A stretch of 64,000 bases of DNA from NCBI GenBank assembly GCA_030018135.1, contig JASEGJ010000001.1:64001-128000 (forward strand), in the 5' to 3' direction. This document shows positions 1-64,000 of the stretch, in pieces (positions within the stretch are counted from its first letter, which is position 1; every line of letters starts with the position of its first letter). A program made the position numbers and the translations under genes. Under the pieces are notes generated by a model. That model ran no database searches. It had not been told where the DNA came from and saw nothing but the letters and a program-made list of their open reading frames with translations. The stretch comes from Candidatus Hodarchaeaceae archaeon (GTDB taxonomy: Archaea; Hadarchaeota; Hadarchaeia; Hadarchaeales; Hadarchaeaceae).

Positions 1-179
1 AATGGCACCGCTTTTTTCTTAGCTATCACGGCTTGTAGGTACTCCCTCGCCGCTACTAGACGCATGTTACGTATCGCGCGGCAAACCTCCATCGCGTGCT
101 TTGGCGATATGCGCATCTCCTTACCCATCGCTCTAGCGCAGGGCTCCTCAACTTTGGCTGAATAACCAAACTTCGGCAT
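1..179 (-). CDS. rpl22: 50S ribosomal protein L22 (runs off window edge)
   Basis: Manual translation MPKFGYSAKVEEPCARAMGKEMRISPKHAMEVCRAIR...; follows rps19. Confidence 0.93.
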   Translation of the reverse strand, partial: MPKFGYSAKVEEPCARAMGKEMRISPKHAMEVCRAIRNMRLVAAREYLQAVIAKKKAVP

Positions 180-183
180 CGCA

Positions 184-591
184 TCACTTTAATGGGACAT
201 ACATCGAGCTACGGGTCGCGCCTATGCCGGGTGTGCCATGCGTGACCTTTTTCCTAGTCAGAGAAAATTCGCCTAGACGGTGGCCGATCATCTCAGGCTT
301 GATTTCGATGACGACAAATTCCTTACCATTATATACCCCGAATTTTAAGCCCACCATCTCTGGCAGGACTACCATGTCCCTGCAGTGCGTGCGGATTATG
401 GTCTCCTCCCCGGTCTTCTCTTTTTGTTCCCTTGCCCTGCGGATGTGCTCGAGCAGCTTCTTTTGCCTAGCCTGCAGGCCGCGAAGTAGAGATCGGCGCT
501 GGCGAGATGGTAGGAGCTTTGAGAAATCATCGAGGGATAGCTTTTGAAGTTCTTCTAATGTGTAGCCCCTAAATGTGAACTTCTTAGGCAT
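184..591 (-). CDS. rps19: 30S ribosomal protein S19
   Basis: [28 protein letters not shown] motifs. Confidence 0.97.
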
Positions 592-595
592 TTGT

Positions 596-1306
596 TCACC
601 TCTTGCCTGTTCTCCTCGCCGCTATCAACCCAATTTTCTGACCTGCGGGTGCACCGCGTGCCACGGTCTTTGGCCTTCCGGCATGCTTTCCCCTGCCTCC
701 GCCAAACGGATGATCGACGACGTTCATCGCCACGCCGCGCACCCTCGGATATGGCTTGCCCTTTGCGAGCATCGCCCAATGTCTCTTTCCGGCCTTGACG
801 AAAGGCTTGTCCACGCGCCCGCCGCCTGCCACGACCCCAATTGTGGCTCGACACTTTGGATTGAATGCCCTGATCTCACCGGAAGGCAGCTGCACGATCG
901 CTTGGCCAACGTCGTGCGCTACCAACGCGGCATAAGTGCCGGAGGCACGAACAAAGCGGCCGCCGTCGCCCGGTTGAGACTCAATATTGTGAATTGCCGT
1001 GCCCTCCGGGATCTCCGCGAGTGATAAGGTGTTGCCTAGTTGAATCGGCGCTGAAATGCCGCATGCGATCTGATCCCCCACTTTTATCCCTTCCGGGGCC
1101 AATACCAAGCGCTCCTGCCCATTTGGGTACCTAACTCGAGCGACGGGCGCGCTTCGCCCCGGGTCGTGCAGGATGTCAATGACGACTGCTGTAGCGATTT
1201 CCTCGGAAGCGGGGGGTAATCTAACCTCGCCCAGATGCCTGAACGACTTTGCCCTATATGTCGGCGTACCCTTGCCCCTCCGCTGGACCCTTATCTTCTT
1301 GCCCAT
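596..1306 (-). CDS. rpl2: 50S ribosomal protein L2
   Basis: [25 protein letters not shown] motifs. Confidence 0.98.
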
Positions 1307-1569
1307 CAGAACACCCCAAGTTTAGTTGCTATTTCATCCGCCATAAACTCTGGTGCAAGCTTCACATATGCCATTTTGCGTCCGTCGGGCGCGACTTCTA
1401 TTTTTACGTTATCTACCCTAACCTCGAACAGTAGCTCAACGGCGCGCTTGACATCCGCACGAGAGGCGTCCCGCGCGACAATGAATGTCAATTTGTTCTC
1501 GGCCTCGATGAGCCTCACGGCCTTTTCCGCCACATGCGGATGAAGCAATACTTTGTAAGGATCCTTCAA
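1306..1569 (-). CDS. rpl23: 50S ribosomal protein L23
   Basis: EKAVRLIEAENKLTFIV...KMAYVKL; TTG start overlapping rpl4 stop. Confidence 0.95.
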   Translation of the reverse strand: MKDPYKVLLHPHVAEKAVRLIEAENKLTFIVARDASRADVKRAVELLFEVRVDNVKIEVAPDGRKMAYVKLAPEFMADEIATKLGVF

Positions 1570-2348
1570 TTGAACATGCCCCCCGCAAGTTTTTGAATTG
1601 CTGATTTTGTCCATACCGTCAACCGCCCCGACATCCCGCCTGGAGCCAATCGCTCGGCATTTAAGTTGCTTAATGTCGCGACCTCAACTCCGGGAAGGTT
1701 GCTGGCCGCGTGTTCGATGCCGCGGTTTTCGCCGACGACTATCAGCGGCCCGACTGCCCGCCTGCGACGTCTGCCACGCATCTTGCCCCTTCCAGCTCTA
1801 ACCTTGCGGCTTTTTATGACGCGCTCGACATCTTGCCAAACCCCTAATTTTTGCAGTACCTCCTTCGCTTGGCTGGATTTCTTCAGCCCCTCGAGTTCGT
1901 CGCTAACTACCAAGGGCAACTCCGCGACGCCATCAACAACATGACCGCGGGAACTCACCAATTGTTTTTCCTTGGTCGCTGCGATTGCCGAACGAACCGC
2001 TAGGCGGCGCTCCCTCTTGTTTATGCGCTCAGGCAAAACCCTCTCGACCTTTGGGGGATGTGCGCGCCTGCCGCCTACCGTATGTGGCACGAAAGCCCCC
2101 CGTCCGGCAGCTGGATATCTGCTACCCTTCACCCGACGAACGCGGGCGACGCCATGGCCCTTACCCCACGTTTCGGCGGATGTCCGCTTGCCAGCCGTGA
2201 CATCGGTGCCCCAAGGCTGGAGGCGAGCAGTTTGAGCAGAGATGACTGCTCGCCTTACAACATCTGGTCTGAGCTCCTCCTCGAAGATGGGGGGGAGCTC
2301 GATCTCCTCAAGCGGCTTTCCGTCCAAGGAGAAAACGTGAACCTTCAT
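1566..2348 (-). CDS. rpl4: 50S ribosomal protein L4
   Basis: TSAETWGKGHGVARV, GGRRAHPPK, LAPGG motifs. Confidence 0.97.
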   Translation of the reverse strand: MKVHVFSLDGKPLEEIELPPIFEEELRPDVVRRAVISAQTARLQPWGTDVTAGKRTSAETWGKGHGVARVRRVKGSRYPAAGRGAFVPHTVGGRRAHPPKVERVLPERINKRERRLAVRSAIAATKEKQLVSSRGHVVDGVAELPLVVSDELEGLKKSSQAKEVLQKLGVWQDVERVIKSRKVRAGRGKMRGRRRRRAVGPLIVVGENRGIEHAASNLPGVEVATLSNLNAERLAPGGMSGRLTVWTKSAIQKLAGGMFN

Positions 2349-2350
2349 TT

Positions 2351-3361
2351 TTATGCACCCTGCTGAGAGGCTGTGCTTATGTGGGTGATCGATAGCGGCG
2401 CCGTTGGCATGCCCCCCGGCAACCTTATAGGTTGCCTTAGGTGTACGAGCCTTTTAGTCGGTCCCGGTATCGAGCCCATCAGCATGATAAAGTCGTTCCT
2501 TATGGGGCCATACCGGAGGAACCCCCCGCTGGGCGTAACCGCCTTGCCATCGCTGCCCAGCTTTAAGACGCGTTTGTTGAACTCCGTGCGCTGGTTATAC
2601 CCCATTTGGCCAGAGCCCGGCACCGTCCACATTATCCGCGGTGGCTTCCAAGGCCCGAGCGTGCCAACTTGGCGGCTGCCATCGTCCTGCTTGCGCGGCA
2701 GGATTTTGATCCCCCAACGTTTAACCGGTCCTTGAAAACCTTTGCCCTTTGTAACCGCCAATACATCGACGTATTCACCCTCCTTAAAAACGTCGGCAAC
2801 TCGGACCTGCTTGCCGAGCAAGCCCCTGCAGTAATTCCAACGCTCCTCGACCGAGCTGCCCCCAACGCGGATCTCCACGACATCCGGCTTTTTCTTTTGC
2901 ATGTTGCTAAAGTGGGGCTGGGTGCACGAAATCACGCGCAAATCCTTAACCTTGTCATCCTTGACGAGCGCCTCAGCCTCAGCTAGGGCCTTTTGCTGAT
3001 CGTACTTCTTTGGTACCTTTACCACACGAGCTAGCTCCTTTGGGGGCTCGCCCGCCCAAACCTCGGTCAGGGTATTAAGACCTCGAGTGCCTGAGCCGTA
3101 CAACCGAATCGCGCAAACGACGAGGGGCGGGGCCTCGATCACCGTCGCAGGTACGCATATCTCCTGCCCGGCGGTTAGGCTGCCCTTACGATCGTCTATT
3201 GTGAACACCTGAGTCATGCCAGCCTTGTAGCCGACGAAGCCCTGTAAGCGCAAGCTAGCGTCCGCTGGCCACGCCCGCACATGGGCTATCGCTCTAGGGG
3301 CGCGCGTTCGAGGCATGAACGCCAACGACCCCCTCTTCGGGTGGTGCGGCCTCTTGCCCAT
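2351..3361 (-). CDS. rpl3: 50S ribosomal protein L3
   Basis: PKRGSLAF, GYKAGMT, TKGKGFQGPVKRWG motifs. Confidence 0.98.
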   Translation of the reverse strand: MGKRPHHPKRGSLAFMPRTRAPRAIAHVRAWPADASLRLQGFVGYKAGMTQVFTIDDRKGSLTAGQEICVPATVIEAPPLVVCAIRLYGSGTRGLNTLTEVWAGEPPKELARVVKVPKKYDQQKALAEAEALVKDDKVKDLRVISCTQPHFSNMQKKKPDVVEIRVGGSSVEERWNYCRGLLGKQVRVADVFKEGEYVDVLAVTKGKGFQGPVKRWGIKILPRKQDDGSRQVGTLGPWKPPRIMWTVPGSGQMGYNQRTEFNKRVLKLGSDGKAVTPSGGFLRYGPIRNDFIMLMGSIPGPTKRLVHLRQPIRLPGGMPTAPLSITHISTASQQGA

Positions 3362-4213
3362 TTATTTCCCCCATATCGATGCGTTCAGCAGCGCAAGTGT
3401 AGCCATGAGCGCCTCCTCAGTCCGGACGGTCTCTGTCCCCTGCTGGGGTATGGTGTTGATCACGACGTCGAAGAGCTCGCCCGCATCGACGCCTTGGCGC
3501 TCGCATATCTCGAAGAGACCCTGGTAAGGCCCCCCGAATGCGACCGCTACGCTTCTCGGTTTGCTATCCCCTATCCCTCGCAGGGCTTCATATAAATTTT
3601 TGCCGTATCGTGAGGTCCCTATTACATAATCGGCTTTCAGCGATTTTAAAGCATCTGCAAGGCTTCTGGCCAGCGAGACATCATAGCCCCAGTATTCTTC
3701 GACCCTCCCTCGCGCCACCTGCGTAACTGCCATCCGATCCTCGCCCAAGCGATCGCCCAGCCTAACGGTCAATCTTTGGCCAACCCTGAGCCTCTCGCTG
3801 GTAAATCCCTTCTCGCGTAGGCCAATCTCGAGTAAGCTGCCTAGCTCGTCAACCTTAATAACCGCAGCCTCGCGATAATCGCCGGGATTTGTCCTTTCGT
3901 CGCGAAGCGGGTGGTGCGGCGTGCGCAACGGCGGCAATATGCCAGCAAACCTAAGATTTCGCTCCCTCGGAAAGAGCAATCTGCGTAGATACTGAGGAGT
4001 TTCGATATAACGCAGGAGGGTCGCCACCGCTTCAGCTTCCGCGGCCTGATTTTTGATCCGCGGATCATCATCATTATACAAAACAGCTTTATCGACGCGG
4101 AAAATCGCGAGCGAGCGTCCGACCATTCCAATCTTCATTGTTTTCTGTTGAAGGTTGGGCGCATCGGCCACAAGCGACGTCGGCAACAACACGAAAACAA
4201 ATAACTTTGACAT
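3362..4213 (-). CDS. SPOUT-family RNA methyltransferase (DUF171/MTH1-like)
   Basis: ETPQYLRR, GILPPLRTPHH, NTIPQQGTETVRTEEA; typical position upstream of rpl3. Confidence 0.9.
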   Translation of the reverse strand: MSKLFVFVLLPTSLVADAPNLQQKTMKIGMVGRSLAIFRVDKAVLYNDDDPRIKNQAAEAEAVATLLRYIETPQYLRRLLFPRERNLRFAGILPPLRTPHHPLRDERTNPGDYREAAVIKVDELGSLLEIGLREKGFTSERLRVGQRLTVRLGDRLGEDRMAVTQVARGRVEEYWGYDVSLARSLADALKSLKADYVIGTSRYGKNLYEALRGIGDSKPRSVAVAFGGPYQGLFEICERQGVDAGELFDVVINTIPQQGTETVRTEEALMATLALLNASIWGK

Positions 4214-4225
4214 CTGACCCTCCGA

Positions 4226-7098
4226 CTAACCCTTTGCAACGCCAATGGGCTTGAGCCGAGCGACCATCCGCGCAGTGCCCGCGTCGTGGCTGACCTTCAC
4301 CACGCGATCGACATCTTTGTAAGCTTCGGGGGCCTCCTCCGCGATGACCGATATCTTCACCGCTCGCACGATGATGCCCTTGGCTTCCAAGTCGCGTTTG
4401 ACCTGCTCGCCCCAGTATTGCTTTAGCGCCGCGGTTCGACTCATGTGGCGCCCGGAGCCGTGTGCGGTCGAGGCAAAGGTCTCCTGCATGGCCTGTTCGG
4501 TGCCCACCAACACGTAGGAAGCGGTGCCCATGTCCCCCGGGATCAATACAGGCTGGCCGACATCGCGATAAATTGCCGGTATATCCGGATGTCCTGGCCC
4601 GAACGCGCGCGTCGCACCCTTGCGGTGCACGTAAACCTTCCGTAGCTCGCCGTCGACGCGGTGTTCCTCGAGCTTGGCGATATTGTGCGCCACGTCGTAA
4701 ATTATGTGCAAACCAAGGCTTCCGGCATCGCGACCGAATACCTGCTCGAAGGACTGTCTGACCCAGTGGGTTATCATCTGGCGATTGGCCCAAGCGTAGT
4801 TCGCCGCGCACGCCATCGCTGAAAAGTAAGCTTGCCCCTCGGGCGAGGTCACGGGCACATTCACCAGCTCTCGGTCTGGAAGCTCGATCTTATATTGCCT
4901 GACCACGCGCTCCATCGTCCTGAGGTAATCGGAACAGACTTGGTGGCCCAAACCTCGCGAGCCCGTATGGATCATCACCGTTACCTGTCCCTCGCGCTCT
5001 ATGCCAAACTTGCTGGCCACCTGTGGGTCGAGGATCTTATCGACCTGCTGCACCTCGAGGAAGTGATTGCCTGAGCCTAGGCTACCCAACTGTGGGAAGC
5101 CCCGTTGCTTCGCGCTCATGCTGACCTTCTTGGCGTCTGCACCCGCCATACAGCCGCCCTCCTCCAAGCGCTCGATGTCCTCCTTCCAACCGAAGCCGTT
5201 CTCGACGGCCCACCTCGCCCCATTCGTCAGGACCTCGTCCAGCTGGGCGAGTGTGAGCTTCATGTGGCCTGTGCTCCCCAAGCCTGAGGGCACGTTTCGG
5301 AAGAGTGTTTCCACTAGCTGGCGAAGCTTTGGCTGGATATCTTTTTTATCGAGGTTTGTTTGCAGCAACCTGACCCCACAATTTGAAACCACAAAACAGT
5401 CCGCAACAAAGTTGTGATGATTATCCCTAACCGTAAAGTCGTACACTTGACCATTGTGTTCGATCTCCTCCATTTTCACGATCCTATCGTAAACAATTTC
5501 CCCCTCCAAAAACTTGCTCAAAAATTCCTCAAATCTGATGAAGCCCTTTGGAGGTCTAGCCCCTTCGGTTTCCTCGTATATGCTCCTCTCGATAAACTTT
5601 TTATTGACCGGCCCCTCGTACCTCTTCATCAGTTCCTTAGCGCTGCTTTCCCTGCGATCCTCCCGTGTCTCCTTCCTTAAAAGCTCCCTTTCCTGAACAA
5701 TGGCTTGTTTTAGTCTTAGGTAGACGACCGCTGCCATAGCGAGTGCCCTTCGTTTTCTGTTGTATTCGTATCCCACCTTAGACCATAATTTGACCAAGTT
5801 TTCGGGATCTCCGTGAACTAAGAGCCTATAGATTGCCTTGTTCTCGGTCTCCTCAGCGATTGAAATAGTTGAACTCACACCGAACTCCCTAAGCATCTCC
5901 TTTAAATCCCGCAGGAATTTGAGACCGTTTCTCTCTTTCCCCTTCTCTTTGGAAAGCTTTAGCTCGGGCATGTAGAAATTGTAGCCATTCATCGTTTTCG
6001 GCTTGGACATTTCCGCTCCAAAATAGGCAGCCAAAAATAATCTTTTCAACCAGTTGGGTAATCTACGCAACCATCTCGGAACGCGGAAGTCTGCTTTTGT
6101 TTTATCTCCCTTTGGATAGCCAAGTGCCCGTAGGAGTTCGGTGAGGCTCCTAGCAGAAACTCTCAGGAAAACCTCATTTCTAACAAATCTATATCCCTTA
6201 ATTTCGTGCTCCCGTCTCCTCTCGTATATCCTGCCGGCATATCCTAGGGAATTTAGATCCGTCTTTACGTCTTCCAGATCGCTTCTTTCCCCGTAAAATA
6301 CCACGTTCTTGCCGTAGACGACCCCGTCGCCCAGCAAGTAGCTGAAGATTTTCACAAGGTAAGGCAACTTTTCATTTGTAGTAGTGAGGGGAAGCAGTCC
6401 TCGCTTTTTCAACTCTTCTCTAATTGCTTTCCCAAAGCTTTCTTCCGACGCGATCTCGAACTCCACCGGTTCCTCGTAAGCTACGCCCTCAAATGGGTGA
6501 ATCCCAACTTCCTCACCCTGGTAGAGATTCTTGGCCTCCTTCATCCCTACCCTAGTTAGGACTGGGTGATCTGGGGAGAGGGTCAACTTAAACCCTGCCG
6601 CTGTTTCAATCCTTCGGAGGGTCTGTTCATCCCTGTTGAGAGTCAGAAGAACTTCAGTGGGCCTAGCGTGGCCTTGGTTCAGTACGATTACTTGGTCACC
6701 CACGGAGACCTTTTCAATTTCAGCCCAATATCCGAGGGGGGTTAAGACCTTAGTATCCCTTGGAAGGCAGTTGATATCATAGCCCACACCGCCGGGGCTG
6801 ATGACACCCGTCTCAGCATCTGTGGCGGCTACACCCCCGATGGGGAACCCTTAGCCCGAACACGTTTGGACGTGTTCGAATAGCCCTGGTGCCCATCGGG
6901 GAGCGTTATCGAGTACTTATAGATCCCTTGCAGGAACGAAACATTCGCGGCCTGCTCCAGCGTCAGGTCCTTCCTCATCTCGTTGAGCAATTCGGCATCT
7001 GCATAAACTCGGGCTGGCGCGCGCATCCCGCGCTTGTAGTCCTGAGGGATCTCCCAGCGGACATCGTCGATTTGCTTTATTTTACCAGTCCACGACAT
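4226..7098 (-). CDS. rtcB: RNA-splicing ligase RtcB; join of 6880..7098 and 4226..6850 (29-nt intron), contains an intein
   Basis: [69 protein letters not shown]; about 484 aa after removing intron and intein. Confidence 0.95.
5381..6769 (-). mobile_element. Intein (463 aa) with LAGLIDADG endonuclease in RtcB
   Basis: Begins CLPRDTKV, block [13 protein letters not shown] and [11 protein letters not shown] motifs, ends [18 protein letters not shown]|C; inserted before the metal-binding Cys of DINCGVR. Confidence 0.95.
6851..6879 (-). other. Candidate BHB/BHL-type mRNA intron in rtcB (29 nt)
   Basis: GGCU AU^U CGAACACG UCCAAA CGUGUUCG GGCU AA^G; removal gives in-frame Gln-Gly-Tyr-Gly-Phe-Pro. 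Confidence 0.88.
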
Positions 7099-7161
7099 TT
7101 TTCTCACATAAATAAGGTGGACACAATGTTACTAATTACCTTTTGGTTCGGAAAAGTATGC

Positions 7162-7518
7162 CTAGCTTTGTAAAAGAAAACTCCCTATGGCAGCTCCGGT
7201 ATGTGGGGCTTTTGTAAGTAGTCCGGAGAGTAATAGTTTTCTTAGTTCATTTCGTCGGCTAATCCGGACCCAAGAGCGATTTTGATTATCATGCGTTGTA
7301 AGAGTACATTTGATCCCAAAACAATATCGAAGCATGTGAGCAATTTTGGCCATTGCTTGAGAGTCGTGTGACCCCAACTCAAATGATCCATATCTACCTG
7401 CTTTCACGCGGAAATACCCTCGATGTTTGAATACCTCCAATAGTACTAGCTTGGCTTTTTTGCCGTTTCCTGCTTTTAGATGCCCCCAATCTCCGTAATA
7501 CTTCCGGTATCGACTCAA
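7162..7518 (-). CDS. Basic hypothetical protein, possibly a degenerate LAGLIDADG-like domain
   Basis: LRYCFGIKCTL...SWVRIS resembles a LAGLIDADG C-terminal half; TTG start overlaps upstream ORF stop (TTGA); AT-richer DNA. Confidence 0.5.
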   Translation of the reverse strand: MSRYRKYYGDWGHLKAGNGKKAKLVLLEVFKHRGYFRVKAGRYGSFELGSHDSQAMAKIAHMLRYCFGIKCTLTTHDNQNRSWVRISRRNELRKLLLSGLLTKAPHTGAAIGSFLLQS

Positions 7519-8090
7519 GATAGCCGCAATTTCATTTGCTTACGCTGATGATAGAAGCCGACTCTATTGTAGAAGCGCTCCAAATTTTCCCGTCCACAAA
7601 TCCTTAGCAGATGGGTCCCTCTATGGCTCCGAAATTTTAGATGCGAATAAATACCGAAATCCTTGACCAAAACTGCTCTTAGGTGACATAATCCTGCTTG
7701 GTTTACCGATTCAACAGTTACTTCTCTGTTTACGTAAGTGACCGTAGCGTCTGAATCAAAAAACGCCCTTATCCATTCCCGAATCCATCGCTGTTTTTTA
7801 AGATTAGGCATCCGCCACTTATGGGAGCCCACTGGCCCTAAAGATAAGATTGTGTGGACGACTTTCTTTTTTTGGGCCAATACTGTAAACCATGCGCCAT
7901 ACCTACCTTCCGCCTCATGGACGCTTGGGGGATAATCGAGCTTAGCAAAAGCTTCTACTATTCTGTTCAAACAAGCTCGATCATCAATCTTGATGTCCAA
8001 ACGAACTCTGGACTTCCGATAAGGATAACTGTAGATATTGGCATAACCATCGCCGCACACGTAGCCATGCAATCTGGCAAGGTACCGCAT
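7515..8090 (-). CDS. Free-standing LAGLIDADG homing endonuclease-like protein
   Basis: LARLHGYVCGDG and WIRAFFDSDA motifs, FGI, FYNRVGFYHQRKQ; no intein splicing blocks. Confidence 0.8.
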   Translation of the reverse strand: MRYLARLHGYVCGDGYANIYSYPYRKSRVRLDIKIDDRACLNRIVEAFAKLDYPPSVHEAEGRYGAWFTVLAQKKKVVHTILSLGPVGSHKWRMPNLKKQRWIREWIRAFFDSDATVTYVNREVTVESVNQAGLCHLRAVLVKDFGIYSHLKFRSHRGTHLLRICGRENLERFYNRVGFYHQRKQMKLRLS

Positions 8091-8198
8091 CTTTTGCGAA
8101 TTTACCTTTATGGATGCACCCCGACAAATTAGCTGAAGAAAAAACGACCTAAGCGATTTTGGGGAGAGAGATGCCCGAAAGTAACTATAAAGGCCAGC

Positions 8199-8627
8199 TC
8201 AGATATCGACGACCGCTTGTACCGAACACCTGCCAGGCTCGTGCTTGATCTCCATCATGTGATAGGTCATAGCCTTGACCGCGGTACGGGTATCATGACG
8301 CTTCGGGTCGAAACGCTCCCCCCAAGCCCTGGCTTTGACCTTGAAGTTGTGGTCGCGCTGAATGAGCTCATCGACCTTAAATTTGGACATCACAAACCCC
8401 TGTGCATCATAAAAGTAGAGGAACCGCTCGAGCCAGTCATACAGCAGCGCGCCCTCGTCCTCGGCCTCGAGCTCGATGCTGACCTCCTGCAGCGGGCGTA
8501 CTTGGCTGGTGTCCACCATCACCTCGAATAGGGCCAAGGCCGCATTCTCGAGCGCCTCGGCTAGGTCTCGTCCATAAGCGCGGAAGCCTACGTCGGAGGG
8601 ATGCTCAACCCACTCGAAGCGCTTCAT
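8199..8627 (-). CDS. Archease (RtcB activator)
   Basis: FEWVEHPSDVG, VKAMTYH, C-terminal VVDI. Confidence 0.93.
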   Translation of the reverse strand: MKRFEWVEHPSDVGFRAYGRDLAEALENAALALFEVMVDTSQVRPLQEVSIELEAEDEGALLYDWLERFLYFYDAQGFVMSKFKVDELIQRDHNFKVKARAWGERFDPKRHDTRTAVKAMTYHMMEIKHEPGRCSVQAVVDI

Positions 8628-8707
8628 TTCAACATCCGCCGAAATTTTCTTTAATCGATCAATCCACATTTAATTTTAAAAGTTGAGACATTTAAATTAC
8701 GGCTGGG

Positions 8708-9631
8708 ATGGCGCTGCGGTCCAAATTGGATTTAATAGCGGTTGGCAACCTTAACATCGACCTAATTGGTAGGATCAAAGGGCTCCCCGCTCGAGACGAG
8801 AAGTTGCTACTGGAAGAATTCGCACGATGTCCCGGCGGCGGGGCGGCAAACTTCGCGGTTGCGTGCTCCAGGCTGGGCTTAAAATCTGGCTTCATAGGGT
8901 GCGTTGGCAGCGATGAATTCGGCAAAGAAATTCTTGCCGACCTCGAACGGGAAAACGTGGATAAAACGCATGTAAAAATTGTCGACGCACCAACCGGACT
9001 CGTCTTCGCCCTCTCGACTCCCGGGGGCGATCATTTCTCAGTTGCATACCGAGGGGCAAACTTATTCCTAAAACCCGAGGATATCGACGACGACTACATC
9101 AAGAAAACTAAACTGCTGCACGCGAGCAGCGTCACACCTGAGGTAGCGCTCGCGGTTGGCTCAAAGGCCGAAAAATATGGGCTCTTGGCCTCGCTTGATC
9201 TAGGGGCAGAGCTGGCGGAGCTTAAGATAGGTAAGCTGCTCGAGATCATCGAACTTTTCGACATCTGCTTCATGAACCGAAGAACTTACAAAAAAGTCTT
9301 CAGGGGAAGGCCAAGCAAGAGAGGAATTTTGAAAAATTTCCCCGAGGGGCTCGAAGTTTTGGTCGTGACAATGGGTGCAAGGGGTGCCATGGCGACCGAT
9401 GGCAAAAGCGTAGCCTCCGGTCCACCGTACAAGGTTGAGGTGAGGGACTCAACCGGCGCGGGCGATGCTTTCGCTGCCGCCTTCGATGTCGTCTGGTTGC
9501 GGGGCGGGGACTTAGAAAAAGCCATTAGATATGCCCTAGCGGGGGCTGCAATTAAGATTCAACGCCTCGGGGCTAGGGAGGGACTGCCAACCATGGAGGA
9601 GCTCGAAGAGTTCGTGCGAACTCATGTCTGA
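8708..9631 (+). CDS. PfkB/ribokinase-family carbohydrate kinase
   Basis: PGGGAANFA, DSTGAGDAF. Confidence 0.92.
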   Translation: MALRSKLDLIAVGNLNIDLIGRIKGLPARDEKLLLEEFARCPGGGAANFAVACSRLGLKSGFIGCVGSDEFGKEILADLERENVDKTHVKIVDAPTGLVFALSTPGGDHFSVAYRGANLFLKPEDIDDDYIKKTKLLHASSVTPEVALAVGSKAEKYGLLASLDLGAELAELKIGKLLEIIELFDICFMNRRTYKKVFRGRPSKRGILKNFPEGLEVLVVTMGARGAMATDGKSVASGPPYKVEVRDSTGAGDAFAAAFDVVWLRGGDLEKAIRYALAGAAIKIQRLGAREGLPTMEELEEFVRTHV

Positions 9632-9655
9632 TCAGACTTCGCCTGCTTTGGCTGC

Positions 9656-10525
9656 CTAATCCTTCGTGCATGCCTTCCTGACCGACTGAACTGCCCTCAT
9701 GTACTCCTCCACGCGTTTGACGCTGACCGGATTCTGCGCTATTCCCTTTTCCTTTAGACTTGTCCCCACGATGGCTCCGTCTGCATACTTCAAAAATTTG
9801 GCGATGTTATCCTTGTTCGTTCCGCTGCCCACCAAAACTGGACGGTTGGGGGCCGCCCGCTTGGCCCTTTTTACCTCCTCGAGCCTCGCTGGGAGGCCAG
9901 TCATCTTCCCTGTAACGATAATTGCATCGGCAAGGTAAAAGTCGGTCCAAGCTACGTGGGTCTCTAAGTCGATTCCGGGAAACATCACCGCGTGTTTTTT
10001 GCATACATCAGCGAAAATTTTGATGTGCTCAGCTCCCAGGTTCTTCCTGAACCTGAGCAAGTCTGCGGCGACGCCATGGTCGAATTCGCCCGTATCCCAA
10101 ACGAGCGCTCCGGTGTAAGCACAAACGCGTATGAATTTCGCTCCCGCAGCTACGGCGATCGAAAGCGTGACTCGGCCACCGTTATGGATCACGTTGACCC
10201 CAACTGGGACATCGACGGCTTTGACTACTTCTCCAGCAGCGACCGTCTGCGACGCGATTTCCTCCGGTGGGACATTGTCGCCCACGTAGTACGGGAGGTC
10301 CCACATGTTTTCCACCATTACTCCATCGACTCCACCATCAACGAGTGCCTGTGCATCTCTCAGGGCTTGCTCGATGATGGCATCCATCCCATATCCGCCA
10401 TATCCGGGCGAACCAGGCAGCGGCACTAGATGCACCATCCCGATGATCGGCTTCTTAACCCCAAAGATCTCCCTAAGGGACTTCAGGCGCTTGCCGTAGA
10501 ACTCTTCCACCCATCCGCTAGACAT
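9656..10525 (-). CDS. BtpA/SgcQ-family protein
   Basis: IIGMVHLVPLPGSP, VENMWDLPY, ADVCKKHA, DGAIVGTS. Confidence 0.9.
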   Translation of the reverse strand: MSSGWVEEFYGKRLKSLREIFGVKKPIIGMVHLVPLPGSPGYGGYGMDAIIEQALRDAQALVDGGVDGVMVENMWDLPYYVGDNVPPEEIASQTVAAGEVVKAVDVPVGVNVIHNGGRVTLSIAVAAGAKFIRVCAYTGALVWDTGEFDHGVAADLLRFRKNLGAEHIKIFADVCKKHAVMFPGIDLETHVAWTDFYLADAIIVTGKMTGLPARLEEVKRAKRAAPNRPVLVGSGTNKDNIAKFLKYADGAIVGTSLKEKGIAQNPVSVKRVEEYMRAVQSVRKACTKD

Positions 10526-10625
10526 GGCCTCACTTCGCGAGTTTGTATCTCAATAGGAGGTTGGCTCGATGAGTATAAATTTTTAACAAGAGTGGGCCAA
10601 AGGCTCTTTAACGATAGGCGATTTC

Positions 10626-11567
10626 ATGAAAAGGTTGGTCTTGGCGGTCGGGGATGCCAACGTGGACCTCATAGCTCGCATCACACTTTTTCCGAAAAAG
10701 GGAGGGGAGGCCTTGCTTGAACAGCTGGAAAGGCGAGCTGGAGGTTCGGCCGCAAATTTCTCCGTCGCAGTTTCCCGATTGGGGCTAAGCTCGGGATTCA
10801 TCGGAAGGATCGGAGACGACTCCTTCGGCCATTTTTTGATCGATGAGTTTAAAAGGGAAAAAGTGAATGTCGACCAGCTACAGGTCGACAAGGAAATCGG
10901 GACTGGTCTAACGTTCATACTAGTGACGGAGGATGGCGAAAGGACGATGTTTGGCTTTCGGGGGGCGAACGTATACCTCTCAGCTGATGAGATAGACATG
11001 GGCTATGTTCAAAACGCTGATGTCCTCCACATCTCTGGGTATTCGTTCCTCAGGGATCCCCAGAGGGAAGCCGCTTTGAAGATACTTGACGGAGCAAAAA
11101 AGGCTGGAACCTTCATCTCCTTCGATGCAGGGATCTTGCCAACCATGAAGGTCGCGAATCGTTTACGTGGAGTTCTGCGATCGGTCGATCTGTTGTTCCT
11201 AAGCGAGACGGAGGCCGAGTTGTTGATGGGCGTTAAAAATCCTGAAAATGCGGCCAGATGTTCTCTCAAGTTAGGGCCGAAGATCGTTGTGTTGAAATTG
11301 GGGGAAAGGGGCTGCCTCGTGTTGACCGAAGGGAAGGAAATCCTTTCACCTGCTTTCGATGTAAAGGTTGTGGACACCACGGGAGCTGGCGATGCCTTTG
11401 ACGCTGGCTTTCTCATTGGCGTCATTGAGGGGTGGAATCACGAAAAGGTCGCGCGATTCGCCAACGCCGTTGGGGCCCTCTCCGCCATGAAGGTTGGGGC
11501 CAGGGCAGCCCTGCCAACCACGGGAGAAGTCGAAGGATTTCTGAGGAGATTTAGAGCAGGGAATTGA
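10626..11567 (+). CDS. PfkB/ribokinase-family carbohydrate kinase
   Basis: GGSAANFS, DTTGAGDAF. Confidence 0.92.
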   Translation: MKRLVLAVGDANVDLIARITLFPKKGGEALLEQLERRAGGSAANFSVAVSRLGLSSGFIGRIGDDSFGHFLIDEFKREKVNVDQLQVDKEIGTGLTFILVTEDGERTMFGFRGANVYLSADEIDMGYVQNADVLHISGYSFLRDPQREAALKILDGAKKAGTFISFDAGILPTMKVANRLRGVLRSVDLLFLSETEAELLMGVKNPENAARCSLKLGPKIVVLKLGERGCLVLTEGKEILSPAFDVKVVDTTGAGDAFDAGFLIGVIEGWNHEKVARFANAVGALSAMKVGARAALPTTGEVEGFLRRFRAGN

Positions 11568-11646
11568 TCTAAAAATCAAATGTGGAAACTACGCCAACAC
11601 CAACTACTTAATTTACCATCCATCTATAGAGTGAAGGGGCCTAAAC

Positions 11647-11907
11647 ATGAGCACGGTTGAAATTGAAATACTTGGAATTGTCGCCGCCATTTTGGTAAAC
11701 GCGGCCTCAATTCCGCAGGTGTTAAAAACGGCCACGACGAAGCAGGTGAGAGACATTTCCTTACCCTTTTGGATGATATTGCTCATGGGCGCCTTCCTCT
11801 GGGCTATCTATGGGATTTTGGTTCGCGGGATTGCCCTCATCCTGTCCAGTCTAGTGACCTGTAGCTTGTGCTTGACGATGATAGCATTAATTTTGAGGTA
11901 TAGGTGA
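11647..11907 (+). CDS. SemiSWEET/PQ-loop sugar transporter
   Basis: 86 aa, 3 TM, IPQVLK..RDIS, LWAIYG. Confidence 0.85.
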   Translation: MSTVEIEILGIVAAILVNAASIPQVLKTATTKQVRDISLPFWMILLMGAFLWAIYGILVRGIALILSSLVTCSLCLTMIALILRYR

Positions 11908-12665
11908 TGACCGTGCGATTGAAAAAGCGAATACAACCGCACATCATGTGCGGCGTGGGTGATGTCGCGAGATACGTCCTCCTTCCGGGCGATCCAAGGA
12001 GGGTGGAGAGGATCGCATCGTTTTTCAAGGAAGCGCGAAAGGTCGCGGAGTACCGGGGATTTGTGACCTATACCGGCAAAGTCGACAGGGTGGAAATCTC
12101 GACCTGCTCGACGGGCATCGGATGCCCGTCCGCAGCCATCGTCGTGGAGGAGCTCGCTAGAATAGGTGCTCAAACTTTGATCAGAGTCGGCACGACCGGG
12201 GCCCTGCAACCAGAGATAGAGGTCGGCGATATAATCATCGCCACCGCGGCCGTGCGCGCGGACGGCACGAGCAAGGTCTATGTACCGGCTGAGTATCCAG
12301 CTGTCGCGGACTTCGGCGTGGTTTCGGCGCTTACCAAAGCCGCGGAAAAATTGGGCACGAAAGCTCACGTCGGAAAGGTCGTGAGCACCGATGCCTTTTA
12401 CGCCGGTCAGCTTGATATCTGGGGCAAGGCGAACGTGCTATCGGCTGAGATGGAGTGCTCGACCATCTTCACCGTCGCTGGACTCAAGGGGCTTAGGGCC
12501 GGGGCAATTTTAGCCGTCGATGGCAACCTTACAAGGGGGGTCAAAAAGGGAGAGTTCGAGCCCGGCGAAAAAACCGGAGAGCTGGATGAGCGCGTGCAAA
12601 GGGCGATCGATAAGGAAATCGAGATCGCGATCGAGGCTGTGAAAATTTTGGAAGGAACTAAATAG
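11904..12665 (+). CDS. Nucleoside (uridine/purine) phosphorylase
   Basis: LLPGDPRR, STGIGCPS, RVGTTG, EME. Confidence 0.92.
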   Translation: MMTVRLKKRIQPHIMCGVGDVARYVLLPGDPRRVERIASFFKEARKVAEYRGFVTYTGKVDRVEISTCSTGIGCPSAAIVVEELARIGAQTLIRVGTTGALQPEIEVGDIIIATAAVRADGTSKVYVPAEYPAVADFGVVSALTKAAEKLGTKAHVGKVVSTDAFYAGQLDIWGKANVLSAEMECSTIFTVAGLKGLRAGAILAVDGNLTRGVKKGEFEPGEKTGELDERVQRAIDKEIEIAIEAVKILEGTK

Positions 12666-12682
12666 CGCACCGTTTCTTGAAT

Positions 12683-13489
12683 TTAGCGCCTTTGGAGCTG
12701 CCGCAGCTTTTTCACCTCCGCCATGAATGCCATCACCCGCGCGCCATCGACCGGATTCTCGACGATCCCGCCCGCCTTAAAGCTCGTGCCAACGATTGCG
12801 CCGTCCGCATGCTCGAGTAGTTTTGCTACGTTCTGCCTTGTCGTCCCGCTCCCGATCAAGACGGGTTTCTCGGGCACCGCTTTCTTCACCTTTAAGAGGC
12901 TCTGCAGTTCCGGCGCCTCACCAGTCCTGGCGCCCGTAATTATCAGGGCATCGGCGAAGCCTCTGTACGCCGCGTCCTTTGCGGACTCCTCGATCGGCCT
13001 CGCGCTCAAAAGCGCCCCGTGCTTCACGTGAACATCTGCGAAGATCTTGATCCCCTCGGCCCCCAGGCGGCGGCGGTACCTGATCAACTCGGGCGCACAT
13101 GCCTCGATGATTCCTTGATCGCTGACGATGGCCTCCGTGAAGACATTTACGCGTATGAACTCGCCGCCCGCGGCGTTTGCTATGGCCAGCGCCGCCTTGG
13201 CATCGTTTCTGAGCACATTGATGCCAACGGGCACATCCACCGCGTCTACCACCTCTTTGGCTATCGAAGCCATTGCTGAAACCGTCTCCGGGCCGACGTT
13301 CGCCTTCAGGTATGGGGCGTCCCCAAAGTTCTCAATCGTCAGGCCGTCGATGCCCCCCGCCTTTAAGGCTTTGGCGTCCTGAAGGGCGCGCTCGACGATA
13401 TCGTGGACGTCTCGACCATCGTATCTTGGGGAGCTGGGTAGCGGGGGGAGGTGAACCATGCCGATGATCGGCTTTTCCGCCCCAAACAT
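12683..13489 (-). CDS. BtpA/SgcQ-family protein
   Basis: IGMVHLPPLP, ENFGDAPY, GINVLRND, ADVHVKH. Confidence 0.9.
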   Translation of the reverse strand: MFGAEKPIIGMVHLPPLPSSPRYDGRDVHDIVERALQDAKALKAGGIDGLTIENFGDAPYLKANVGPETVSAMASIAKEVVDAVDVPVGINVLRNDAKAALAIANAAGGEFIRVNVFTEAIVSDQGIIEACAPELIRYRRRLGAEGIKIFADVHVKHGALLSARPIEESAKDAAYRGFADALIITGARTGEAPELQSLLKVKKAVPEKPVLIGSGTTRQNVAKLLEHADGAIVGTSFKAGGIVENPVDGARVMAFMAEVKKLRQLQRR

Positions 13490-13645
13490 TCCCCTCAGGA
13501 TTTTATCCCCAGCTGTGGCGATTTTAGGGATTTTCCCACCCGCTTTCTGTAAATTCCTCTTTCCATTTTACCGTTGCCCTGCCCTTTTCATGCAACCGCC
13601 CAACCTATTGGTTCCAGGTCGCCGACCATATGTCCGGATTAAGGG

Positions 13646-14647
13646 CTATTCCCTAATGTATGGCTTGCCTAGAGCTTTGGGGAAGGGTCTCCTGCCGATG
13701 AAAATTGTGACAATCACGAGAGGGACGATGTAAGGGACCATCTTGAGGAAATATGGCAAAAATGGGTATACCTTGGCGCCCGGCGTGATCGCCACTGTGT
13801 AAGCGAGGGCTTCGGCGAAACCAAAGATAAAGGCACCAGCGAGGGCGAGCAGTGGCGAGAGCCCCGCGAACACCACGCAGGCCAAGGCGATGAAGCCCCT
13901 GCCCGCAGCTATTTCCTTCACGATGCCGTCGAACCAAGCAAGAGACATGAAGACCCCGCCCAAACCTGCCATCGCTCCCCCTAGGGTACAAGTGAACATT
14001 CGGATGTGGTCAACCCTTTGGCCTGCGACATCGGCCGCCTCGGGTTTCTCCCCAGCGGCCTTTATTTTGATGCCGAGGAACGTTCGGTTCAAGATGATAT
14101 GGGCTATGATGGGTACTGCTATGGCGACGAAAATTACCGGACTCAAGAGCCCTATGGGGGTTAATATTTTTGGCACCAAAAACTCCTTACGAACCAAGTG
14201 GATTCCAGGAAATGCCCAAATGGCCATCAGGAGGAAGGGGAGGAATCCTATCCCAAATACATTGATGCCCATCCCCGCCACGACTTGGTTCGCCCTCGCG
14301 TAAACGCTCATCAAGCCAAAGATAAACCCGATAAAAGCACCCACCAGCGACCCCACTAAAAGTCCGGCTATCCCACTCCCTAAGCGCTCAGCTCCGAAAA
14401 CTCCAATAACGCAGCTTACGAGGAAAATCCCCTCCAGCCCGATGTTAACGACCCCAGCCTTTTCGTTGATACACTCCCCCGTAGCTGCGAGAGCCAATGG
14501 TGTCATCGCGAACAAGCCACTCCTGATTATATCCTTCGGTGGAACGCCAGCCCGATCCAGCAAATAAAGGAAGACGGTGATGGCGATCAAACTAATGGCG
14601 TACGCAAGAACCCTCTTAGAGAGACGTATGCGACCTATAGTAATCAT
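13646..14647 (-). CDS. Nucleoside/sugar ABC transporter permease
   Basis: EKAGVVNIGLEG, GRGFIALA, PKALGKPY. Confidence 0.9.
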   Translation of the reverse strand: MITIGRIRLSKRVLAYAISLIAITVFLYLLDRAGVPPKDIIRSGLFAMTPLALAATGECINEKAGVVNIGLEGIFLVSCVIGVFGAERLGSGIAGLLVGSLVGAFIGFIFGLMSVYARANQVVAGMGINVFGIGFLPFLLMAIWAFPGIHLVRKEFLVPKILTPIGLLSPVIFVAIAVPIIAHIILNRTFLGIKIKAAGEKPEAADVAGQRVDHIRMFTCTLGGAMAGLGGVFMSLAWFDGIVKEIAAGRGFIALACVVFAGLSPLLALAGAFIFGFAEALAYTVAITPGAKVYPFLPYFLKMVPYIVPLVIVTIFIGRRPFPKALGKPYIRE

Positions 14648-15786
14648 TTGGCCTTCCTCCTTATTAATGCTAGAAGTCCAGGCAAAGCCATAGCTATGAT
14701 GATGACTCCTTGGATGGCCCCCACGAGCTCAGAACTTATTCTTATATCGAATTCCATGAACCTGCCCGAGTGCGCTAACCCTCCGAAGAATATCGCCGCA
14801 GGTATTATGCCTATTGGGTGGTTTCTACCCACTAAAGCCACCCCTATCCCGGCGAACCCATAACCCATCAAATCGCCCAGGGTCGCATGGAACCCCCATT
14901 TTTCCGGCCTTACCGCCAAACTGGCCCCAGCGAGCCCAGCTACCAGCCCGCCGATGATGAAGCTGAGGAATATCGCACGTGAAATACTCATCCCAGCGTA
15001 TCGGGCAGCATCCGGGTTATCTCCGACCAACCTGAGCTCGTATCCCGGGTGCATGCGCCACAAAAATATGTAAACTCCGATGCAGACGAGGAGAGCGATA
15101 AATATCACGGCCGTCAGGCTACCCGCAAGCACGGGGTAGCGTGCAGTGGGCAGAGCCTCCTTGGTTATGTGCGCCCAAATCCCCCTGAGATGATAAATTG
15201 CTAGGTACATAACGAGGTAGAAGGCCATCCAATTGAGCATGATGGTAGATATGACCTCGTGAACCCCTTTCCATATTTTAAGTAAAGCCGGTAGGACGGC
15301 CCAAAGGGCACCTGCTAACATCGCGAAAACCGTGACTGCGAACACGTGAAAGCCTGAGGGTAAGGCAACATGCGCCGCCATCCAAGATGCGGCCGCTGCC
15401 CCTATGTATAATTGCCCCTCGGCACCGATGTTAAAGAGCCCCGCCCTCACGCCGACCGCAAAGGTAAGCGCCGTTAGCATGTAAGGTGTCGCAAACGCAA
15501 GTGCAAACATGAATTCCCTTGTCATAAAAGTCCTTTTTGCGATGAATATACCATATCCCTTGAGCATCGAAATATACCCTTCTATCGGGTCGTGACGAAA
15601 TATGATCATAATCAGGGCTCCGACGATCAATCCTACAAATATAGCAAACGCGGATTCAATCAATGGGCGTTTAAGTCCCCGGATGTAGCCCATGAAAAGG
15701 TTCGGCAACTTAGAAATCATAGATTGAGAGAGGCGCAGGCGCACGAATTCACCCACATCCATTGGTTTTAACCAAGTATTTAACAT
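14644..15786 (-). CDS. Nucleoside/sugar ABC transporter permease (start uncertain)
   Basis: GLFNIGAEGQ, HEVISTIMLN, GRNHPIG. Confidence 0.88.
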   Translation of the reverse strand: MLNTWLKPMDVGEFVRLRLSQSMISKLPNLFMGYIRGLKRPLIESAFAIFVGLIVGALIMIIFRHDPIEGYISMLKGYGIFIAKRTFMTREFMFALAFATPYMLTALTFAVGVRAGLFNIGAEGQLYIGAAAASWMAAHVALPSGFHVFAVTVFAMLAGALWAVLPALLKIWKGVHEVISTIMLNWMAFYLVMYLAIYHLRGIWAHITKEALPTARYPVLAGSLTAVIFIALLVCIGVYIFLWRMHPGYELRLVGDNPDAARYAGMSISRAIFLSFIIGGLVAGLAGASLAVRPEKWGFHATLGDLMGYGFAGIGVALVGRNHPIGIIPAAIFFGGLAHSGRFMEFDIRISSELVGAIQGVIIIAMALPGLLALIRRKAK

Positions 15787-15878
15787 TCAGTTCTATAGTT
15801 CTTATAATTGGGAACAAACTTAGAAACAAGTTCGTTTTTTTAAAGGTAAGGCAAAAAATAAAAAGAGAAAGGAGTGGG

Positions 15879-17171
15879 TTAGCCAAGGATGGCTCGCCAC
15901 TCCTTAACCGCGTTCTCAGTTACCGCCAGTGGAACTTCGACTGCGCCAGTACGTATCTTGCTCTCCAACTCCGCGACCGCTCCCCATATCCAAGCGGGTT
16001 GGTTGTCCCTCATCTCCGCTACTTTTTCCTTGATCCACTCGGGCGGCCCGGGAAGTACCGGCTCTCCGGTCAGTTCCTCCGCCTTCACGCCCATCTTGAT
16101 GAACTCATCTAGGTCCGCGAGGGTGCTGACGGATATCCCCTCCATCGGTATTCCAAGTACGGTGGTGCCGATCCCGAGCACTATCTCATTGCCGTACTCC
16201 GCCACAGCCTCTCTGAATTTGTTTTCCAGAACCAGCTTGGTGGCGTAGTAGACGCCGTAGTCGACCCTCTTCATCATGCTGGCGATGACGAACCCGGGGT
16301 TTATCCAGTCCTGATTCGCGTCCACGCCTATCCAGAAGGGCGGCCCCGCTTTCAGCCTATCCCTAGTGGCGATGTCCTTCACCGCGCTGTTTATCCCAAG
16401 CCCGAGCGGCCCCGCTATGTTGTAGACAGCGACGGCACCCTTCTCGTACATCGGCACGGCGGTTAGGTAACCCTTCGTGATGTCGCTGAATGTTCCGGTG
16501 TAATCATATAGGACCCTCTTATCCCTGGGCGTGTTATAGATGCCCCGCTTCATCTCGGGCTTGTTGTTCTCGATCCAGCCCATGGCCCAGTCGCATCCCC
16601 ACTTGTAGCCTATTTCGAACTTCCAAAGGACGGGGATCTCAATTCCAAAAACGCCACCGATGTAAGGTTTGTCGTAGTAGGCTGCAAGCAGGCCGCCGAG
16701 CGCGCCGACTAAGGCACTTCCCTTGTGCTCCTCGTACACCACATCAAGCAAGTTCGGCTGTGGATCCACCCACTTGGTAAATGTGTCGATGCCCACGAAA
16801 TTTTTATCCGGGAACTCCTTGGCCACCTCGATGAGGGCGTGGGTCAATAGGAACCCAACCCCGACGATAAGCTTCACATCTGGATCTAAAGCAGCTGTCC
16901 TCAGGTTCGGAACGTAGTCGGCTTCAACCATACTAATAATTTCCTTCATCTCAACGCCGAAATCTCTCTCGGCGTCGTCACCGCCCTTGAACGCCATATC
17001 GTTAAAGCTCAGGTCCCCTCTCCCGCCGATGTCGGAGACCACGGCTATCTTGAACACCGCTGGCGGCTTCACCGGAGGCCTTGTAGCGACATATGCACCA
17101 ATTACAGCTGCGGCGATGATTATGATTACTATAGCAATAGCTGTAGTCTTGGCAACTCCCTCATTGTCCAA
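15879..17171 (-). CDS. BMP-family ABC substrate-binding protein
   Basis: GGRGDLSFND, IGVDANQD, SMMKRVD; N-terminal membrane anchor. Confidence 0.92.
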   Translation of the reverse strand: MDNEGVAKTTAIAIVIIIIAAAVIGAYVATRPPVKPPAVFKIAVVSDIGGRGDLSFNDMAFKGGDDAERDFGVEMKEIISMVEADYVPNLRTAALDPDVKLIVGVGFLLTHALIEVAKEFPDKNFVGIDTFTKWVDPQPNLLDVVYEEHKGSALVGALGGLLAAYYDKPYIGGVFGIEIPVLWKFEIGYKWGCDWAMGWIENNKPEMKRGIYNTPRDKRVLYDYTGTFSDITKGYLTAVPMYEKGAVAVYNIAGPLGLGINSAVKDIATRDRLKAGPPFWIGVDANQDWINPGFVIASMMKRVDYGVYYATKLVLENKFREAVAEYGNEIVLGIGTTVLGIPMEGISVSTLADLDEFIKMGVKAEELTGEPVLPGPPEWIKEKVAEMRDNQPAWIWGAVAELESKIRTGAVEVPLAVTENAVKEWRAILG

Positions 17172-17271
17172 AAGCCTTCTTATCTTATCACCTCCTTTTT
17201 AGTTGTAAAGCATTTTTAATAATAAGGCTTTCGGATATCGAATCTATCAACTTTCGTCCCCTTTGTGGCTA

Positions 17272-18873
17272 TCAAACCTTCGAGCCGGCCATCATCAGCC
17301 CTATCTTCTCCACCTTTGCCCTCGCCGCATCCACCGTGCCAACGATCTTACCCTCAAAAATTACGGCGATGCGGTCGCTCAGGGACATCACCTCGTCTAG
17401 GTCCTCCGAGACGAGTAGAATTGCCGTACCCTTTTCCTTCAGCCTCAGGAATAGGTCGTGAGTATGTCTGAGCGCCTTGAGGTCGAGCCCGTAGGTCGGG
17501 TGAACCGCGACGATCAAGCGCGGCTCCCGCCAAGTCTCCCTGGCAAGGATGAGCCTCTGGATATTCCCGCCCGAGAGTATCCTCGTCTCAGTCCGCCAGA
17601 GGTCGGGCACCATTATATCGTACTCAGAAACCATCCGCTCGGTGTGTCGAGTTATGAATGAACGATTGAGGAATGTCCACCTTGAAAAAGGCGAGGTCCT
17701 ATAGTCCTTCATGATCAGGTTCTCGGCCGAGGTCATGCCTTCGGCAACTCCCATCCTCCTACGCTCCTCGGGGATATGGACCATGCCGGCCTCCATAAGT
17801 TTCTTGGGCGAATGATTCGTCACATCCTTGCCGAAGACGAGCACCTTGCCCTTTATGACCTCCCGCAGACCGGTGATCGCCTCGACGAGTTCGCTCTGGC
17901 CGTTGCCGGCTACGCCGGCTATGCCCAGTATTTCGCCCTCCCTCACCGTCAAGGAGATGCCTTTGACTGCCAGCAGCCCCTTCTCATCGAGCACATGGAG
18001 GTCCTTGACCTCCAACGCTACCTCGCCCAACTTGACGGGTTTCCTCTTCGGGCGGAACGTGACCTCCCGGCCCATCATCATCCTCACCAATTCCCGCCTG
18101 TTCGTCTCCGAGGTCTTCCTCGTTCCAATCAGCTTGCCCAGCCTGAGCACGGTGACGCGATCGCTTACCTCCATCACCTCCTCGAGCTTGTGGGTGATGA
18201 ACACGACCCCGCGTCCCTCCCTCGCCATCGCTCGTAGGATGGAGAAAAGCCTCTTGGACTCCTCCGGCGTCAGCACAGATGTCGGCTCGTCTAAAATGAT
18301 CACCTCGGGTTCGTGATAGAGGGTCTTGAGTATCTCGACGCGCTGCTGCTCTCCAGCCGAAAGCTCCTCAACCCTAGCCTTTGGATCCACCTTCAACCCA
18401 TATCTATCGGATAACTCCCTGATCCTCTTCTCAACCTTGGAGAGGGGGAATGAGAAGTTGGATTCCGCTAGACCTAGGGCCACGTTCTCGGCGACCGTGA
18501 GCGGCCGCGCAAGCGTGAATTCCTGATGGACCATCCCTATTCCGTGTTCGAGCGCGTCCTTTGGGGATTTTATAGAGATGGGCTTTCCTCTGGCGTAAAT
18601 TCGCCCCTTCGAGAGACTGTAGAATCCGGACAGGATGTTCGCTAGGACCGTCTTACCTGCTCCATTTTCCCCGAGCAGCGCATGAACCTCGCCTGACTTT
18701 ACATCAAAGTTTATGCGGTCCAATATGAGGTGTTCCCAGACGCCGGGGAATCCCTTGCAGATTCCCTCCGCCCGCACCAAGATTTCCCCCAACTTCGGCT
18801 TTCGGGCGGCAGCACTCCTAGACCGCTTACTGCTCTCCCTTCGAAGCAGGATTTTTTTTAGAGGATTTAACAT
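17272..18873 (-). CDS. Nucleoside/sugar ABC transporter ATPase, two NBDs (start uncertain)
   Basis: GENGAGKT, LDEPT, LSGGNIQ. Confidence 0.92.
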   Translation of the reverse strand: MLNPLKKILLRRESSKRSRSAAARKPKLGEILVRAEGICKGFPGVWEHLILDRINFDVKSGEVHALLGENGAGKTVLANILSGFYSLSKGRIYARGKPISIKSPKDALEHGIGMVHQEFTLARPLTVAENVALGLAESNFSFPLSKVEKRIRELSDRYGLKVDPKARVEELSAGEQQRVEILKTLYHEPEVIILDEPTSVLTPEESKRLFSILRAMAREGRGVVFITHKLEEVMEVSDRVTVLRLGKLIGTRKTSETNRRELVRMMMGREVTFRPKRKPVKLGEVALEVKDLHVLDEKGLLAVKGISLTVREGEILGIAGVAGNGQSELVEAITGLREVIKGKVLVFGKDVTNHSPKKLMEAGMVHIPEERRRMGVAEGMTSAENLIMKDYRTSPFSRWTFLNRSFITRHTERMVSEYDIMVPDLWRTETRILSGGNIQRLILARETWREPRLIVAVHPTYGLDLKALRHTHDLFLRLKEKGTAILLVSEDLDEVMSLSDRIAVIFEGKIVGTVDAARAKVEKIGLMMAGSKV

Positions 18874-19005
18874 CAAAAAGGCCTTCGCGTATGACCTCTT
18901 AAAAGTGACCATCTTGGAAAAATATTGATTCTCGATAGCGCCGACGAATTTTGTTTCGGGGGCGCAACGCAAATAAATGGAGATGTAAGTTATCTAAGGG
19001 GTGAT

Positions 19006-19911
19006 ATGGTGAAGTTCGAAAATATTACCTTTAGGACCGCGGACGGAAAAGCCTATCACTTGGAAATCGACCGCATCAACCCCAACATTCTGACGGCTGG
19101 CTCGCCCGGCCGCATACTCAAGATGGTTGAGTACCTGAAGGATGCCGAGATAATCGAAGGCGACCGAAAGATGACGGTCGTGCACGGCAAATATCAAGGA
19201 CTGCCGGTCTCGGCGTTTGCAACGGGCATGGGGCCGGCCAGCACCGCCGTGGTCCTGCCGGAGGCCCTCGAGGTGGCTGAGGGGCCGATCACCATGTTGC
19301 GCCTCGGCACCTCCGGCAGCCTGCAGCCATTCGTTAAAGTCGGACATATGGTAATAAGCTCGGGCGTCGTCAGGGATGAGATGGCTACCAGAGCGGCGGT
19401 TGGGCCGGAATATCCAGCTGTTGCCGATCCGGCGCTCGTGCCCATAATGGCGGCGGCGGCGGAAAAACACGGCTACAGGCTGGGCGAAAAATTGTGGGTG
19501 GGGATAATCCACGCTAAGGACGACCTATACTTCGTGGAGACGCCGCAGTTCTCACCCTCGACTGAACTCATGACCGCCAAGCTAGCGTCCTACAGGCGGA
19601 TGGGCGTGCTCGCGAGCGAGATGGAGTTCTCGGTGTACTGCATCATGCGCGACTTCTATGAGGGGCGCAGGGACGACCGAGTAATGGTCGGCAATCTTTT
19701 GGCGGTGATAGCGTCCGCTCCCGAGGTTGAAGCGATAACCGTCAGCAAGGAGGACAAAAAGAGGATGGAGCACGATATGATTAAGATCGGCTTGGACACG
19801 CTGCTGTTGGTCAACCGACTCAGAGAGGGAAAAAGCGTAGATATCGACATCGATCAAGTTGTCAGAGGGATGATGCTCGTGCCGCCGCGGGGCAAGCTCC
19901 TCCGATCGTGA
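19006..19911 (+). CDS. Uridine phosphorylase-like nucleoside phosphorylase
   Basis: GSPGR, TGMGPAS, RLGTSG, SEME. Confidence 0.85.
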   Translation: MVKFENITFRTADGKAYHLEIDRINPNILTAGSPGRILKMVEYLKDAEIIEGDRKMTVVHGKYQGLPVSAFATGMGPASTAVVLPEALEVAEGPITMLRLGTSGSLQPFVKVGHMVISSGVVRDEMATRAAVGPEYPAVADPALVPIMAAAAEKHGYRLGEKLWVGIIHAKDDLYFVETPQFSPSTELMTAKLASYRRMGVLASEMEFSVYCIMRDFYEGRRDDRVMVGNLLAVIASAPEVEAITVSKEDKKRMEHDMIKIGLDTLLLVNRLREGKSVDIDIDQVVRGMMLVPPRGKLLRS

Positions 19912-20018
19912 AATAATGAAAAACCTATCCGCTCGAACCTGCAAAAATCGTGATCATTGCACTTGTTGATCCTACATCCGATTTCACCCTCTGCATAAAA
20001 GTCTTGATTCCTAAAAAG

Positions 20019-20103
20019 CGCCGGGGCTGGGATTCGAACCCAGGAGGCCCGAAGGGCCATCGGATCTCAAATCCGACGCCTTACCTGGCTTGGCTACCCC
20101 GGC
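20019..20103 (-). tRNA. tRNA-Ser(TGA)
   Basis: Cloverleaf, anticodon arm TCGGA-TTTGAGA-TCCGA, long variable arm. Confidence 0.95.
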
Positions 20104-20136
20104 ATTAGAAGTATCCACGAGAAAGTAAAAAAGAGG

Positions 20137-20445
20137 TTAGGTCTTGAGTTCGATTTCGATGCTGACTTCCTCGGGCACCTGAACGCGCATGATCTGTCGC
20201 ATCGCCCGCTCGTCCGCCTCCATATCGATTAGGCGCTTGTGAACCCGCAGCTCCCACTTGTCCCAGGTGATCGTACCCTCGCCATCAGGTGCCTTCTTGG
20301 TGGGGATGACTATCCGCCTCGTCGGAAGCGGCACTGGGCCCGACTTTTTGACGCCCGTTCGCTCGGCGATCGCGACTATCTGCTTGCATACCTCGTCGAG
20401 CTTCTTCGGGTCGGTGCTGGACAGACGTATTCTCGCCTTTTGCAA
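20137..20445 (-). CDS. rps10: 30S ribosomal protein S10
   Basis: [18 protein letters not shown]. Confidence 0.97.
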
Positions 20446-20499
20446 GCTGGTCCCAACTATATCTAGGGTTAGTAGTTAGAATAAAAGATTTCAGCTAGC

Positions 20500-21762
20500 C
20501 TATTTCGCGGGCGTTAAGTCTATGCAAACGCCAGCCGCGATGGTCATGCCCATGTCGCGTATCGCAAAGCGGCTTAGCTGCGGGATTTCGGCCGCCCTTT
20601 CTATCACCATGGGCTTGGTCGGCGTAACCTTGATCGTCGCCATGTCGCCGCGCTTTATGAACTCCGGTTTCTCCTCCAGCACAGCGCCCGTCTTGGGATC
20701 GAGCTTCTGTGTTATCTCGCTTATGGTGCACGCCACCTGCGCCGTGTGCGCATGGAAGACCGGCGTGTAACCCGCGGCCACAACGGTCGGATGCTGCAGA
20801 ACCGCGATTCTTGCCGTGAACTCCTTAACCACAGTTGGGGGCGCCTTTGGGTGCCCGGCGACATCGCCGCGCCTTATCGCCGCCCTATCTATGCCCCTCA
20901 CGTTGAAGCCGATATTGTCGCCCGGAACTGCCTGCGGTATGGTCTCATGGTGCATCTCTATCGACTTGACCTCGCCGCTTACGCCCGCTGGCTCGAAGAC
21001 CACGGTCTCGCCTGCCTTCAGCACGCCCGTTTCAACCCTGCCGACCGGCACCGTGCCAACGCCCGTGATCGAATATACATCTTGCACTGGTATCCTCAGT
21101 GGCTTGTCCATCGGTTTCTCGGGCACGACGAAGCTATCCAGCGATGAAAAGAAAACCTGCCCTGTGTACCACTTCATCTTTTCGCTGGGCTTGACGACGT
21201 TTTCGCCGTGAAATGCTGAGGCTGGCACGAATACGAACTTTTCCGGGTTTCTGTAGCCTATCCCCCTAAGGAGGTCTATTACCTCTCCCTTGAGCTTCTC
21301 AAATACGTCCTGCTTGTACCCGACTAGATCCATCTTGTTTATGGTCACGACGAGCTGCCCGACGCCGAGCGTGAAGGCAAGCGCGGCATGCTCTCGGGTT
21401 TGAGGCATTATGCCGTCGTCCGCCGCAACGACGAGCACGGCGGCGTCCGCCTGGCTGGCGCCTGTGATCATGTTCTTGACGAAGTCCCTGTGGCCGGGAG
21501 CATCGATGACGGTGAAATAGTACTTATCGGTTTCAAACTTTCGGTGGGCGAGATCGATCGTCAATCCGCGCTCTCGCTCCTCCTTAAGGGAGTCCATCAC
21601 CCAGGCAAACTTGAAGGTTTTACCTTTATCACCCATTTCCTCGAATTTTTTGATCACGGATTCCTCAACTAGGCCCTTCTCAAAGAACATGCGACCCAGC
21701 AGGGTGGACTTACCGTGATCCACATGTCCAATTACCACGAGGTTCATATGCGGCTTCGCCAT
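20500..21762 (-). CDS. tuf: Elongation factor 1-alpha
   Basis: [21 protein letters not shown]. Confidence 0.98.
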
Positions 21763-21823
21763 AATTATCTCCCCCATTAGATTATTCAATATAACTCAAT
21801 AGTCCTATTAAAAAGCATTTCGA

Positions 21824-22429
21824 TTATCTGGCGCCCTTCGCTATTCGCTCGGTTTCTTCCTTCCTCGCTATCGCAAAACTTTTCATGTCGTAGTTAGCGG
21901 CCATTATCAATTCCTCCGCAAGGCATTCCTCGATCGGCTTTTCGCTGTTGAATGATGCCGCAAATGCCCCCGCTGCCAAATTTTTGAGCGCCACATCGAG
22001 CCTCCTCTGGGGGGCGGAATCCACAGCAACGTGATAGGTGATCCCGCCGTAGCTTATCCTAGTTGTTTCCTCCCGCGGGGCGGTATTTTGTATCGCATCG
22101 ACCAAAACTTGAATTGGATTCTTCTTCGCTCGCTGCTCGACAATTTCAAGGGCCTTGCGCACTATGTCGTGGGCCTTGTGTTTCTTGCCGCATGCCCCAG
22201 CCCCGCGGATGAATTTGCCTCCCAGTTTTCTGACGCCTGGACCAGAGCGCATCACTTTATTTATCAACCGCTCGACGATTGGGATCTCGGCCTTACCAAA
22301 TTGCTTGTCCGCATGTCTTCCGCCAGCATGTAGAACTAAACTGGGTTGTAGACGAATATATCGCCCAAGTCCTCGGTCTTTTATCACGATATCATCCACT
22401 CGCCACTTTCCAAAATATTTAAGCTCCAT
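21824..22429 (-). CDS. rps7: 30S ribosomal protein S7
   Basis: IVERLINK, NPIQVLV, PREETT, ERIA. Confidence 0.97.
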   Translation of the reverse strand: MELKYFGKWRVDDIVIKDRGLGRYIRLQPSLVLHAGGRHADKQFGKAEIPIVERLINKVMRSGPGVRKLGGKFIRGAGACGKKHKAHDIVRKALEIVEQRAKKNPIQVLVDAIQNTAPREETTRISYGGITYHVAVDSAPQRRLDVALKNLAAGAFAASFNSEKPIEECLAEELIMAANYDMKSFAIARKEETERIAKGAR

Positions 22430-22433
22430 GCCA

Positions 22434-22871
22434 TCACCGAGTCGGCTTCTCCTTGCGGCCCTTGACCAATTCCTTCAGCGAGACGCCATTTACTTTTACC
22501 ACCTTGTATCGCACGCCGGGGATGTCCCCCTTTGCCCCTCCCTTCGCGCCCCCGATGCCCTCGACGACGACCTCATCGTGCTCGTCAATGAAACTGATCG
22601 CGCCATCCCCAGGGGCGAAAGCTGTGACCTGTCTCCCATTTTTGATGATTTGGACCCTCACGCATTTTCTAATCGCGGAGTTCGGTTGCTTTGCCTCGAC
22701 CCCCACTTTCTCGAGAACGATGCCTCTGCCCTGCGGGGCCCCCTCCAAGGGGTCTGCCTTCTCGTCCAAGCGCAACACTCGGCGCTTGTAATCGGCATCC
22801 TTCCACCTGAACCTCTGCCGCCTGTGGCTTATTTTCCGAGCCGCAAACTCGCCCCTAGAACCCTTGCTCAT
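22434..22871 (-). CDS. rps12: 30S ribosomal protein S12
   Basis: [24 protein letters not shown]. Confidence 0.98.
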
Positions 22872-22918
22872 TTTACCACCAAGTCTTAGATAGCACTTAA
22901 CCTTGAAACCTTAAAAGC

Positions 22919-23347
22919 TCACGTTAGAAAAACATCCTGAATTCCGTGATGGCGGAGGGCAAGCATCTTTGCGCGCTGGATGTTCCTGCCGCCGCGACCG
23001 ACCGCCAATCCTTTGTCTTTAGCCTCAACTTCTACAAATGCCAACTTCTTGCCCTCGCGCTCCACGATGCTGACCCCACTGATCTTTGCTGGAGCAAGAG
23101 CGTTTTTTATTAACTCTGCTGGATCATCCGAATATTCGACGACCTCAATGCTTTTGCCCAGTACCCGCTTGGCCTTTTGAACCCTGCTTCCTCCCTTGCC
23201 TATCGCCAGCCCTATGTCGCCCTGGTTCACTACAAGGATAAGCTTGCCCTCTTTTTCGAAAACCAAACAATCGCGCACGGTCGCACCAGTTAAGCTCTCA
23301 AACAACGCGATGTAGCGCATTTCATCCGCGCCGAGCTTGAAGCCCAT
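22919..23347 (-). CDS. nusA: Archaeal NusA (KH domains)
   Basis: GLAIGKGG, GLAVGRGGRN. Confidence 0.95.
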   Translation of the reverse strand: MGFKLGADEMRYIALFESLTGATVRDCLVFEKEGKLILVVNQGDIGLAIGKGGSRVQKAKRVLGKSIEVVEYSDDPAELIKNALAPAKISGVSIVEREGKKLAFVEVEAKDKGLAVGRGGRNIQRAKMLALRHHGIQDVFLT

Positions 23348-27463
<4,116 letters not shown>

Positions 27464-30400
27464 CTACGCCCTATCCCTCAGCCGCAAACGCGGTGACATG
27501 CACATCGACCGCAACTCGTCGATTAGCAATTTGAACGCATACGACATCTCCACGCCATATATCTCCGAGTCCTCATCGCACACCGGACAATAAACCCGAT
27601 CGCGGCGCTTATCGTGGACCGCAAAGTTACCGCATTTTCCACACACCAAGCCAGTGTACTTATCAGACCCCTCTAGAAGGCGCTCTTTTAACAGCATCGC
27701 TGCGCCGTGTCCGATCAAACAATCGCGCTCCATCTCACCGAAACGCAGGCCGCCCTCACGGGCACGGCCCTCGGTCGGCTGATGCGTCAGGACCTGCATC
27801 GGTCCACGCGAACGAGCATGGAGCTTATCGGCCGCCATGTGATGTAGTTTTTGATAGTAACAAACACCGATAAAAATGTCAACCGTGATCAGCTCACCGG
27901 TTACGCCGCTATACATGACTTCCTTGCCCGTGTGTTTGAAACCGTGTTTTTGTAACATTTCACGCAGCTGCTCTTCATGCGTGCCCTCAAAAGTTGTGCC
28001 ATCTATTCTCCGCCCAGCCATGGCGCCGACCTTGCCAGCTATCATCTCCAGCAACTGTCCAACTGACATGCGCGAAGGTATCGCATGTGGATTTATGATA
28101 AGGTCGGGTACTATCCCGTCCTCGGTAAACGGCATATCCGCTCCATCGAGCACGATGCCTATCACCCCCTTTTGACCGTGCCTAGATGCAAACTTGTCGC
28201 CCACCTCTGGGACGCGCATATCGCGGACGCGGACGCGCGCGAGCTTGTTTCCGTCCACGGTCTCGCTCATGAGCACCATGTCGACAATGCCCTCCTCGCT
28301 CGGCCTAACCCTTATAGAACTTTCACGGCGCCCGTGCTCAACCGCGATGCCGAACTCATCCACCTCTTCGAGGAATCTTGGGGGGCTCGTCCTTCCGATC
28401 AAAACGTCCTCTCCGCGGACCTCGGACTCAACCTCAATTATGCCGTCCTCGCCTAGGTTGCGATACAGGCTTGCATCTGCATAACCCCTGATCTCTTCGC
28501 TAGGGATCTCAAATTTGTCCTCTTGCCCGCCTGGGTAGCGACCTTCCTCCGCCTCGTAAAGCCTGAAGAATGTCGAGCGGCCTAGACCGCGGTCGATCGA
28601 ATTCCTGTTGATTATCAATGCATCCTCCATATTGTAGCCGCCGTACGACATAATCGCAACTACCAAATTTTGTCCAGCTGGCCTACGATCGAATCCTACT
28701 TTATCCATGATCTTTGTCCGGACCAAGGAGGTTTGTGGGTAGTGTAGAAAATGAGCGCGGGTATCGACGCGTTTCTGAAAATTCGTGGACGTCAAGCCAA
28801 GCGCCTGCTTCGCCATGTTGGCACCGTAGGTGTTGCGCGGCGACTGATTATTCTCCGCATACGGAATCAACGCTGCACTTACCCCGAGGATCGCGAGCGG
28901 GTTGAGTTCTAGGTGAGTATGCTCGGGCGTTAAGGTCTTCGGCGAAACTGCGATGTATGAATTTTCTTCCTCCTCTGCGTCGAGGTACTCAATTATCCCG
29001 CCACTAATCAAATCCGACCATGTGAGTTCGCCAGCCTTGACCTTTTCTATATGCTCCGGTGTCAAGAGCGGCTTTCCGCCCGCCACTACGATCAAAGGCC
29101 TGCGAACACGGCCGGAGTCGGTGTTGATCACCACTTCATTTGTGTCCTCCTTATAGGCGATGTTCACCTGCTCATCAATGCTGCCCTTGCGCCGGTACTG
29201 CCTCAGCTCTGCTGCTAATACTTGTCCGTTTTCCGTCACCCCGATCAGACGTCCATTGATGTAAACGCTGACCTTGCCTCGGCGCTCGCTTCCTTTCTGC
29301 ACCTTCATAACGCCTAGCTTGTACAAAATGCGTTCAACCTTCTCCTCGTCCGTACCAGTTGATATCCCCGCAAGCAGGGCGAGATTTTTTACCAACCCGC
29401 AGTTCGGACCTTCTGGGGTCTCACACGGACAAATTTTGCCCCAGTGGGTCGGGTGCAGGTCGCGGGCCTCGAAATGCGGTTGACTGCGGCTTAGCGGCGA
29501 TACCACGCGACGCAGGTGTGATATGGTGGCGATGTAATTCGTGCGGTCCAGCAGTTGACTAACTCCAGTCCGTCCGCCCGGCCAATTGCCAGTAGCCAAT
29601 GCGTGCCTGATCCGCTCCGTGAGTACATCGGCTCGTGCTGCGGTTTTTATATTGGGCTCCCGGCCGCGCGCGTTAGCGCGCTCAAGCTGATACTTGATAT
29701 CGCGGGTTAGGTTGATGAAAGCCAATCTAAACACATTCTCAAGCAAATCGCCGGCCAGCTTCAAGCGCTTGTTGGCATAGTGGTCTTTATCGTCAACACT
29801 GCGCCGCCCCAACGCTAATTCAATTACCCGCTCCGCCATGCGGCCGAGGTAATGGGCCTTGTAAACGCGATCGGCTGGGCGTGAACCGATGTGCGGGAGT
29901 AGATATCTATCCAGAACCTCTTGGGCGCGGTGTAGCCGGTACTCCTTAGTCTGCCCAATCGCAACCCTTCGGCCAATCAGATCAAGCGCCTCTTCCCTCG
30001 ACTTTACCTCTACCGCCTCCTGCAAATTTTCAAAGAGTTCTTTGGCGATTTCAGGGTCGTCTGAAACCGCATCAACTATTTCGCGATCGCTCTCGAGCCC
30101 GAGCGCGCGCATTAACACCACAAATGGTACATGACCCGGCAGGGCGGGGAAGGAGACGCGTAACAGGCCATCCTTCTTGCGCTCAACGATAACCAGTGCT
30201 CGAAACCCGTGATGGGTTGAGAATACCTTTGCCACCTCGGTTGCCGTGCGTTCATCGCGTTCTACCAAAATCAGGTTTGATGCCAAGTCCTCCTGCGTGA
30301 CGATCACGCGCTCAGAGCCGTTGACTATAAAATAGCCGCCAGGGTCGAGCGGATCCTCACCAGCTGCGATCAACTCCTCCTCGCTCATCTTGCTCAACGC

Positions 30401-30775
30401 GCAGAGCTTCGACTTCAACATCACGGGCATCTCGCCGATATTAACATCAGCTGGCTCGCGCTCGTGTCCCTTGACGACGGGAATCATTTCCAAGTAAATT
30501 GGCGCGGAATACGAAAGATTGCGTAGCCTCGCCTCGTTCGGCAATATTTGCGGGCGTGAACCATCCGCCTCTTTGACCCTTGGTTTTTCGAGCCTTATCC
30601 TGCCAAACTTGATGTAAAGCCCTTCTATCTCAAGCTCGATGCCTCCGGCCTCATCGATTATTTGTTGGAGTTTGTGCTCGATGAAATCATTATATGAATC
30701 CAAGTGTTGTCTCACGAGCCCCTTTTCCTTGAAGAAAGCTTCAAGCAGGGGCCATGTATCCCACGTTGCTTGCAA
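27464..30775 (-). CDS. rpoB: RNA polymerase subunit B (unsplit)
   Basis: [23 protein letters not shown]. Confidence 0.98.
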
Positions 30776-30785
30776 TTTATCCCCC

Positions 30786-31025
30786 CTACCCTTCCGTTAC
30801 GTATCTGTAAATTATGGCCTTTCCGGCGGTTAAGCTATCGCGCGTGATTTTAACGATATCCCCTAGCTTGGCTCCGATGGCCTTAGCTACCGGATCTGAT
30901 GCCTTGACCAATGGAAGTTGATGGGGCGAGACCCTAAACTTTTCGAGGATCTCACGCGCTTTCTCGGGCGGCATCACTTCATGTTTCGGCACGAGCACAT
31001 GCCTTCTTACGTCGAACTCTACCAT
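30786..31025 (-). CDS. rpoH: RNA polymerase subunit H
   Basis: [17 protein letters not shown]. Confidence 0.96.
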
Positions 31026-31062
31026 CCCGCTCCCCCAATAGTGACAACCACGTCCTCCGCAA

Positions 31063-31137
31063 CGGGCCCGGAGGGATTCGAACCCTCGACTCCCGGCTTA
31101 AAAGGCCGGTGCGCTAGCCAGACTGCGCCACGGGCCC
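31063..31137 (-). tRNA. tRNA-Lys(TTT)
   Basis: Cloverleaf, CCGGC-CTTTTAA-GCCGG. Confidence 0.95.
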
Positions 31138-31238
31138 CACATAGGTAGGAAATGGCTGAAAACTTTTTGTATTTATTTTTTTCGTCATTTTAAATTCATC
31201 ACCCCCTGATTTAAGGCTTTCGAGTTTTAAAAAGGAGG

Positions 31239-31339
31239 CGCCCCGGGCGGGATTTGAACCCGCGTCGCCGGCTCGACAGGCCGACATGATTGGCCTTCGG
31301 GCTCAAAGCTCGAATTAGACCCGACTACACTACCGGGGC
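31239..31339 (-). tRNA. tRNA-Asp(GTC) with 26-nt D-loop intron (31290..31315, position 21/22)
   Basis: GGUC UA^A UUCG..CGAA GGCC AA^U; anticodon loop CTGTCGA. Confidence 0.92.
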
Positions 31340-31399
31340 ACCGAGTTATTTCTCACCACGGTAGTTATCTGTTTTCCCCCTTTAACTTGACGGCTTCGG

Positions 31400-32083
31400 T
31401 CACCCAAAAACCTTTAGAATATTCGGGTCGGTAAGGTCCTCGAACAGGTGGTCGGGCTTGTGTTTCATCAATTCCTCCTTTGAGTGAAAGCCCGTCGCCA
31501 CCGCGATGGTCATGGCATCATGGGGCTTGCCGCACTCGATATCGTGAGTTGAATCTCCCACTATCACCAAATCCTTCGCTAGAAACTCCCTGCCGAATCT
31601 ATATTTTGCCTCCGCCATCGCTTTTCCCACCAGCTCGGCCCTGTCCTTCGCCCCTGAGCCATAGACAAATAAATCAAAATATCCCTCAAGCCCACTTCCC
31701 CTCAAGATGCCCTGCGTTATCCCCTCCGTATTCCCCGTCAATACGCCCAAGCGATGGCCTCTCTTCTTGAGGTTTGCCAGCAGCTCCCTCACGCCCGGCA
31801 GAACCTTCACTTTCCCCTCTGCGGCGGATTCTTGGAAAAAGGCCTCCAATTTCCTTACGGCGTCTGCCAATTTCCGTTTTACCTCCTTTTTGGGAATCCC
31901 TTTGAGCCCCGCTATTTCCTCAATTATGTTTGGGGTTATCTTTCCCCAAAATTCTATGTCGGTCAGCTTGGCGTTTACGCCGAATACCTCCCCGAACATC
32001 CTTTCGTATGCAACTTCATGGTGAGGTAGCGCATCCACCAGGGTTTGATCCACATCGAACAGGATCAGCTTCATCAAATCCAC
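31400..32083 (-). CDS. HAD-superfamily hydrolase
   Basis: LFDVDQTL, LTGN, VGDSTHD. Confidence 0.9.
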   Translation of the reverse strand: MDLMKLILFDVDQTLVDALPHHEVAYERMFGEVFGVNAKLTDIEFWGKITPNIIEEIAGLKGIPKKEVKRKLADAVRKLEAFFQESAAEGKVKVLPGVRELLANLKKRGHRLGVLTGNTEGITQGILRGSGLEGYFDLFVYGSGAKDRAELVGKAMAEAKYRFGREFLAKDLVIVGDSTHDIECGKPHDAMTIAVATGFHSKEELMKHKPDHLFEDLTDPNILKVFG

Positions 32084-32138
32084 ATAACCCTACGCCCCGG
32101 TTAATAAGGCCTTTGAACTTTGAGCTTGAGCGAAAAGT

Positions 32139-32263
32139 GGGCTGGCAGCGTCCTAGGGCTCCCGCACCCTCTCGGAGTGCAGTACTGCCTAGATCGCTGG
32201 CGGGCTTATCTTCGGCGTTCGGAATGAGAGCCGGAGTTTCCCCGTCGCTATGGCCGCCAACCC
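32139..32263 (-). rRNA. rrf: 5S rRNA
   Basis: GGCGGCCATAGCG...CATTCCGAAC..GAAGATAAGCC...AGTACTG..GGGAG; terminal helix pairs. Confidence 0.93.
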
Positions 32264-32370
32264 ATCAAAATTTGGCCCTTATGCTTATAAAAGGATGAGT
32301 AATCCGCAAACGACAATTTTGCAAAATACCCTGTTCGCTGCCGATCCTTGTTGGAACAAAAAGCTTGTGA

Positions 32371-32502
32371 TGGTCCCGCGGGCCGGATTTTCAGTGGCTC
32401 TGCCACGTTTGAACCGGCGACATGTCGGTACCTATCTTTTGGGTCTTTGGCCCGCCTCACGGCGAACAGCCGACCACTCTAACCAGGCTGAGTTACCGCG
32501 GG
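32371..32502 (-). tRNA. tRNA-Tyr(GTA) with three introns: 32447..32465 (35/36), 32430..32444 (37/38), 32388..32407 (59/60)
   Basis: C1-G72 acceptor CCCGCGG, A73, CCA encoded; each intron has a 4-bp helix plus 3-nt bulges. Confidence 0.88.
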
Positions 32503-32539
32503 GACCGAGTAAAGTTAGGATTTTCAAATTCTTAAACCT

Positions 32540-33646
32540 TCAGAAAAAATCATGTAACCTTCGAATCGCATCGAGCTTTTCCCTTCGCTCGAGCTTAGCG
32601 CCATCGAGCGCTCTCTCTAAAATTTCGGTGGTTCGCTGATACGTCGCCTTGTCGACGGGATAGGGCACGCCGTCCTTGCCCCCGTGCGCGAAGCTAAAAC
32701 GAATGGGATCCCGCCAAGAGGGCGGCTTGCCGTAAATCAGGTCCGAAACCAAGGCCAAGGCCCTTATCGTCTTCGGCCCTATTCCCTGGATGGCGACCAG
32801 TTCCTCGTAATTTGAAGGCTGTAGCTCATAAGCACGCTGCAGCGCGGCCATTGTCCGCTCGGTCAACTCTGTAATTCCGTGCTGAGTTGGCATGATGAGG
32901 GTTAGAACTTGAGGCGAGCGCGCTAGGTATTCATCGAGCGACCGCTGTTCTGCCTCTCGAACGTAAACTACTACCCGCCTCGGATCGTCGCGCACGAGAT
33001 CTAAACTGGCCTTTCTCGTTTCCTCGCTCTCATGCGCAGTCATATCAAGCACGAGGTCTTCTCTACGATCTCCAGCGATGCCCGAGTGCGGCTCCTCGAC
33101 GAAGCTGCGGACGCCCTCGGAGAGCCAGTGATAGCGCCTCGCCAGCCTATCGTGCATACCCTGTTGCACGACCGCCCAGTCGCCGTCCTCGCTGAGCACG
33201 AAGCAGTGATGGTAGAGCTGGTAGCCGTCCTGCACGCATGCGTTGTCCACCTTGGCCGCCATCCGGCTAGCGTATTTTAGTCTCTCAATCTTTTGAGAGG
33301 ATATGGAAAAGACATCGCCGAGCTTCTCTATCTCGCTGGGGGTTCGCCTCGAGACCCTACCCTTCCCCCCGCACACCGCGATGCCCAGCTCATCCGGCCT
33401 TATCGCCTCCTTCAGCGCGCCCATTGTAACGGTGCTCAGTCCCGATGAATGCCAATCATATCCTAACACACAACCAAATGCTTGAAGGAAAAAAGGGTCG
33501 CCCAACCTCCGGAGGAACTCTTGCTTACCGTACTCGTGGACGATAATTTTACTTGTAGCTCCAGCTAGCCTTCTCATTCGGCTGAAAAGCCACGGGGGGC
33601 ACCTGCCACCATGCAACGGCAGCTCAGCGATGCCGGTCCTTTTCAT
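32540..33646 (-). CDS. DUF763-family protein
   Basis: LPLHGGRCPPWL, DWHSSG, FAHGGKDGVPYPV. Confidence 0.9.
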   Translation of the reverse strand: MKRTGIAELPLHGGRCPPWLFSRMRRLAGATSKIIVHEYGKQEFLRRLGDPFFLQAFGCVLGYDWHSSGLSTVTMGALKEAIRPDELGIAVCGGKGRVSRRTPSEIEKLGDVFSISSQKIERLKYASRMAAKVDNACVQDGYQLYHHCFVLSEDGDWAVVQQGMHDRLARRYHWLSEGVRSFVEEPHSGIAGDRREDLVLDMTAHESEETRKASLDLVRDDPRRVVVYVREAEQRSLDEYLARSPQVLTLIMPTQHGITELTERTMAALQRAYELQPSNYEELVAIQGIGPKTIRALALVSDLIYGKPPSWRDPIRFSFAHGGKDGVPYPVDKATYQRTTEILERALDGAKLERREKLDAIRRLHDFF

Positions 33647-33857
33647 CGTAATCGGTTAAATTTTGATTTTTTGAAGGTAAAAGTATCGCACTCAATCGGA
33701 AAGTCAAATGTCTTACGTAAGACATCCTAACCCGCTTAGAACGCACCTGATGTAAAACAAGATGTCTGAGTTAGGACATCGTGGCCACGATTTGGGAACC
33801 TACCCCAAAGTAACCCGGCCGAAGAATTTGGCCGAAATGCGGATTTGCCGCCGTCAG

Positions 33858-34073
33858 TCATTTCGTCAGGTAGTAGCCCGCTGCCTTCTGCCGCGCGACC
33901 CTCTTTGCAAAGCCCTTCGCCACGAGCTCCATCAAGGCGTTGTTAGTCATGCCCTTCGGCAGGCCGCTTGCGCGCATGACATCGTCCGCCGTCTTGAGCG
34001 CGTCCGGGCTGGTCGAGCCGAGCTTCTTCAACGCATCGTACACCTTCTTGCCAGCAGGCGTCAGGTCCGCCAT
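33858..34073 (-). CDS. Small basic winged-helix protein
   Basis: About 71 aa, KVYDALKK..TADDVM..SGLPKG..NALMELVAKG. Confidence 0.75.
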   Translation of the reverse strand: MADLTPAGKKVYDALKKLGSTSPDALKTADDVMRASGLPKGMTNNALMELVAKGFAKRVARQKAAGYYLTK

Positions 34074-34103
34074 TCTTTTCACCCAATTTTCGCTCCTTTT
34101 TTG

Positions 34104-34973
34104 TCAGCGCTTGGGTTTAAAACCCTTACCTACTCGAATCTCCAAGCTCATATCCATGGCTGGCGCCCTAAACGTCATGTAGCTGGAGGATAATATGTCC
34201 ACGCCTGTCGCTGCATACTTTGCCACGTTCGCTAAATCAAGCTCGCCGGAGGCCTCGAGCAGCACGCGCTCGCGCAACCCTCGCTCGATCAACAGCCGCA
34301 CCGCGCGCTTTATCTCGGCTGGTGTCATGTTGTCGAACATTAAGATGTCTGCTCCTGCCTCCGCTGCCTTGGGTGCATCCCCTGGCTTTCTCACCTCGAT
34401 TTCAACCTTCTTCGAAAAGCTAGCACTGCGCGCCCGGCGGATGGCCTCGGCAACTCCGCCGGCGAGCTTGACATGGTTGTCCTTGATCAACACACAGTCG
34501 TCCAACCTGAATCTGTGGGTATCGCCGCCGCCGAGCCTCACCGCACGTTTGTCGAAGTAGCTGAGCAACGGCATGACCTTGCGGGTCGCGGCGAGTATGA
34601 TGTCCGGCTTGACCCGGCGAGCCTTTTCGAGCATTTCGCTGGTCGAGGTCGCCACCCCGCTCATTCGCATCAGTAAGTTCAACGCCGTTCGCTCGGCAAC
34701 CAAGATGGATCGGGCTGGGCCCTCCAACTTCATCACGACATCACCGGGTTTGATTGGTTTTCCATCGGATTCCATGGCCTTTATGAGCACGCCGACCTCC
34801 TCGAAAGCTAGGGCCGCCTCAACCACGCCTGCGAGTATCCCATGTTGCTTCGCAACAATTTCAGCGGTGACCACCGCTTCAGGCGGCACGACGGTTTCGG
34901 TGGTTATGTCCCCGAAGCCTATATCCTCGGCCAACATCTTCCTAATTTTCATCTTCGCGAGTACATTAGTCAC
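34104..34973 (-). CDS. nadC: Quinolinate phosphoribosyltransferase
   Basis: EDIGFGDIT, ATRK, HRFRLDD..LIKDNH, EASG. Confidence 0.95.
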   Translation of the reverse strand: MTNVLAKMKIRKMLAEDIGFGDITTETVVPPEAVVTAEIVAKQHGILAGVVEAALAFEEVGVLIKAMESDGKPIKPGDVVMKLEGPARSILVAERTALNLLMRMSGVATSTSEMLEKARRVKPDIILAATRKVMPLLSYFDKRAVRLGGGDTHRFRLDDCVLIKDNHVKLAGGVAEAIRRARSASFSKKVEIEVRKPGDAPKAAEAGADILMFDNMTPAEIKRAVRLLIERGLRERVLLEASGELDLANVAKYAATGVDILSSSYMTFRAPAMDMSLEIRVGKGFKPKR

Positions 34974-35898
34974 GCGTTGCCCTCCCGGATAACTCAAGCA
35001 TGCGCTCGATCGCCCCACGGGCGCGATCTGCCAATTTTGGTGGCACGTGCACCTCATTTTTCCTATCTCTAAGGGCTAGGTAAACCTTTTGCAGGGTATG
35101 CTTTTTCATCTGCTCGCAAATCGCGGAGTTGAGCGCGGGCATGAACTCCTTGTCCGGATTTTCGCGCCTTAGCCGCTCGAGCATCCCAACCTCAGTTCCG
35201 ATGATAAATCGCTTGGCTGGCGACGCCCTCGCGCGAAGGAGCATTTGGCTAGTACTGCAGATATGCGTGGCGAGCTGCTGAACCTCGGGGTCGCATTCGG
35301 GGTGGACAATTACCTCGCCGTCAGGATATTTTTCCTTCAGCAGGGCGATGTCGGCGGGCGTGAACATCTTGTGTACGTAGCAATGGCCATTTTCCGGGAT
35401 CGGCACGATCGTCTTGTCCGTGCGACGCTGGGTGAACCAAGCTAGATTGCGATCCGGCCCGAACAAAATTTTTTCCTCGTCGAGCCCATCCACCACCTGC
35501 GGTGCGTTTGCGGAGGTGCAAGCAATATCCGCCTCCGCCTTTGCCTCGGCGAGGGTATTCACATACAACACCACGGCCGCCTGTGGATGTTTTTTCCTTG
35601 CCTCCCGTACCGCACTTGCCGGAAGCTGCGCCGCCATCGGGCACCTCGCCCTTGGATCTGGAATTAATACTGTTTTATCTGGGTTCAGCAGAGCCGCCGT
35701 CTCGGCCATAAAATTCACGCCGCAAAGCAGGATCAAGTCGGCATCCACCTTCGCCGAATACCTCGCCAGGTCCAACGAGTCCCCTATGTAATCCGCGATG
35801 AGTTGAATCTCGGGGCGTTGATAGTTGTGCGCAAGGATGGCCGCACCCCTCCTCTCCTTCAGCTCCGCTATCCTGCGGTTCAACTCTGCGATGTCCAT
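34966..35898 (-). CDS. nadA: Quinolinate synthase
   Basis: AHNYQ, CGVNFMAE, YVNT, HPEC. Confidence 0.96.
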   Translation of the reverse strand: MDIAELNRRIAELKERRGAAILAHNYQRPEIQLIADYIGDSLDLARYSAKVDADLILLCGVNFMAETAALLNPDKTVLIPDPRARCPMAAQLPASAVREARKKHPQAAVVLYVNTLAEAKAEADIACTSANAPQVVDGLDEEKILFGPDRNLAWFTQRRTDKTIVPIPENGHCYVHKMFTPADIALLKEKYPDGEVIVHPECDPEVQQLATHICSTSQMLLRARASPAKRFIIGTEVGMLERLRRENPDKEFMPALNSAICEQMKKHTLQKVYLALRDRKNEVHVPPKLADRARGAIERMLELSGRATRD

Positions 35899-35931
35899 CT
35901 AAATCCCCAGCAACAGCTTTCGGCGGGCAAA

Positions 35932-36468
35932 TTAAGGTTTTGCCACCATGACTTCCGTGGCTTTTATAACGGCCTCGACGCGGTCGCCTGTCTTGAGCTC
36001 TAGCGCTTCGGCGGCCTCCCTAGTTATGTAAGCAGTTAGTACCGCCGGCCTAACCGCAATTTTTACCTTCGCTCCAATCTCGCCCAGCTCGACCGCCTCG
36101 ATCACGCCTTTAAGCCGGTTCCTGGCGGACAACTTCATGGAAATACCCTCCCAAAAGGTTTTTTCCCGCACGATCTCCTCGAGCGCTTCGTCAATCAGCC
36201 TATAATCCTTCACCAACGCCTGTCCCTGCCCAGTCAAACGCATGCCCCCACCGCGCTTGCCTCCGCGAACCGCTTCCACGACCTTGAGGCCCAGCTTTTG
36301 TTCCAGCTTGCGGATGACGCCCCACGCGTGGCGGTATGACATCCCCAGCCTGTGGGCTGCGCGGTTCAGCGATTTCTCCTCCTCGATGGCGAGCAGGAGT
36401 TCCGCCCTCCCCCCGCCAATAATCGGCTCCTCCCCGCTTTGAATCCAAAGCTTTACCTTTGGCTTCAG
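35932..36468 (-). CDS. modE: ModE-like regulator (wHTH + TOBE), probable CTG start
   Basis: In-frame LKPKVKLWI..IIGGGRAELL..SLNRAAHRLGMSYRHAW, RGGKRGGG, SARNRLKG, IKATEV. Confidence 0.85.
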   Translation of the reverse strand: MKPKVKLWIQSGEEPIIGGGRAELLLAIEEEKSLNRAAHRLGMSYRHAWGVIRKLEQKLGLKVVEAVRGGKRGGGMRLTGQGQALVKDYRLIDEALEEIVREKTFWEGISMKLSARNRLKGVIEAVELGEIGAKVKIAVRPAVLTAYITREAAEALELKTGDRVEAVIKATEVMVAKP

Positions 36469-36485
36469 CCTGCTCCTGTCGTCCC

Positions 36486-37205
36486 TCAGAGGAACCCCCC
36501 TTCCATCATCCTTTTAATCCTCGCGTCCTCGGGCCGCTTGAGGACCTCCTCCACGGTGCCCTTTGCAATTAAATTGCCATCGAGCAGGTACGCGACACGG
36601 TCTGATAACCTTCCCGCTTGAAATAAGTTATTTGTCGCAAGGACCACAGCGGATTCCCCCCTTATTTTTTTGATCACCTCTTCTATCGCCGCAACGCTTG
36701 CTGGGTCGAGGTTGGCGGTGGGCTCGTCGAGCAGCAAAAGCTCCGGCTCGAGCGTGAGCGCTCGCGCGAGGGCTACGCGCTGTTGCTCGCCCCCCGAAAG
36801 CTTCTTTGCCGGCCTTTCCGCGTGACCCCCCATACCGACAAGGTCTAGCGCCCATCCAACCCTCCGCCTCCTCTCGCCATCCGGTCGCCCCTGAAGCTCA
36901 AGCCCATAAGCCACATTTTTATAAACAGTTGTGTCGAAGAGGGCCGTCCTCTGGAAAACCATCGTGACCTTCCCTCTCAAAACGCCGGCATTGACATCGC
37001 CGATCTTCATCCCTTTGTAAAATATCTCCCCGCTCGTCGGTTTGTCGAGAAAGGCCATCAGTCTAAGCAGGGTCGTCTTCCCGGAGCCGTTTGGCCCGAC
37101 GATTGTCAGCGCTTCTCCCTCGCGGACATCTAAGTCTACCCCCTTGAGTGCAGATATTCCATCGTACTTCTTGACGACGCCCCTGAGTTCTTCCAAGGTT
37201 GCCAT
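36486..37205 (-). CDS. tupC: Tungstate ABC transporter ATPase
   Basis: GPNGSGKT, LSGGEQQR, LDEPTANLD; operon context. Confidence 0.85.
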   Translation of the reverse strand: MATLEELRGVVKKYDGISALKGVDLDVREGEALTIVGPNGSGKTTLLRLMAFLDKPTSGEIFYKGMKIGDVNAGVLRGKVTMVFQRTALFDTTVYKNVAYGLELQGRPDGERRRRVGWALDLVGMGGHAERPAKKLSGGEQQRVALARALTLEPELLLLDEPTANLDPASVAAIEEVIKKIRGESAVVLATNNLFQAGRLSDRVAYLLDGNLIAKGTVEEVLKRPEDARIKRMMEGGFL

Positions 37206-37844
37206 TTAGTCCCTCCGTAACATATTGACCGCCAGGGTGAGGGCGAAAACTATCGCCATCAAAACGACGGCCAGCCCGATGCATAGCAATATCTCACCCC
37301 TCGCCGTTTCTAGGGCGATCGTCGTGGTCATGACGCGCGTGTAGCCGTATATGTTCCCACCCACCATCATCGCCACACCCAGTTCGGAAATTGCTCGATT
37401 GAATGCGGCGACTACCGCCAGTGTGGCGCCTTTCTTCGCCTCCCTTAAAACTGCGAGGGAGGTTTGCCTCTCGGAGGCACCGAGCGTCCGCGCCAAGTCC
37501 TTGATCTCCGGGTCTACGCCCTCCAACGCGCTCGCCATGAAGCTCACGATAATCGGTGTTATCAGGATCGCCTGCCCGATAATCATCGCCGCTGGAGTGT
37601 ACAAAAGGCCCAAGGGGCCGAGCGGGCCTTTCCTCGCAAATAACATGAATAGGATGAGGCCAAGCGCCACCGTCGGGATGCCCAAAAGGGCGTTAAACAT
37701 CGCCCTCAGTACGCGCCTACCCACGAAGTCCCGCAGGCCGATGACCGCGGCCAACGGCAGCCCCCAGAGTACCGCCAACAAAGTCGCAGTGCCTGAAATC
37801 CAGAGCGATCGAAGGACGATGTCGAGCAACATCCCCTCACCCAT
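37206..37844 (-). CDS. tupB: Tungstate ABC transporter permease
   Basis: GIPTVALGL, GPLGPLGLLYTP, RAISELG..MMVGGNI..TRVMTT. Confidence 0.9.
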   Translation of the reverse strand: MGEGMLLDIVLRSLWISGTATLLAVLWGLPLAAVIGLRDFVGRRVLRAMFNALLGIPTVALGLILFMLFARKGPLGPLGLLYTPAAMIIGQAILITPIIVSFMASALEGVDPEIKDLARTLGASERQTSLAVLREAKKGATLAVVAAFNRAISELGVAMMVGGNIYGYTRVMTTTIALETARGEILLCIGLAVVLMAIVFALTLAVNMLRRD

Positions 37845-38805
37845 AAAGCTCCTCGTGCCCACCCCTGTAGATCGGTGGACATTCGGTATTTTCAAAAAAC
37901 GCGTACTCCCTGATCCAGCCAGCGATCTGCGCGTCCGCGTTCTCCTTGAGCAATTTCACGGCAGGGTAAAACAACGGTTGTCCGTATTCGTCCTTCCCGT
38001 AATCGCCGATCATCGCCTGGCCTTCGGCAGACACCAGAAATTTTATAAATGCGATCGCGCCCTCAAAATTCAGTTCGGGGTAAGTTTTTTGGCTGACCGC
38101 CATGACGCTGTAGACATTTAACAGTTCCTTCCCTTGTCCGACGAGGACACGGAGATCGATCAATCCTCGGTTTGTGTACTGGAGATAAGTGCCAACGTCA
38201 GCTAAGGTGTATGCCCTCTTCTCGCTCGCCATCCGGAGCGCCGCACCCATACCCACACCAAGTTCGATATGCCAAGGTTCCCGGCGCAACCGGGATACAT
38301 CGAATCCGGCCGCGGTCCAGAGATCCTTTTCCTTTATGTGGGTGCCGGAGTTGTCGCCGCGGGAGATCCAAGTTGTTAAACCAGCTCTCCCGGCCTCGGC
38401 TATTTTTCTAAGCGCCTCGATCGGCGGCAAGTCCTTAATGCCAACCGGATCTTCAAGGGGACCAGTTATTGCGAAGAAATTGTAAGCTATTATTTTTCGA
38501 ACCATGCCCAAGTTATCCTCCATGAACTGAAATTCCGCAGATGGCGCGTGTACCAGCAAAACATCGGCCTCCCCCATCTTGGCTTGATAGATCGCCTGCC
38601 CCGTGCCGACTGGGATTAAAAGGATCTTTGTGTTATACTCCTCTTCGTAATATTTTCCGATGAAATCCAGAAGGCCGGTGTCATACAAGCTTGTTGTAGT
38701 TGCAACTTTTAGCTTCGGTTTTCCCCTCTGCCATAGTTCAACGTACCCGACCGCTGCGATGCTGCATAAAACCAACGCTATTGAAACAAAGGTAATCTTC
38801 TTCAT
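37837..38805 (-). CDS. tupA: Tungstate-binding protein
   Basis: ATTTSLYDTGLL, GTGQA, VHAP, SRGDNSGTH. Confidence 0.92.
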   Translation of the reverse strand: MKKITFVSIALVLCSIAAVGYVELWQRGKPKLKVATTTSLYDTGLLDFIGKYYEEEYNTKILLIPVGTGQAIYQAKMGEADVLLVHAPSAEFQFMEDNLGMVRKIIAYNFFAITGPLEDPVGIKDLPPIEALRKIAEAGRAGLTTWISRGDNSGTHIKEKDLWTAAGFDVSRLRREPWHIELGVGMGAALRMASEKRAYTLADVGTYLQYTNRGLIDLRVLVGQGKELLNVYSVMAVSQKTYPELNFEGAIAFIKFLVSAEGQAMIGDYGKDEYGQPLFYPAVKLLKENADAQIAGWIREYAFFENTECPPIYRGGHEELYG

Positions 38806-38821
38806 GTTCCCCGATATTTAA

Positions 38822-38849
38822 ATCGTTATGTCTTTATAAGCATAACGAT
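38822..38849. promoter_or_regulatory. ModE-type operator overlapping the tupA TATA box
   Basis: ATCGTTATG-N10-CATAACGAT perfect inverted repeat; resembles the bacterial ModE box ATCGNTATATA-N6-TATATANCGAT. Confidence 0.8.
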
Positions 38850-38874
38850 AAACCAGCGCAAATATCCAGATCCC

Positions 38875-39714
38875 CTAAGTCCCGATTCGAACCTTTTCGG
38901 TTAGATTGCGCAGCATCCTAACCGCGGATAGGGCCGCGAGGTAGCTTGTCCTCGGGTTATCCGGCGAGGGTACGTTTCGCGCCTCCGTGACGAACTCTCC
39001 CGCTGTGCCCCGAACCCTGACCTCGTGCACGTTGAGCCTTAGCGATGGATCTGCGACTATCCTCACCTTGGTCTTGTCGAATCCGATCCCCGCCAAGCTC
39101 AAGGTCGCCGCGACGTTGACGCTCTCTGGAAATGCCTTGACCGCCTCTCGCGCTGGCCCCTCGAAGACGACCAGCGGCTCCCGTAGGTTGGTCAGATCCA
39201 AGCCGCGCTCCCGCACGTACGGGCTATAAGTCAAGACGGAGGGAGGTTTTCGCGTCGTCAAAATTGCCTCGTTGATGCCCTCGAGCTGTGCCGCCTTAAC
39301 GCCGTCTATGCCCAAGATCGCCCCAGAGGGTACGTGGACCGAGCGCCCAGTTCGTTCGGTGACTTCCCGAACGCCCCTGAGCAGTTCTTCATCCCCAAAT
39401 GCGCCAACACTCATCACCATAAGGTCCTTGCCCGACCTTATGACATCGAGCGCATACTGGGCAACCGCCCCCTGCGAGGCCGCCTCGATGACCAGATCGA
39501 CGGACCCATCGGCACATATCTCGGCTAGGCCCTTTGCTATTCTCGGCCTCGAGCGCAACTTTTCGGAAAGTGCCTTAGATTTCTCAGGCTTCAGGTCGTA
39601 CAGCCAAGCTAGTTCCACCTCGCCAGCCCTGCCACTGTCGATGGCCCTTGCCAGTACCGTGCCTATCGCGCCGCAACCGATAAGCGCAGCCCTCAAGCTT
39701 AACGCCCAAACCAT
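38875..39714 (-). CDS. nadX: L-aspartate dehydrogenase
   Basis: IGCGAIG, EAASQ, SGAILGID, FPESVNVA, NPRTS. Confidence 0.93.
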   Translation of the reverse strand: MVWALSLRAALIGCGAIGTVLARAIDSGRAGEVELAWLYDLKPEKSKALSEKLRSRPRIAKGLAEICADGSVDLVIEAASQGAVAQYALDVIRSGKDLMVMSVGAFGDEELLRGVREVTERTGRSVHVPSGAILGIDGVKAAQLEGINEAILTTRKPPSVLTYSPYVRERGLDLTNLREPLVVFEGPAREAVKAFPESVNVAATLSLAGIGFDKTKVRIVADPSLRLNVHEVRVRGTAGEFVTEARNVPSPDNPRTSYLAALSAVRMLRNLTEKVRIGT

Positions 39715-39769
39715 TTTATGAAGCCTAAAAGTTAAGTTAACTTTTCCCTTGTGGTAGCTTTCGGATTCG

Positions 39770-41244
39770 TTACTCAGATGGATTCTCGCCCTGCTCCATC
39801 AACTGTATGTATGGCTTCAACTTCCTCTCCATCAGCCTGATTATAAAGCCCTTTATCAGAAATCCCTGCAGGGGGTTCTTTCTGAAGTGGTCGCGCGCGA
39901 GCTCGGTGACCCACCTGAAATCGTGCTTCATGCACGCCGCGAGCAACATCCAGTGCTCCGGCAGCATGTCCTTCGCCCTAAAAAATCTCTCCCCTTGCAT
40001 GGTCCCTATGGGGACAAAAAACAGCGGGACGATCAGGGATTTATATTCCCTGAGGCTTTCCACTAGCTCTATGGTTTCGACTACATCACTTGCTGTTTCG
40101 TCGGGAAACCCCATGATGAGCGTTGAACACGGGACCCAGTGGTTCTCCCTTAGCAATTTATGGGCTTCCAGCACGAGTTCCGGCCATTCCTGAGGCCTGA
40201 AGGGCGCCGCCTTGCCCCGCATGTATTTTTCCGCAATCCTCCGGGATCCCGTCTCTATCCCAACCTGCCCCGAGACCCAAGGTTTCTGCTTCGAGCCGAG
40301 ATTCAGCAGCTCGGAGAGGTCCCTTATTAGGTTCGGTTTTGCCATCGCGGAGGCAAAGGCGAAGTGGGAAAAGCTAACATCCTTCTCCAGCCTTGAGACT
40401 CCCGCGAACAATTTTCAGCACCTTCCTTTCATCGGGGATCGCACCCCTAGCCCCATACCTCAGAACATCCTCGGCATGCAGCAATACGCCGAGTCCAGCA
40501 GCGACGTTTACTTTTACTTCTTCCAATATCCTCTCGATCGGCCTACACCTGAAGTTCAATAGCGTCGGGTTGCAGAATTTACAGCCCCTCCCGCAACCCC
40601 TAGCGATCTCGACGAGGCCGTTGATCGTCGGATTCCTTATTGATGGGATTTGGTCCAGGGGAACGACTTCCCCTTGGACGATCCTCGGAAGCTCGTCGCC
40701 GTTTAATGCTTTTTCGAAAACCTTAACCGCGGTTATCTCGCCCTCCCCCACGACGACGCAATCGATGTCAAATTTCGCGATTATCCTCTCGTCTGCCAGT
40801 TGCCAAGCTCCGGGTCCTCCCACAATGACCTTTAATTTATTTTTTCTGATCACCGGATCCGTAATCAACTTCCTGAAATAAATCGCGGAGTATGTCTCCC
40901 TCCCCGTTAAATCGGCGAAAGTGGTGGATGCGGGGCCTAGCCCGAGAGGGTCATTCGTCGTAATGCCAATGGCCTTCGTTTTCCCGTTTATGACTTTATC
41001 AAGGTGCTCGGGATGCGCGACGGCAACGTCAAAGTCCTTCTCCAATAAGGCTGCCTCTATCTTTCTGGTCCCGGTCGGTGCGCAGGTCGCCTCCCCATTT
41101 TTTTTGAGGAATTGGCGGGCTGAATATGAGCTTGTAAACCCACCCGGGCACGATTTTTGGGGAACAAGCGGCGAAGCCCAAGAACTCGCTCCCGCCATAA
41201 TCAGACAGGAGAGCGCGATCTGCGGTTAAAACTATCTCGGTCAC
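39770..41244 (-). pseudogene. B12-binding radical SAM protein, two frameshifts (~41100 in an A8 run, ~40410)
   Basis: IVLTADR N-terminus, RGCGRGCKFC motif and C-terminus lie in three different ORFs. Confidence 0.8.
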
Positions 41245-41318
41245 GGTCCCGCCTCTCAAATTTATATGCAAAAAAATTTACATAAGGGCCCACAGGAAGG
41301 GGCATCCTAGAGTTACTC

Positions 41319-41570
41319 ATGAGGACAAGGGAAAAACTTTCGGTTAGCGAAATAACCGCGTGCATCAATAGGTCAGAGAGAGCCGTCAGAGCCCACCTAA
41401 AAAGTCTTTTCAACTTGGGCCTCGTGTGCAGGGAGGGCAGCGCCACTAAGCACGGAAAGATCGCCCATCGATACTTTGTGCCCAAAACCAAGGACATGAT
41501 AAAATCTGCGAGGAAGGAGATGCTCAAGCGCCTGCGCAACTTGGAAAAATTGGTGAGGGGCGCGAAGTGA
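41319..41570 (+). CDS. HTH transcriptional regulator (possibly N-terminally frameshifted)
   Basis: LSVSEIT..INRSERAVRAHLKSL..LGLV. Confidence 0.65.
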   Translation: MRTREKLSVSEITACINRSERAVRAHLKSLFNLGLVCREGSATKHGKIAHRYFVPKTKDMIKSARKEMLKRLRNLEKLVRGAK

Positions 41571-41588
41571 GATCAAGAGCGATCAGCT

Positions 41589-43877
41589 ATGAACCCCATA
41601 GACAAAATTGCTAAACTTTGCGAAAGGAGGCCCCATCTCGTCATCGCTACCGTGGCAATTGTCACTTTGCTCCTCCTTCCGGGAATCCCAAAAATTACCA
41701 CCGAAACTAAAATGGAAACGTTCATACCCAAAGACTATCCATCGATAATGGCCCTTTCCGATGTGGAGAAAACATTTGGCGGGATGCGATACGAATCCAT
41801 CTTGGTTGAGACAAAAAATGGCAAGGTAACAGATGCCGGTGCCATAAAATCGCTACTTGGCCTGCAACGAAAAATCCTTGTAGAACCCGCTTTGAAAGGG
41901 TATGCTGTCGAAGTCGAAAGCTATCTAAATTATCTTTTCCCATATATCATGGAAGATAACCAGCTACTGCCCGATGATGAACTTGAGCTGGCCGTGCAAT
42001 CCTTTCTTTCCGGGCCGAGCGGCGCAAGTGTGGTCGGTCGATGGATAACCCCAGATCAAAAAATCTGCTTAATGAATGTAAACGTGGGGGCACACCTAAA
42101 ATCGCGCGAAGCTGTGGAGAAAACTCAGTATTTTGAGAACTTGGTCAAAAGCTACGCGGCTGAGCATGGGATTTTTGATGCATCTATTACGGGCGGGTAC
42201 TCGACCTCCAGAGATATGCAAAAAATTATCGAAGAGGACAACCGAGTCTTGTTGCCCGCTGCTGTGGCAATGATCATCGCAATTTTGGCGTTAGCATTTC
42301 GTCGCGTTACCGATGTCGTTTTACCGTTTGTAGTCATTGCCCTAGCGGCGATATGAGTCCTCGGTATGATGGGCCATTTAGGCATCGTATTCACGACCGT
42401 AGCCGTCGCGGTCCTCCCCCTCTTAATGGGGATAAGCATTGCCTACACTATACACATCATCAGCCGCTACAACGAGGAGAGGTCGAATGGTAAAAATGCG
42501 GGCGAGGCCGCCGTATCGAGCATAAAGAACATGGGCACTGCCGTATTCCTAACGGCTGCGACGACCGCCATAGGCTTTGCCTCCTGGCTTATCTCGGACC
42601 TGCCGCCGCTCCGCGATTTCGGCCTGCTCTGCATGTTGGGTATAATGTTCAGCTTTGCCCTCACCGTAACGCTACTGCCGGCGTTTTTGGTCATTCGAGA
42701 CGGGAAAAAAGGGACCAAGAAAACCAAGGGGACGCAAAGGCTGGGCAGGTCGGCGCTGGACAGGGGATTAGTGAGGATCGCGACAATGACCAAACTTCAC
42801 CCCAAGGGGGTTGTCGCAGTAGCTGGCGCGCTCACGGCAGTTGCGCTGGTCCTGACAACTCAAACTACTACTGCCATCTCATTTGAGGAACTCCTGCCAA
42901 GCGGGGTCGAATCAATCAGGACCAGCGATGAAATCAGGCAAAATTTCGGCGGTCAGGATCTCATCATGGTTCTGGTCAGGGGCGACGCGACCGATCCCAA
43001 AGTCCTCGAGACGATGGTATGGCTGGAACAGCATGTTCGCTTGGATAACAGAAATGTTAAAGGCGAGAGGGTTTACATAACGCGCGCGTACAGCGTTGCC
43101 GACATGGTGTTGATGGCCAGCGCAGGCGCCATACCGCGGACCTCGCAGGAGGTGGCAGCGATCCTTGAAAACCTCAGGCACCAAACACCCCACGTCGACA
43201 GGCTCGTGACCTCCGATAATAACAAAACCATCGCGCTGTTCCACTGCGACGCCCGAAGCGATGCGGAGCTTAAGCTCACCGCCGACATCGTCAGAGATTG
43301 GATCGGCCAGTTGCCTGATAACAGAGCCGAATTCGTGGCCACCGGGACGCCAGTCGTGGCCGCGGATCTGCTCTCGAAAATACCGCAGGATGCCCTTAAC
43401 ACCACTATGATGGCGCTCGCCCTATGCGCGGTGGTGCTGTGCATCGTGTTTAAGAGCATTGGAATGGGCTTAATTGCCATGGTGCCGATGGGTTTGGCAC
43501 TGACGTGGCAGTTCGGCACATTTTACCTGCTCGATGTCCCCCTTAACGTGATCACGGTGCTGATCTCCGCTCTCCTCGTAGGCATCGGCATAGACTTCTC
43601 AATCCATACTACCCACCGCTATCTGGAGGGGGTGAGAGATCGCCAGCTTAAACCGGAGGGGGCTGTGCACGCTACCGTGCTCCACGTTGGCAGGGCGCTC
43701 CTAGCAGCTGCTGCGACCACCTGCGGTGCCTTCGGTTTGCTTGCGCTCTCGAGGGTGCCAATAATGAGACCTTCGGCAGCATGACAGCGCTCGCGATACT
43801 CTACTGCATGCTCGCGGCGCTGCTGGTTTTGCCCTCGCTACTTGTCGCCTATGCGGGACGGAGGATGGTTAACTAAT
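41589..43877 (+). pseudogene. RND/MMPL-family transporter with in-frame TGA (42354..42356) and frameshift ~43770
   Basis: Two 6-TM repeats, GIGIDFSIH; last TM continues in another frame (TFGSMTALAILYC...). Confidence 0.8.
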
Positions 43878-44165
43878 AGAATGGAAGCAAAGTAATCGGC
43901 GATGCTATTAAGAAGATCAAGAGTGCTCCCATAACTACCATGGCCACTCGTATGGACTTTTCTATATTCTTGTTCACTATCCCGCCACATATCAACATGC
44001 CAACGAGAAATACTGTGCCCAGATCGCTAAATACCGTGGACGCCTTCCAAGCTGTTTCCCCTGCCCCCAAATAGAGAAATCAACCTGCCTATCCATAGCA
44101 AAAATATGCCAAATACTGCGCCTACAGCAATGGCTGTTTCAGAGAACGTCGTTGCAACCATCATT
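43873..44165 (-). pseudogene. Small membrane protein split by a frameshift ~44065
   Basis: Two overlapping hydrophobic ORFs. Confidence 0.45.
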
Positions 44166-44328
44166 GAAATTAGCGAGGGCGCCTGTTGCACCTTCGGCTC
44201 ACGTCTTCTTTCCACATTTTCAACCCCAAGACTTGATACTTAAACAGTAAAAAGATGGGTATAAATCCTTTGGAGCTTCGGACAAGTGCCCTACGCCTTA
44301 TCCTTTCGCGAGTTTTCCTGATTTTTAC

Positions 44329-44451
44329 TGGTGGGGTCGCTGGGATTCGAACCCAGGTCCCTGGCTTTTTTGCCCGACCTTGTCCCATTTGGCAGACCAT
44401 TGAGAACTTGATCTTAAGCCAGAAGGATAGGCCAAGCTACCCCACGACCCC
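44329..44451 (-). tRNA. tRNA-Pro(TGG) with two introns: 44388..44415 (33/34) and 44367..44383 (37/38)
   Basis: UGGC UU^A..GCCA AA^U then UUUG GG^A..CAAA AA^A; Pro-type GGGGTCGTGGGGTAG 5' end; CCA encoded. Confidence 0.9.
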
Positions 44452-44482
44452 AAAAAAACAGGTGATAAAAAGGATAAAAATT

Positions 44483-44797
44483 CTATGGGGGCCTTGAAAT
44501 CCTCGCCAAGGGGCCACGCTTGTCGGCGCGCTTGAAGCCATAGCGTTCGTACCGAGCGACTCGTCCCTCGAAAACTTCCGCGACGACCTCGAAGCCCTTG
44601 AAATCGACCAAGATTCGTTCGAGGAGGGCGCTTCCTATCCCCCTGCCCCTCTCGCCGTTGCTCACGTTGATGCTGCGCAGTAGCGCGGTCCCGTTAGGCC
44701 GAAGCGCTACGGTGGCACCAGCTATCACTTTGCTACCGTACTCGTCCCATAGGATGTATTGACACATGCCCCCAGAGTCCATGCGCTCAATTCGCAT
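44483..44797 (-). CDS. GNAT-family acetyltransferase
   Basis: ERGRGIGSALL, YERYGF. Confidence 0.75.
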   Translation of the reverse strand: MRIERMDSGGMCQYILWDEYGSKVIAGATVALRPNGTALLRSINVSNGERGRGIGSALLERILVDFKGFEVVAEVFEGRVARYERYGFKRADKRGPLARISRPP

Positions 44798-44873
44798 TTG
44801 GGTTCCCCATTCTAATTGCGAGGCGTCCTATAAACTTTTAGCCGCCAAGCAATGAACTGCCCTGAGGAATTGC

Positions 44874-45476
44874 ATGGGGAGGCTTAGGCACATAGCGATC
44901 GAACTCAGGGATCACGCGCCTTTTACGGCGTTCGGGGCTTCGTCGGGCGCAGCCATAGCGGGCGCGATGTACTTACCTCGCGCGGAGACCATGATCGACC
45001 TGTCCTGGAAAGCATTTCACATCTTCCACCCACTCCACTTGCTGTTGAGCGCGATTGTGACGGCGGCGATGTTTAGGCGTCACGGGGGCGGGATCTTAAG
45101 CGCCGTGAGCATTGGTGCTGCCGGCTCCGTGGGGATATGTATGATGAGCGATGTGGTCATTCCGTACCTGGGGGGCTCGTTGTTGGGCGTGGAGATGACG
45201 CTGCACATCGACCTATTGGAGCACCCGCAATTCGTCGTCGTCCCAATCTTGGCAGGTGCGGCAATCGGCGCAGCTACGAGGCTCTGGACCAGGTGTCCTC
45301 ATGCTGCGCACGTGATGATAAGCACCCTGGCATCGCTCTTCTATCTCACCGCCTTTGGGGTGGCGGATTGGATCCCCAAGCTCCCATTTGTGTTTGTGTT
45401 GCTGTTCGTGGCGGTTTGGTTGCCGTGTTGCACGAGCGACATAGTCTTCCCCCTTTCATTCGCGAAGAGGTTTTGA
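44874..45476 (+). CDS. His/Cys-containing membrane protein
   Basis: Multiple TM; HAPFT, FHIFHPLH, PCCTSDIVFP. Confidence 0.7.
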   Translation: MGRLRHIAIELRDHAPFTAFGASSGAAIAGAMYLPRAETMIDLSWKAFHIFHPLHLLLSAIVTAAMFRRHGGGILSAVSIGAAGSVGICMMSDVVIPYLGGSLLGVEMTLHIDLLEHPQFVVVPILAGAAIGAATRLWTRCPHAAHVMISTLASLFYLTAFGVADWIPKLPFVFVLLFVAVWLPCCTSDIVFPLSFAKRF

Positions 45477-45721
45477 GGGCGCTGCTGAAGGAGGGCCTGC
45501 CAGATGGATGGGGGATAGATGTATCCATCCTCATCGAGACCAAGATGCTGGGCTTCGCGATCAAGGAGATTTTCCTGGGGTCGAAGCAGCACCGCTCCTA
45601 CCTTGATTACGAGAAGGATGTGGGCGAGCTCGGGCGGATGAGCGAACAGGTGGCGGTCGCTATACTGCAGAAGGCGAAGAAGTACGATAGGATCGATAAC
45701 ATGGATGAGATACTCACGTAG
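45473..45721 (+). pseudogene. C-terminal remnant of a GT2/glucosyl-phosphoglycerate synthase-like glycosyltransferase
   Basis: GWGIDVSILIE..IKEIFLGSKQHR..LGRMSEQVAVAIL with no N-terminal domain. Confidence 0.5.
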
Positions 45722-45807
45722 CTTCGGAACTCCATGGCCGGGGTGTTCCCGTGCCACGACTTCGATCCCCAACAGGATGACCGTTACCGTTTCTGAACCG
45801 TGGGCGA

Positions 45808-45915
45808 TGGAGCCCCGGGTGGGCTTTGAACCCACGACCTACTGATCGCTTGCCGCCTGGTTACAAGTTTCGACAGCTCACCTTCAGTCGCTCTACCAGG
45901 CTGAGCTACCGGGGC
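45808..45915 (-). tRNA. tRNA-Thr(TGT) with two introns: 45869..45884 (30/31) and 45847..45861 (37/38)
   Basis: CGAC UG^A..GUCG AA^A; CUUG UA^A..CAAG CG^A; CCA encoded. Confidence 0.9.
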
Positions 45916-46095
45916 CCAAATAATAACTAAATTTTCAAGTTAATTTTCGTTTCCCTCATGCCCTCAAACTGGCGATGCCTCATGCTCACAAATCTACCGT
46001 CCCCCTGGCTCTCAACTTGCCAACAATGAAATTTTTGCACGATCGGCGTGCTATACCGAGCAGCAATAATTGGCGCCAATCGACAAAAGACGGGG

Positions 46096-46821
46096 CTACT
46101 GCCTCTCCCTTCGCAACCCATACCACCCGAACGACGTCCCAGATGCTGTGAGCACGCCCTCGGCGATGTCGAGCATCGCCGCACGTTGGTCCTTCGCTTG
46201 AACTACGCCGGAGGCTATTATCACGCCCTCGGCGCCGAGCTGGAGCGCCACGCTGACATCCTCGCCTACTGAAATGCCCGCGCCGCAGAGCACCCGCACA
46301 TCTGGGTTGACCTTGTGTACCTCCTCAACCGTGTTGCGCACGACATCCGGCTTAACCTTGGAGACGGAGATGCCGCTGCCTATGAGCTCCGGTGGCTCCA
46401 CGGCTATCATGTCCGGCCCTAGGGCGGCAACCGACTTGCTTATGCTGACGTTGTCCGCACAGACGATGCTCACCATGCCGAGTTCTTTCACGCGCTTGAT
46501 GATCTGCTCTATGTCAAACAACCTTAGGCGGTGCTCGGAGTGGTTGACAAGCGCGCCTATCGCGCCCGCCTCCTTCGCCGCCTCAGGCAAAATCCAACCC
46601 GTGTGGCCGCCCGGTGAAATCGGATCGACGTGCTGCGCTAGCACCGGGATATCGACAACGCTCGCGACGCGATGGATATCAGCATGCTGCGGCGCGATTG
46701 CAACGCTTATGCCCTTTTCACTCGCAACCTCGACGATGAGCCTCGCGAGCTCCACCGCCCTCTCGCCAGTTGCGCTAGCATATGTTTTGAAATTCACTAT
46801 CACGAGCGGTGTCTCGAGCAT
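46096..46821 (-). CDS. tpiA: Triosephosphate isomerase (archaeal type)
   Basis: VNFKTY, NHSEHR, AVEPPELIG, CGAGI. Confidence 0.96.
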   Translation of the reverse strand: MLETPLVIVNFKTYASATGERAVELARLIVEVASEKGISVAIAPQHADIHRVASVVDIPVLAQHVDPISPGGHTGWILPEAAKEAGAIGALVNHSEHRLRLFDIEQIIKRVKELGMVSIVCADNVSISKSVAALGPDMIAVEPPELIGSGISVSKVKPDVVRNTVEEVHKVNPDVRVLCGAGISVGEDVSVALQLGAEGVIIASGVVQAKDQRAAMLDIAEGVLTASGTSFGWYGLRRERQ

Positions 46822-46881
46822 GCTCCACCGAACGAACTTTGCCCTGCGGGCTTTAAAAACCTCCCCACCAAACCTCCGAAT

Positions 46882-47979
46882 ATGCGCCGCCTGCTAGCTA
46901 GCATGTTCATCACCTCATTCGCCATGGGCATCGTCGGGCTAGTCCTCGTACTCTACGCAAAGGACCATCTAAACGCGAGCTATACCGAGATTGGGCTGCT
47001 CGGGCCAGCGTATGCTACACTCCATGTCCCGCTCTCCGTGCCAGCTGGGCGCCTAGCCGACCGCCACGGCAGGGGGCCGCTTCTCACCCTCGGCCTCCTG
47101 TCGACTGCGTGCACTTTTCTGCTATATTCCCGTGCGAACACCGTGGCTTGGTTGCTTGTGGTGCGCCTGCTGCATGGCGCGGCGGAGGCACCGATCTGGG
47201 TGAATGCTCAAAGCGCGGTGGTCGAGTTTTCGACTCCCATCAACCGCGGGCGGGCGATGGGTGCATATGGTGTATCTTGGGCGACGGGCTTTACGTTGGG
47301 GCCGTTCATCGGCGGTCTGCTGTCCGGAGCCATGCGTCCGATGTGGTCGTTCCTCATCGGCGCCGCCCTAACCCTCCTCGCAGCCGCGGTGACAGCAGGC
47401 GCCCACTTCCATAAGCCGAAGGTAACCCCTGAGAAAATGGCGCTGCGCGGCCTGCTGCCAGCCTGCTTGATAGGCATGCTCTATTTTGGCATAGTCGCCA
47501 TCGTCTTCACCCTCTTTCCGGCCTACGCCAGACAACTCGACATCTCCGAGCCGCGGATAGGGCTGTTATTGGCGCTATTCGGAGGGATCCGCATCGTGTT
47601 TTTGGTGCCCATGGGCGGGCTCTCAGATAGGTTTGGGAGCCGCCCAATCATCCTGCTGGGGATGCTCGGGCTGGCTGCCTCGCTGGCCAGCATAGCCGCA
47701 ACGACGGAATATCTGATGTTCGTCGTCGCGGTCCTATTCCTCGGGATATCGGAGGGTGCGACCTACCCAGCGGTGATGAGCATGGTGTCAAAGGTAGGGG
47801 GGAATGAAAATCGCGGCTACGTGCTCGGTGTATTCAATGCTGTCGCCACGGTTGGCTGGGGCCTGCTACCCGGCGTCGGCGGGCTCACCGCGGACGTTCT
47901 CGGTCCGACGGCACCCTACCTGATGTGTGCACTCATAGCGCTGTCCATGTTTGCCTTCGTGTGGAGGTCCTCGCTGTGA
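46882..47979 (+). CDS. MFS transporter
   Basis: GRLADRHGR, GGLSDRFGSR; about 12 TM. Confidence 0.9.
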   Translation: MRRLLASMFITSFAMGIVGLVLVLYAKDHLNASYTEIGLLGPAYATLHVPLSVPAGRLADRHGRGPLLTLGLLSTACTFLLYSRANTVAWLLVVRLLHGAAEAPIWVNAQSAVVEFSTPINRGRAMGAYGVSWATGFTLGPFIGGLLSGAMRPMWSFLIGAALTLLAAAVTAGAHFHKPKVTPEKMALRGLLPACLIGMLYFGIVAIVFTLFPAYARQLDISEPRIGLLLALFGGIRIVFLVPMGGLSDRFGSRPIILLGMLGLAASLASIAATTEYLMFVVAVLFLGISEGATYPAVMSMVSKVGGNENRGYVLGVFNAVATVGWGLLPGVGGLTADVLGPTAPYLMCALIALSMFAFVWRSSL

Positions 47980-48084
47980 AAGCGTGGGTTGGCGATCACC
48001 GCTTAGATCCGATCCCAGTGTGCTTCGATTTGCCCTAGCTCAGAAAATGGATATGCGTGCCATCAAAAGCTCATGAGTCCAATG

Positions 48085-48203
48085 TGCCGGGGGCGGGACT
48101 CGAACCCGCGATCTCAGGATTTCTCACATCATGGTTGATCAGCACTCACAGCCAGTGGTTTGGGCTATGAGTCCTGCGCTTTAACCAGCTAAGCTACCCC
48201 GGC
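48085..48203 (-). tRNA. Elongator tRNA-Met(CAT) with 45-nt intron 48121..48165 (37/38)
   Basis: CUCA UA^G...UGAG AA^A; G1-C72 acceptor. Confidence 0.92.
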
Positions 48204-48443
48204 TGGTTGATTATTTATTTTTCGATTTTATTTTAACTTGTCGTAAAGGGTCCCACAAACGTTTGGCGCCGGGTCTATGAAATTCACGAGACCTGTTCAA
48301 AGCCCCATTGGGGAACCCGCACCTAAGCTCTTAAAAAAAGTAATAGACGGGTGAGATGTACCGACCGAGAGGACGGAGAGATCGTCGAAAGTATTTAAAA
48401 CCTTTTCTATTGCTGGGGGCTTCTCAAATTACTTCTGAAAAAT

Positions 48444-49157
48444 CTATCTAAGCTTTGACGACCGCATGAATCTTAAGAAATCTTTTTTTGACCTCAGGAC
48501 AACGCAGCCGCCCTCGTAGCCCACGAATACTATGTCGGCAGAATTGACAAACAGGCCATTCTCCACGGCACCCGGCACGTGGTCGAGGGCTTCCTCGAGT
48601 TCAGCTGGATGGGGGATCGAGTCGAATTTAACATCGACGATATAATTCCCGTTGTCGGTTACGAACGGCATGCGCTCCCTAGTCATGCGCAGCACTGGCT
48701 TGCCATTGAGTTCGGCCAGCCTCCGCATGGTGTACTTTTGCACGAACGGCAATATCTCGACGGGCACCGGCCTGCGCTCGCCCAATCGCCTCACGAGCTT
48801 GGTGCGATCGACGATTATCGCGATCCTCTTCGACGCACTCATCAGTATTTTCTCCCGCGTATGGGCTCCTCCGCGCCCCTTTATCATGTTAAAGTTCGGA
48901 TCTATCTCGTCGGCGCCGTCGATCATCAGGTCGAGCTTGGGATACTCGTCCGACGTGCTCAAGCGCAATCCCCTGCCCGCCGCGAACTTTTGAATTGCGA
49001 ACGAGCTCGGCACGAAGGTGGCGTTAATCTCGCGCTCGGCTAGGATGCGGACGACATGAGCAACCGTCGTGCCAGAACCCAAGCCGACGACCATTCTTCC
49101 TCTAACAAGCTTCGCTGCAGCCTTCGCGGCCGCCATCTTCCATTCCTCGACCACCAA
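48444..49157 (-). CDS. rpiA: Ribose-5-phosphate isomerase A
   Basis: GLGSGTT, DGADE, KGRGGAHTREK, TDNGN. Confidence 0.95.
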   Translation of the reverse strand: MVVEEWKMAAAKAAAKLVRGRMVVGLGSGTTVAHVVRILAEREINATFVPSSFAIQKFAAGRGLRLSTSDEYPKLDLMIDGADEIDPNFNMIKGRGGAHTREKILMSASKRIAIIVDRTKLVRRLGERRPVPVEILPFVQKYTMRRLAELNGKPVLRMTRERMPFVTDNGNYIVDVKFDSIPHPAELEEALDHVPGAVENGLFVNSADIVFVGYEGGCVVLRSKKDFLRFMRSSKLR

Positions 49158-49252
49158 AGCAAGCCCAAGTGAAGCTTCTAACGCTGGGGGCTTAATAATT
49201 TCCTCTACGACATTATTAAATAGCGTTGACAATATTTGAAAATGGTGAGGCT

Positions 49253-49786
49253 GTGAAACGCGTCATACCAGTTAGGGCTGCGATGACCGAAAAAGTTCTC
49301 ACGGCTGGCCCTAGGACAACAGTTGCCAAGGCCGCTAAGCTCATGAGCGAGCGCGGCGTCGGTAGCATCATTATCACTCAAGGCAAGAAGCCGGTGGGCA
49401 TCCTAACGGAGCGAGACCTGCTCATGAAAGTCGTTTCCGTGGACCTACGACCCAGCAAGGTACTCGTCAGCAAGGTGATGTCGAGTCCGGTCTTAACTGT
49501 CGGTCCCGAGACGGAAGTTGCCGAGGCTGCCCGAGTCATGATCCGCAATAGGATCAGGCGCCTGCCCGTCGTTGACCGCGGGCGCCTCGTCGGAATCGTA
49601 ACAGCGAGCGATATCACTGCGATCTCGCCGGAACTTATAGAGGTGTTACCGGAGCGCCCGGAACTGCCACCCCGTGAGGAGATAGATGAGAGCGTCTGCG
49701 AGGTCTGCGGCGAGGTGACCGCCTCACTTCACGAAGTAAATGGCATGTGGGTTTGTGAAAATTGTCGCGACTTTTTGGGCGGGTAG
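49253..49786 (+). CDS. CBS-pair protein with C-terminal Zn ribbon
   Basis: GILTERD, RRLPVV, CEVCG..CENC. Confidence 0.9.
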   Translation: MKRVIPVRAAMTEKVLTAGPRTTVAKAAKLMSERGVGSIIITQGKKPVGILTERDLLMKVVSVDLRPSKVLVSKVMSSPVLTVGPETEVAEAARVMIRNRIRRLPVVDRGRLVGIVTASDITAISPELIEVLPERPELPPREEIDESVCEVCGEVTASLHEVNGMWVCENCRDFLGG

Positions 49787-49809
49787 ATGATGTCATGGCC
49801 TGCCGCGAT

Positions 49810-50610
49810 ATGCTCATGCGAACTCGCGTTAGCGAAGTGATGCAACCCTGCTCGTGCTTCGTCAGTTCGCGCGACTTGGTGACCAAGGCCCGCTCACTTA
49901 TGCGCACCAGCGGCCTTCGAACGTTGCCCGTCGTCGACGATGGCAAGCTGACAGGCATCATAACCGCGCGGCAAATGCTTCGCGTTACCTCAACCCGCTC
50001 AAACATCCCGGTGGCGGGTTTGATGTTCCCCCCTAGGCTTGTGGCTACGCCAGACGACACCATCGGGAAGCTCGTCAAGGATATGATCGAACTCGAGATT
50101 TCGGCCGTGCCCGTCGTCAAAAGCGTTAGCGACCGAACGATATCCGGCATCGTTGGGCTCGATGACATACTAAGACATATCTCCAAGTCTTCAAAGCCAA
50201 AACTAACGGTGGAGAGAATAATGAAAAGGAAGGTCGCCACATGCACCCCCACGGATGAAATCTCGCGGGTATGGGACATTATGGAGGAAGCCCACTTCTC
50301 CGGCCTGCCTGTCGTGCGTTACGACAAGCGCAAGCGTGCGCTAGAGGTCATAGGCATGATAACCCGCTCGGACATCATTCGCTCGGGAGCGACGAGGCTG
50401 GCCGAGGAGTCCGACAAGGGGCGCTTCCGGAGCCCGCCTCGCGTAAAGAGCCTCATGCGAACCCCCGCTATAACGGCATCCCCTAACATGTCCCTCTCCG
50501 ATGCCGTTGAGCTGATGCTGAAGCGCAACATCGGTCGCTTGCCAGTTGTTGAGGACGGCAAGCTAGTTGGGATCGTCAGCCGCGGCGATGTGATAAAAGC
50601 CTGCCTGTAG
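49810..50610 (+). CDS. Four-CBS-domain protein
   Basis: Repeated LPVV..GI(I/V)(T/S)..D motifs. Confidence 0.9.
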   Translation: MLMRTRVSEVMQPCSCFVSSRDLVTKARSLMRTSGLRTLPVVDDGKLTGIITARQMLRVTSTRSNIPVAGLMFPPRLVATPDDTIGKLVKDMIELEISAVPVVKSVSDRTISGIVGLDDILRHISKSSKPKLTVERIMKRKVATCTPTDEISRVWDIMEEAHFSGLPVVRYDKRKRALEVIGMITRSDIIRSGATRLAEESDKGRFRSPPRVKSLMRTPAITASPNMSLSDAVELMLKRNIGRLPVVEDGKLVGIVSRGDVIKACL

Positions 50611-50618
50611 GCGAGCGA

Positions 50619-51524
50619 ATGCGAAGGTTACCCCACGTTGGCTATAAGTCGCGCGACCGGGGCCCGCTGGAGTTCAAATCTAGGCTGAGGAGGGAGGAGG
50701 GCAACATCATGCCGATCGCGCGGCGGAATGTTTTAACCATTCCTCCAACCGTGCGGATAAAAGATGCGGCGGAGTTGATGGTCAAAAATAAGGTCCGAAG
50801 GCTCCCCATAACGGACCCCGGTACGAAACGACTGATCGGCATCGTTACAACGCGCGATATAATAGATTTCCTCGGCGGGGGCGAGCGATCTAAAATCATC
50901 CAAAATAAGTTCAAGGGCAATTTCCTCGCTGCGGTGAACGACCCCATTCGCACGATAATGTCGGAGAAAGTTGTTCATGGAACATTTGACATGTCGATCA
51001 AGGATGTTGCAAAGCTTTTGTTGAGAACGGGCGTTGGGGGCGCGCCCATCCTCGACGAACGGGCGCACGTCGTTGGCATGGTATCGGAGCGAGATTTTGT
51101 CCCATACGTACCGATTGCCGCAGGGATTCTAGTGGGCTATCACATGACTCGAAAAGTTGTGACCGCCGAGCCCGAGCTGCAGATCAAAGAAGCCGCTCGG
51201 CGGATGGTTTCCAGGGGCGTACGCCGCCTGCCGGTCGTCTGCGACCGGGAGCTCGTTGGGATCGTCACGAGCGTCGATATCCTCCGGTACTTTGGTACGA
51301 GCGAGATGTTTGAGCACATGGCCCATGGAAGGGTGGACGAGGCAATGTCGGTTGGGGTCGATAGGATAATGACGAGCAAGGTACTCACGGTAACGCCGCA
51401 AACTGACATAGGCGAGGCGGCTGCGCTGATGGTCGAGCGCGGCTGCGGCGGCTTACCTGTTGTAGAAAGGGATGAACTCGTGGGCATAATGACCGAGCGC
51501 AACGTGCTGGAGTTGTTAATTTGA
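50619..51524 (+). CDS. Four-CBS-domain protein (MJ1225-like)
   Basis: RRLPITD, DIIDFLGGG. Confidence 0.9.
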   Translation: MRRLPHVGYKSRDRGPLEFKSRLRREEGNIMPIARRNVLTIPPTVRIKDAAELMVKNKVRRLPITDPGTKRLIGIVTTRDIIDFLGGGERSKIIQNKFKGNFLAAVNDPIRTIMSEKVVHGTFDMSIKDVAKLLLRTGVGGAPILDERAHVVGMVSERDFVPYVPIAAGILVGYHMTRKVVTAEPELQIKEAARRMVSRGVRRLPVVCDRELVGIVTSVDILRYFGTSEMFEHMAHGRVDEAMSVGVDRIMTSKVLTVTPQTDIGEAAALMVERGCGGLPVVERDELVGIMTERNVLELLI

Positions 51525-52387
51525 AGGTTGTCGACGTTATGAGCTCGCCCGTGGTTGCGATAGGGTCTACGGGGCCAATAGCACATGCAAAGAACCTGAT
51601 GTTGCGCCACGACATAAAACGTCTTGTTGTGGTCGAGCGAGGGGGCCCGGTCGGAATAGTTTCAATGAGCGATCTCGCGGAGCGCCTTGACAGCGGAACC
51701 TCAGCTTGGCGACGACGCCCCATCGATCGCATTCCGATCGCGCGGGTGATGAGCAAAAACTTGATTACGGTGTCACCAGGCACCGATTTGAGCGAGGCCG
51801 CCAGGTTGCTGCTGAAGCACGGCATTAGTAGCTTGGTAATAACCGAGGGCAAAAAACTTATCGGTATCCTGACAAAGACGGATTTGGCGCGCTTCTTCGC
51901 TAAAAATTTGAGAGGTCGAGCGATGGTTCGAGAGCTGATGAGCACAAGTGTAATAACCGTGAACCGTCGACACTCGCTCGCTCACGTCGTCGAACTCATG
52001 GAAAGAAATAACGTGGGTCGTGTGGTGGTCGTGGATGGCGCTAAGCCGATAGGCACAGTGACTGCAAGCGATGTAGCATTCGCGCAGCTCGAAAGACCAG
52101 TCGAGGGCATAGCTCGACGCGAACTCAAATTCACGAGAAAACCTGCGCGAGCCGATAGGCCAAAATATAGATACGTGAAGTATGTCGCCCTGCTTACCGC
52201 TGAGGATATGATGAGGTCTGAGCTGCTCACCGTCGAAGCGGGCGAAGATGCCGCAATGGCGGCTGAGCGAATGCTCAAGTATGGGAAAAGCGGTCTGCCG
52301 GTCGTCGAGCGTGGCGAGTTGGTGGGCATCCTGACGAAGACCGACTTCACTAAAGGAATCGCGAGGCTTGGACGAAATGCGCGTTAG
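51521..52387 (+). CDS. Four-CBS-domain protein
   Basis: CBS repeats, GILTKTD. Confidence 0.9.
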   Translation: MKVVDVMSSPVVAIGSTGPIAHAKNLMLRHDIKRLVVVERGGPVGIVSMSDLAERLDSGTSAWRRRPIDRIPIARVMSKNLITVSPGTDLSEAARLLLKHGISSLVITEGKKLIGILTKTDLARFFAKNLRGRAMVRELMSTSVITVNRRHSLAHVVELMERNNVGRVVVVDGAKPIGTVTASDVAFAQLERPVEGIARRELKFTRKPARADRPKYRYVKYVALLTAEDMMRSELLTVEAGEDAAMAAERMLKYGKSGLPVVERGELVGILTKTDFTKGIARLGRNAR

Positions 52388-53171
52388 TCAAATAATGACC
52401 CCAAATGTCATTACCATAGACAAGGATATATCGCTGGCCGAGGCGATAGGACAAATGCGACGCCACGAGATATCGCGCCTAGTGGTCACGGATGCTGGAA
52501 AGATCGATGGAATCGTCACGGAGCGGGATATTGCTCGAGAATTGGGCTCGACGCGCAGCTACCGTTTGCCCCCTGGTAGGATGCACGTTTCAAACGTCAT
52601 GACTGCCAATCCGGTGACGGTCGCACCCGACATCACGGCAAAGCGCGCCGCCGAACTCATGCTCGATAACGACATCAGTGGGTTGCCGGTAGTTGAGGAT
52701 GACAAACTGGCCGGCATCGTCACGAAAATGGATTTCGCAAAGGTATGCATGGGTTTTGATGATATTTTCGCGGGGCAGATTATGCAGTCCAGCCCGCGAA
52801 CCGCCACGCCAAGCGACCGCGTGATACATGCACGCAGGTTGCTGTTTGAAGAGGACCTAATTAGCCTGCCCGTGGTCGAGGCGGGCGAACTCGTGGGCAT
52901 CGTAACGGTGCGGGATATTGCGATGTGCCTCGCCGCGTTTCAGGAGGTGGTGCCGGACAGGCACAAGAGCGAGCGCATCCGCAATTTGTTGGTCGAGGAC
53001 ATCATGACCCAGCCGGCGACAACCACGCATACCGACGCAAAGCTTTCCGACATCGCACGCGTCATGTTCGAGCGACGCTTTTCCAGCTTGCCGGTGCTCA
53101 ACTTGGAGGACGAGCTCGTCGGTTTGGTCACGAGGACCGAGCTGACCGAGGTCGCGCGGGAGCGCCTTTGA
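52368..53171 (+). CDS. Four-CBS-domain protein
   Basis: CBS repeats, GIVTERD. Confidence 0.9.
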   Translation: MDEMRVSQIMTPNVITIDKDISLAEAIGQMRRHEISRLVVTDAGKIDGIVTERDIARELGSTRSYRLPPGRMHVSNVMTANPVTVAPDITAKRAAELMLDNDISGLPVVEDDKLAGIVTKMDFAKVCMGFDDIFAGQIMQSSPRTATPSDRVIHARRLLFEEDLISLPVVEAGELVGIVTVRDIAMCLAAFQEVVPDRHKSERIRNLLVEDIMTQPATTTHTDAKLSDIARVMFERRFSSLPVLNLEDELVGLVTRTELTEVARERL

Positions 53172-53263
53172 TGTCTCGAGCGGGCTAGTTTTCGTACCGG
53201 TGACGAAGCTGAACGTTAAGATTAAGTCGACATGGTCGTTATGAGCCAAGCGCCGGAGGGGGC

Positions 53264-53839
53264 ATGCCGATGAAGATAAAGCTCACGCGCACGTTGCTAC
53301 TGAAGGCCTTCCTTGCACAAGTGGTACTTTTCATCACGCTGGCCTTAGCAATCGCTTGGTGGCGAGGGTGGCTCAAGGATCTAGGACTGAACCTCCAAAA
53401 TCCAACCTTCGGCGTAGCGGCGGGCTTGATCGTGGGCGCAGCCATGGGCGCCGCTTCGATCGCATGCGATGAAGTGGGGCTCAAAAACCCACTTGCTGAT
53501 GAGATCTCCCGCACCCTAACCTTGAGCGACATCCTGTTTGTAAATCTCGTGCTGATTGCGCCCAGCGAGGAAATCTTCTTCAGGGGGCTGCTCATCCCCA
53601 GGATAGGTTTAGCGCCGTCTGCAATCACGTTCGGCTTGGCGCATGTGGTTGGCTACCGCGCACTGAGCGAGGTCGTGGTGGCGACGGTTTTTGGGCTGGC
53701 GCTTGGCTGGCTCTTTCTATCATCTGGCAGTTTGCTTGGCCCGTGGCTGGCGCATGCTCTGGCGAATGTTGTAGCAATGGAGCATATCCATCGGCGGGCC
53801 GGAAAAGGTCCCAAGCGATCGTCCGCGCGCGCTGGGTGA
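53264..53839 (+). CDS. CPBP/CAAX intramembrane protease
   Basis: EEIFFRG, FGLAH, HALAN. Confidence 0.9.
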   Translation: MPMKIKLTRTLLLKAFLAQVVLFITLALAIAWWRGWLKDLGLNLQNPTFGVAAGLIVGAAMGAASIACDEVGLKNPLADEISRTLTLSDILFVNLVLIAPSEEIFFRGLLIPRIGLAPSAITFGLAHVVGYRALSEVVVATVFGLALGWLFLSSGSLLGPWLAHALANVVAMEHIHRRAGKGPKRSSARAG

Positions 53840-53940
53840 GGCGAGCGGAATCAAAATTTTTGTGCTCGACTAAACGACCGAGCTGAATCTTCGCCCAGAA
53901 TAGAATAAATAACCAAGTTCTAAATAAATTGAAGTTAAGT

Positions 53941-54037
53941 GCGGCCGTGGTCCAGCCTGGTTAGGGCGTTAAGCGCCGCCAAAGGACCCAGGCTCCCCAA
54001 GCCTGTGGCGCGGGTTCGAATCCCGCCGGCCGCACCA
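53941..54037 (+). tRNA. tRNA-Gly(CCC) with 20-nt D-loop intron 53964..53983 (21/22)
   Basis: UGGU UA^G GGCGU..GCGCC GCCA AA^G; CCA encoded. Confidence 0.9.
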
Positions 54038-54084
54038 CTAACTTTAAATCCAAACCATCAATCAAATGTGGGTAGTGAATTCTG

Positions 54085-55013
54085 ATGAAGATGAGCATGC
54101 TATTCATGGTAGTACTTCCGCTTGCCATCTTGCCGTGCGTCCTAGCTGGCGTCCAAACTACTGGGGCCTCGTCGGTTGCGCAAGCGGCGGAGCCAAGCAC
54201 GGTTAAAGCTGGCGTGTGGGTCATCTCGTTGACCCCGCTGGCGGGACTTTCACGATCGATTTTTACCTCTGGTTCAAGTACGGTGAGATAGAGCCAAATA
54301 TCGAGTTTCTAAACGGGTCTCCATCGAGGTTCGAAAAGATAACCGAAAGGGAAAATTACATAGAATACCGCGTCAAGGGCATATTCGTAAAACCCCTTGA
54401 TTTTAGGAACTTTCCGTTCGATGAGCACACTTTAACCGTCGAGCTGGAGGACAAGGAGTTCGATGCTTCCGAACTCGTATTTGAACCTGATCTGGACGAA
54501 AGCGGGATGGACCCAGAATTGGCGATCGTTGGCTGGAGCGCCGAGGATTTTCGGATAAAATAAGAAAGATCACGCGTACCCGGGCGAAAATTTCTCCCGG
54601 CTTATATTTGGGGTAAGAATTTACCGATCGAAGCTCTCGGCCATGTTCAAGAACTTTCTCCCCATTATCGTCATCACGTTGATATCCCTCTTGACCTTCG
54701 CGATCTCCGTTAAAAACTTCGGGCAGAGGGTTGGTATATGTGTGACGACTTTGATGTCCGCGGTTGCCTATCACCTAGCGGCACTCGGTGCGCTGCCGCC
54801 CTTAGGATACCTCACATTGCTTGATAGGGTCATGCTCGTCGTTTACACCCTGTTCTTGTACAATTTGGCGGTCTCCGTTCAAGCGATGAGACTCGTGGAG
54901 GGGGAAAGGTGGCGGCGGCTGAAAAGTTTGAAACGAGGATGCAGAACTTCATCCCAGCATTGGTCGCGGTGCTATGTTTGGTTTACATAGGGTTTATCGG
55001 CTTTTTCGCCTGA
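54085..55013 (+). pseudogene. Pentameric ligand-gated ion channel (GLIC/ELIC-like), three frameshifts
   Basis: Signal peptide, FTIDFYLW, LDFRNFPFD, IVGW, M1 FLP, LPPLGYLTLLD, M4 in a shifted frame. Confidence 0.75.
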
Positions 55014-55048
55014 AGTCGTGGGGCTGCATTCTCTTATTGGGTTGCGGC

Positions 55049-55420
55049 TCATCCGCTGCTCAGGAACCTAAACTGGGGCAAGGGGGCCTGAAAGACGAGC
55101 ATCTCTACATCCTCTGCCGCAAGGTTAACTGCGGAGTGCGGCACACCCTCGGACGCGACGATGATATCGCCGGGGCCGACCTCAAATTTTTCCTTGCCAA
55201 CCGTAAAAGTTGCTCGACCCCTCAGGATGTATATCACATCGTCGGAATTCGAGTGAAGATGTCTTGGGAATTCGTGGCCCGGCAAGATCCGAAGCAGAGT
55301 TAGCTGGCAGTGTTTATTGCCGATTTTCGCTGGATGCACTAGCAAGCGCAGGCGGTTGTCTCCCGCAGCGGTTGTTTCCTCGACTTCATCTACGACAATC
55401 CTGGTCAGATAACCCACCAC
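55049..55420 (-). CDS. Cupin-domain protein
   Basis: PRHLH..DDVIYILRG, GDII..GVPHS. Confidence 0.85.
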   Translation of the reverse strand: MVGYLTRIVVDEVEETTAAGDNRLRLLVHPAKIGNKHCQLTLLRILPGHEFPRHLHSNSDDVIYILRGRATFTVGKEKFEVGPGDIIVASEGVPHSAVNLAAEDVEMLVFQAPLPQFRFLSSG

Positions 55421-55577
55421 TAATCAGTTGAGATGGTGGACGAAAAAAAGCTTGCAATCCCCCCCATTGTGTGGCAGACTCGCTCCAAATGACTCAATGT
55501 CGAGCGCCCCCATGAAGGTTTATGCCGACACCGTTTTCTCTTTATAAAGTGCTTTCGGCCAACGGCCCGGCGGGGTT

Positions 55578-55973
55578 ATGAACGAAAGCGGCCAACTGAT
55601 GGGTGTCCCTATAAAGCTCGTGATGGCGCTCGTCATAGGCACCATGACGATGGGCATATTGATGCAGTTTGTCGGCACGGCCGAGCGAACTATACTCAGG
55701 GACATGAAGGTGACATTTCCTCGCACAACCAGCGACAATCTGACGGTTAAGGTCTTCGATGCCCAAAGCGGGGATGCCTTAGGCGATGCAACTATTGTGG
55801 TCAAGTACCCCGGAGGCATGAAGGCCCACACTTGCGGCGAGAGCTCAAATCAGAACAGGTTTAGCATACCTATGAATGGCGCCGATTGCGTCGTCGTGAC
55901 CGTGCGGGTAACCCGCCACGGCTACATCCCGTGGGAAGGGGAGGTCGCGGTGACGGCAGCCAAGAAGAAGTAG
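55578..55973 (+). CDS. Pilin-like protein
   Basis: MNESG|QLMGVP followed by a hydrophobic helix (class III-like signal). Confidence 0.6.
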   Translation: MNESGQLMGVPIKLVMALVIGTMTMGILMQFVGTAERTILRDMKVTFPRTTSDNLTVKVFDAQSGDALGDATIVVKYPGGMKAHTCGESSNQNRFSIPMNGADCVVVTVRVTRHGYIPWEGEVAVTAAKKK

Positions 55974-55980
55974 TGATAGC

Positions 55981-56403
55981 ATGGAACTGCGGTGCGATAT
56001 CGTGGGCATCGAGACCTTACCAGTGACATTGTTGCTCGGCACGATAATCGGCGCTTGTGCGCTCGGGCTCGGGGCCAGATGCCTAACCAACTTGCAAAGC
56101 CTGACGGAGAAACAGCGAGCGACCGAGAGCTTTGATGCCCTTGTGGAGCGGGCAACGGCAGTCGGCATGGGCGGTGCTGGTGGCAGGCAGCGGGTCGAAC
56201 TTGACCTGCCCAACAGCAAGATAGTCTGCCGCGGAAGGCTCCTACAGCTTGTTTTGGACGATGAGATACGAAGGAGCAAAATCATGCCCCTGCCGATCCT
56301 CGTCGATGGCAACGATGCATGGGAAATCAATACCGGGTACTACGAGATCGAACTCCGCCGAGATAATTTTGGCAATTGTCTCCTAAAGCTGCGGAGGCTT
56401 TGA
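55981..56403 (+). CDS. Pilin-like protein
   Basis: G|IETLPVTLLL hydrophobic N-terminus. Confidence 0.6.
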   Translation: MELRCDIVGIETLPVTLLLGTIIGACALGLGARCLTNLQSLTEKQRATESFDALVERATAVGMGGAGGRQRVELDLPNSKIVCRGRLLQLVLDDEIRRSKIMPLPILVDGNDAWEINTGYYEIELRRDNFGNCLLKLRRL

Positions 56404-56405
56404 CG

Positions 56406-56831
56406 ATGAACCAGCATGGATTGCTCATGGATTTTCTATTTTGCAAGATCGGCGTGGCGCTCGCGGCGATATCGTTGATCGGCGCTTCCATGGCAATGTC
56501 ATCAAGCTTTCAACGCGAGACAGGACGGGATGAGCTAGCGGCGGTGGGAGATACTATTGCACGCGCAATTTTTGCGGCTGATGCCATGCCCGGCGAGGTG
56601 CAACTTGTGCGCGAACTTCCACCCCTTCGACAACAGTTTAGGATTACAATCGTTGGCGCTCGCAGCGACGGCATGCAAGTTGTCCACGTACTCGTGGACG
56701 GTCGAAGTCAGGATAGACGCGTAATAATGGTGGGGAACAAGGTCAACGGCGGCGAGTTTGAGTTCAGCTACAGCAACCCCTCGATTGTTATGGTGAGCAA
56801 AAATGAGCAAATTTTCTTGGGGTTGGTCTAA
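56406..56831 (+). CDS. Pilin-like/membrane-anchored protein
   Basis: MNQHG|LLMDF followed by a TM helix. Confidence 0.6.
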   Translation: MNQHGLLMDFLFCKIGVALAAISLIGASMAMSSSFQRETGRDELAAVGDTIARAIFAADAMPGEVQLVRELPPLRQQFRITIVGARSDGMQVVHVLVDGRSQDRRVIMVGNKVNGGEFEFSYSNPSIVMVSKNEQIFLGLV

Positions 56832-57284
56832 TTGGATCAACTTTCGGTTGGCGAGGACCTTTTCGCGACGCTCATCGTTGCCAGCCTAGCAGTACTGTTC
56901 GTTGCGGCGCTAGTGCACTCCTACCATGTGTACGCTGAGCGAAAAAATGCCCAAGAGGGCTTAAGCCTAGCGCTCGACATCGCGAACCAGCTTAAAAATG
57001 AAGTCTTAGCCAAGCACGAGAACTATGTATGCCCCGGACTCATCAACCTAAAGACATTCGACAAGGAACTTTCAAGATACCACCAACTGCTCTTTAAACA
57101 GGGGATAAAGCTACGCGTCGAGGTTAGAAAGCTAGACGGTGAGCTCGCCCTAGCTTATGGCGCCAAAGCCAGCCAGCTCGGTCGATATTTCTCGCCCCCA
57201 TGCTCCGTGAGCCTTCCTGTCACCATTGCCGAAACGCCCGCATCCCGCTCGCTCGGTGAGCTGATAGTGTGGGTTTGGAGGTAG
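56832..57284 (+). CDS. Pilin-like/membrane-anchored protein
   Basis: N-terminal TM, C-terminal VWVW beta strand. Confidence 0.6.
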   Translation: MDQLSVGEDLFATLIVASLAVLFVAALVHSYHVYAERKNAQEGLSLALDIANQLKNEVLAKHENYVCPGLINLKTFDKELSRYHQLLFKQGIKLRVEVRKLDGELALAYGAKASQLGRYFSPPCSVSLPVTIAETPASRSLGELIVWVWR

Positions 57285-57288
57285 CAAA

Positions 57289-57948
57289 ATGGACAGACGC
57301 GGTCAAGGGCATGTGGTCGACATGTTGGTTTTTGCGTTGATGGTAACTCTCGCGTGCTCGCTCTTAGTTAAGGCAAGCCCGGTTGAGTCTCGGGCGATAA
57401 ACGATCGCTACGCCGCCAACCTCGCACAAAGTATATTGTTGACGCTTCAAAACGCGACTGCGGACGAGTTCGGGGGCCTTGAATATTCGCTTGATCTTCG
57501 GACGGCTTGGGGGCCTAGCGAGCGCAAGTTAAAACACAAAACACTGGCACAGCTGTTGGTTGAGGATGCGCTTTGCAACCTGCGCGCAGAGATCAACGGT
57601 CGTGAAGTCGCGGGGCTTAGGTCGAGCCAAGATCTAGACAATAAAGTCCACAAGTTCTTGACTGACGTACTAAGCAAGCTGATCGGCGGGCGTTTTGACT
57701 ACAGCTTGACGGCGAGGGCGGAATCCTTAAAAATCTCGTCAACTGTTCGAGTTTATTTTGAGACCTCGATCAAAAGCTTGAGCGGCGAGGAGCAGCGGCA
57801 GCAAATTTGTTCAGAAACGATCGCGATGAGTTTGCCCATCCCCAAGCAGGAGTTAGTTGTGCGCCTCCTGAGCATAAATCCGATCGAGCTCTTTCAACTT
57901 GAGCCGGAAATTGCCGTTGAAATAACTCTCAGCTTGTGGTCGAGATGA
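57289..57948 (+). CDS. Pilin-like protein
   Basis: MDRRG|QGHVVDMLVF class III-like signal; C-terminal LSLW. Confidence 0.65.
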   Translation: MDRRGQGHVVDMLVFALMVTLACSLLVKASPVESRAINDRYAANLAQSILLTLQNATADEFGGLEYSLDLRTAWGPSERKLKHKTLAQLLVEDALCNLRAEINGREVAGLRSSQDLDNKVHKFLTDVLSKLIGGRFDYSLTARAESLKISSTVRVYFETSIKSLSGEEQRQQICSETIAMSLPIPKQELVVRLLSINPIELFQLEPEIAVEITLSLWSR

Positions 57949-59204
57949 TGGAAAAGCACGGCTTCATGCCGTTCAGCGCAGCGGGTTTTCTCATTGTGAT
58001 GCTAGTTGTCGCGATGATCGGGCGTGCGGCGTGGTCGCAACATCATCAAACCATGAACGCGATCGATGACATCAACAGCATGTCGCTTTTAACCGTTACC
58101 GCGGGCGTTCAAAACGATCTTCGACATGTGGCGCGCTACGCGGTTTACAGGGCGCTCTGGCAGGTCTGCAAGCATGCTGATGACTACAAAAACGATGAGG
58201 CGCGTGTACAAGCGATTGAAAAGCTTGCAGCTGAGTACTTCCTCAAACATGCCGAAGGGCTACCGCAGGCCTACATTAGTGCGCGCGTCAGGCTTGAGCT
58301 TCCCGACGGCCAGCCATCCTTTAATCTGCGGCAGGCAGAAAACGGATATGTGCTCGCCAGGGTTGAATTGCCCGGGCAGGCACGCATAGGGATCAGTTCC
58401 CTCGACAACGGTACCAAGCTCACGCTTTCCTGCACTGGTTTCGAGGTTTGGGTTGATTGCCGCTATTTCCTGTTGCAGGAACGCATGCGCAAGTTTGTCG
58501 ATGATATCGATGAAGTTTGCTCAAGTTGGATGCGCGCCGAGTATGCTGCGGCCTGGGGACAGGCGTTGATGGGCCAGGTTTGGCTAAACGACAAACGCAG
58601 CAGGGCCCTTTTCGAGCTGGCTTGGAAGAATCACGAGCTTAATACCTTTGGGTCGGCCGACTATCTTGAAATGCCCACATCGGCGGAGTTTAACATGAGC
58701 GCACCTTCGGACATCAACTTTAACTCAAACATTGATATCGCGCCGGTGAGCGTTGCCGACGCACAAAGGATAGAGGGCCATATCGACCGCGCCCTCGCAG
58801 CCCTTCGCCGTGCGGAGGTGGGGTTGAAAAATGCCGAGGGATCGATCGAGGTGGCGCTCGACATCGTTCGAAAAAATTCCATTCTGTCAGAAAACTTGGA
58901 TGCCAAAAGCGCCATGCTCGGCAACGTGAAAAAGGAGCTAAACAAGGCCATTGAAACGCTAGAAAAGGCTGGGAGCGACGTTCGAGAAGTTGGCATGGAG
59001 TTTGAGCAACTCGTCGCATTCGTAAAAGGTAAGGCCGAGGGTAACCTGTTGATGAAATTGCTCTATCGTGGCTTGACCTCCTCCGACGGCAACTACCCGC
59101 CGCTGGCGCAACGCGTCTCTTTGGGCCTTGCGGGGGTTGAGGACAAATTAATGGGACTGTCGGTGGCAAATGAACAATATGCAGAAGCTCAGCGCATCGG
59201 ATAA
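57945..59204 (+). CDS. Large pilin-like protein, N-terminal part
   Basis: EKHG|FMPFSAAG followed by TM; coiled-coil region. Confidence 0.6.
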   Translation: MMEKHGFMPFSAAGFLIVMLVVAMIGRAAWSQHHQTMNAIDDINSMSLLTVTAGVQNDLRHVARYAVYRALWQVCKHADDYKNDEARVQAIEKLAAEYFLKHAEGLPQAYISARVRLELPDGQPSFNLRQAENGYVLARVELPGQARIGISSLDNGTKLTLSCTGFEVWVDCRYFLLQERMRKFVDDIDEVCSSWMRAEYAAAWGQALMGQVWLNDKRSRALFELAWKNHELNTFGSADYLEMPTSAEFNMSAPSDINFNSNIDIAPVSVADAQRIEGHIDRALAALRRAEVGLKNAEGSIEVALDIVRKNSILSENLDAKSAMLGNVKKELNKAIETLEKAGSDVREVGMEFEQLVAFVKGKAEGNLLMKLLYRGLTSSDGNYPPLAQRVSLGLAGVEDKLMGLSVANEQYAEAQRIG

Positions 59205-59976
59205 CTTGGGCTCGCTCGAAGACCACCTCGTCGAGCTTCACGAGGACGTCAAATTTCAAGTGTGGAGCTTGCTGGTCTCGCCCTCGCCAAAATACTGCGA
59301 GGAATATCAAGAATACCCTGACCCAGAAGTTTACAACTATGAAAGGGATGGTCCATCGTCGATCGTCCGAAGCGCCAATGTTTACATCCTCAGCGAGCCG
59401 GATGGTACGATAAGCGCATTAAGAGCAACCTTGTTGGATACAAGGAACAATTTGGAAAAAGTGGAAAGCGTAGCTAAAAACCTCGAACGAAAGCAAGAGG
59501 ACTTTAAAGGCGCAGAGATAAGCGAGGAGTTAAGACAATCCCCCGTGGGTTCAGACCCAAGGTTCCTCGATGGGCTCGACCGCGAGTGGGTGTACGAAAC
59601 CATACCGCCGCCCCCGATTCGAAAACAACCCGGGCTTTCGGTGTTTCATGATTTTAGCATCAAAGAAGTAAGATACGAAAGAAGGGACCCGCTGGGTTGG
59701 CTCGATGCGGGCGCGCCACCGACGCCGATACCCCTTTGGTTTATAGGCGTGACCCTGTACTGGGCACAGTGGGAGGTTACGCTCGAGCTAGAGGACAAGC
59801 CTGTCGAGGAGATATTTGACTTCGAAAATCCAGTGCTGCCCAGGTCGCTGCTTGAAGGGTCCAACGGTTTAACAATCGTTCATAAGCCGTTGGGGTACCG
59901 CTTTGAGGTGCCCCGCGAGCGGTTCAGCTTTACCTTGTTGATCGTCAGCCCGACGCCATTTGAAATCGATGCCTAA
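59170..59976 (+). CDS. Hypothetical protein, probably the C-terminal part of the preceding gene
   Basis: 35-nt overlap with upstream ORF, no signal; PPTPIPLW motif. Confidence 0.55.
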   Translation: MNNMQKLSASDNLGSLEDHLVELHEDVKFQVWSLLVSPSPKYCEEYQEYPDPEVYNYERDGPSSIVRSANVYILSEPDGTISALRATLLDTRNNLEKVESVAKNLERKQEDFKGAEISEELRQSPVGSDPRFLDGLDREWVYETIPPPPIRKQPGLSVFHDFSIKEVRYERRDPLGWLDAGAPPTPIPLWFIGVTLYWAQWEVTLELEDKPVEEIFDFENPVLPRSLLEGSNGLTIVHKPLGYRFEVPRERFSFTLLIVSPTPFEIDA

Positions 59977-60001
59977 AAGTGCGCGCAAGATCTCGAGGCC
60001 C

Positions 60002-60460
60002 TCAGAAGCCGGTTGCCCGCTTTCTACTACGGGCTTTTGTCTCAACCTGAACCATAAGCGCCTGGAGCTCCACGACACGTTCGTTGAGCTTTTCGAGTTC
60101 GTTTCCGACGAGTTGCAGTTCCCGCGAAAGCGCATCGATCCGGGCGAGCAGCGCAAAACGTGCGTCATCAAGCGCTTCTCTGAAGATTTCCCTAACTTCG
60201 GCTCCCAACCGTGATGTTCGCGGCTCAAGCTTGGCCTCTTGAAATTCGGCCGAAACGCGATCGATGAGCAAGTGAACCTGCTCGCCGGGCAGGCCTATGC
60301 CGGTCAGCGTGTCATATACCTCATCGTCGGCGAAGCCCAAGCGTTTCATGGACCTGATTACGTCCGAAGCTGCTACACCGCCATTTGATTTTGGCACACT
60401 TCCCGTTGAGCCTTTAGTCTGGAAAGGTTTAAAAACGGAAAACTTGCGGCGAGGCAACAA
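60002..60460 (-). CDS. Coiled-coil hypothetical protein (start uncertain)
   Basis: Heptad-rich C-terminus. Confidence 0.55.
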   Translation of the reverse strand: MLPRRKFSVFKPFQTKGSTGSVPKSNGGVAASDVIRSMKRLGFADDEVYDTLTGIGLPGEQVHLLIDRVSAEFQEAKLEPRTSRLGAEVREIFREALDDARFALLARIDALSRELQLVGNELEKLNERVVELQALMVQVETKARSRKRATGF

Positions 60461-60496
60461 CCTCGGTTAAGTTTTAGGATGTGAGTGCGTAGAAAA

Positions 60497-60528
60497 TGGT
60501 GGGTCAAAAAATTGGTGGGTCAAAAAAT
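60497..60528 (+). repeat. 16-bp tandem duplication TGGTGGGTCAAAAAAT x2
   Basis: Seen directly; spans the RBS/start of the macrodomain gene. Confidence 0.85.
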
Positions 60529-61045
60529 GATTAAGTTTGATAACATAACGGTCAGGATCAAACGCGGAGATCTAACTAAGGAAAGGGTCGATGCCATCTG
60601 TAACCCCGCAAACAGCCTGATGTTGATGGGCGGGGGTGCAGCGGGCGCGATAAAGCGGGCAGGAGGCAAGGGAATAGAGGAGGAGGCATTGAAGCACGCG
60701 CCAGTTTCCATTGGAAAGGCGGTCGCGACTGCCGCTGGCAGGCTCAGGGCACGATGGGTAATCCATGCGCCCACGATGGCCAAGCCAGCGATGCGCACTT
60801 CGAGCGAAAGCGTCTACCTCGCCACCAAAGCCGCGCTCGAGTGCGCCGAAAAAATGGGAGCTAAAAATTTCGCCATCCCCGGTATGGAGACGGGGATAGG
60901 TGGGGTCTCATTCGATGCCGCTGCTGGCGCGATGGTCAAAGCGCTCAGGGATTTCGGCCCAATATCGAGGTCGCTGAAGGAAATCGTTTTATGCGATTTG
61001 AGCGAGGAGATGGTCGGCGCTTGGGCGAGGGAGTTGACCAAATGA
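60527..61045 (+). CDS. Macrodomain (ADP-ribose-binding/hydrolase) protein
   Basis: GDLT, NPANS..MGGGAAGAI, VIHAPTM, PGMETGIGG. Confidence 0.92.
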   Translation: MIKFDNITVRIKRGDLTKERVDAICNPANSLMLMGGGAAGAIKRAGGKGIEEEALKHAPVSIGKAVATAAGRLRARWVIHAPTMAKPAMRTSSESVYLATKAALECAEKMGAKNFAIPGMETGIGGVSFDAAAGAMVKALRDFGPISRSLKEIVLCDLSEEMVGAWARELTK

Positions 61046-61962
61046 TAAAGCTTCAGGGTTTAACCCGCAAGTTTAACGGGCTCGTCGCGGTCGATGGCTT
61101 GACGTTCGAAGTTGGGGAGGGAGAGATCTTCGGCCTGCTGGGCCCCAATGGTGCTGGCAAGACCACGACGGTTCGGATGCTGTGCTGCCTCATCAAGCCG
61201 ACCGGGGGTAAAGCGTTCGTCGGTGGGTACGAGGTAGGCAAGGACGCGCTAAGGGTGAGGGAAATCGTCGGCCTGCTCCCCGAGGCGCCCGGGCTCTACG
61301 GCGAGCTAAGCGCGTACCGAAACCTAGAATTCTATGCCAAGCTTTACGGCGTACCCAAGCGGAGGCGCGAGGAAAATATTGAACGATTTCTGAAAATGCT
61401 CGGCCTTTGGGGGCGGAGGGACGACCCCGTTGCGACGTTTTCTAGGGGAATGCAGCAGAAGCTCGCGATCGTGCGGGCGATGGTCCACGAGCCCAAGGTC
61501 CTCTTCCTCGACGAACCGACCGCGGCCCTCGCACCCGAGTCCGCCAAGACCGTGCGCGATTTCATCCTGGAGCTTAAGCAGGAGCGGCGGACGATCTTCC
61601 TCTGCACCCACAACCTCCACGAGGCTGAGCGACTTTGCGACCGCGTGGCGATTACAAACAGCAAGTTAATAGCGATTGGCTCGCCGAGCGAACTCGAGCA
61701 GAAGTTCGGCCCGAGCAGGACCGAAATCCGCCTCGAGCGGGTGAGCAGAAAAATAGTGGATGCGGTCAGAAGGCTAAAGCACGTGAAGGGCGTCGAGGTG
61801 GTCGGGGACAAGCTAATGGTCGAGGTTGAGGACCCAGAGGCTGCAAACCCGGTGATAGTCGAGGCCGTAGTCAAGCATGGCGGAAGGGTGCGTTACGTGG
61901 CGCGCGCCGTCCATGCGCTCGAGGAAACCTACTTGAGGTTGGTGAGGGAAAGTGAGGCCTGA
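61042..61962 (+). CDS. ABC-2 type ATPase
   Basis: GPNGAGKTT, FSRGMQQK, LDEPT. Confidence 0.92.
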   Translation: MIKLQGLTRKFNGLVAVDGLTFEVGEGEIFGLLGPNGAGKTTTVRMLCCLIKPTGGKAFVGGYEVGKDALRVREIVGLLPEAPGLYGELSAYRNLEFYAKLYGVPKRRREENIERFLKMLGLWGRRDDPVATFSRGMQQKLAIVRAMVHEPKVLFLDEPTAALAPESAKTVRDFILELKQERRTIFLCTHNLHEAERLCDRVAITNSKLIAIGSPSELEQKFGPSRTEIRLERVSRKIVDAVRRLKHVKGVEVVGDKLMVEVEDPEAANPVIVEAVVKHGGRVRYVARAVHALEETYLRLVRESEA

Positions 61963-62734
61963 TAGGGTTTGGGAAATCGCGCGCAAGGACATGGCGAGCG
62001 TTAGAAGGCATAAGTACGTGCTCTACGGGCTTATAGGCATACCTTTAATTTTCGCTATATTTATCCCGATGGCCTCGATTTATCCGGTCGTGACTAGCGA
62101 GGAACCCTTGGATAACAAGCTGCCACCCTTTGCCCAGCCCGGGATGGCGCCGAAGCAGGCGGTGGTGACGGGATTGGCCAACATGGCCGTGCTCATGTTC
62201 ATGTTTCTGCCTGCTGCAATCCCTTCGACGATAGCATCCTACACCTTCGTCGGCGAGAAGGTGAATCGGCAGCTCGAGCCATTGCTCGCGACCCCCACGA
62301 CAGATCTCGAACTCCTGATCGGCAAGGGGTTGGGCGCGTTTGTGCCCGCGATGGCCGCGACCTTCGCGTCATTTGCGGGTTTGGTGGCGATCGTCGACGT
62401 GCTCACCTTCCCGCTATTTGGTTACCTCTTGCTGCCCAACCTGATTTCAGCGGTCGTCCTGCTGGTTTACGCCCCGCTGGTGTGCCTTCTGTCGGTCTCC
62501 TGGAGCATTTTCATCTCATCAAAAGTAAGCGATGTTAGGGCGGCAATGCAGTTGGGGATAGTGGGGATCGCCCCGGTTCTATTGTTCTACTTCCTGTTCA
62601 TGGGCGGGATTGTTTCGCTTGAGTGGATGACGCTCGTGGCCTTCGGGCTGGTGCTGGCCTCCGCAAGCGCTGGTTTATTCGCCCTGAGCAAGGCGACTTT
62701 TCAGAGGGAGGAGATTTTGACCAAGTGGAGGTGA
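61952..62734 (+). CDS. ABC-2 type permease
   Basis: VGEKVNRQLEPLLATP, 6 TM. Confidence 0.88.
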   Translation: MRPDRVWEIARKDMASVRRHKYVLYGLIGIPLIFAIFIPMASIYPVVTSEEPLDNKLPPFAQPGMAPKQAVVTGLANMAVLMFMFLPAAIPSTIASYTFVGEKVNRQLEPLLATPTTDLELLIGKGLGAFVPAMAATFASFAGLVAIVDVLTFPLFGYLLLPNLISAVVLLVYAPLVCLLSVSWSIFISSKVSDVRAAMQLGIVGIAPVLLFYFLFMGGIVSLEWMTLVAFGLVLASASAGLFALSKATFQREEILTKWR

Positions 62735-63021
62735 TCGCCCTGGGATACGCGGAGTTTAAGGCCCCAAAGGGCTTGATAAAGGTCGAGGTTGAGCTGGCGG
62801 GCGATAAAATTTCACGCGTATCAATCAGCGGGGATTTTTTTATGTACCCGGAGGAAGCGCTCGAGCGGCTTGAGGAGGAGTTGATCGGCGTTAGGGCAGA
62901 AAGGGAAAGCCTGCTAGCGGCGGTCCATAGATTTTACGGTTCGACCAGCATTCGGACTCCCATGGTCGAACCGGAGCACTGGGTGGAAGCAATTTTGCGC
63001 GCGTCAGGTGGGTCGCAATGA
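62731..63021 (+). CDS. Lipoate-protein ligase accessory (C-terminal-like) subunit
   Basis: KAPKGLIKV..ISGDFFMYPEE..LE. Confidence 0.85.
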   Translation: MIALGYAEFKAPKGLIKVEVELAGDKISRVSISGDFFMYPEEALERLEEELIGVRAERESLLAAVHRFYGSTSIRTPMVEPEHWVEAILRASGGSQ

Positions 63022-63824
63022 ATCCGTCAGTTGTTATAAATATAACAAAAGAAAGGGAAGGGCCGTGCAGCAGGTGGCGGCTGCTTCCGCTGAGGGTCGA
63101 TGACGCTTCCACAGCGATGGCGATCGATGAGGCGCTACTGAGGTTGAACGCGGAAGGCAAGTCACCAAATACGATTCGTTTCTGGCGCTGGCTGCCCTCT
63201 GCGGTCTCCATAGGCTGCTTTCAGAGCGTCGAGCGAGAGGTGGATCTCGAGGTGGCTAAAAAATATGGTGTAGATGTCGTGCGCCGCATCACGGGAGGCG
63301 GCGCTGTCTTCCATGATCACGACGGGGAGCTGACCTACAGCGTCGTTTGCGGGCAGGAGGACGTGCCGGCGGATATCGTGGAGTCCTATCGACTGATATG
63401 CGGCGGTTTGGTGCGGGGATTTGAGCGCTTGGGGATTCACGCCGAGTTCAAGCCGGTCAACGACGTTCAGGTCAACGGCAGAAAAATCTCGGGTAGCGCC
63501 CAGACCCGGCGATGGGGCTCGGTGCTCCAGCATGGCACGGTGCTCATCTCGCCGGATGTGCGGCGGATGTTCGAGCTGCTCAAGGTCAGCCCCGAAAAGA
63601 TCTCAGATAAGTTCATCGCCCCGGTGTTCGAGCGGGTGACGACGGTCGAAAGGGAGCTTGGGCGGAGGCCAGCTTTTGAGGAGGTTAGAGACGAGATGAG
63701 CGGAGGCCTCGCCGACGCCTTTGGCGTTGAACTCGTTGAGGCCGCGCTCTCGCGGGAGGAACTCGAGCTTGCAGCGGACCTTAGGTCAAAATATACTTCA
63801 CGGGAATGGCTGATGAAACGCTAG
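63018..63824 (+). CDS. lplA: Lipoate-protein ligase catalytic subunit
   Basis: MAIDEA, RRITGGGAVFHD, KISGSAQ, LQHGT. Confidence 0.92.
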   Translation: MNPSVVINITKEREGPCSRWRLLPLRVDDASTAMAIDEALLRLNAEGKSPNTIRFWRWLPSAVSIGCFQSVEREVDLEVAKKYGVDVVRRITGGGAVFHDHDGELTYSVVCGQEDVPADIVESYRLICGGLVRGFERLGIHAEFKPVNDVQVNGRKISGSAQTRRWGSVLQHGTVLISPDVRRMFELLKVSPEKISDKFIAPVFERVTTVERELGRRPAFEEVRDEMSGGLADAFGVELVEAALSREELELAADLRSKYTSREWLMKR

Positions 63825-64000
63825 GTTTTCAAGGGATTTTTCCACCCGCGAATTACCTGCATGCTTTTTTCGACGAGTGATTAAAAGTGGGAGATGGTGA
63901 GGGTGGGATGCTAGGCGAACTCCAACGGCAAGCATTTGAAACTAAGGTGAGACGAGATCCCACTTTTTGGGCCTGCTACCCCCATCCGCACTTCCCTACG

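Follow-up and report, generated by a model that had tools for sequence, protein, structure and literature searches.

A probable tRNA-type intron within the coding sequence of the RNA ligase gene rtcB in Hadarchaeota

The rtcB locus, its intein and the structure of the 29-nt insert

The window, i.e., the whole 64,000-nt stretch of DNA that was analysed, carries the rtcB gene of this archaeon on its minus strand together with the following features (^ marks a predicted cut or junction here and below):

8199..8669, minus strand: archease (RtcB activator), Pfam PF01951, 158 bits, on the same strand as rtcB and upstream of it
7162..8090, minus strand: putative free-standing LAGLIDADG homing-endonuclease gene between archease and rtcB, Pfam LAGLIDADG_3
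6880..7098, minus strand: rtcB exon 1, 73 codons from the start ATG at 7098 to ...PDGHQGY, matching the RtcB N-termini of 38 of 41 relatives
6851..6879, minus strand: intron 1, 29 nt between PDGHQGY and GFPIGG, predicted to be excised by EndA and probably released as a circle
4226..6850, minus strand: rtcB exon 2, GFPIGG... to the stop codon, intein included
5381..6769, minus strand: predicted 463-aa intein, containing a LAGLIDADG endonuclease domain and splitting GYDIN^CGVRL ahead of its Cys

After removal of intron and intein, rtcB is a full-length match to the RtcB family: positions 23-50 of the Pfam profile PF01139 are matched around intron 1 and positions 49-426 in exon 2 after the intein (521.5 bits), and exon 1 is 65-92% identical to the RtcB N-termini of relatives. 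The last codon of exon 1 is UAU at 6882..6880 and exon 2 begins at position 6850, so that the coordinates 6851..6879, at which the first-pass annotation had seen the PDGHQGY-GFPIGG motif split by 29 nt, were verified. Without splicing, the frame stops at 6829..6831 and comprises 92 aa from GTG 7107, equal to 89 aa from ATG 7098, the latter being the unspliced peptide length given earlier. Archease lies upstream of rtcB in most related loci. The element at 5381..6769 has the sequence hallmarks of an intein, with Pfam matches to Intein_splicing, Hint and LAGLIDADG_3, a Cys at position 1, an Asn at position 463 and a +1 Cys (C...VVSN^C); the host motif is conserved, and uninterrupted relatives read GYDINCGVRLL at this site.

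The minus-strand RNA around the insert reads ...CCCCGAUGGG C ACC AG GGCU AU^U CGAACACG UCCAAA CGUGUUCG GGCU AA^G GGU UC CCCAUCGGGG, within which the structural elements are arranged as follows:

6835..6901, minus strand: whole splicing structure, with closing exon-exon helix, 3-bp helix h, relaxed 3' loop, 4-bp central helix, 5' bulge and intron hairpin
6892..6901, minus strand: closing exon-exon helix, 5' strand, CCCCGAUGGG, in the Pro-Asp-Gly codons
6882..6885, minus strand: central helix, 5' strand, GGCU within the exon 1 Gly-Tyr codons, pairing with 6853..6856
6857..6878, minus strand: intron hairpin h', stem 6878..6871 with 6864..6857, loop 6870..6865
6853..6856, minus strand: central helix, 3' strand, GGCU, the last paired intron bases
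6835..6844, minus strand: closing exon-exon helix, 3' strand, CCCAUCGGGG, in the Pro-Ile-Gly codons

The MFE fold of 6825..6911 has an intron hairpin of 9 bp, AUU as a true 3-nt bulge at the 5' site and a 4-bp central helix in which GGCU pairs with GGCU (two pairs are G-C, two are G-U). These elements are enclosed by two further helices, ACC/GGU of 3 bp and the exon-exon helix of 10 bp (6901..6892 with 6844..6835); the central and exon-exon helices are those already proposed from inspection. The fold energy is -46.1 kcal/mol compared with -29.2 +/- 3.5 for 200 dinucleotide shuffles, none of which was as good (z -4.83). Between the cut sites the central helix is exactly 4 bp in all 18 sequences compared, and the 5' site lies in a 3-nt bulge (AUU here, AUA or AUG in relatives) beside a hairpin of 8-10 bp. 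The 3' site is relaxed, again as first described: AAG and AG face each other in a 2x3 internal loop with a 3-bp helix beyond it. This is an HBh'-like form, and intron 1 of the Hadarchaeota thus lacks the strict hBHBh' form, in which the 3' site lies in a 3-nt bulge flanked directly by the outer helix. Archaeal bulge-helix-bulge (BHB) motifs are, according to PMC2738675, cut between the second and third bulge residues. With this rule, removal of the 29 nt restores CAG GGC UAU^GGG UUC, in keeping with the frame predicted by the first-pass annotation, and yields a protein identical to that of all 25 uninterrupted orthologous loci (PDGHQGYGFPIGG), from which intron 1 is absent; in DNA letters the predicted spliced junction is CAGGGCTAT^GGGTTC. 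Orthologue comparison and cutting rule agree on the boundaries, which are unambiguous because a one-base shift either way alters the product.

Recurrence of the insert and constraint on the flanking exons

The first-pass annotation had proposed looking in the rtcB of related MAGs for an insert at the same site with covarying stems, and both were found. The insert occupies the same site in five of 30 related loci, in six of the 58 Hadarchaeota genomes that have an rtcB N-terminus (66 genomes searched; genome G043 of this count is locus L038) and on 15 metagenome contigs. There are 18 distinct insert sequences, nine of 29 nt and nine of 30 nt, none of which is readable, as every 30-nt form ends with an in-frame UAA and every 29-nt form shifts the frame. 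Folded individually, 17 of the 18 distinct homologues reproduce this central helix together with its 5' bulge and the hairpin in their MFE structure. Compensatory double changes occur in seven of the nine hairpin stem pairs across the 18 sequences, 91.4% of cells are paired compared with 28-52% when the 3' partner is slid by 1 to 3 columns, and the covariation score was reached by none of 500 shuffles; the related alleles are kin and hence dependent samples. The invariance of the central helix and bulge letters carries no weight, since the search pattern of the metagenome and genome-collection scans preset them.

The same data bear on the reading that the ribosome skips 29-30 nt, as in the programmed bypassing of phage T4 gene 60, or that the insert is an assembly artefact, which we regard as scarcely credible. 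A hairpin directly after the last exon 1 codon would suit bypassing, but the take-off codon UAU mismatches the would-be landing codon UAA, landing on the second GGC would put UAA next, no stop follows the take-off codon, and the two-fold bulge-helix-bulge geometry would have no role. An artefact is at odds with the presence of the insert, with sequence variation, in the independent assemblies of five further species genomes and of the 15 contigs.

The exons carry traces of the structure as well. All intron-bearing alleles spell Gly-Tyr as GGC UAU, compared with two of 25 intron-less ones. Mean pairing of the closing helix is 8.9 of 10 in intron-bearing and 6.4 of 10 in intron-less alleles, and at least nine of ten positions are paired in 15 of 17 intron-bearing flank types but in none of the 25 intron-less types. 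Third-codon diversity at the pairing codons -6, -5, +2 and +3 is 0-0.24 with the intron and 0.49-0.69 without it, whereas at the unpaired codon +1 inside the pairing tract it stays at 0.46 in intron-bearing alleles. The pairing synonymous sites of the exon helices are thus frozen only in intron-bearing alleles.

Over saturated synonymous divergence, median dN/dS is 0.055 for intron-bearing and 0.049 for intron-less alleles; the rtcB exons are under purifying selection and the gene is alive. These values count against a disabling insert, e.g., a small hairpin element with GGCTA target duplication that would have turned rtcB into a pseudogene. Such a reading, to which we assign a very low probability, can point to the direct repeat GGCUA flanking the insert and to the stopped frame. 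However, the genome, which is 93% complete, has no other rtcB locus, and of its 28 detected tRNA genes at least 16 exceed 88 nt and need splicing (calls from Rfam; aragorn calls in intron mode were inconsistent). The frame stays open through the remaining 411 extein codons and the intein, and the GGCUA repeat is nothing more than the near-palindromic central helix. With a single occurrence in the genome, the hairpin core is no dispersed repeat, on which ground a MITE-like repeat was rejected. A second intact rtcB together with relaxed selection on this copy, named beforehand as evidence that would speak against splicing, was therefore not observed.

A tree of 41 alleles (238 exon columns; L007, L039, L043 and L049 omitted for their short flanks) is poorly resolved, with eight of 38 inner branches well supported. 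The fewest-changes count for intron presence is eight and the starred branches force only one, so that one and several gains are indistinguishable. The distant lineage L039/L048 was placed by an Atlas search among archaeal RtcBs only, with no lineage.

Splicing machinery, second intron and neighbouring endonuclease gene

The host encodes a splicing endonuclease and a 3'-phosphate RNA ligase, namely endA and rtcB itself, plus archease. The product of the single endA locus (179 aa, PF01974 and PF02778) and the homotetrameric enzyme of M. jannaschii can be aligned from end to end, residues 11-177 to 6-169 of 1a79, without large insertion or extra loop; Tyr, His and Lys, identical in this alignment, stand at what we take to be the catalytic-triad positions. 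One endA gene exceeded the cut-off in 23 of the 25 related genomes searched, and none had a second. One gene, a length of about 180 aa, N- plus C-terminal domains and no lineage-specific loop insertion make EndA look homotetramer-like (alpha4). Relaxed motifs and mRNA introns have been tied to heterotetrameric or epsilon-type EndA in PMC5829648, PMC2738675 and PMC12397907, so that this EndA, like the relaxed 3' site of intron 1, counts against the splicing reading. No Rnl-type ligase scored over the cut-off in the genome, nor did any ligase for 2',3'-cyclic-phosphate ends besides RtcB turn up. The cbf5 gene of the genome is uninterrupted. A tRNA-Gly(CCC) gene in the window has a 20-nt D-loop intron that ends in ...AA^G, as intron 1 does; it is an imperfect precedent for the relaxed 3' site, since its 3' bulge can be flanked by one Watson-Crick pair. 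A genome-wide script for BHB motifs bridging two open frames returned 1926 candidates and was far too unspecific.

A second insertion site lies 78 nt downstream of intron 1, where this genome has the intein. A strict hBHBh' intron of 31 nt is found in three related alleles (L009, L038 and L051), 2 nt upstream of the intein insertion spot, and its removal restores D-I-N-C; in L039 a 21-nt strict intron restores G-V-G-F-D-I-N-C upon removal. The strict 3-nt 3' bulge with outer helix is present in intron 2 of L009, L038 and L051 and in both introns of L039.

Together, recurrence, covariation, exon pairing, purifying selection, the single rtcB, the presence of endA and archease, and the second BHB intron uphold the core of the first-pass annotation, an intron cut by EndA and joined by RtcB. 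We conclude with high confidence that 6879..6851 is an archaeal BHB (tRNA-type) intron in the rtcB coding sequence, most likely a tolerated selfish insertion and not a regulator. In the pre-mRNA, the Gly-Tyr codons GGCU(AU) would pair with GGCU at the 3' end of the intron to form the 4-bp central helix, held by the 8-9-bp intron hairpin and the 10-bp exon-exon helix. In both the 5' bulge (AU^U) and the 3' loop (AA^G), the single EndA would cut behind the second nucleotide, leaving 2',3'-cyclic phosphate and 5'-OH ends, which pre-existing RtcB, aided by the archease encoded upstream, would join to ...CAG GGC UAU GGG UUC... The joined message would be translated and the intein would then splice out at the protein level. 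Cleavage, ligation and the part of RtcB as the ligase are predicted here from sequence. Since no other such ligase was found and rtcB itself is interrupted, new RtcB would arise only where RtcB exists, so that RtcB probably must mend its own message before more of it is made.

This dependence, which follows from the mechanism, could also be read, as the first-pass annotation inferred, as an evolved regulator, in which the intron couples RtcB synthesis to EndA/RtcB/archease activity in an XBP1/HAC1-like feedback circuit. The structure kept at synonymous sites and the co-oriented archease upstream agree with this, but only six of 58 genomes of the phylum have the intron and close relatives lack it, the loop would reinforce itself and would not be homeostatic, and the same gene has an intein, in some alleles also a second intron and an endonuclease gene, all marks of selfish elements; we consider an evolved regulatory role unlikely. 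Because of its patchy occurrence, its position 78 nt from the intein site and the linked endonuclease gene, we favour a tolerated selfish element.

The linked gene is present here in two frames (8090..7515 and 7518..7162) and is therefore probably decayed. Intact versions of 308-319 aa are found on four metagenome contigs, with pN of 0.17-0.27 compared with pS of 0.73-0.88, and the motifs GDGS and FFDSDAT are invariant across 14 sequences. Sequence comparison with solved structures gave no match and only the fold search did: the AlphaFold model (pLDDT 83.8) matches I-DmoI with a TM of 0.71-0.74 depending on the target and also resembles PI-PfuI. With its two motifs and a modelled alpha-beta-beta-alpha-beta-beta-alpha core, the product appears to be a free-standing LAGLIDADG endonuclease. 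Its family has 15 members in 5.8 billion proteins, and among the 66 Hadarchaeota genomes a close homologue occurs in this one only. An inverted-repeat search of 7090..8210 for a BHB around the endonuclease gene gave nothing convincing.

Among 17 distinct intron-bearing Hadarchaeota alleles, eight have the endonuclease gene between archease and rtcB, seven lack one upstream and two end too early, which makes eight of 15 readable alleles as against none of 25 intron-less loci. In L014 and L032, the stretch of approximately 1 kb upstream of rtcB holds unrelated ORFs; of the near-identical alleles L042 and L047 only one has the gene, and alleles bearing it need neither the intein nor intron 2. Since seven of the eight endonuclease-bearing contigs were found via the intron pattern, and with the comparison leaving aside the contexts of the other approximately eight family members, these counts say only that the endonuclease is frequent beside the intron and was unseen elsewhere. 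The restriction of the gene, as far as seen, to sites upstream of intron-bearing alleles suggests that the element is selfish and perhaps mobile.

How the intron arose and persists is a matter separate from, and compatible with, the splicing mechanism. We tentatively consider that the intron is mobile, although the odds appear to be against it: the endonuclease would cut intron-less rtcB at or near GY^GF, repair from the donor would copy intron and endonuclease gene (collaborative homing), and the intron, by splitting the target, would shield the chromosome that carries it. The association with intron-bearing alleles, the rarity of the family, the low pN of the four intact copies, a modelled fold shared with archaeal intron- and intein-borne endonucleases, the L042/L047 difference and the independence from intein and intron 2 all point this way. 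Against it stand the pattern-based discovery of most contigs, the kinship of the alleles, the frameshifted copy of the window itself, and a short tree that neither demands nor rules out several gains. If true, rtcB would be a hot spot of three kinds of self-removing parasites (two RNA introns, an intein and an endonuclease gene) and at the same time the enzyme needed to remove such introns, collaborative homing would for the first time involve an archaeal intron spliced by proteins, and BHB introns would have a route into new sites.

Relation to known introns and homing systems

In searches of the literature, supplementary files being outside their scope, no paper describing an rtcB intron or any mRNA intron from Hadarchaeota was found. 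As archaeal messages cut by the tRNA splicing endonuclease, PMC7714728 and PMC10485636 name only cbf5 of some Crenarchaeota and the HVO_1309 leader, and one of the two expects that more mRNA targets probably remain. The rtcB intron would add a coding-sequence mRNA intron in a phylum different from that of cbf5, and, since the endA here resembles the narrow-specificity homotetramer, it questions the rule that mRNA introns need a heterotetramer. As the host gene is the ligase that would seal the cut, expression of RtcB would depend on inherited RtcB protein, which moreover must free itself of an intein. The two-intron alleles and the associated endonuclease gene make the origin and spread of tRNA-type introns testable. 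Gene callers can be expected to report these rtcB genes as broken, and pathway inferences would consequently lose tRNA ligation wrongly.

A cbf5 pre-mRNA intron of Crenarchaeota is said to have been described by Watanabe in 2002. It is a short BHB-type intron in coding sequence, often relaxed and patchy with gains and losses (Yokobori 2009, PMC2738675). Both it and the rtcB intron lie at a catalytic or conserved motif and are cut, or predicted to be cut, between the second and third bulge residues. However, cbf5 encodes a pseudouridine synthase and rtcB the RNA ligase itself, the former intron belongs to Desulfurococcales or Sulfolobales and the latter to Hadarchaeota, and some rtcB alleles have two introns. 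In the cbf5 hosts, a heterotetramer is thought to permit mRNA introns, whereas Hadarchaeota have one homotetramer-like endA gene. The 5'-UTR intron of HVO_1309 in Haloferax volcanii is likewise an EndA substrate in an mRNA (PMC7714728, PMC10485636) and, like the rtcB intron, belongs to a non-crenarchaeal archaeon; in both genomes there is a 4-nt overlap between endA and trpS. Yet that intron lies in an untranslated leader, whereas the one in rtcB interrupts codons and its removal is indispensable for the protein.

Archaeal tRNA and rRNA BHB introns have the same motif and cutting rule, but here the host is an mRNA and the intron is too small for an ORF. rRNA introns encode LAGLIDADG endonucleases such as I-DmoI, whose fold is predicted for the endonuclease near rtcB; their gene lies inside the intron, whereas here it lies outside, about 280 nt upstream of the rtcB intron. 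In XBP1/HAC1, the mRNA is cut at stem-loops by a protein endonuclease and rejoined by RtcB in animals (PMC8718801), but IRE1 and not EndA/TSEN makes the cut, splicing is a regulated stress signal, and the spliced message does not encode the ligase.

In the collaborative homing of phages, an intron without an endonuclease gene has a free-standing endonuclease next door; these introns are self-splicing group I introns and the endonucleases belong to families other than the one here. Examples are psbA/F-CphI and T4 mobE with I-TevIII (PMC6083498, PMC2790892, PMC2988022). Shared with rtcB is an ORF-less intron in a conserved gene, with an adjoining endonuclease gene seen only together with the intron. 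At the protein level, Thermococcales have RtcB inteins, e.g., the Pyrococcus horikoshii RtcB/Hyp-2 intein, which has a LAGLIDADG domain and sits before the conserved Cys of GYDINC. This is the site of the predicted intein here, and the same spot is held by an RNA intron instead in three related Hadarchaeota alleles.

Layout and predicted boundaries of the rtcB insert

Comparative evidence gives good support to the reading of the 29-nt insert in rtcB as an intron of the rtcB message, which it very probably is. The gene and the structure around the insert are laid out as follows:

7098, minus strand: rtcB start codon (ATG)
7098..6880, minus strand: exon 1, 73 codons, C-terminal end ...LPDGHQGY
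6901..6892 with 6844..6835, minus strand: closing helix of the intron 1 structure
6879..6851, minus strand: insert (intron 1), 29 nt
6850 to the stop codon at 4226, minus strand: exon 2
6769..5381, minus strand: intein, 463 aa with a LAGLIDADG domain, preceding the Cys of GYDIN^CGVRL

The mature RtcB extein comprises 484 aa, and the penultimate residue of the intein is Ser, at a position usually occupied by His. The unspliced frame runs into a stop at 6829..6831. Since 25 out of 30 related loci show the uninterrupted reading PDGHQGYGFPIGG, the insert noticed in the first-pass annotation could be confirmed by orthologue comparison, the extra bases being exactly 6879..6851. The archaeal cutting rule, which according to an excerpt of PMC2738675 separates the second residue of a bulge from the third, yields AU^U and AA^G, the very positions found by orthologue comparison, and two independent routes thus agree on the predicted boundaries. 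The spliced exon junction is predicted to read CAGGGCTAT^GGGTTC, in a product 29 nt shorter.

Folding of the RNA 6911..6825 returned the structure drawn in the first-pass annotation, with an energy of -46.1 kcal/mol vs -29.2 ± 3.5 in 200 dinucleotide shuffles of the same stretch (z -4.83, none as good). Inside the closing helix follow a 3-bp helix (ACC/GGU), an AG facing AAG and the central helix GGCU/GGCU, and on the intron side the 5' bulge AUU and a 9-bp hairpin.

Recurrence of the insert and constraint on its flanks

Inserts at the same site, with a stem that covaries, were indeed present in relatives. A motif-free screen by open-frame length behind an exon-1 match, covering 66 Hadarchaeota genomes of which 58 matched, detected the insert in six (G000, G002, G009, G015, G022 and G043), all of one family. 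In addition, a pattern scan identified it in five records of a genome collection, each with Hadarchaeota, Hadarchaeales or Hadesarchaea in its title, and on 15 metagenome contigs. Together with the window this amounts to 18 distinct sequences of 79-80 nt each, nine with a 29-nt and nine with a 30-nt insert, and read-through is impossible in every form, as 29 nt shift the frame and 30-nt inserts all terminate with a UAA that is in frame. Central helix, 5' bulge and hairpin appeared in the separate minimum-free-energy (MFE) folds of 17 of the 18, the exception being L039, a distant rtcB. Judged by dN/dS over 285 exon nucleotides, the insert-bearing gene is alive: the median was 0.055 for the 16 intron-bearing alleles compared (96 usable pairs) and 0.049 for 24 intron-less alleles (39 usable pairs, the other pairs being saturated).

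In the 18-sequence alignment 91.4% of cells were paired, vs 28-52% with the partner slid by one to three columns, and its covariation score was reached by none of 500 shuffles. Seven of nine hairpin pairs changed on both sides, the basal pair being C-G in 12 sequences, U-A in five and G-C in one. The letters of the central helix and bulges were preset by the search pattern, so that their invariance carries no weight; inserts with other letters at these places were not found in the pattern-free screen of the 66 genomes.

The exon flanks carry a signal as well. Across 17 intron-bearing flank types a mean of 8.9 out of 10 closing-helix positions are paired (at least nine in 15 of 17), vs 6.4 across 25 intron-less types (at least nine in none), and Gly-Tyr is written GGC UAU in all intron-bearing alleles vs 2 of 25 intron-less ones. 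At Asp -6, Gly -5, Pro +2 and Ile +3, codons whose third bases have an invariant pairing partner, third-position diversity is 0-0.24 in intron-bearing vs 0.49-0.69 in intron-less alleles, and the Phe +1 codon, unpaired and central in this tract, shows 0.46 in intron-bearing alleles. Mere co-conversion of the flanks might be considered here; the third-position pattern fits better with selection for pairing. By hand counts, the His and Gly third positions that lie opposite one another in the 3-bp helix can pair in 15 of 16 intron-bearing vs 13 of 25 intron-less types. The G of the AG opposite AAG, a synonymous site, is conserved across 15 of 16 alleles.

Two observations concern individual relatives. 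G009 has two rtcB N-termini, on contigs C3 and C8 (L015 and another place), one with intron and intein, the other uninterrupted (514-aa open frame); the second is either a paralogue or from a second strain in the bin. L008 and L010 (genus g4) hold the sole intron-less alleles with GGC UAU at the insertion site, the codons used by all intron-bearing alleles, and may represent precise intron loss or ready-made targets.

Second introns and a neighbouring endonuclease gene

In three relatives, L009 (genome G022), L038 (genome G043) and L051, the open frame of exon 2 spans just 30 codons, and further introns were recognized there and in a distant archaeal rtcB:

L009:1331-1417, L038:2189-2275 and L051:372-458, all minus strand: intron 2 of rtcB, 31 nt
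L039:202-276, plus strand: 21-nt strict bulge-helix-bulge (BHB) intron, restoring G-V-G-F-D-I-N-C

The 31-nt intron interrupts the Asn codon of GYDI-N-C, lying 2 nt upstream of the intein point of the window's genome. Its strict hBHBh' motif consists of the helix ACAU/GUGU (AUGU in one allele), the bulges AA^U and UA^A and a hairpin of 9 bp, two of whose pairs are compensatory. The cutting rule gives GAC AUA AAC UGU, i.e., D-I-N-C, and 56 of 57 cells are paired, which for three sequences is not significant alone. The distant rtcB (L039/L048, motif PDMHFGY) combines three elements, namely intron 1, the 21-nt intron and an intein; its intron 1 measures 30 nt, and the 3' bulge is clean by manual reading, not in the MFE fold. 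Both kinds of second intron sit within a few bases of the intein site of the window's genome. These canonical second introns are the strongest indirect support for the predicted splicing of rtcB messages.

Between archease and rtcB the window holds one further gene:

8090..7162, minus strand: free-standing, I-DmoI-like LAGLIDADG homing-endonuclease gene, split over two frames in the window (frameshift near 7515)

Intact copies of 308-319 aa occupy the same place in the metagenome contigs L044, L047, L052 and L053 (pairwise pN 0.17-0.27 vs pS 0.73-0.88). The family counts 15 members in 5.8 billion proteins, and among the 66 Hadarchaeota genomes only the window's has a close copy. Its AlphaFold model (pLDDT 83.8) matches PI-PfuI, the Tli VMA intein endonuclease and the archaeal intron endonucleases I-DmoI and I-Tsp061I. 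Upstream of 17 distinct intron-bearing Hadarchaeota alleles the gene is present in eight and absent in seven, with the contig too short in two, and it is present at none of 25 intron-less loci, counts that are biased insofar as it was the intron that led to seven of the eight carriers. Carriers require neither intein nor intron 2. Collaborative homing, a model from phage work, predicts that the endonuclease gene is seen solely beside intron-bearing alleles, and it is possible, though less likely than not, that intron 1 and its neighbour form such a pair; our claim is limited to a gene that is common beside the intron and never seen without it.

In two intron-less relatives, the archease-rtcB spacer is occupied over about 1 kb by unrelated ORFs (L014:375-1449, plus strand, a 170-aa and 190-aa pair; L032:721-1434, plus strand, a 237-aa membrane-like protein), and the spacer therefore accepts several kinds of insertion.

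Splicing machinery of the host and known archaeal cases

A check for a second intact rtcB returned a single locus in this genome (1.1 Mb in 45 contigs, with a completeness of 93%), with archease upstream on the same strand, and one endA. No Rnl-type ligase scored over the cut-off in the genome, which does encode a LigT-like 2H protein. Rfam detected 28 tRNA genes genome-wide, at least 16 of them longer than 88 nt, and further ones may be too disrupted for detection. Of the seven tRNA genes that the window contains, four are interrupted, including one with its insert in the D-loop:

53941-54037, plus strand: tRNA-Gly(CCC), 20-nt D-loop intron at a non-canonical position
44332-44451, 45811-45915 and 48085-48203, minus strand: three further interrupted tRNA genes, inserts of 31-45 nt

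The D-loop intron, whose stem differs among relatives, is confirmed by its lack in an otherwise near-identical tRNA-Gly of an intron-less relative. Because many tRNA genes are interrupted, rtcB and endA are single and no Rnl-type ligase was found, the cell depends heavily on EndA and RtcB.

EndA itself is a single 179-aa protein; aligned with the homotetrameric enzyme of M. jannaschii, it shows no inserted loop. Among 25 related genomes, one such endA was found in 23 and a second endA gene in none. An intron-rich tRNA set is combined in this lineage with a single homotetramer-like endA. In excerpts of PMC2738675, PMC12397907 and PMC5829648, relaxed motifs are associated with enzymes of the heterotetrameric or epsilon type, and so are mRNA introns. 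Intron 1 has a relaxed 3' site (AG/AAG loop), and the combination of this site with a homotetramer-like EndA is the weak point of the intron reading; either this EndA accepts a wider range of substrates than its type would lead one to expect or the loop is remodelled on it.

Dependence of the ligase on itself follows from the predicted splicing mechanism; the evolved feedback circuit proposed in the first-pass annotation is unsupported. Full-text literature searches returned no report of an rtcB intron or of an mRNA intron in Hadarchaeota.

On contig C33 of the window's genome (L003:362-2013, minus strand), endA and the tryptophan-tRNA ligase gene downstream of it share 4 nt, the same arrangement as in an excerpted description of Haloferax volcanii. 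In excerpts of PMC7714728 and PMC10485636, the archaeal mRNAs named as targets of the splicing endonuclease are cbf5 and HVO_1309, and to these known cases the predicted rtcB intron of Hadarchaeota would add another.

Follow-up and report, generated by a model that had tools for sequence, protein, structure and literature searches.

Can the intron of an archaeal elongator tRNA-Met gene act as the guide for 2'-O-methylation of the wobble nucleotide, C34, of the very tRNA that it interrupts? The question is raised by a gene on the minus strand of the window, i.e., the 64,000-nucleotide stretch of DNA analyzed here, for which an initial annotation had proposed a guide of this kind. Archaeal elongator tRNA-Met carries Cm34, which is made by box C/D ribonucleoproteins (RNPs), and because the known guides pair with part of the intron, methylation of tRNA-Met precedes splicing (PMC2584109, PMC6601510, PMC4033218). 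These guides are separate sRNAs, namely, sR-tMet of haloarchaea and sR49 of Pyrococcus (PMC2584109, PMC4033218, PMC6601510), and a genomic survey describes the tRNA-Met guide as "always exonic" (PMC2584109). For tRNA-Trp, Cm34 and Um39 are guided by a complete box C/D RNA residing in the tRNA's own intron (PMC2584109), examples being the 103-nt intron of Haloferax volcanii and sR50 of Pyrococcus (PMC2584109, PMC7994747). The background assumed in the initial annotation, an intron guide for tRNA-Trp and a separate sR-tMet for Cm34 in Haloferax, agrees with the available text of these sources (PMC2584109, PMC4033218, PMC6601510).

Structure of the tRNA gene and its intron

The gene extends from 48203 to 48085 (minus strand, 119 nt) and matches the Rfam tRNA family RF00005 with 63.4 bits; in this alignment, the anticodon loop contains an insertion of 47 nt. 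ARAGORN misses the gene with default settings and names it tRNA-Ser when introns are enabled. Parsed by hand, the minus strand reads as a 5' exon with nucleotides 1 to 37 (48203-48166), ending in GACUCAUA, a 45-nt intron at the canonical position 37/38 (48165-48121), and a 3' exon from A38 to A73 (48120-48085). The placement of the intron is based on relatives as well: they give full-length, intron-bearing BLAST matches to the gene, and homologues with U-ending introns (L016, L029, and L037) fix the junction at 37/38. The hand parse yields the acceptor stem GCCGGGG/CCCCGGC followed by A73, the anticodon stem CAGGA/UCCUG, and the anticodon loop CUCAUAA.

Initiator tRNAs are distinguished by A1-U72 and by three G-C pairs in the anticodon stem. 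The gene in the window, with G1-C72 and the anticodon stem given above, is free of these hallmarks. The other CAU tRNA of the genome, which is located at 1321-1441 of contig C40 and has two introns, shares the acceptor stem GGGCCCG with tRNA-Ile(GAU) and was therefore assigned to the Ile2 type. For these two reasons, the gene in the window was taken to encode elongator tRNA-Met. Simple patterns revealed no initiator tRNA in the genome, the assembly of which is 93% complete.

No open reading frame of at least 50 amino acids overlaps the region 47980-48443. Within the AT-rich spacer upstream of the gene, TTAAAATA (48229-48236, minus strand) lies 26 to 33 nt from the 5' end of the tRNA; we take it to resemble an archaeal TATA box. 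A search of sequencing runs with the region 47950-48350 returned five DNA-type runs from hot springs, each with a small share, and no RNA runs among those listed.

Guide, boxes, and register

From 5' to 3', the intron has the order GCCCAAACCACU-GGCUGUGAGUG-CUGA-UCAACC-AUGAUGU-GAGAA; all elements described in the following are on the minus strand. The guide GGCUGUGAGUG (48153-48143) comprises positions 11 to 1 upstream of the D'-type box CUGA (48142-48139), which is invariant both in the alignment A1 described below and in 44 intron-bearing loci of the same order. The spacer UCAACC (48138-48133) would form the loop of a K-loop; the distance from CUGA to UGAUG is 7 to 10 nt in Hadarchaeota. It is followed by the C'-type box AUGAUGU (48132-48126), the core of which reads UGAUG or UGAUU in 48 of 48 cores and the last base of which is U where the consensus has A. 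This last base is at the same time the first of UGAG (48126-48123), the 3' strand of the central 4-bp bulge-helix-bulge (BHB) helix formed with C32 to A35, after which the bulge AA/A contains the 3' splice site (slash). The guide and the two boxes in K-loop order, i.e., D-type box, short loop, and C-type box, were thus recovered exactly as first read, with correct coordinates.

Guide positions 2 to 11 pair with A31 to A37 and intron nucleotides 1 to 3 (ACUCAUA/GCC, the slash marking the exon-intron junction; 48172-48163), forming 10 bp with one G-U pair at U36. The duplex lies next to the D' box, and the G at guide position 5 (48147) is opposite C34 (48169). Two further claims of the initial annotation, a 10-nt pairing across the exon-intron junction and the pairing of the fifth nucleotide upstream of CUGA with C34, are therefore correct. 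The minimum free energy (MFE) structure predicted by ViennaRNA for the whole precursor is the one with the guide:target duplex (-54.6 kcal/mol, z score of -4.74), and none of 200 shuffled sequences was as stable.

Measured against known archaeal box C/D sRNAs, the intron contains an internal C'/D' motif by sequence (CUGA-N7-UGAUG in the window). In place of a terminal K-turn composed of box C (RUGAUGA) and box D (CUGA), it has one C-type and one D-type box in the order D' then C', and in place of the symmetric C-D'-C'-D arrangement with two guides, it has a single guide. It is similar to the tRNA-Trp type in that the guide lies inside the 37/38 intron of its own target and pairs with exon as well as intron bases; it differs from it in its host, which has the anticodon CAU, and in having one guide rather than one for each of the two targets C34 and U39. 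No further conserved box was found in the exons or introns of the tRNA-Met relatives. A second K-turn involving the CUGA that the window copy has in its 3' exon was considered and rejected, as that CUGA is not kept in the relatives. Rfam gave no snoRNA or sRNA family at the locus, the best non-tRNA matches having E values of 0.9 to 8.

Conservation and covariation in Hadarchaeota

Within the genome, the bare K-loop word CUGA-N3-9-UGAUG is not enriched (70 occurrences versus 59 expected), so that the signal resides in the combination of guide and boxes and not in the boxes alone. The pattern RTGAGNNCTGA occurs at 8 sites versus 4.2 expected, and a C' box follows only the copy in the intron.

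A BLAST search with the whole gene, which is unselected for the motif, gave matches in 54 of 61 relatives. Introns of 37 to 50 nt were present at 44 loci from 43 genomes of the same order, and all 44 contain GUGAGUNCUGA, a spacer of 7 to 10 nt, and GAUGAU. By pattern search, the module was detected in 53 of 66 Hadarchaeota genomes, the window's genome being counted, versus 2 genomes for the reversed control pattern; among the good-quality genomes of the phylum survey, it was present in 22 of 26. When the window's genome is left out, the frequencies in the individual families are 39/45 (f1), 5/6 (f2), 1/1 (f3), 7/9 (f4), 0/3 (f5), and 0/1 (f6). Two genomes of f5, a family of the same order, have an intron-less tRNA-Met (L048 and L049 in genomes G043 and G046, respectively); boxes are missing from the 14-nt tRNA-Met intron of one genome from a different family of the phylum and from the 37-nt tRNA-Met intron of one genome outside the phylum. 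A scan of 185,579 species genomes (one per species) yielded 55 loci, consisting of 50 tRNA-Met loci, the records of which are nearly all titled Hadesarchaea or Hadarchaeota, two loci of a second lineage, and three chance matches. The latter three (L071, L078, and L088) are non-tRNA sequences from bacterial bins and were discarded. The module is not a chance occurrence. Conservation of the boxes and the guide in related genomes, which had been suggested as a check, is thus evident in Hadarchaeota, and it extends to a second phylum.

For analysis of individual base pairs, we used alignment A1 of 46 distinct Hadarchaeota genes. These were picked by a regular expression requiring the core, so that the invariance of the core in A1 is partly a result of selection, but the unselected BLAST set agrees with it. 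The UGAGU of the guide, CUGA, and AUGA are invariant in all 46 sequences, while the neighboring loops vary freely. In the 10-bp guide duplex, 99.1% of the cells are paired. Compensatory changes were found in 3 of the 10 pairs, all of them between intron nucleotides 1 to 3 and guide positions 8 to 10: the pair at i1 is AU in 22 sequences, GC in 17, GU in 6, and CG in 1; that at i2 is CG in 43, UA in 2, and AU in 1; and that at i3 is CG in 34, UA in 4, GC in 2, AU in 1, and GU in 1. The covariation score of the duplex was reached by none of 500 shuffles, and slid registers pair in only 28 to 47% of cells. Opposite U36, 37 of the 46 sequences have G, 7 have A, and 2 have U. Over 48 cores, the duplex measures 10 bp in 35 cases, 9 bp and 11 bp in 4 cases each, and 12 bp in 1; in the other 4, it is interrupted by one mismatch. 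Covariation is impossible in the exon half of the duplex, and the evidence for pairing with the anticodon loop is therefore the invariance of UGAGU together with the register; in the splicing conformer, the intron-intron pairs that covary would equally be present, as a small hairpin.

A related module in a second archaeal phylum

The two loci of the second lineage, L075 and L095, have a different intron with the same layout and come from genomes of 0.6 and 0.9 Mb, the record titles of which name Methanobacteriota and Micrarchaeota. Among the relatives of one of the two, the tRNA-Met gene was matched in 24 of 41 genomes. The 17 loci read in this second phylum follow the scheme RUGAGUN-NUGA-hairpin-AUGAU, and at six or more further loci the intron is short and lacks the module. 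Here, a hairpin of 2 to 9 or more bp, highly variable in sequence, makes up the spacer, and a 3-nt bulge and GA come after it; this hairpin between D' and C' covaries, and the boxes have the form NUGA-hairpin-RAUGAU. Judged by its sequence, the motif is a true K-turn with a capped C stem.

In a sample of 301 genomes of the second phylum, the module was found in 89, versus 3 genomes for the reversed control. With the anticodon complement placed one base further from the box (+1) or one base closer to it (-1), matches were obtained in 8 and 14 of the 301 genomes, respectively, and these were chance-like strings outside the hairpin-RAUGAU context. One of the 301 genomes, G122, enters only the denominators and one chance-like match in a shifted-register control. 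That both phyla keep a fixed D'+5 register is the best evidence for a box that gauges the distance to C34.

The same data bear on the idea that the box-like words are by-products of splicing, with an intron that merely complements the anticodon loop and with CUGA and UGAUG lacking any function. The BHB strand must read UGAG or UGGG, and in some second-phylum introns this requirement indeed creates an accidental CUGA near the 3' end. The UGAG copy in the guide, however, is distinct from the BHB strand and unneeded for the BHB, and the boxes stay constant next to loops that change. Moreover, the second-phylum boxes flank a covarying hairpin with K-turn geometry, and within the genome under study NUGA-N3-20-UGAU occurs in only 1 of the 30 tRNA genes, although about 20 of them contain introns. 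A by-product of splicing is hardly credible in view of these observations, and we continue with the guide RNA as the preferred reading.

Competition between the guide fold and the splicing fold

The guide had been predicted to compete with the BHB fold, and this holds: CUCA (nucleotides 32 to 35) is needed by the guide as well as by the UGAG at the 3' end of the intron, so that the guide fold and the BHB helix are mutually exclusive. The helix between C32-A35 and the terminal UGAG or UGGG has 4/4 pairs in 46 of 48 cores (98.9% of cells), and its bulges are U36-A37-i1 and A-A-A38. The BHB layout can be drawn by hand with the anticodon stem (h), the central helix CUCA/UGAG, and two 3-nt bulges; a contiguous h' is absent. 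According to manual reading, the h' strands come from two helices, the 5' strand entering the hairpin of i1-i3 and the guide and the 3' strand running into the C' box. The guide fold is the unconstrained MFE structure in 44 of 48 sequences, and constraining the RNA to the BHB fold costs, on average, 6.6 kcal/mol at 37°C and 4.2 kcal/mol at 70°C relative to the guide fold. Given this large predicted advantage of the guide hairpin, splicing would require a remodeling step.

A hairpin of this kind might serve a purpose other than methylation. The K-loop could bind L7Ae and the hairpin mask the anticodon as a folding or quality-control device in which no methyl group is transferred; the precursor could in this way be kept from C34-directed enzymes (e.g., the agmatidine synthetase acting on tRNA-Ile2) or from aminoacylation, or it could be stabilized against heat. 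Masking is in line with the predicted ground state, in which C34 is buried, with the presence of a second CAU tRNA of the Ile2 type in the genome, and with the poor performance of single-box complexes as site-specific enzymes in vitro (PMC1635284). On the other hand, if masking were the sole function, the spacing of the anticodon complement from the box would not have to be constant, whereas both phyla keep the D'+5 register and the shifted controls lose it, and Cm34 is already known as a box C/D product in archaeal tRNA-Met (PMC2584109, PMC6601510). We consider masking without methylation unlikely and retain a guide for C34 methylation as the preferred reading.

A third helix was noticed in the alignment. 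In most relatives, the spacer between D' and C' (UCAC, CCAC, CUAC, and similar) is complementary to GUGA, GUGG, or GUAG following GAUGAU. In A1, this spacer/GUGR helix (columns 73-76 with 87-90) is paired in 89.4% of cells and contains two covarying pairs; in the window copy it is weak and involves about 48137-48134 and 48127-48124. Its strands draw on bases of the K-loop as well as of the BHB strand; it is incompatible with the BHB helix and, because of its strand connectivity, with the K-loop. One possibility is a state in which the BHB strand or the C' box is sequestered by this helix. Two assignments, to the C stem of a K-turn and to a pseudoknot with the K-loop, were rejected by reasoning, likewise on strand connectivity.

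Protein genes and searches for other guides and targets

The genome contains the genes for fibrillarin (306 bits) and Nop5 (235 bits), the former directly downstream of the latter on contig C5, as well as a gene for L7Ae (106 bits, contig C21) and, on contig C33, one EndA gene for a splicing endonuclease of 189 amino acids. Fibrillarin is also present in two module-bearing genomes of the second phylum, and family f5 retains it despite its intron-less elongator tRNA-Met.

A separate guide for C34 was not found in the genome, the seven other RTGAGNNCTGA sites being without a C box. Three relatives with an intron-less or short-intron tRNA-Met were searched for a separate guide in the same way, and none of the sites read had boxes (4 of 4 sites in G043, which has an intron-less tRNA-Met; 7 of 16 sites in G046; and 7 of 25 sites in G056). 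Given the intron-less tRNA-Met and the sites without a C box in G043, Cm34, or else the route to Cm34 via an intron guide, seems to be dispensable in f5. A strict scan for C-D'-C'-D yielded no hit in the intron and none in the whole genome. With a relaxed pattern for canonical sRNAs, one candidate was detected in the genome (contig C3, approximately 26490-26580, plus strand), which consists of AUGAUGU, 12 nt, CUGA, a GCUUCGGC hairpin, UGAUUA, 13 nt, and CUGA. Its C box, AUGAUGU, ends in U like the C' box of the intron, and a 10-mer search of the genome for its targets gave chance-level matches only.

Rather than methylation in its own precursor, the module might direct another chemistry at C34, such as acetylation, or act mainly in trans after excision, on rRNA or on other CAU tRNAs. 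Some eukaryotic box C/D snoRNAs guide acetylation, and the 7-nt core UGUGAGU of the guide can also pair with any CAU anticodon loop having C32 and A37. In addition, stable or circular forms are known for archaeal introns after excision and for C/D sRNAs (PMC3491384, PMC7994747). Against action in trans, the 5' end of the guide covaries with the first bases of the tRNA's own intron, which indicates selection on this precursor, and a 10-mer search of the genome for other targets of the guide, allowing at most one mismatch, likewise did not exceed chance level. Another chemistry or a predominant action in trans therefore appears very unlikely to us, and methylation of C34 remains the reading on which the following scheme is based.

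Proposed mechanism

With a probability that we estimate at roughly 0.7, the tRNA-Met intron is a real, C34-directed, intron-borne guide of the box C/D type that has a single motif in K-loop form. Comparative evidence, i.e., boxes, guide, and register in two phyla, supports the minimal single-K-loop guide for Cm34 suggested initially, as a putative one. In the proposed scheme, UGUGAGU together with three lineage-specific bases would pair, in its own or a sister precursor, with the anticodon loop plus intron bases 1 to 3, and the resulting 10-bp duplex would end one base upstream of CUGA. CUGA and UGAUG would form the K-loop and bind L7Ae, which would recruit Nop5 and fibrillarin, and fibrillarin would then 2'-O-methylate C34 opposite the fifth guide base. 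Subsequently, CUCA (32 to 35) would refold and pair with the UGAG at the 3' end of the intron, resulting in a BHB that would be cut by the splicing endonuclease. Because the guide and the BHB helix share CUCA, methylation has to precede splicing in this scheme. What we say about action in cis versus action in trans and about the site specificity of a single-box particle, we infer.

A more specific version of the scheme is offered tentatively, as possible but doubtful: the module may represent a natural "hemi" particle with a single K-turn on a covalently tethered substrate, the pre-tRNA being a switch and methylation a checkpoint before splicing. The guide:anticodon hairpin plus the K-loop would license methylation, and the BHB would form only after the hairpin has been resolved; the second box motif would be replaced either by hairpin closure of the fixed 10-bp duplex or by the binding of two precursors per Nop5 dimer. 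If true, the class would occur widely, in no fewer than two archaeal phyla.

In vitro, single-box complexes of Methanocaldococcus were active but not site-specific, specificity requiring two box motifs (Hardin and Batey 2006, PMC1635284). This non-specificity is the main mechanistic objection and at the same time the main point of interest. The synthetic "hemi" box C/D RNPs resemble the module in having one K-turn and one guide, but they are artificial constructs that act in trans and choose their sites without specificity (PMC1635284), whereas in the natural module the target is tethered by a hairpin loop and the duplex has a near-fixed length. If the intron is a methylation guide, it would provide a natural test case for a site-specific one-box C/D enzyme, contrary to the expectation from the in vitro data (PMC1635284).

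Relation to known box C/D systems

The guide in the tRNA-Trp intron and the tRNA-Met module have in common their location in the 37/38 intron of the modified tRNA, the target C34, and the question of action in cis or in trans (PMC2584109, PMC7994747); in both cases the guide pairs with intron bases, so that methylation must come before splicing. They differ in that the tRNA-Trp intron contains both C/D and C'/D' motifs and two guides, whereas the tRNA-Met intron, with its 45 nt, has one box pair and one guide. The tRNA-Trp guide uses L7Ae, Nop5, and fibrillarin, as the module described here would. The separate guides sR-tMet and sR49 address the same nucleotide as the module and likewise pair across the exon-intron junction of the precursor; unlike the module, the guide of which lies inside its substrate, they are encoded by independent genes, act in trans, and have two box motifs.

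The closest precedent is the elongator tRNA-Met of Nanoarchaeum equitans, for which a stable C/D-like RNA has been reported in the 66-nt intron (Randau 2012, PMC3491384). It has one box D, one imperfect box C, and a hairpin of six G-C pairs (PMC3491384). A role as a C/D RNA is proposed for it, but the paper, in which the word "anticodon" does not occur, names no target (PMC3491384). This RNA shares with the module the host tRNA, the position, and the possession of one C-like box and one D box, and its GC hairpin resembles the K-turn stem of the second phylum; the Hadarchaeota form has a loop in place of the hairpin, and the N. equitans paper contains no comparative data. From a comparison by description only, we suspect that the N. 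equitans intron RNA belongs to the same class as the second-phylum module. In view of the N. equitans precedent (PMC3491384), the novelty of the intron guide is smaller than the initial annotation implied. Beyond that report, no self-targeting guide in a tRNA-Met intron was found in the literature searched, which comprised few subscription papers. The K-loop form of Hadarchaeota is a member of a class barely described in print.

If the proposed function is true, the generalization that the Cm34 guide of archaeal tRNA-Met is always encoded by a separate gene (PMC2584109) would be overturned, and the intron RNA of Nanoarchaeum tRNA-Met would gain a likely target and function. The gene would constitute a compact, 119-nt system in which competing RNA folds order tRNA modification and splicing, and this would help to account for the wide retention of the elongator tRNA-Met intron in Archaea.

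Further observations on tRNA-Met loci and other tRNA genes

At four loci of the second phylum (L154, L155, L152, and L144), an extra CUGA is located approximately 10 nt after C' and overlaps the BHB strand (C+UGAG); it could have arisen as a consequence of the splicing helix or else represent a second box, of the D type. At two tRNA-Met loci, L041 (genome G020, contig C85) and L027 (genome G050, contig C1), the 5' part does not form a normal acceptor/D arm, while the loop, the intron module, and the 3' half are intact; an additional intron, a split gene, or an error in the assembly could underlie the odd 5' parts.

Hadarchaeota are already known for their disrupted tRNA genes and for an endonuclease of the alpha4 type, the specificity of which is broadened (PMC5829648). 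In the genome studied here, about 20 of the 30 tRNA genes found with Rfam exceed 80 nt; many have introns at noncanonical positions or more than one intron, and several are misnamed by ARAGORN. Such long or intron-containing tRNA genes are located on contigs C2, C4, C7, C10, C11, C13, C16, C21, C22, C40, and C42 and, inside the window, at 44332-44451, 45811-45915, and 53941-54034.
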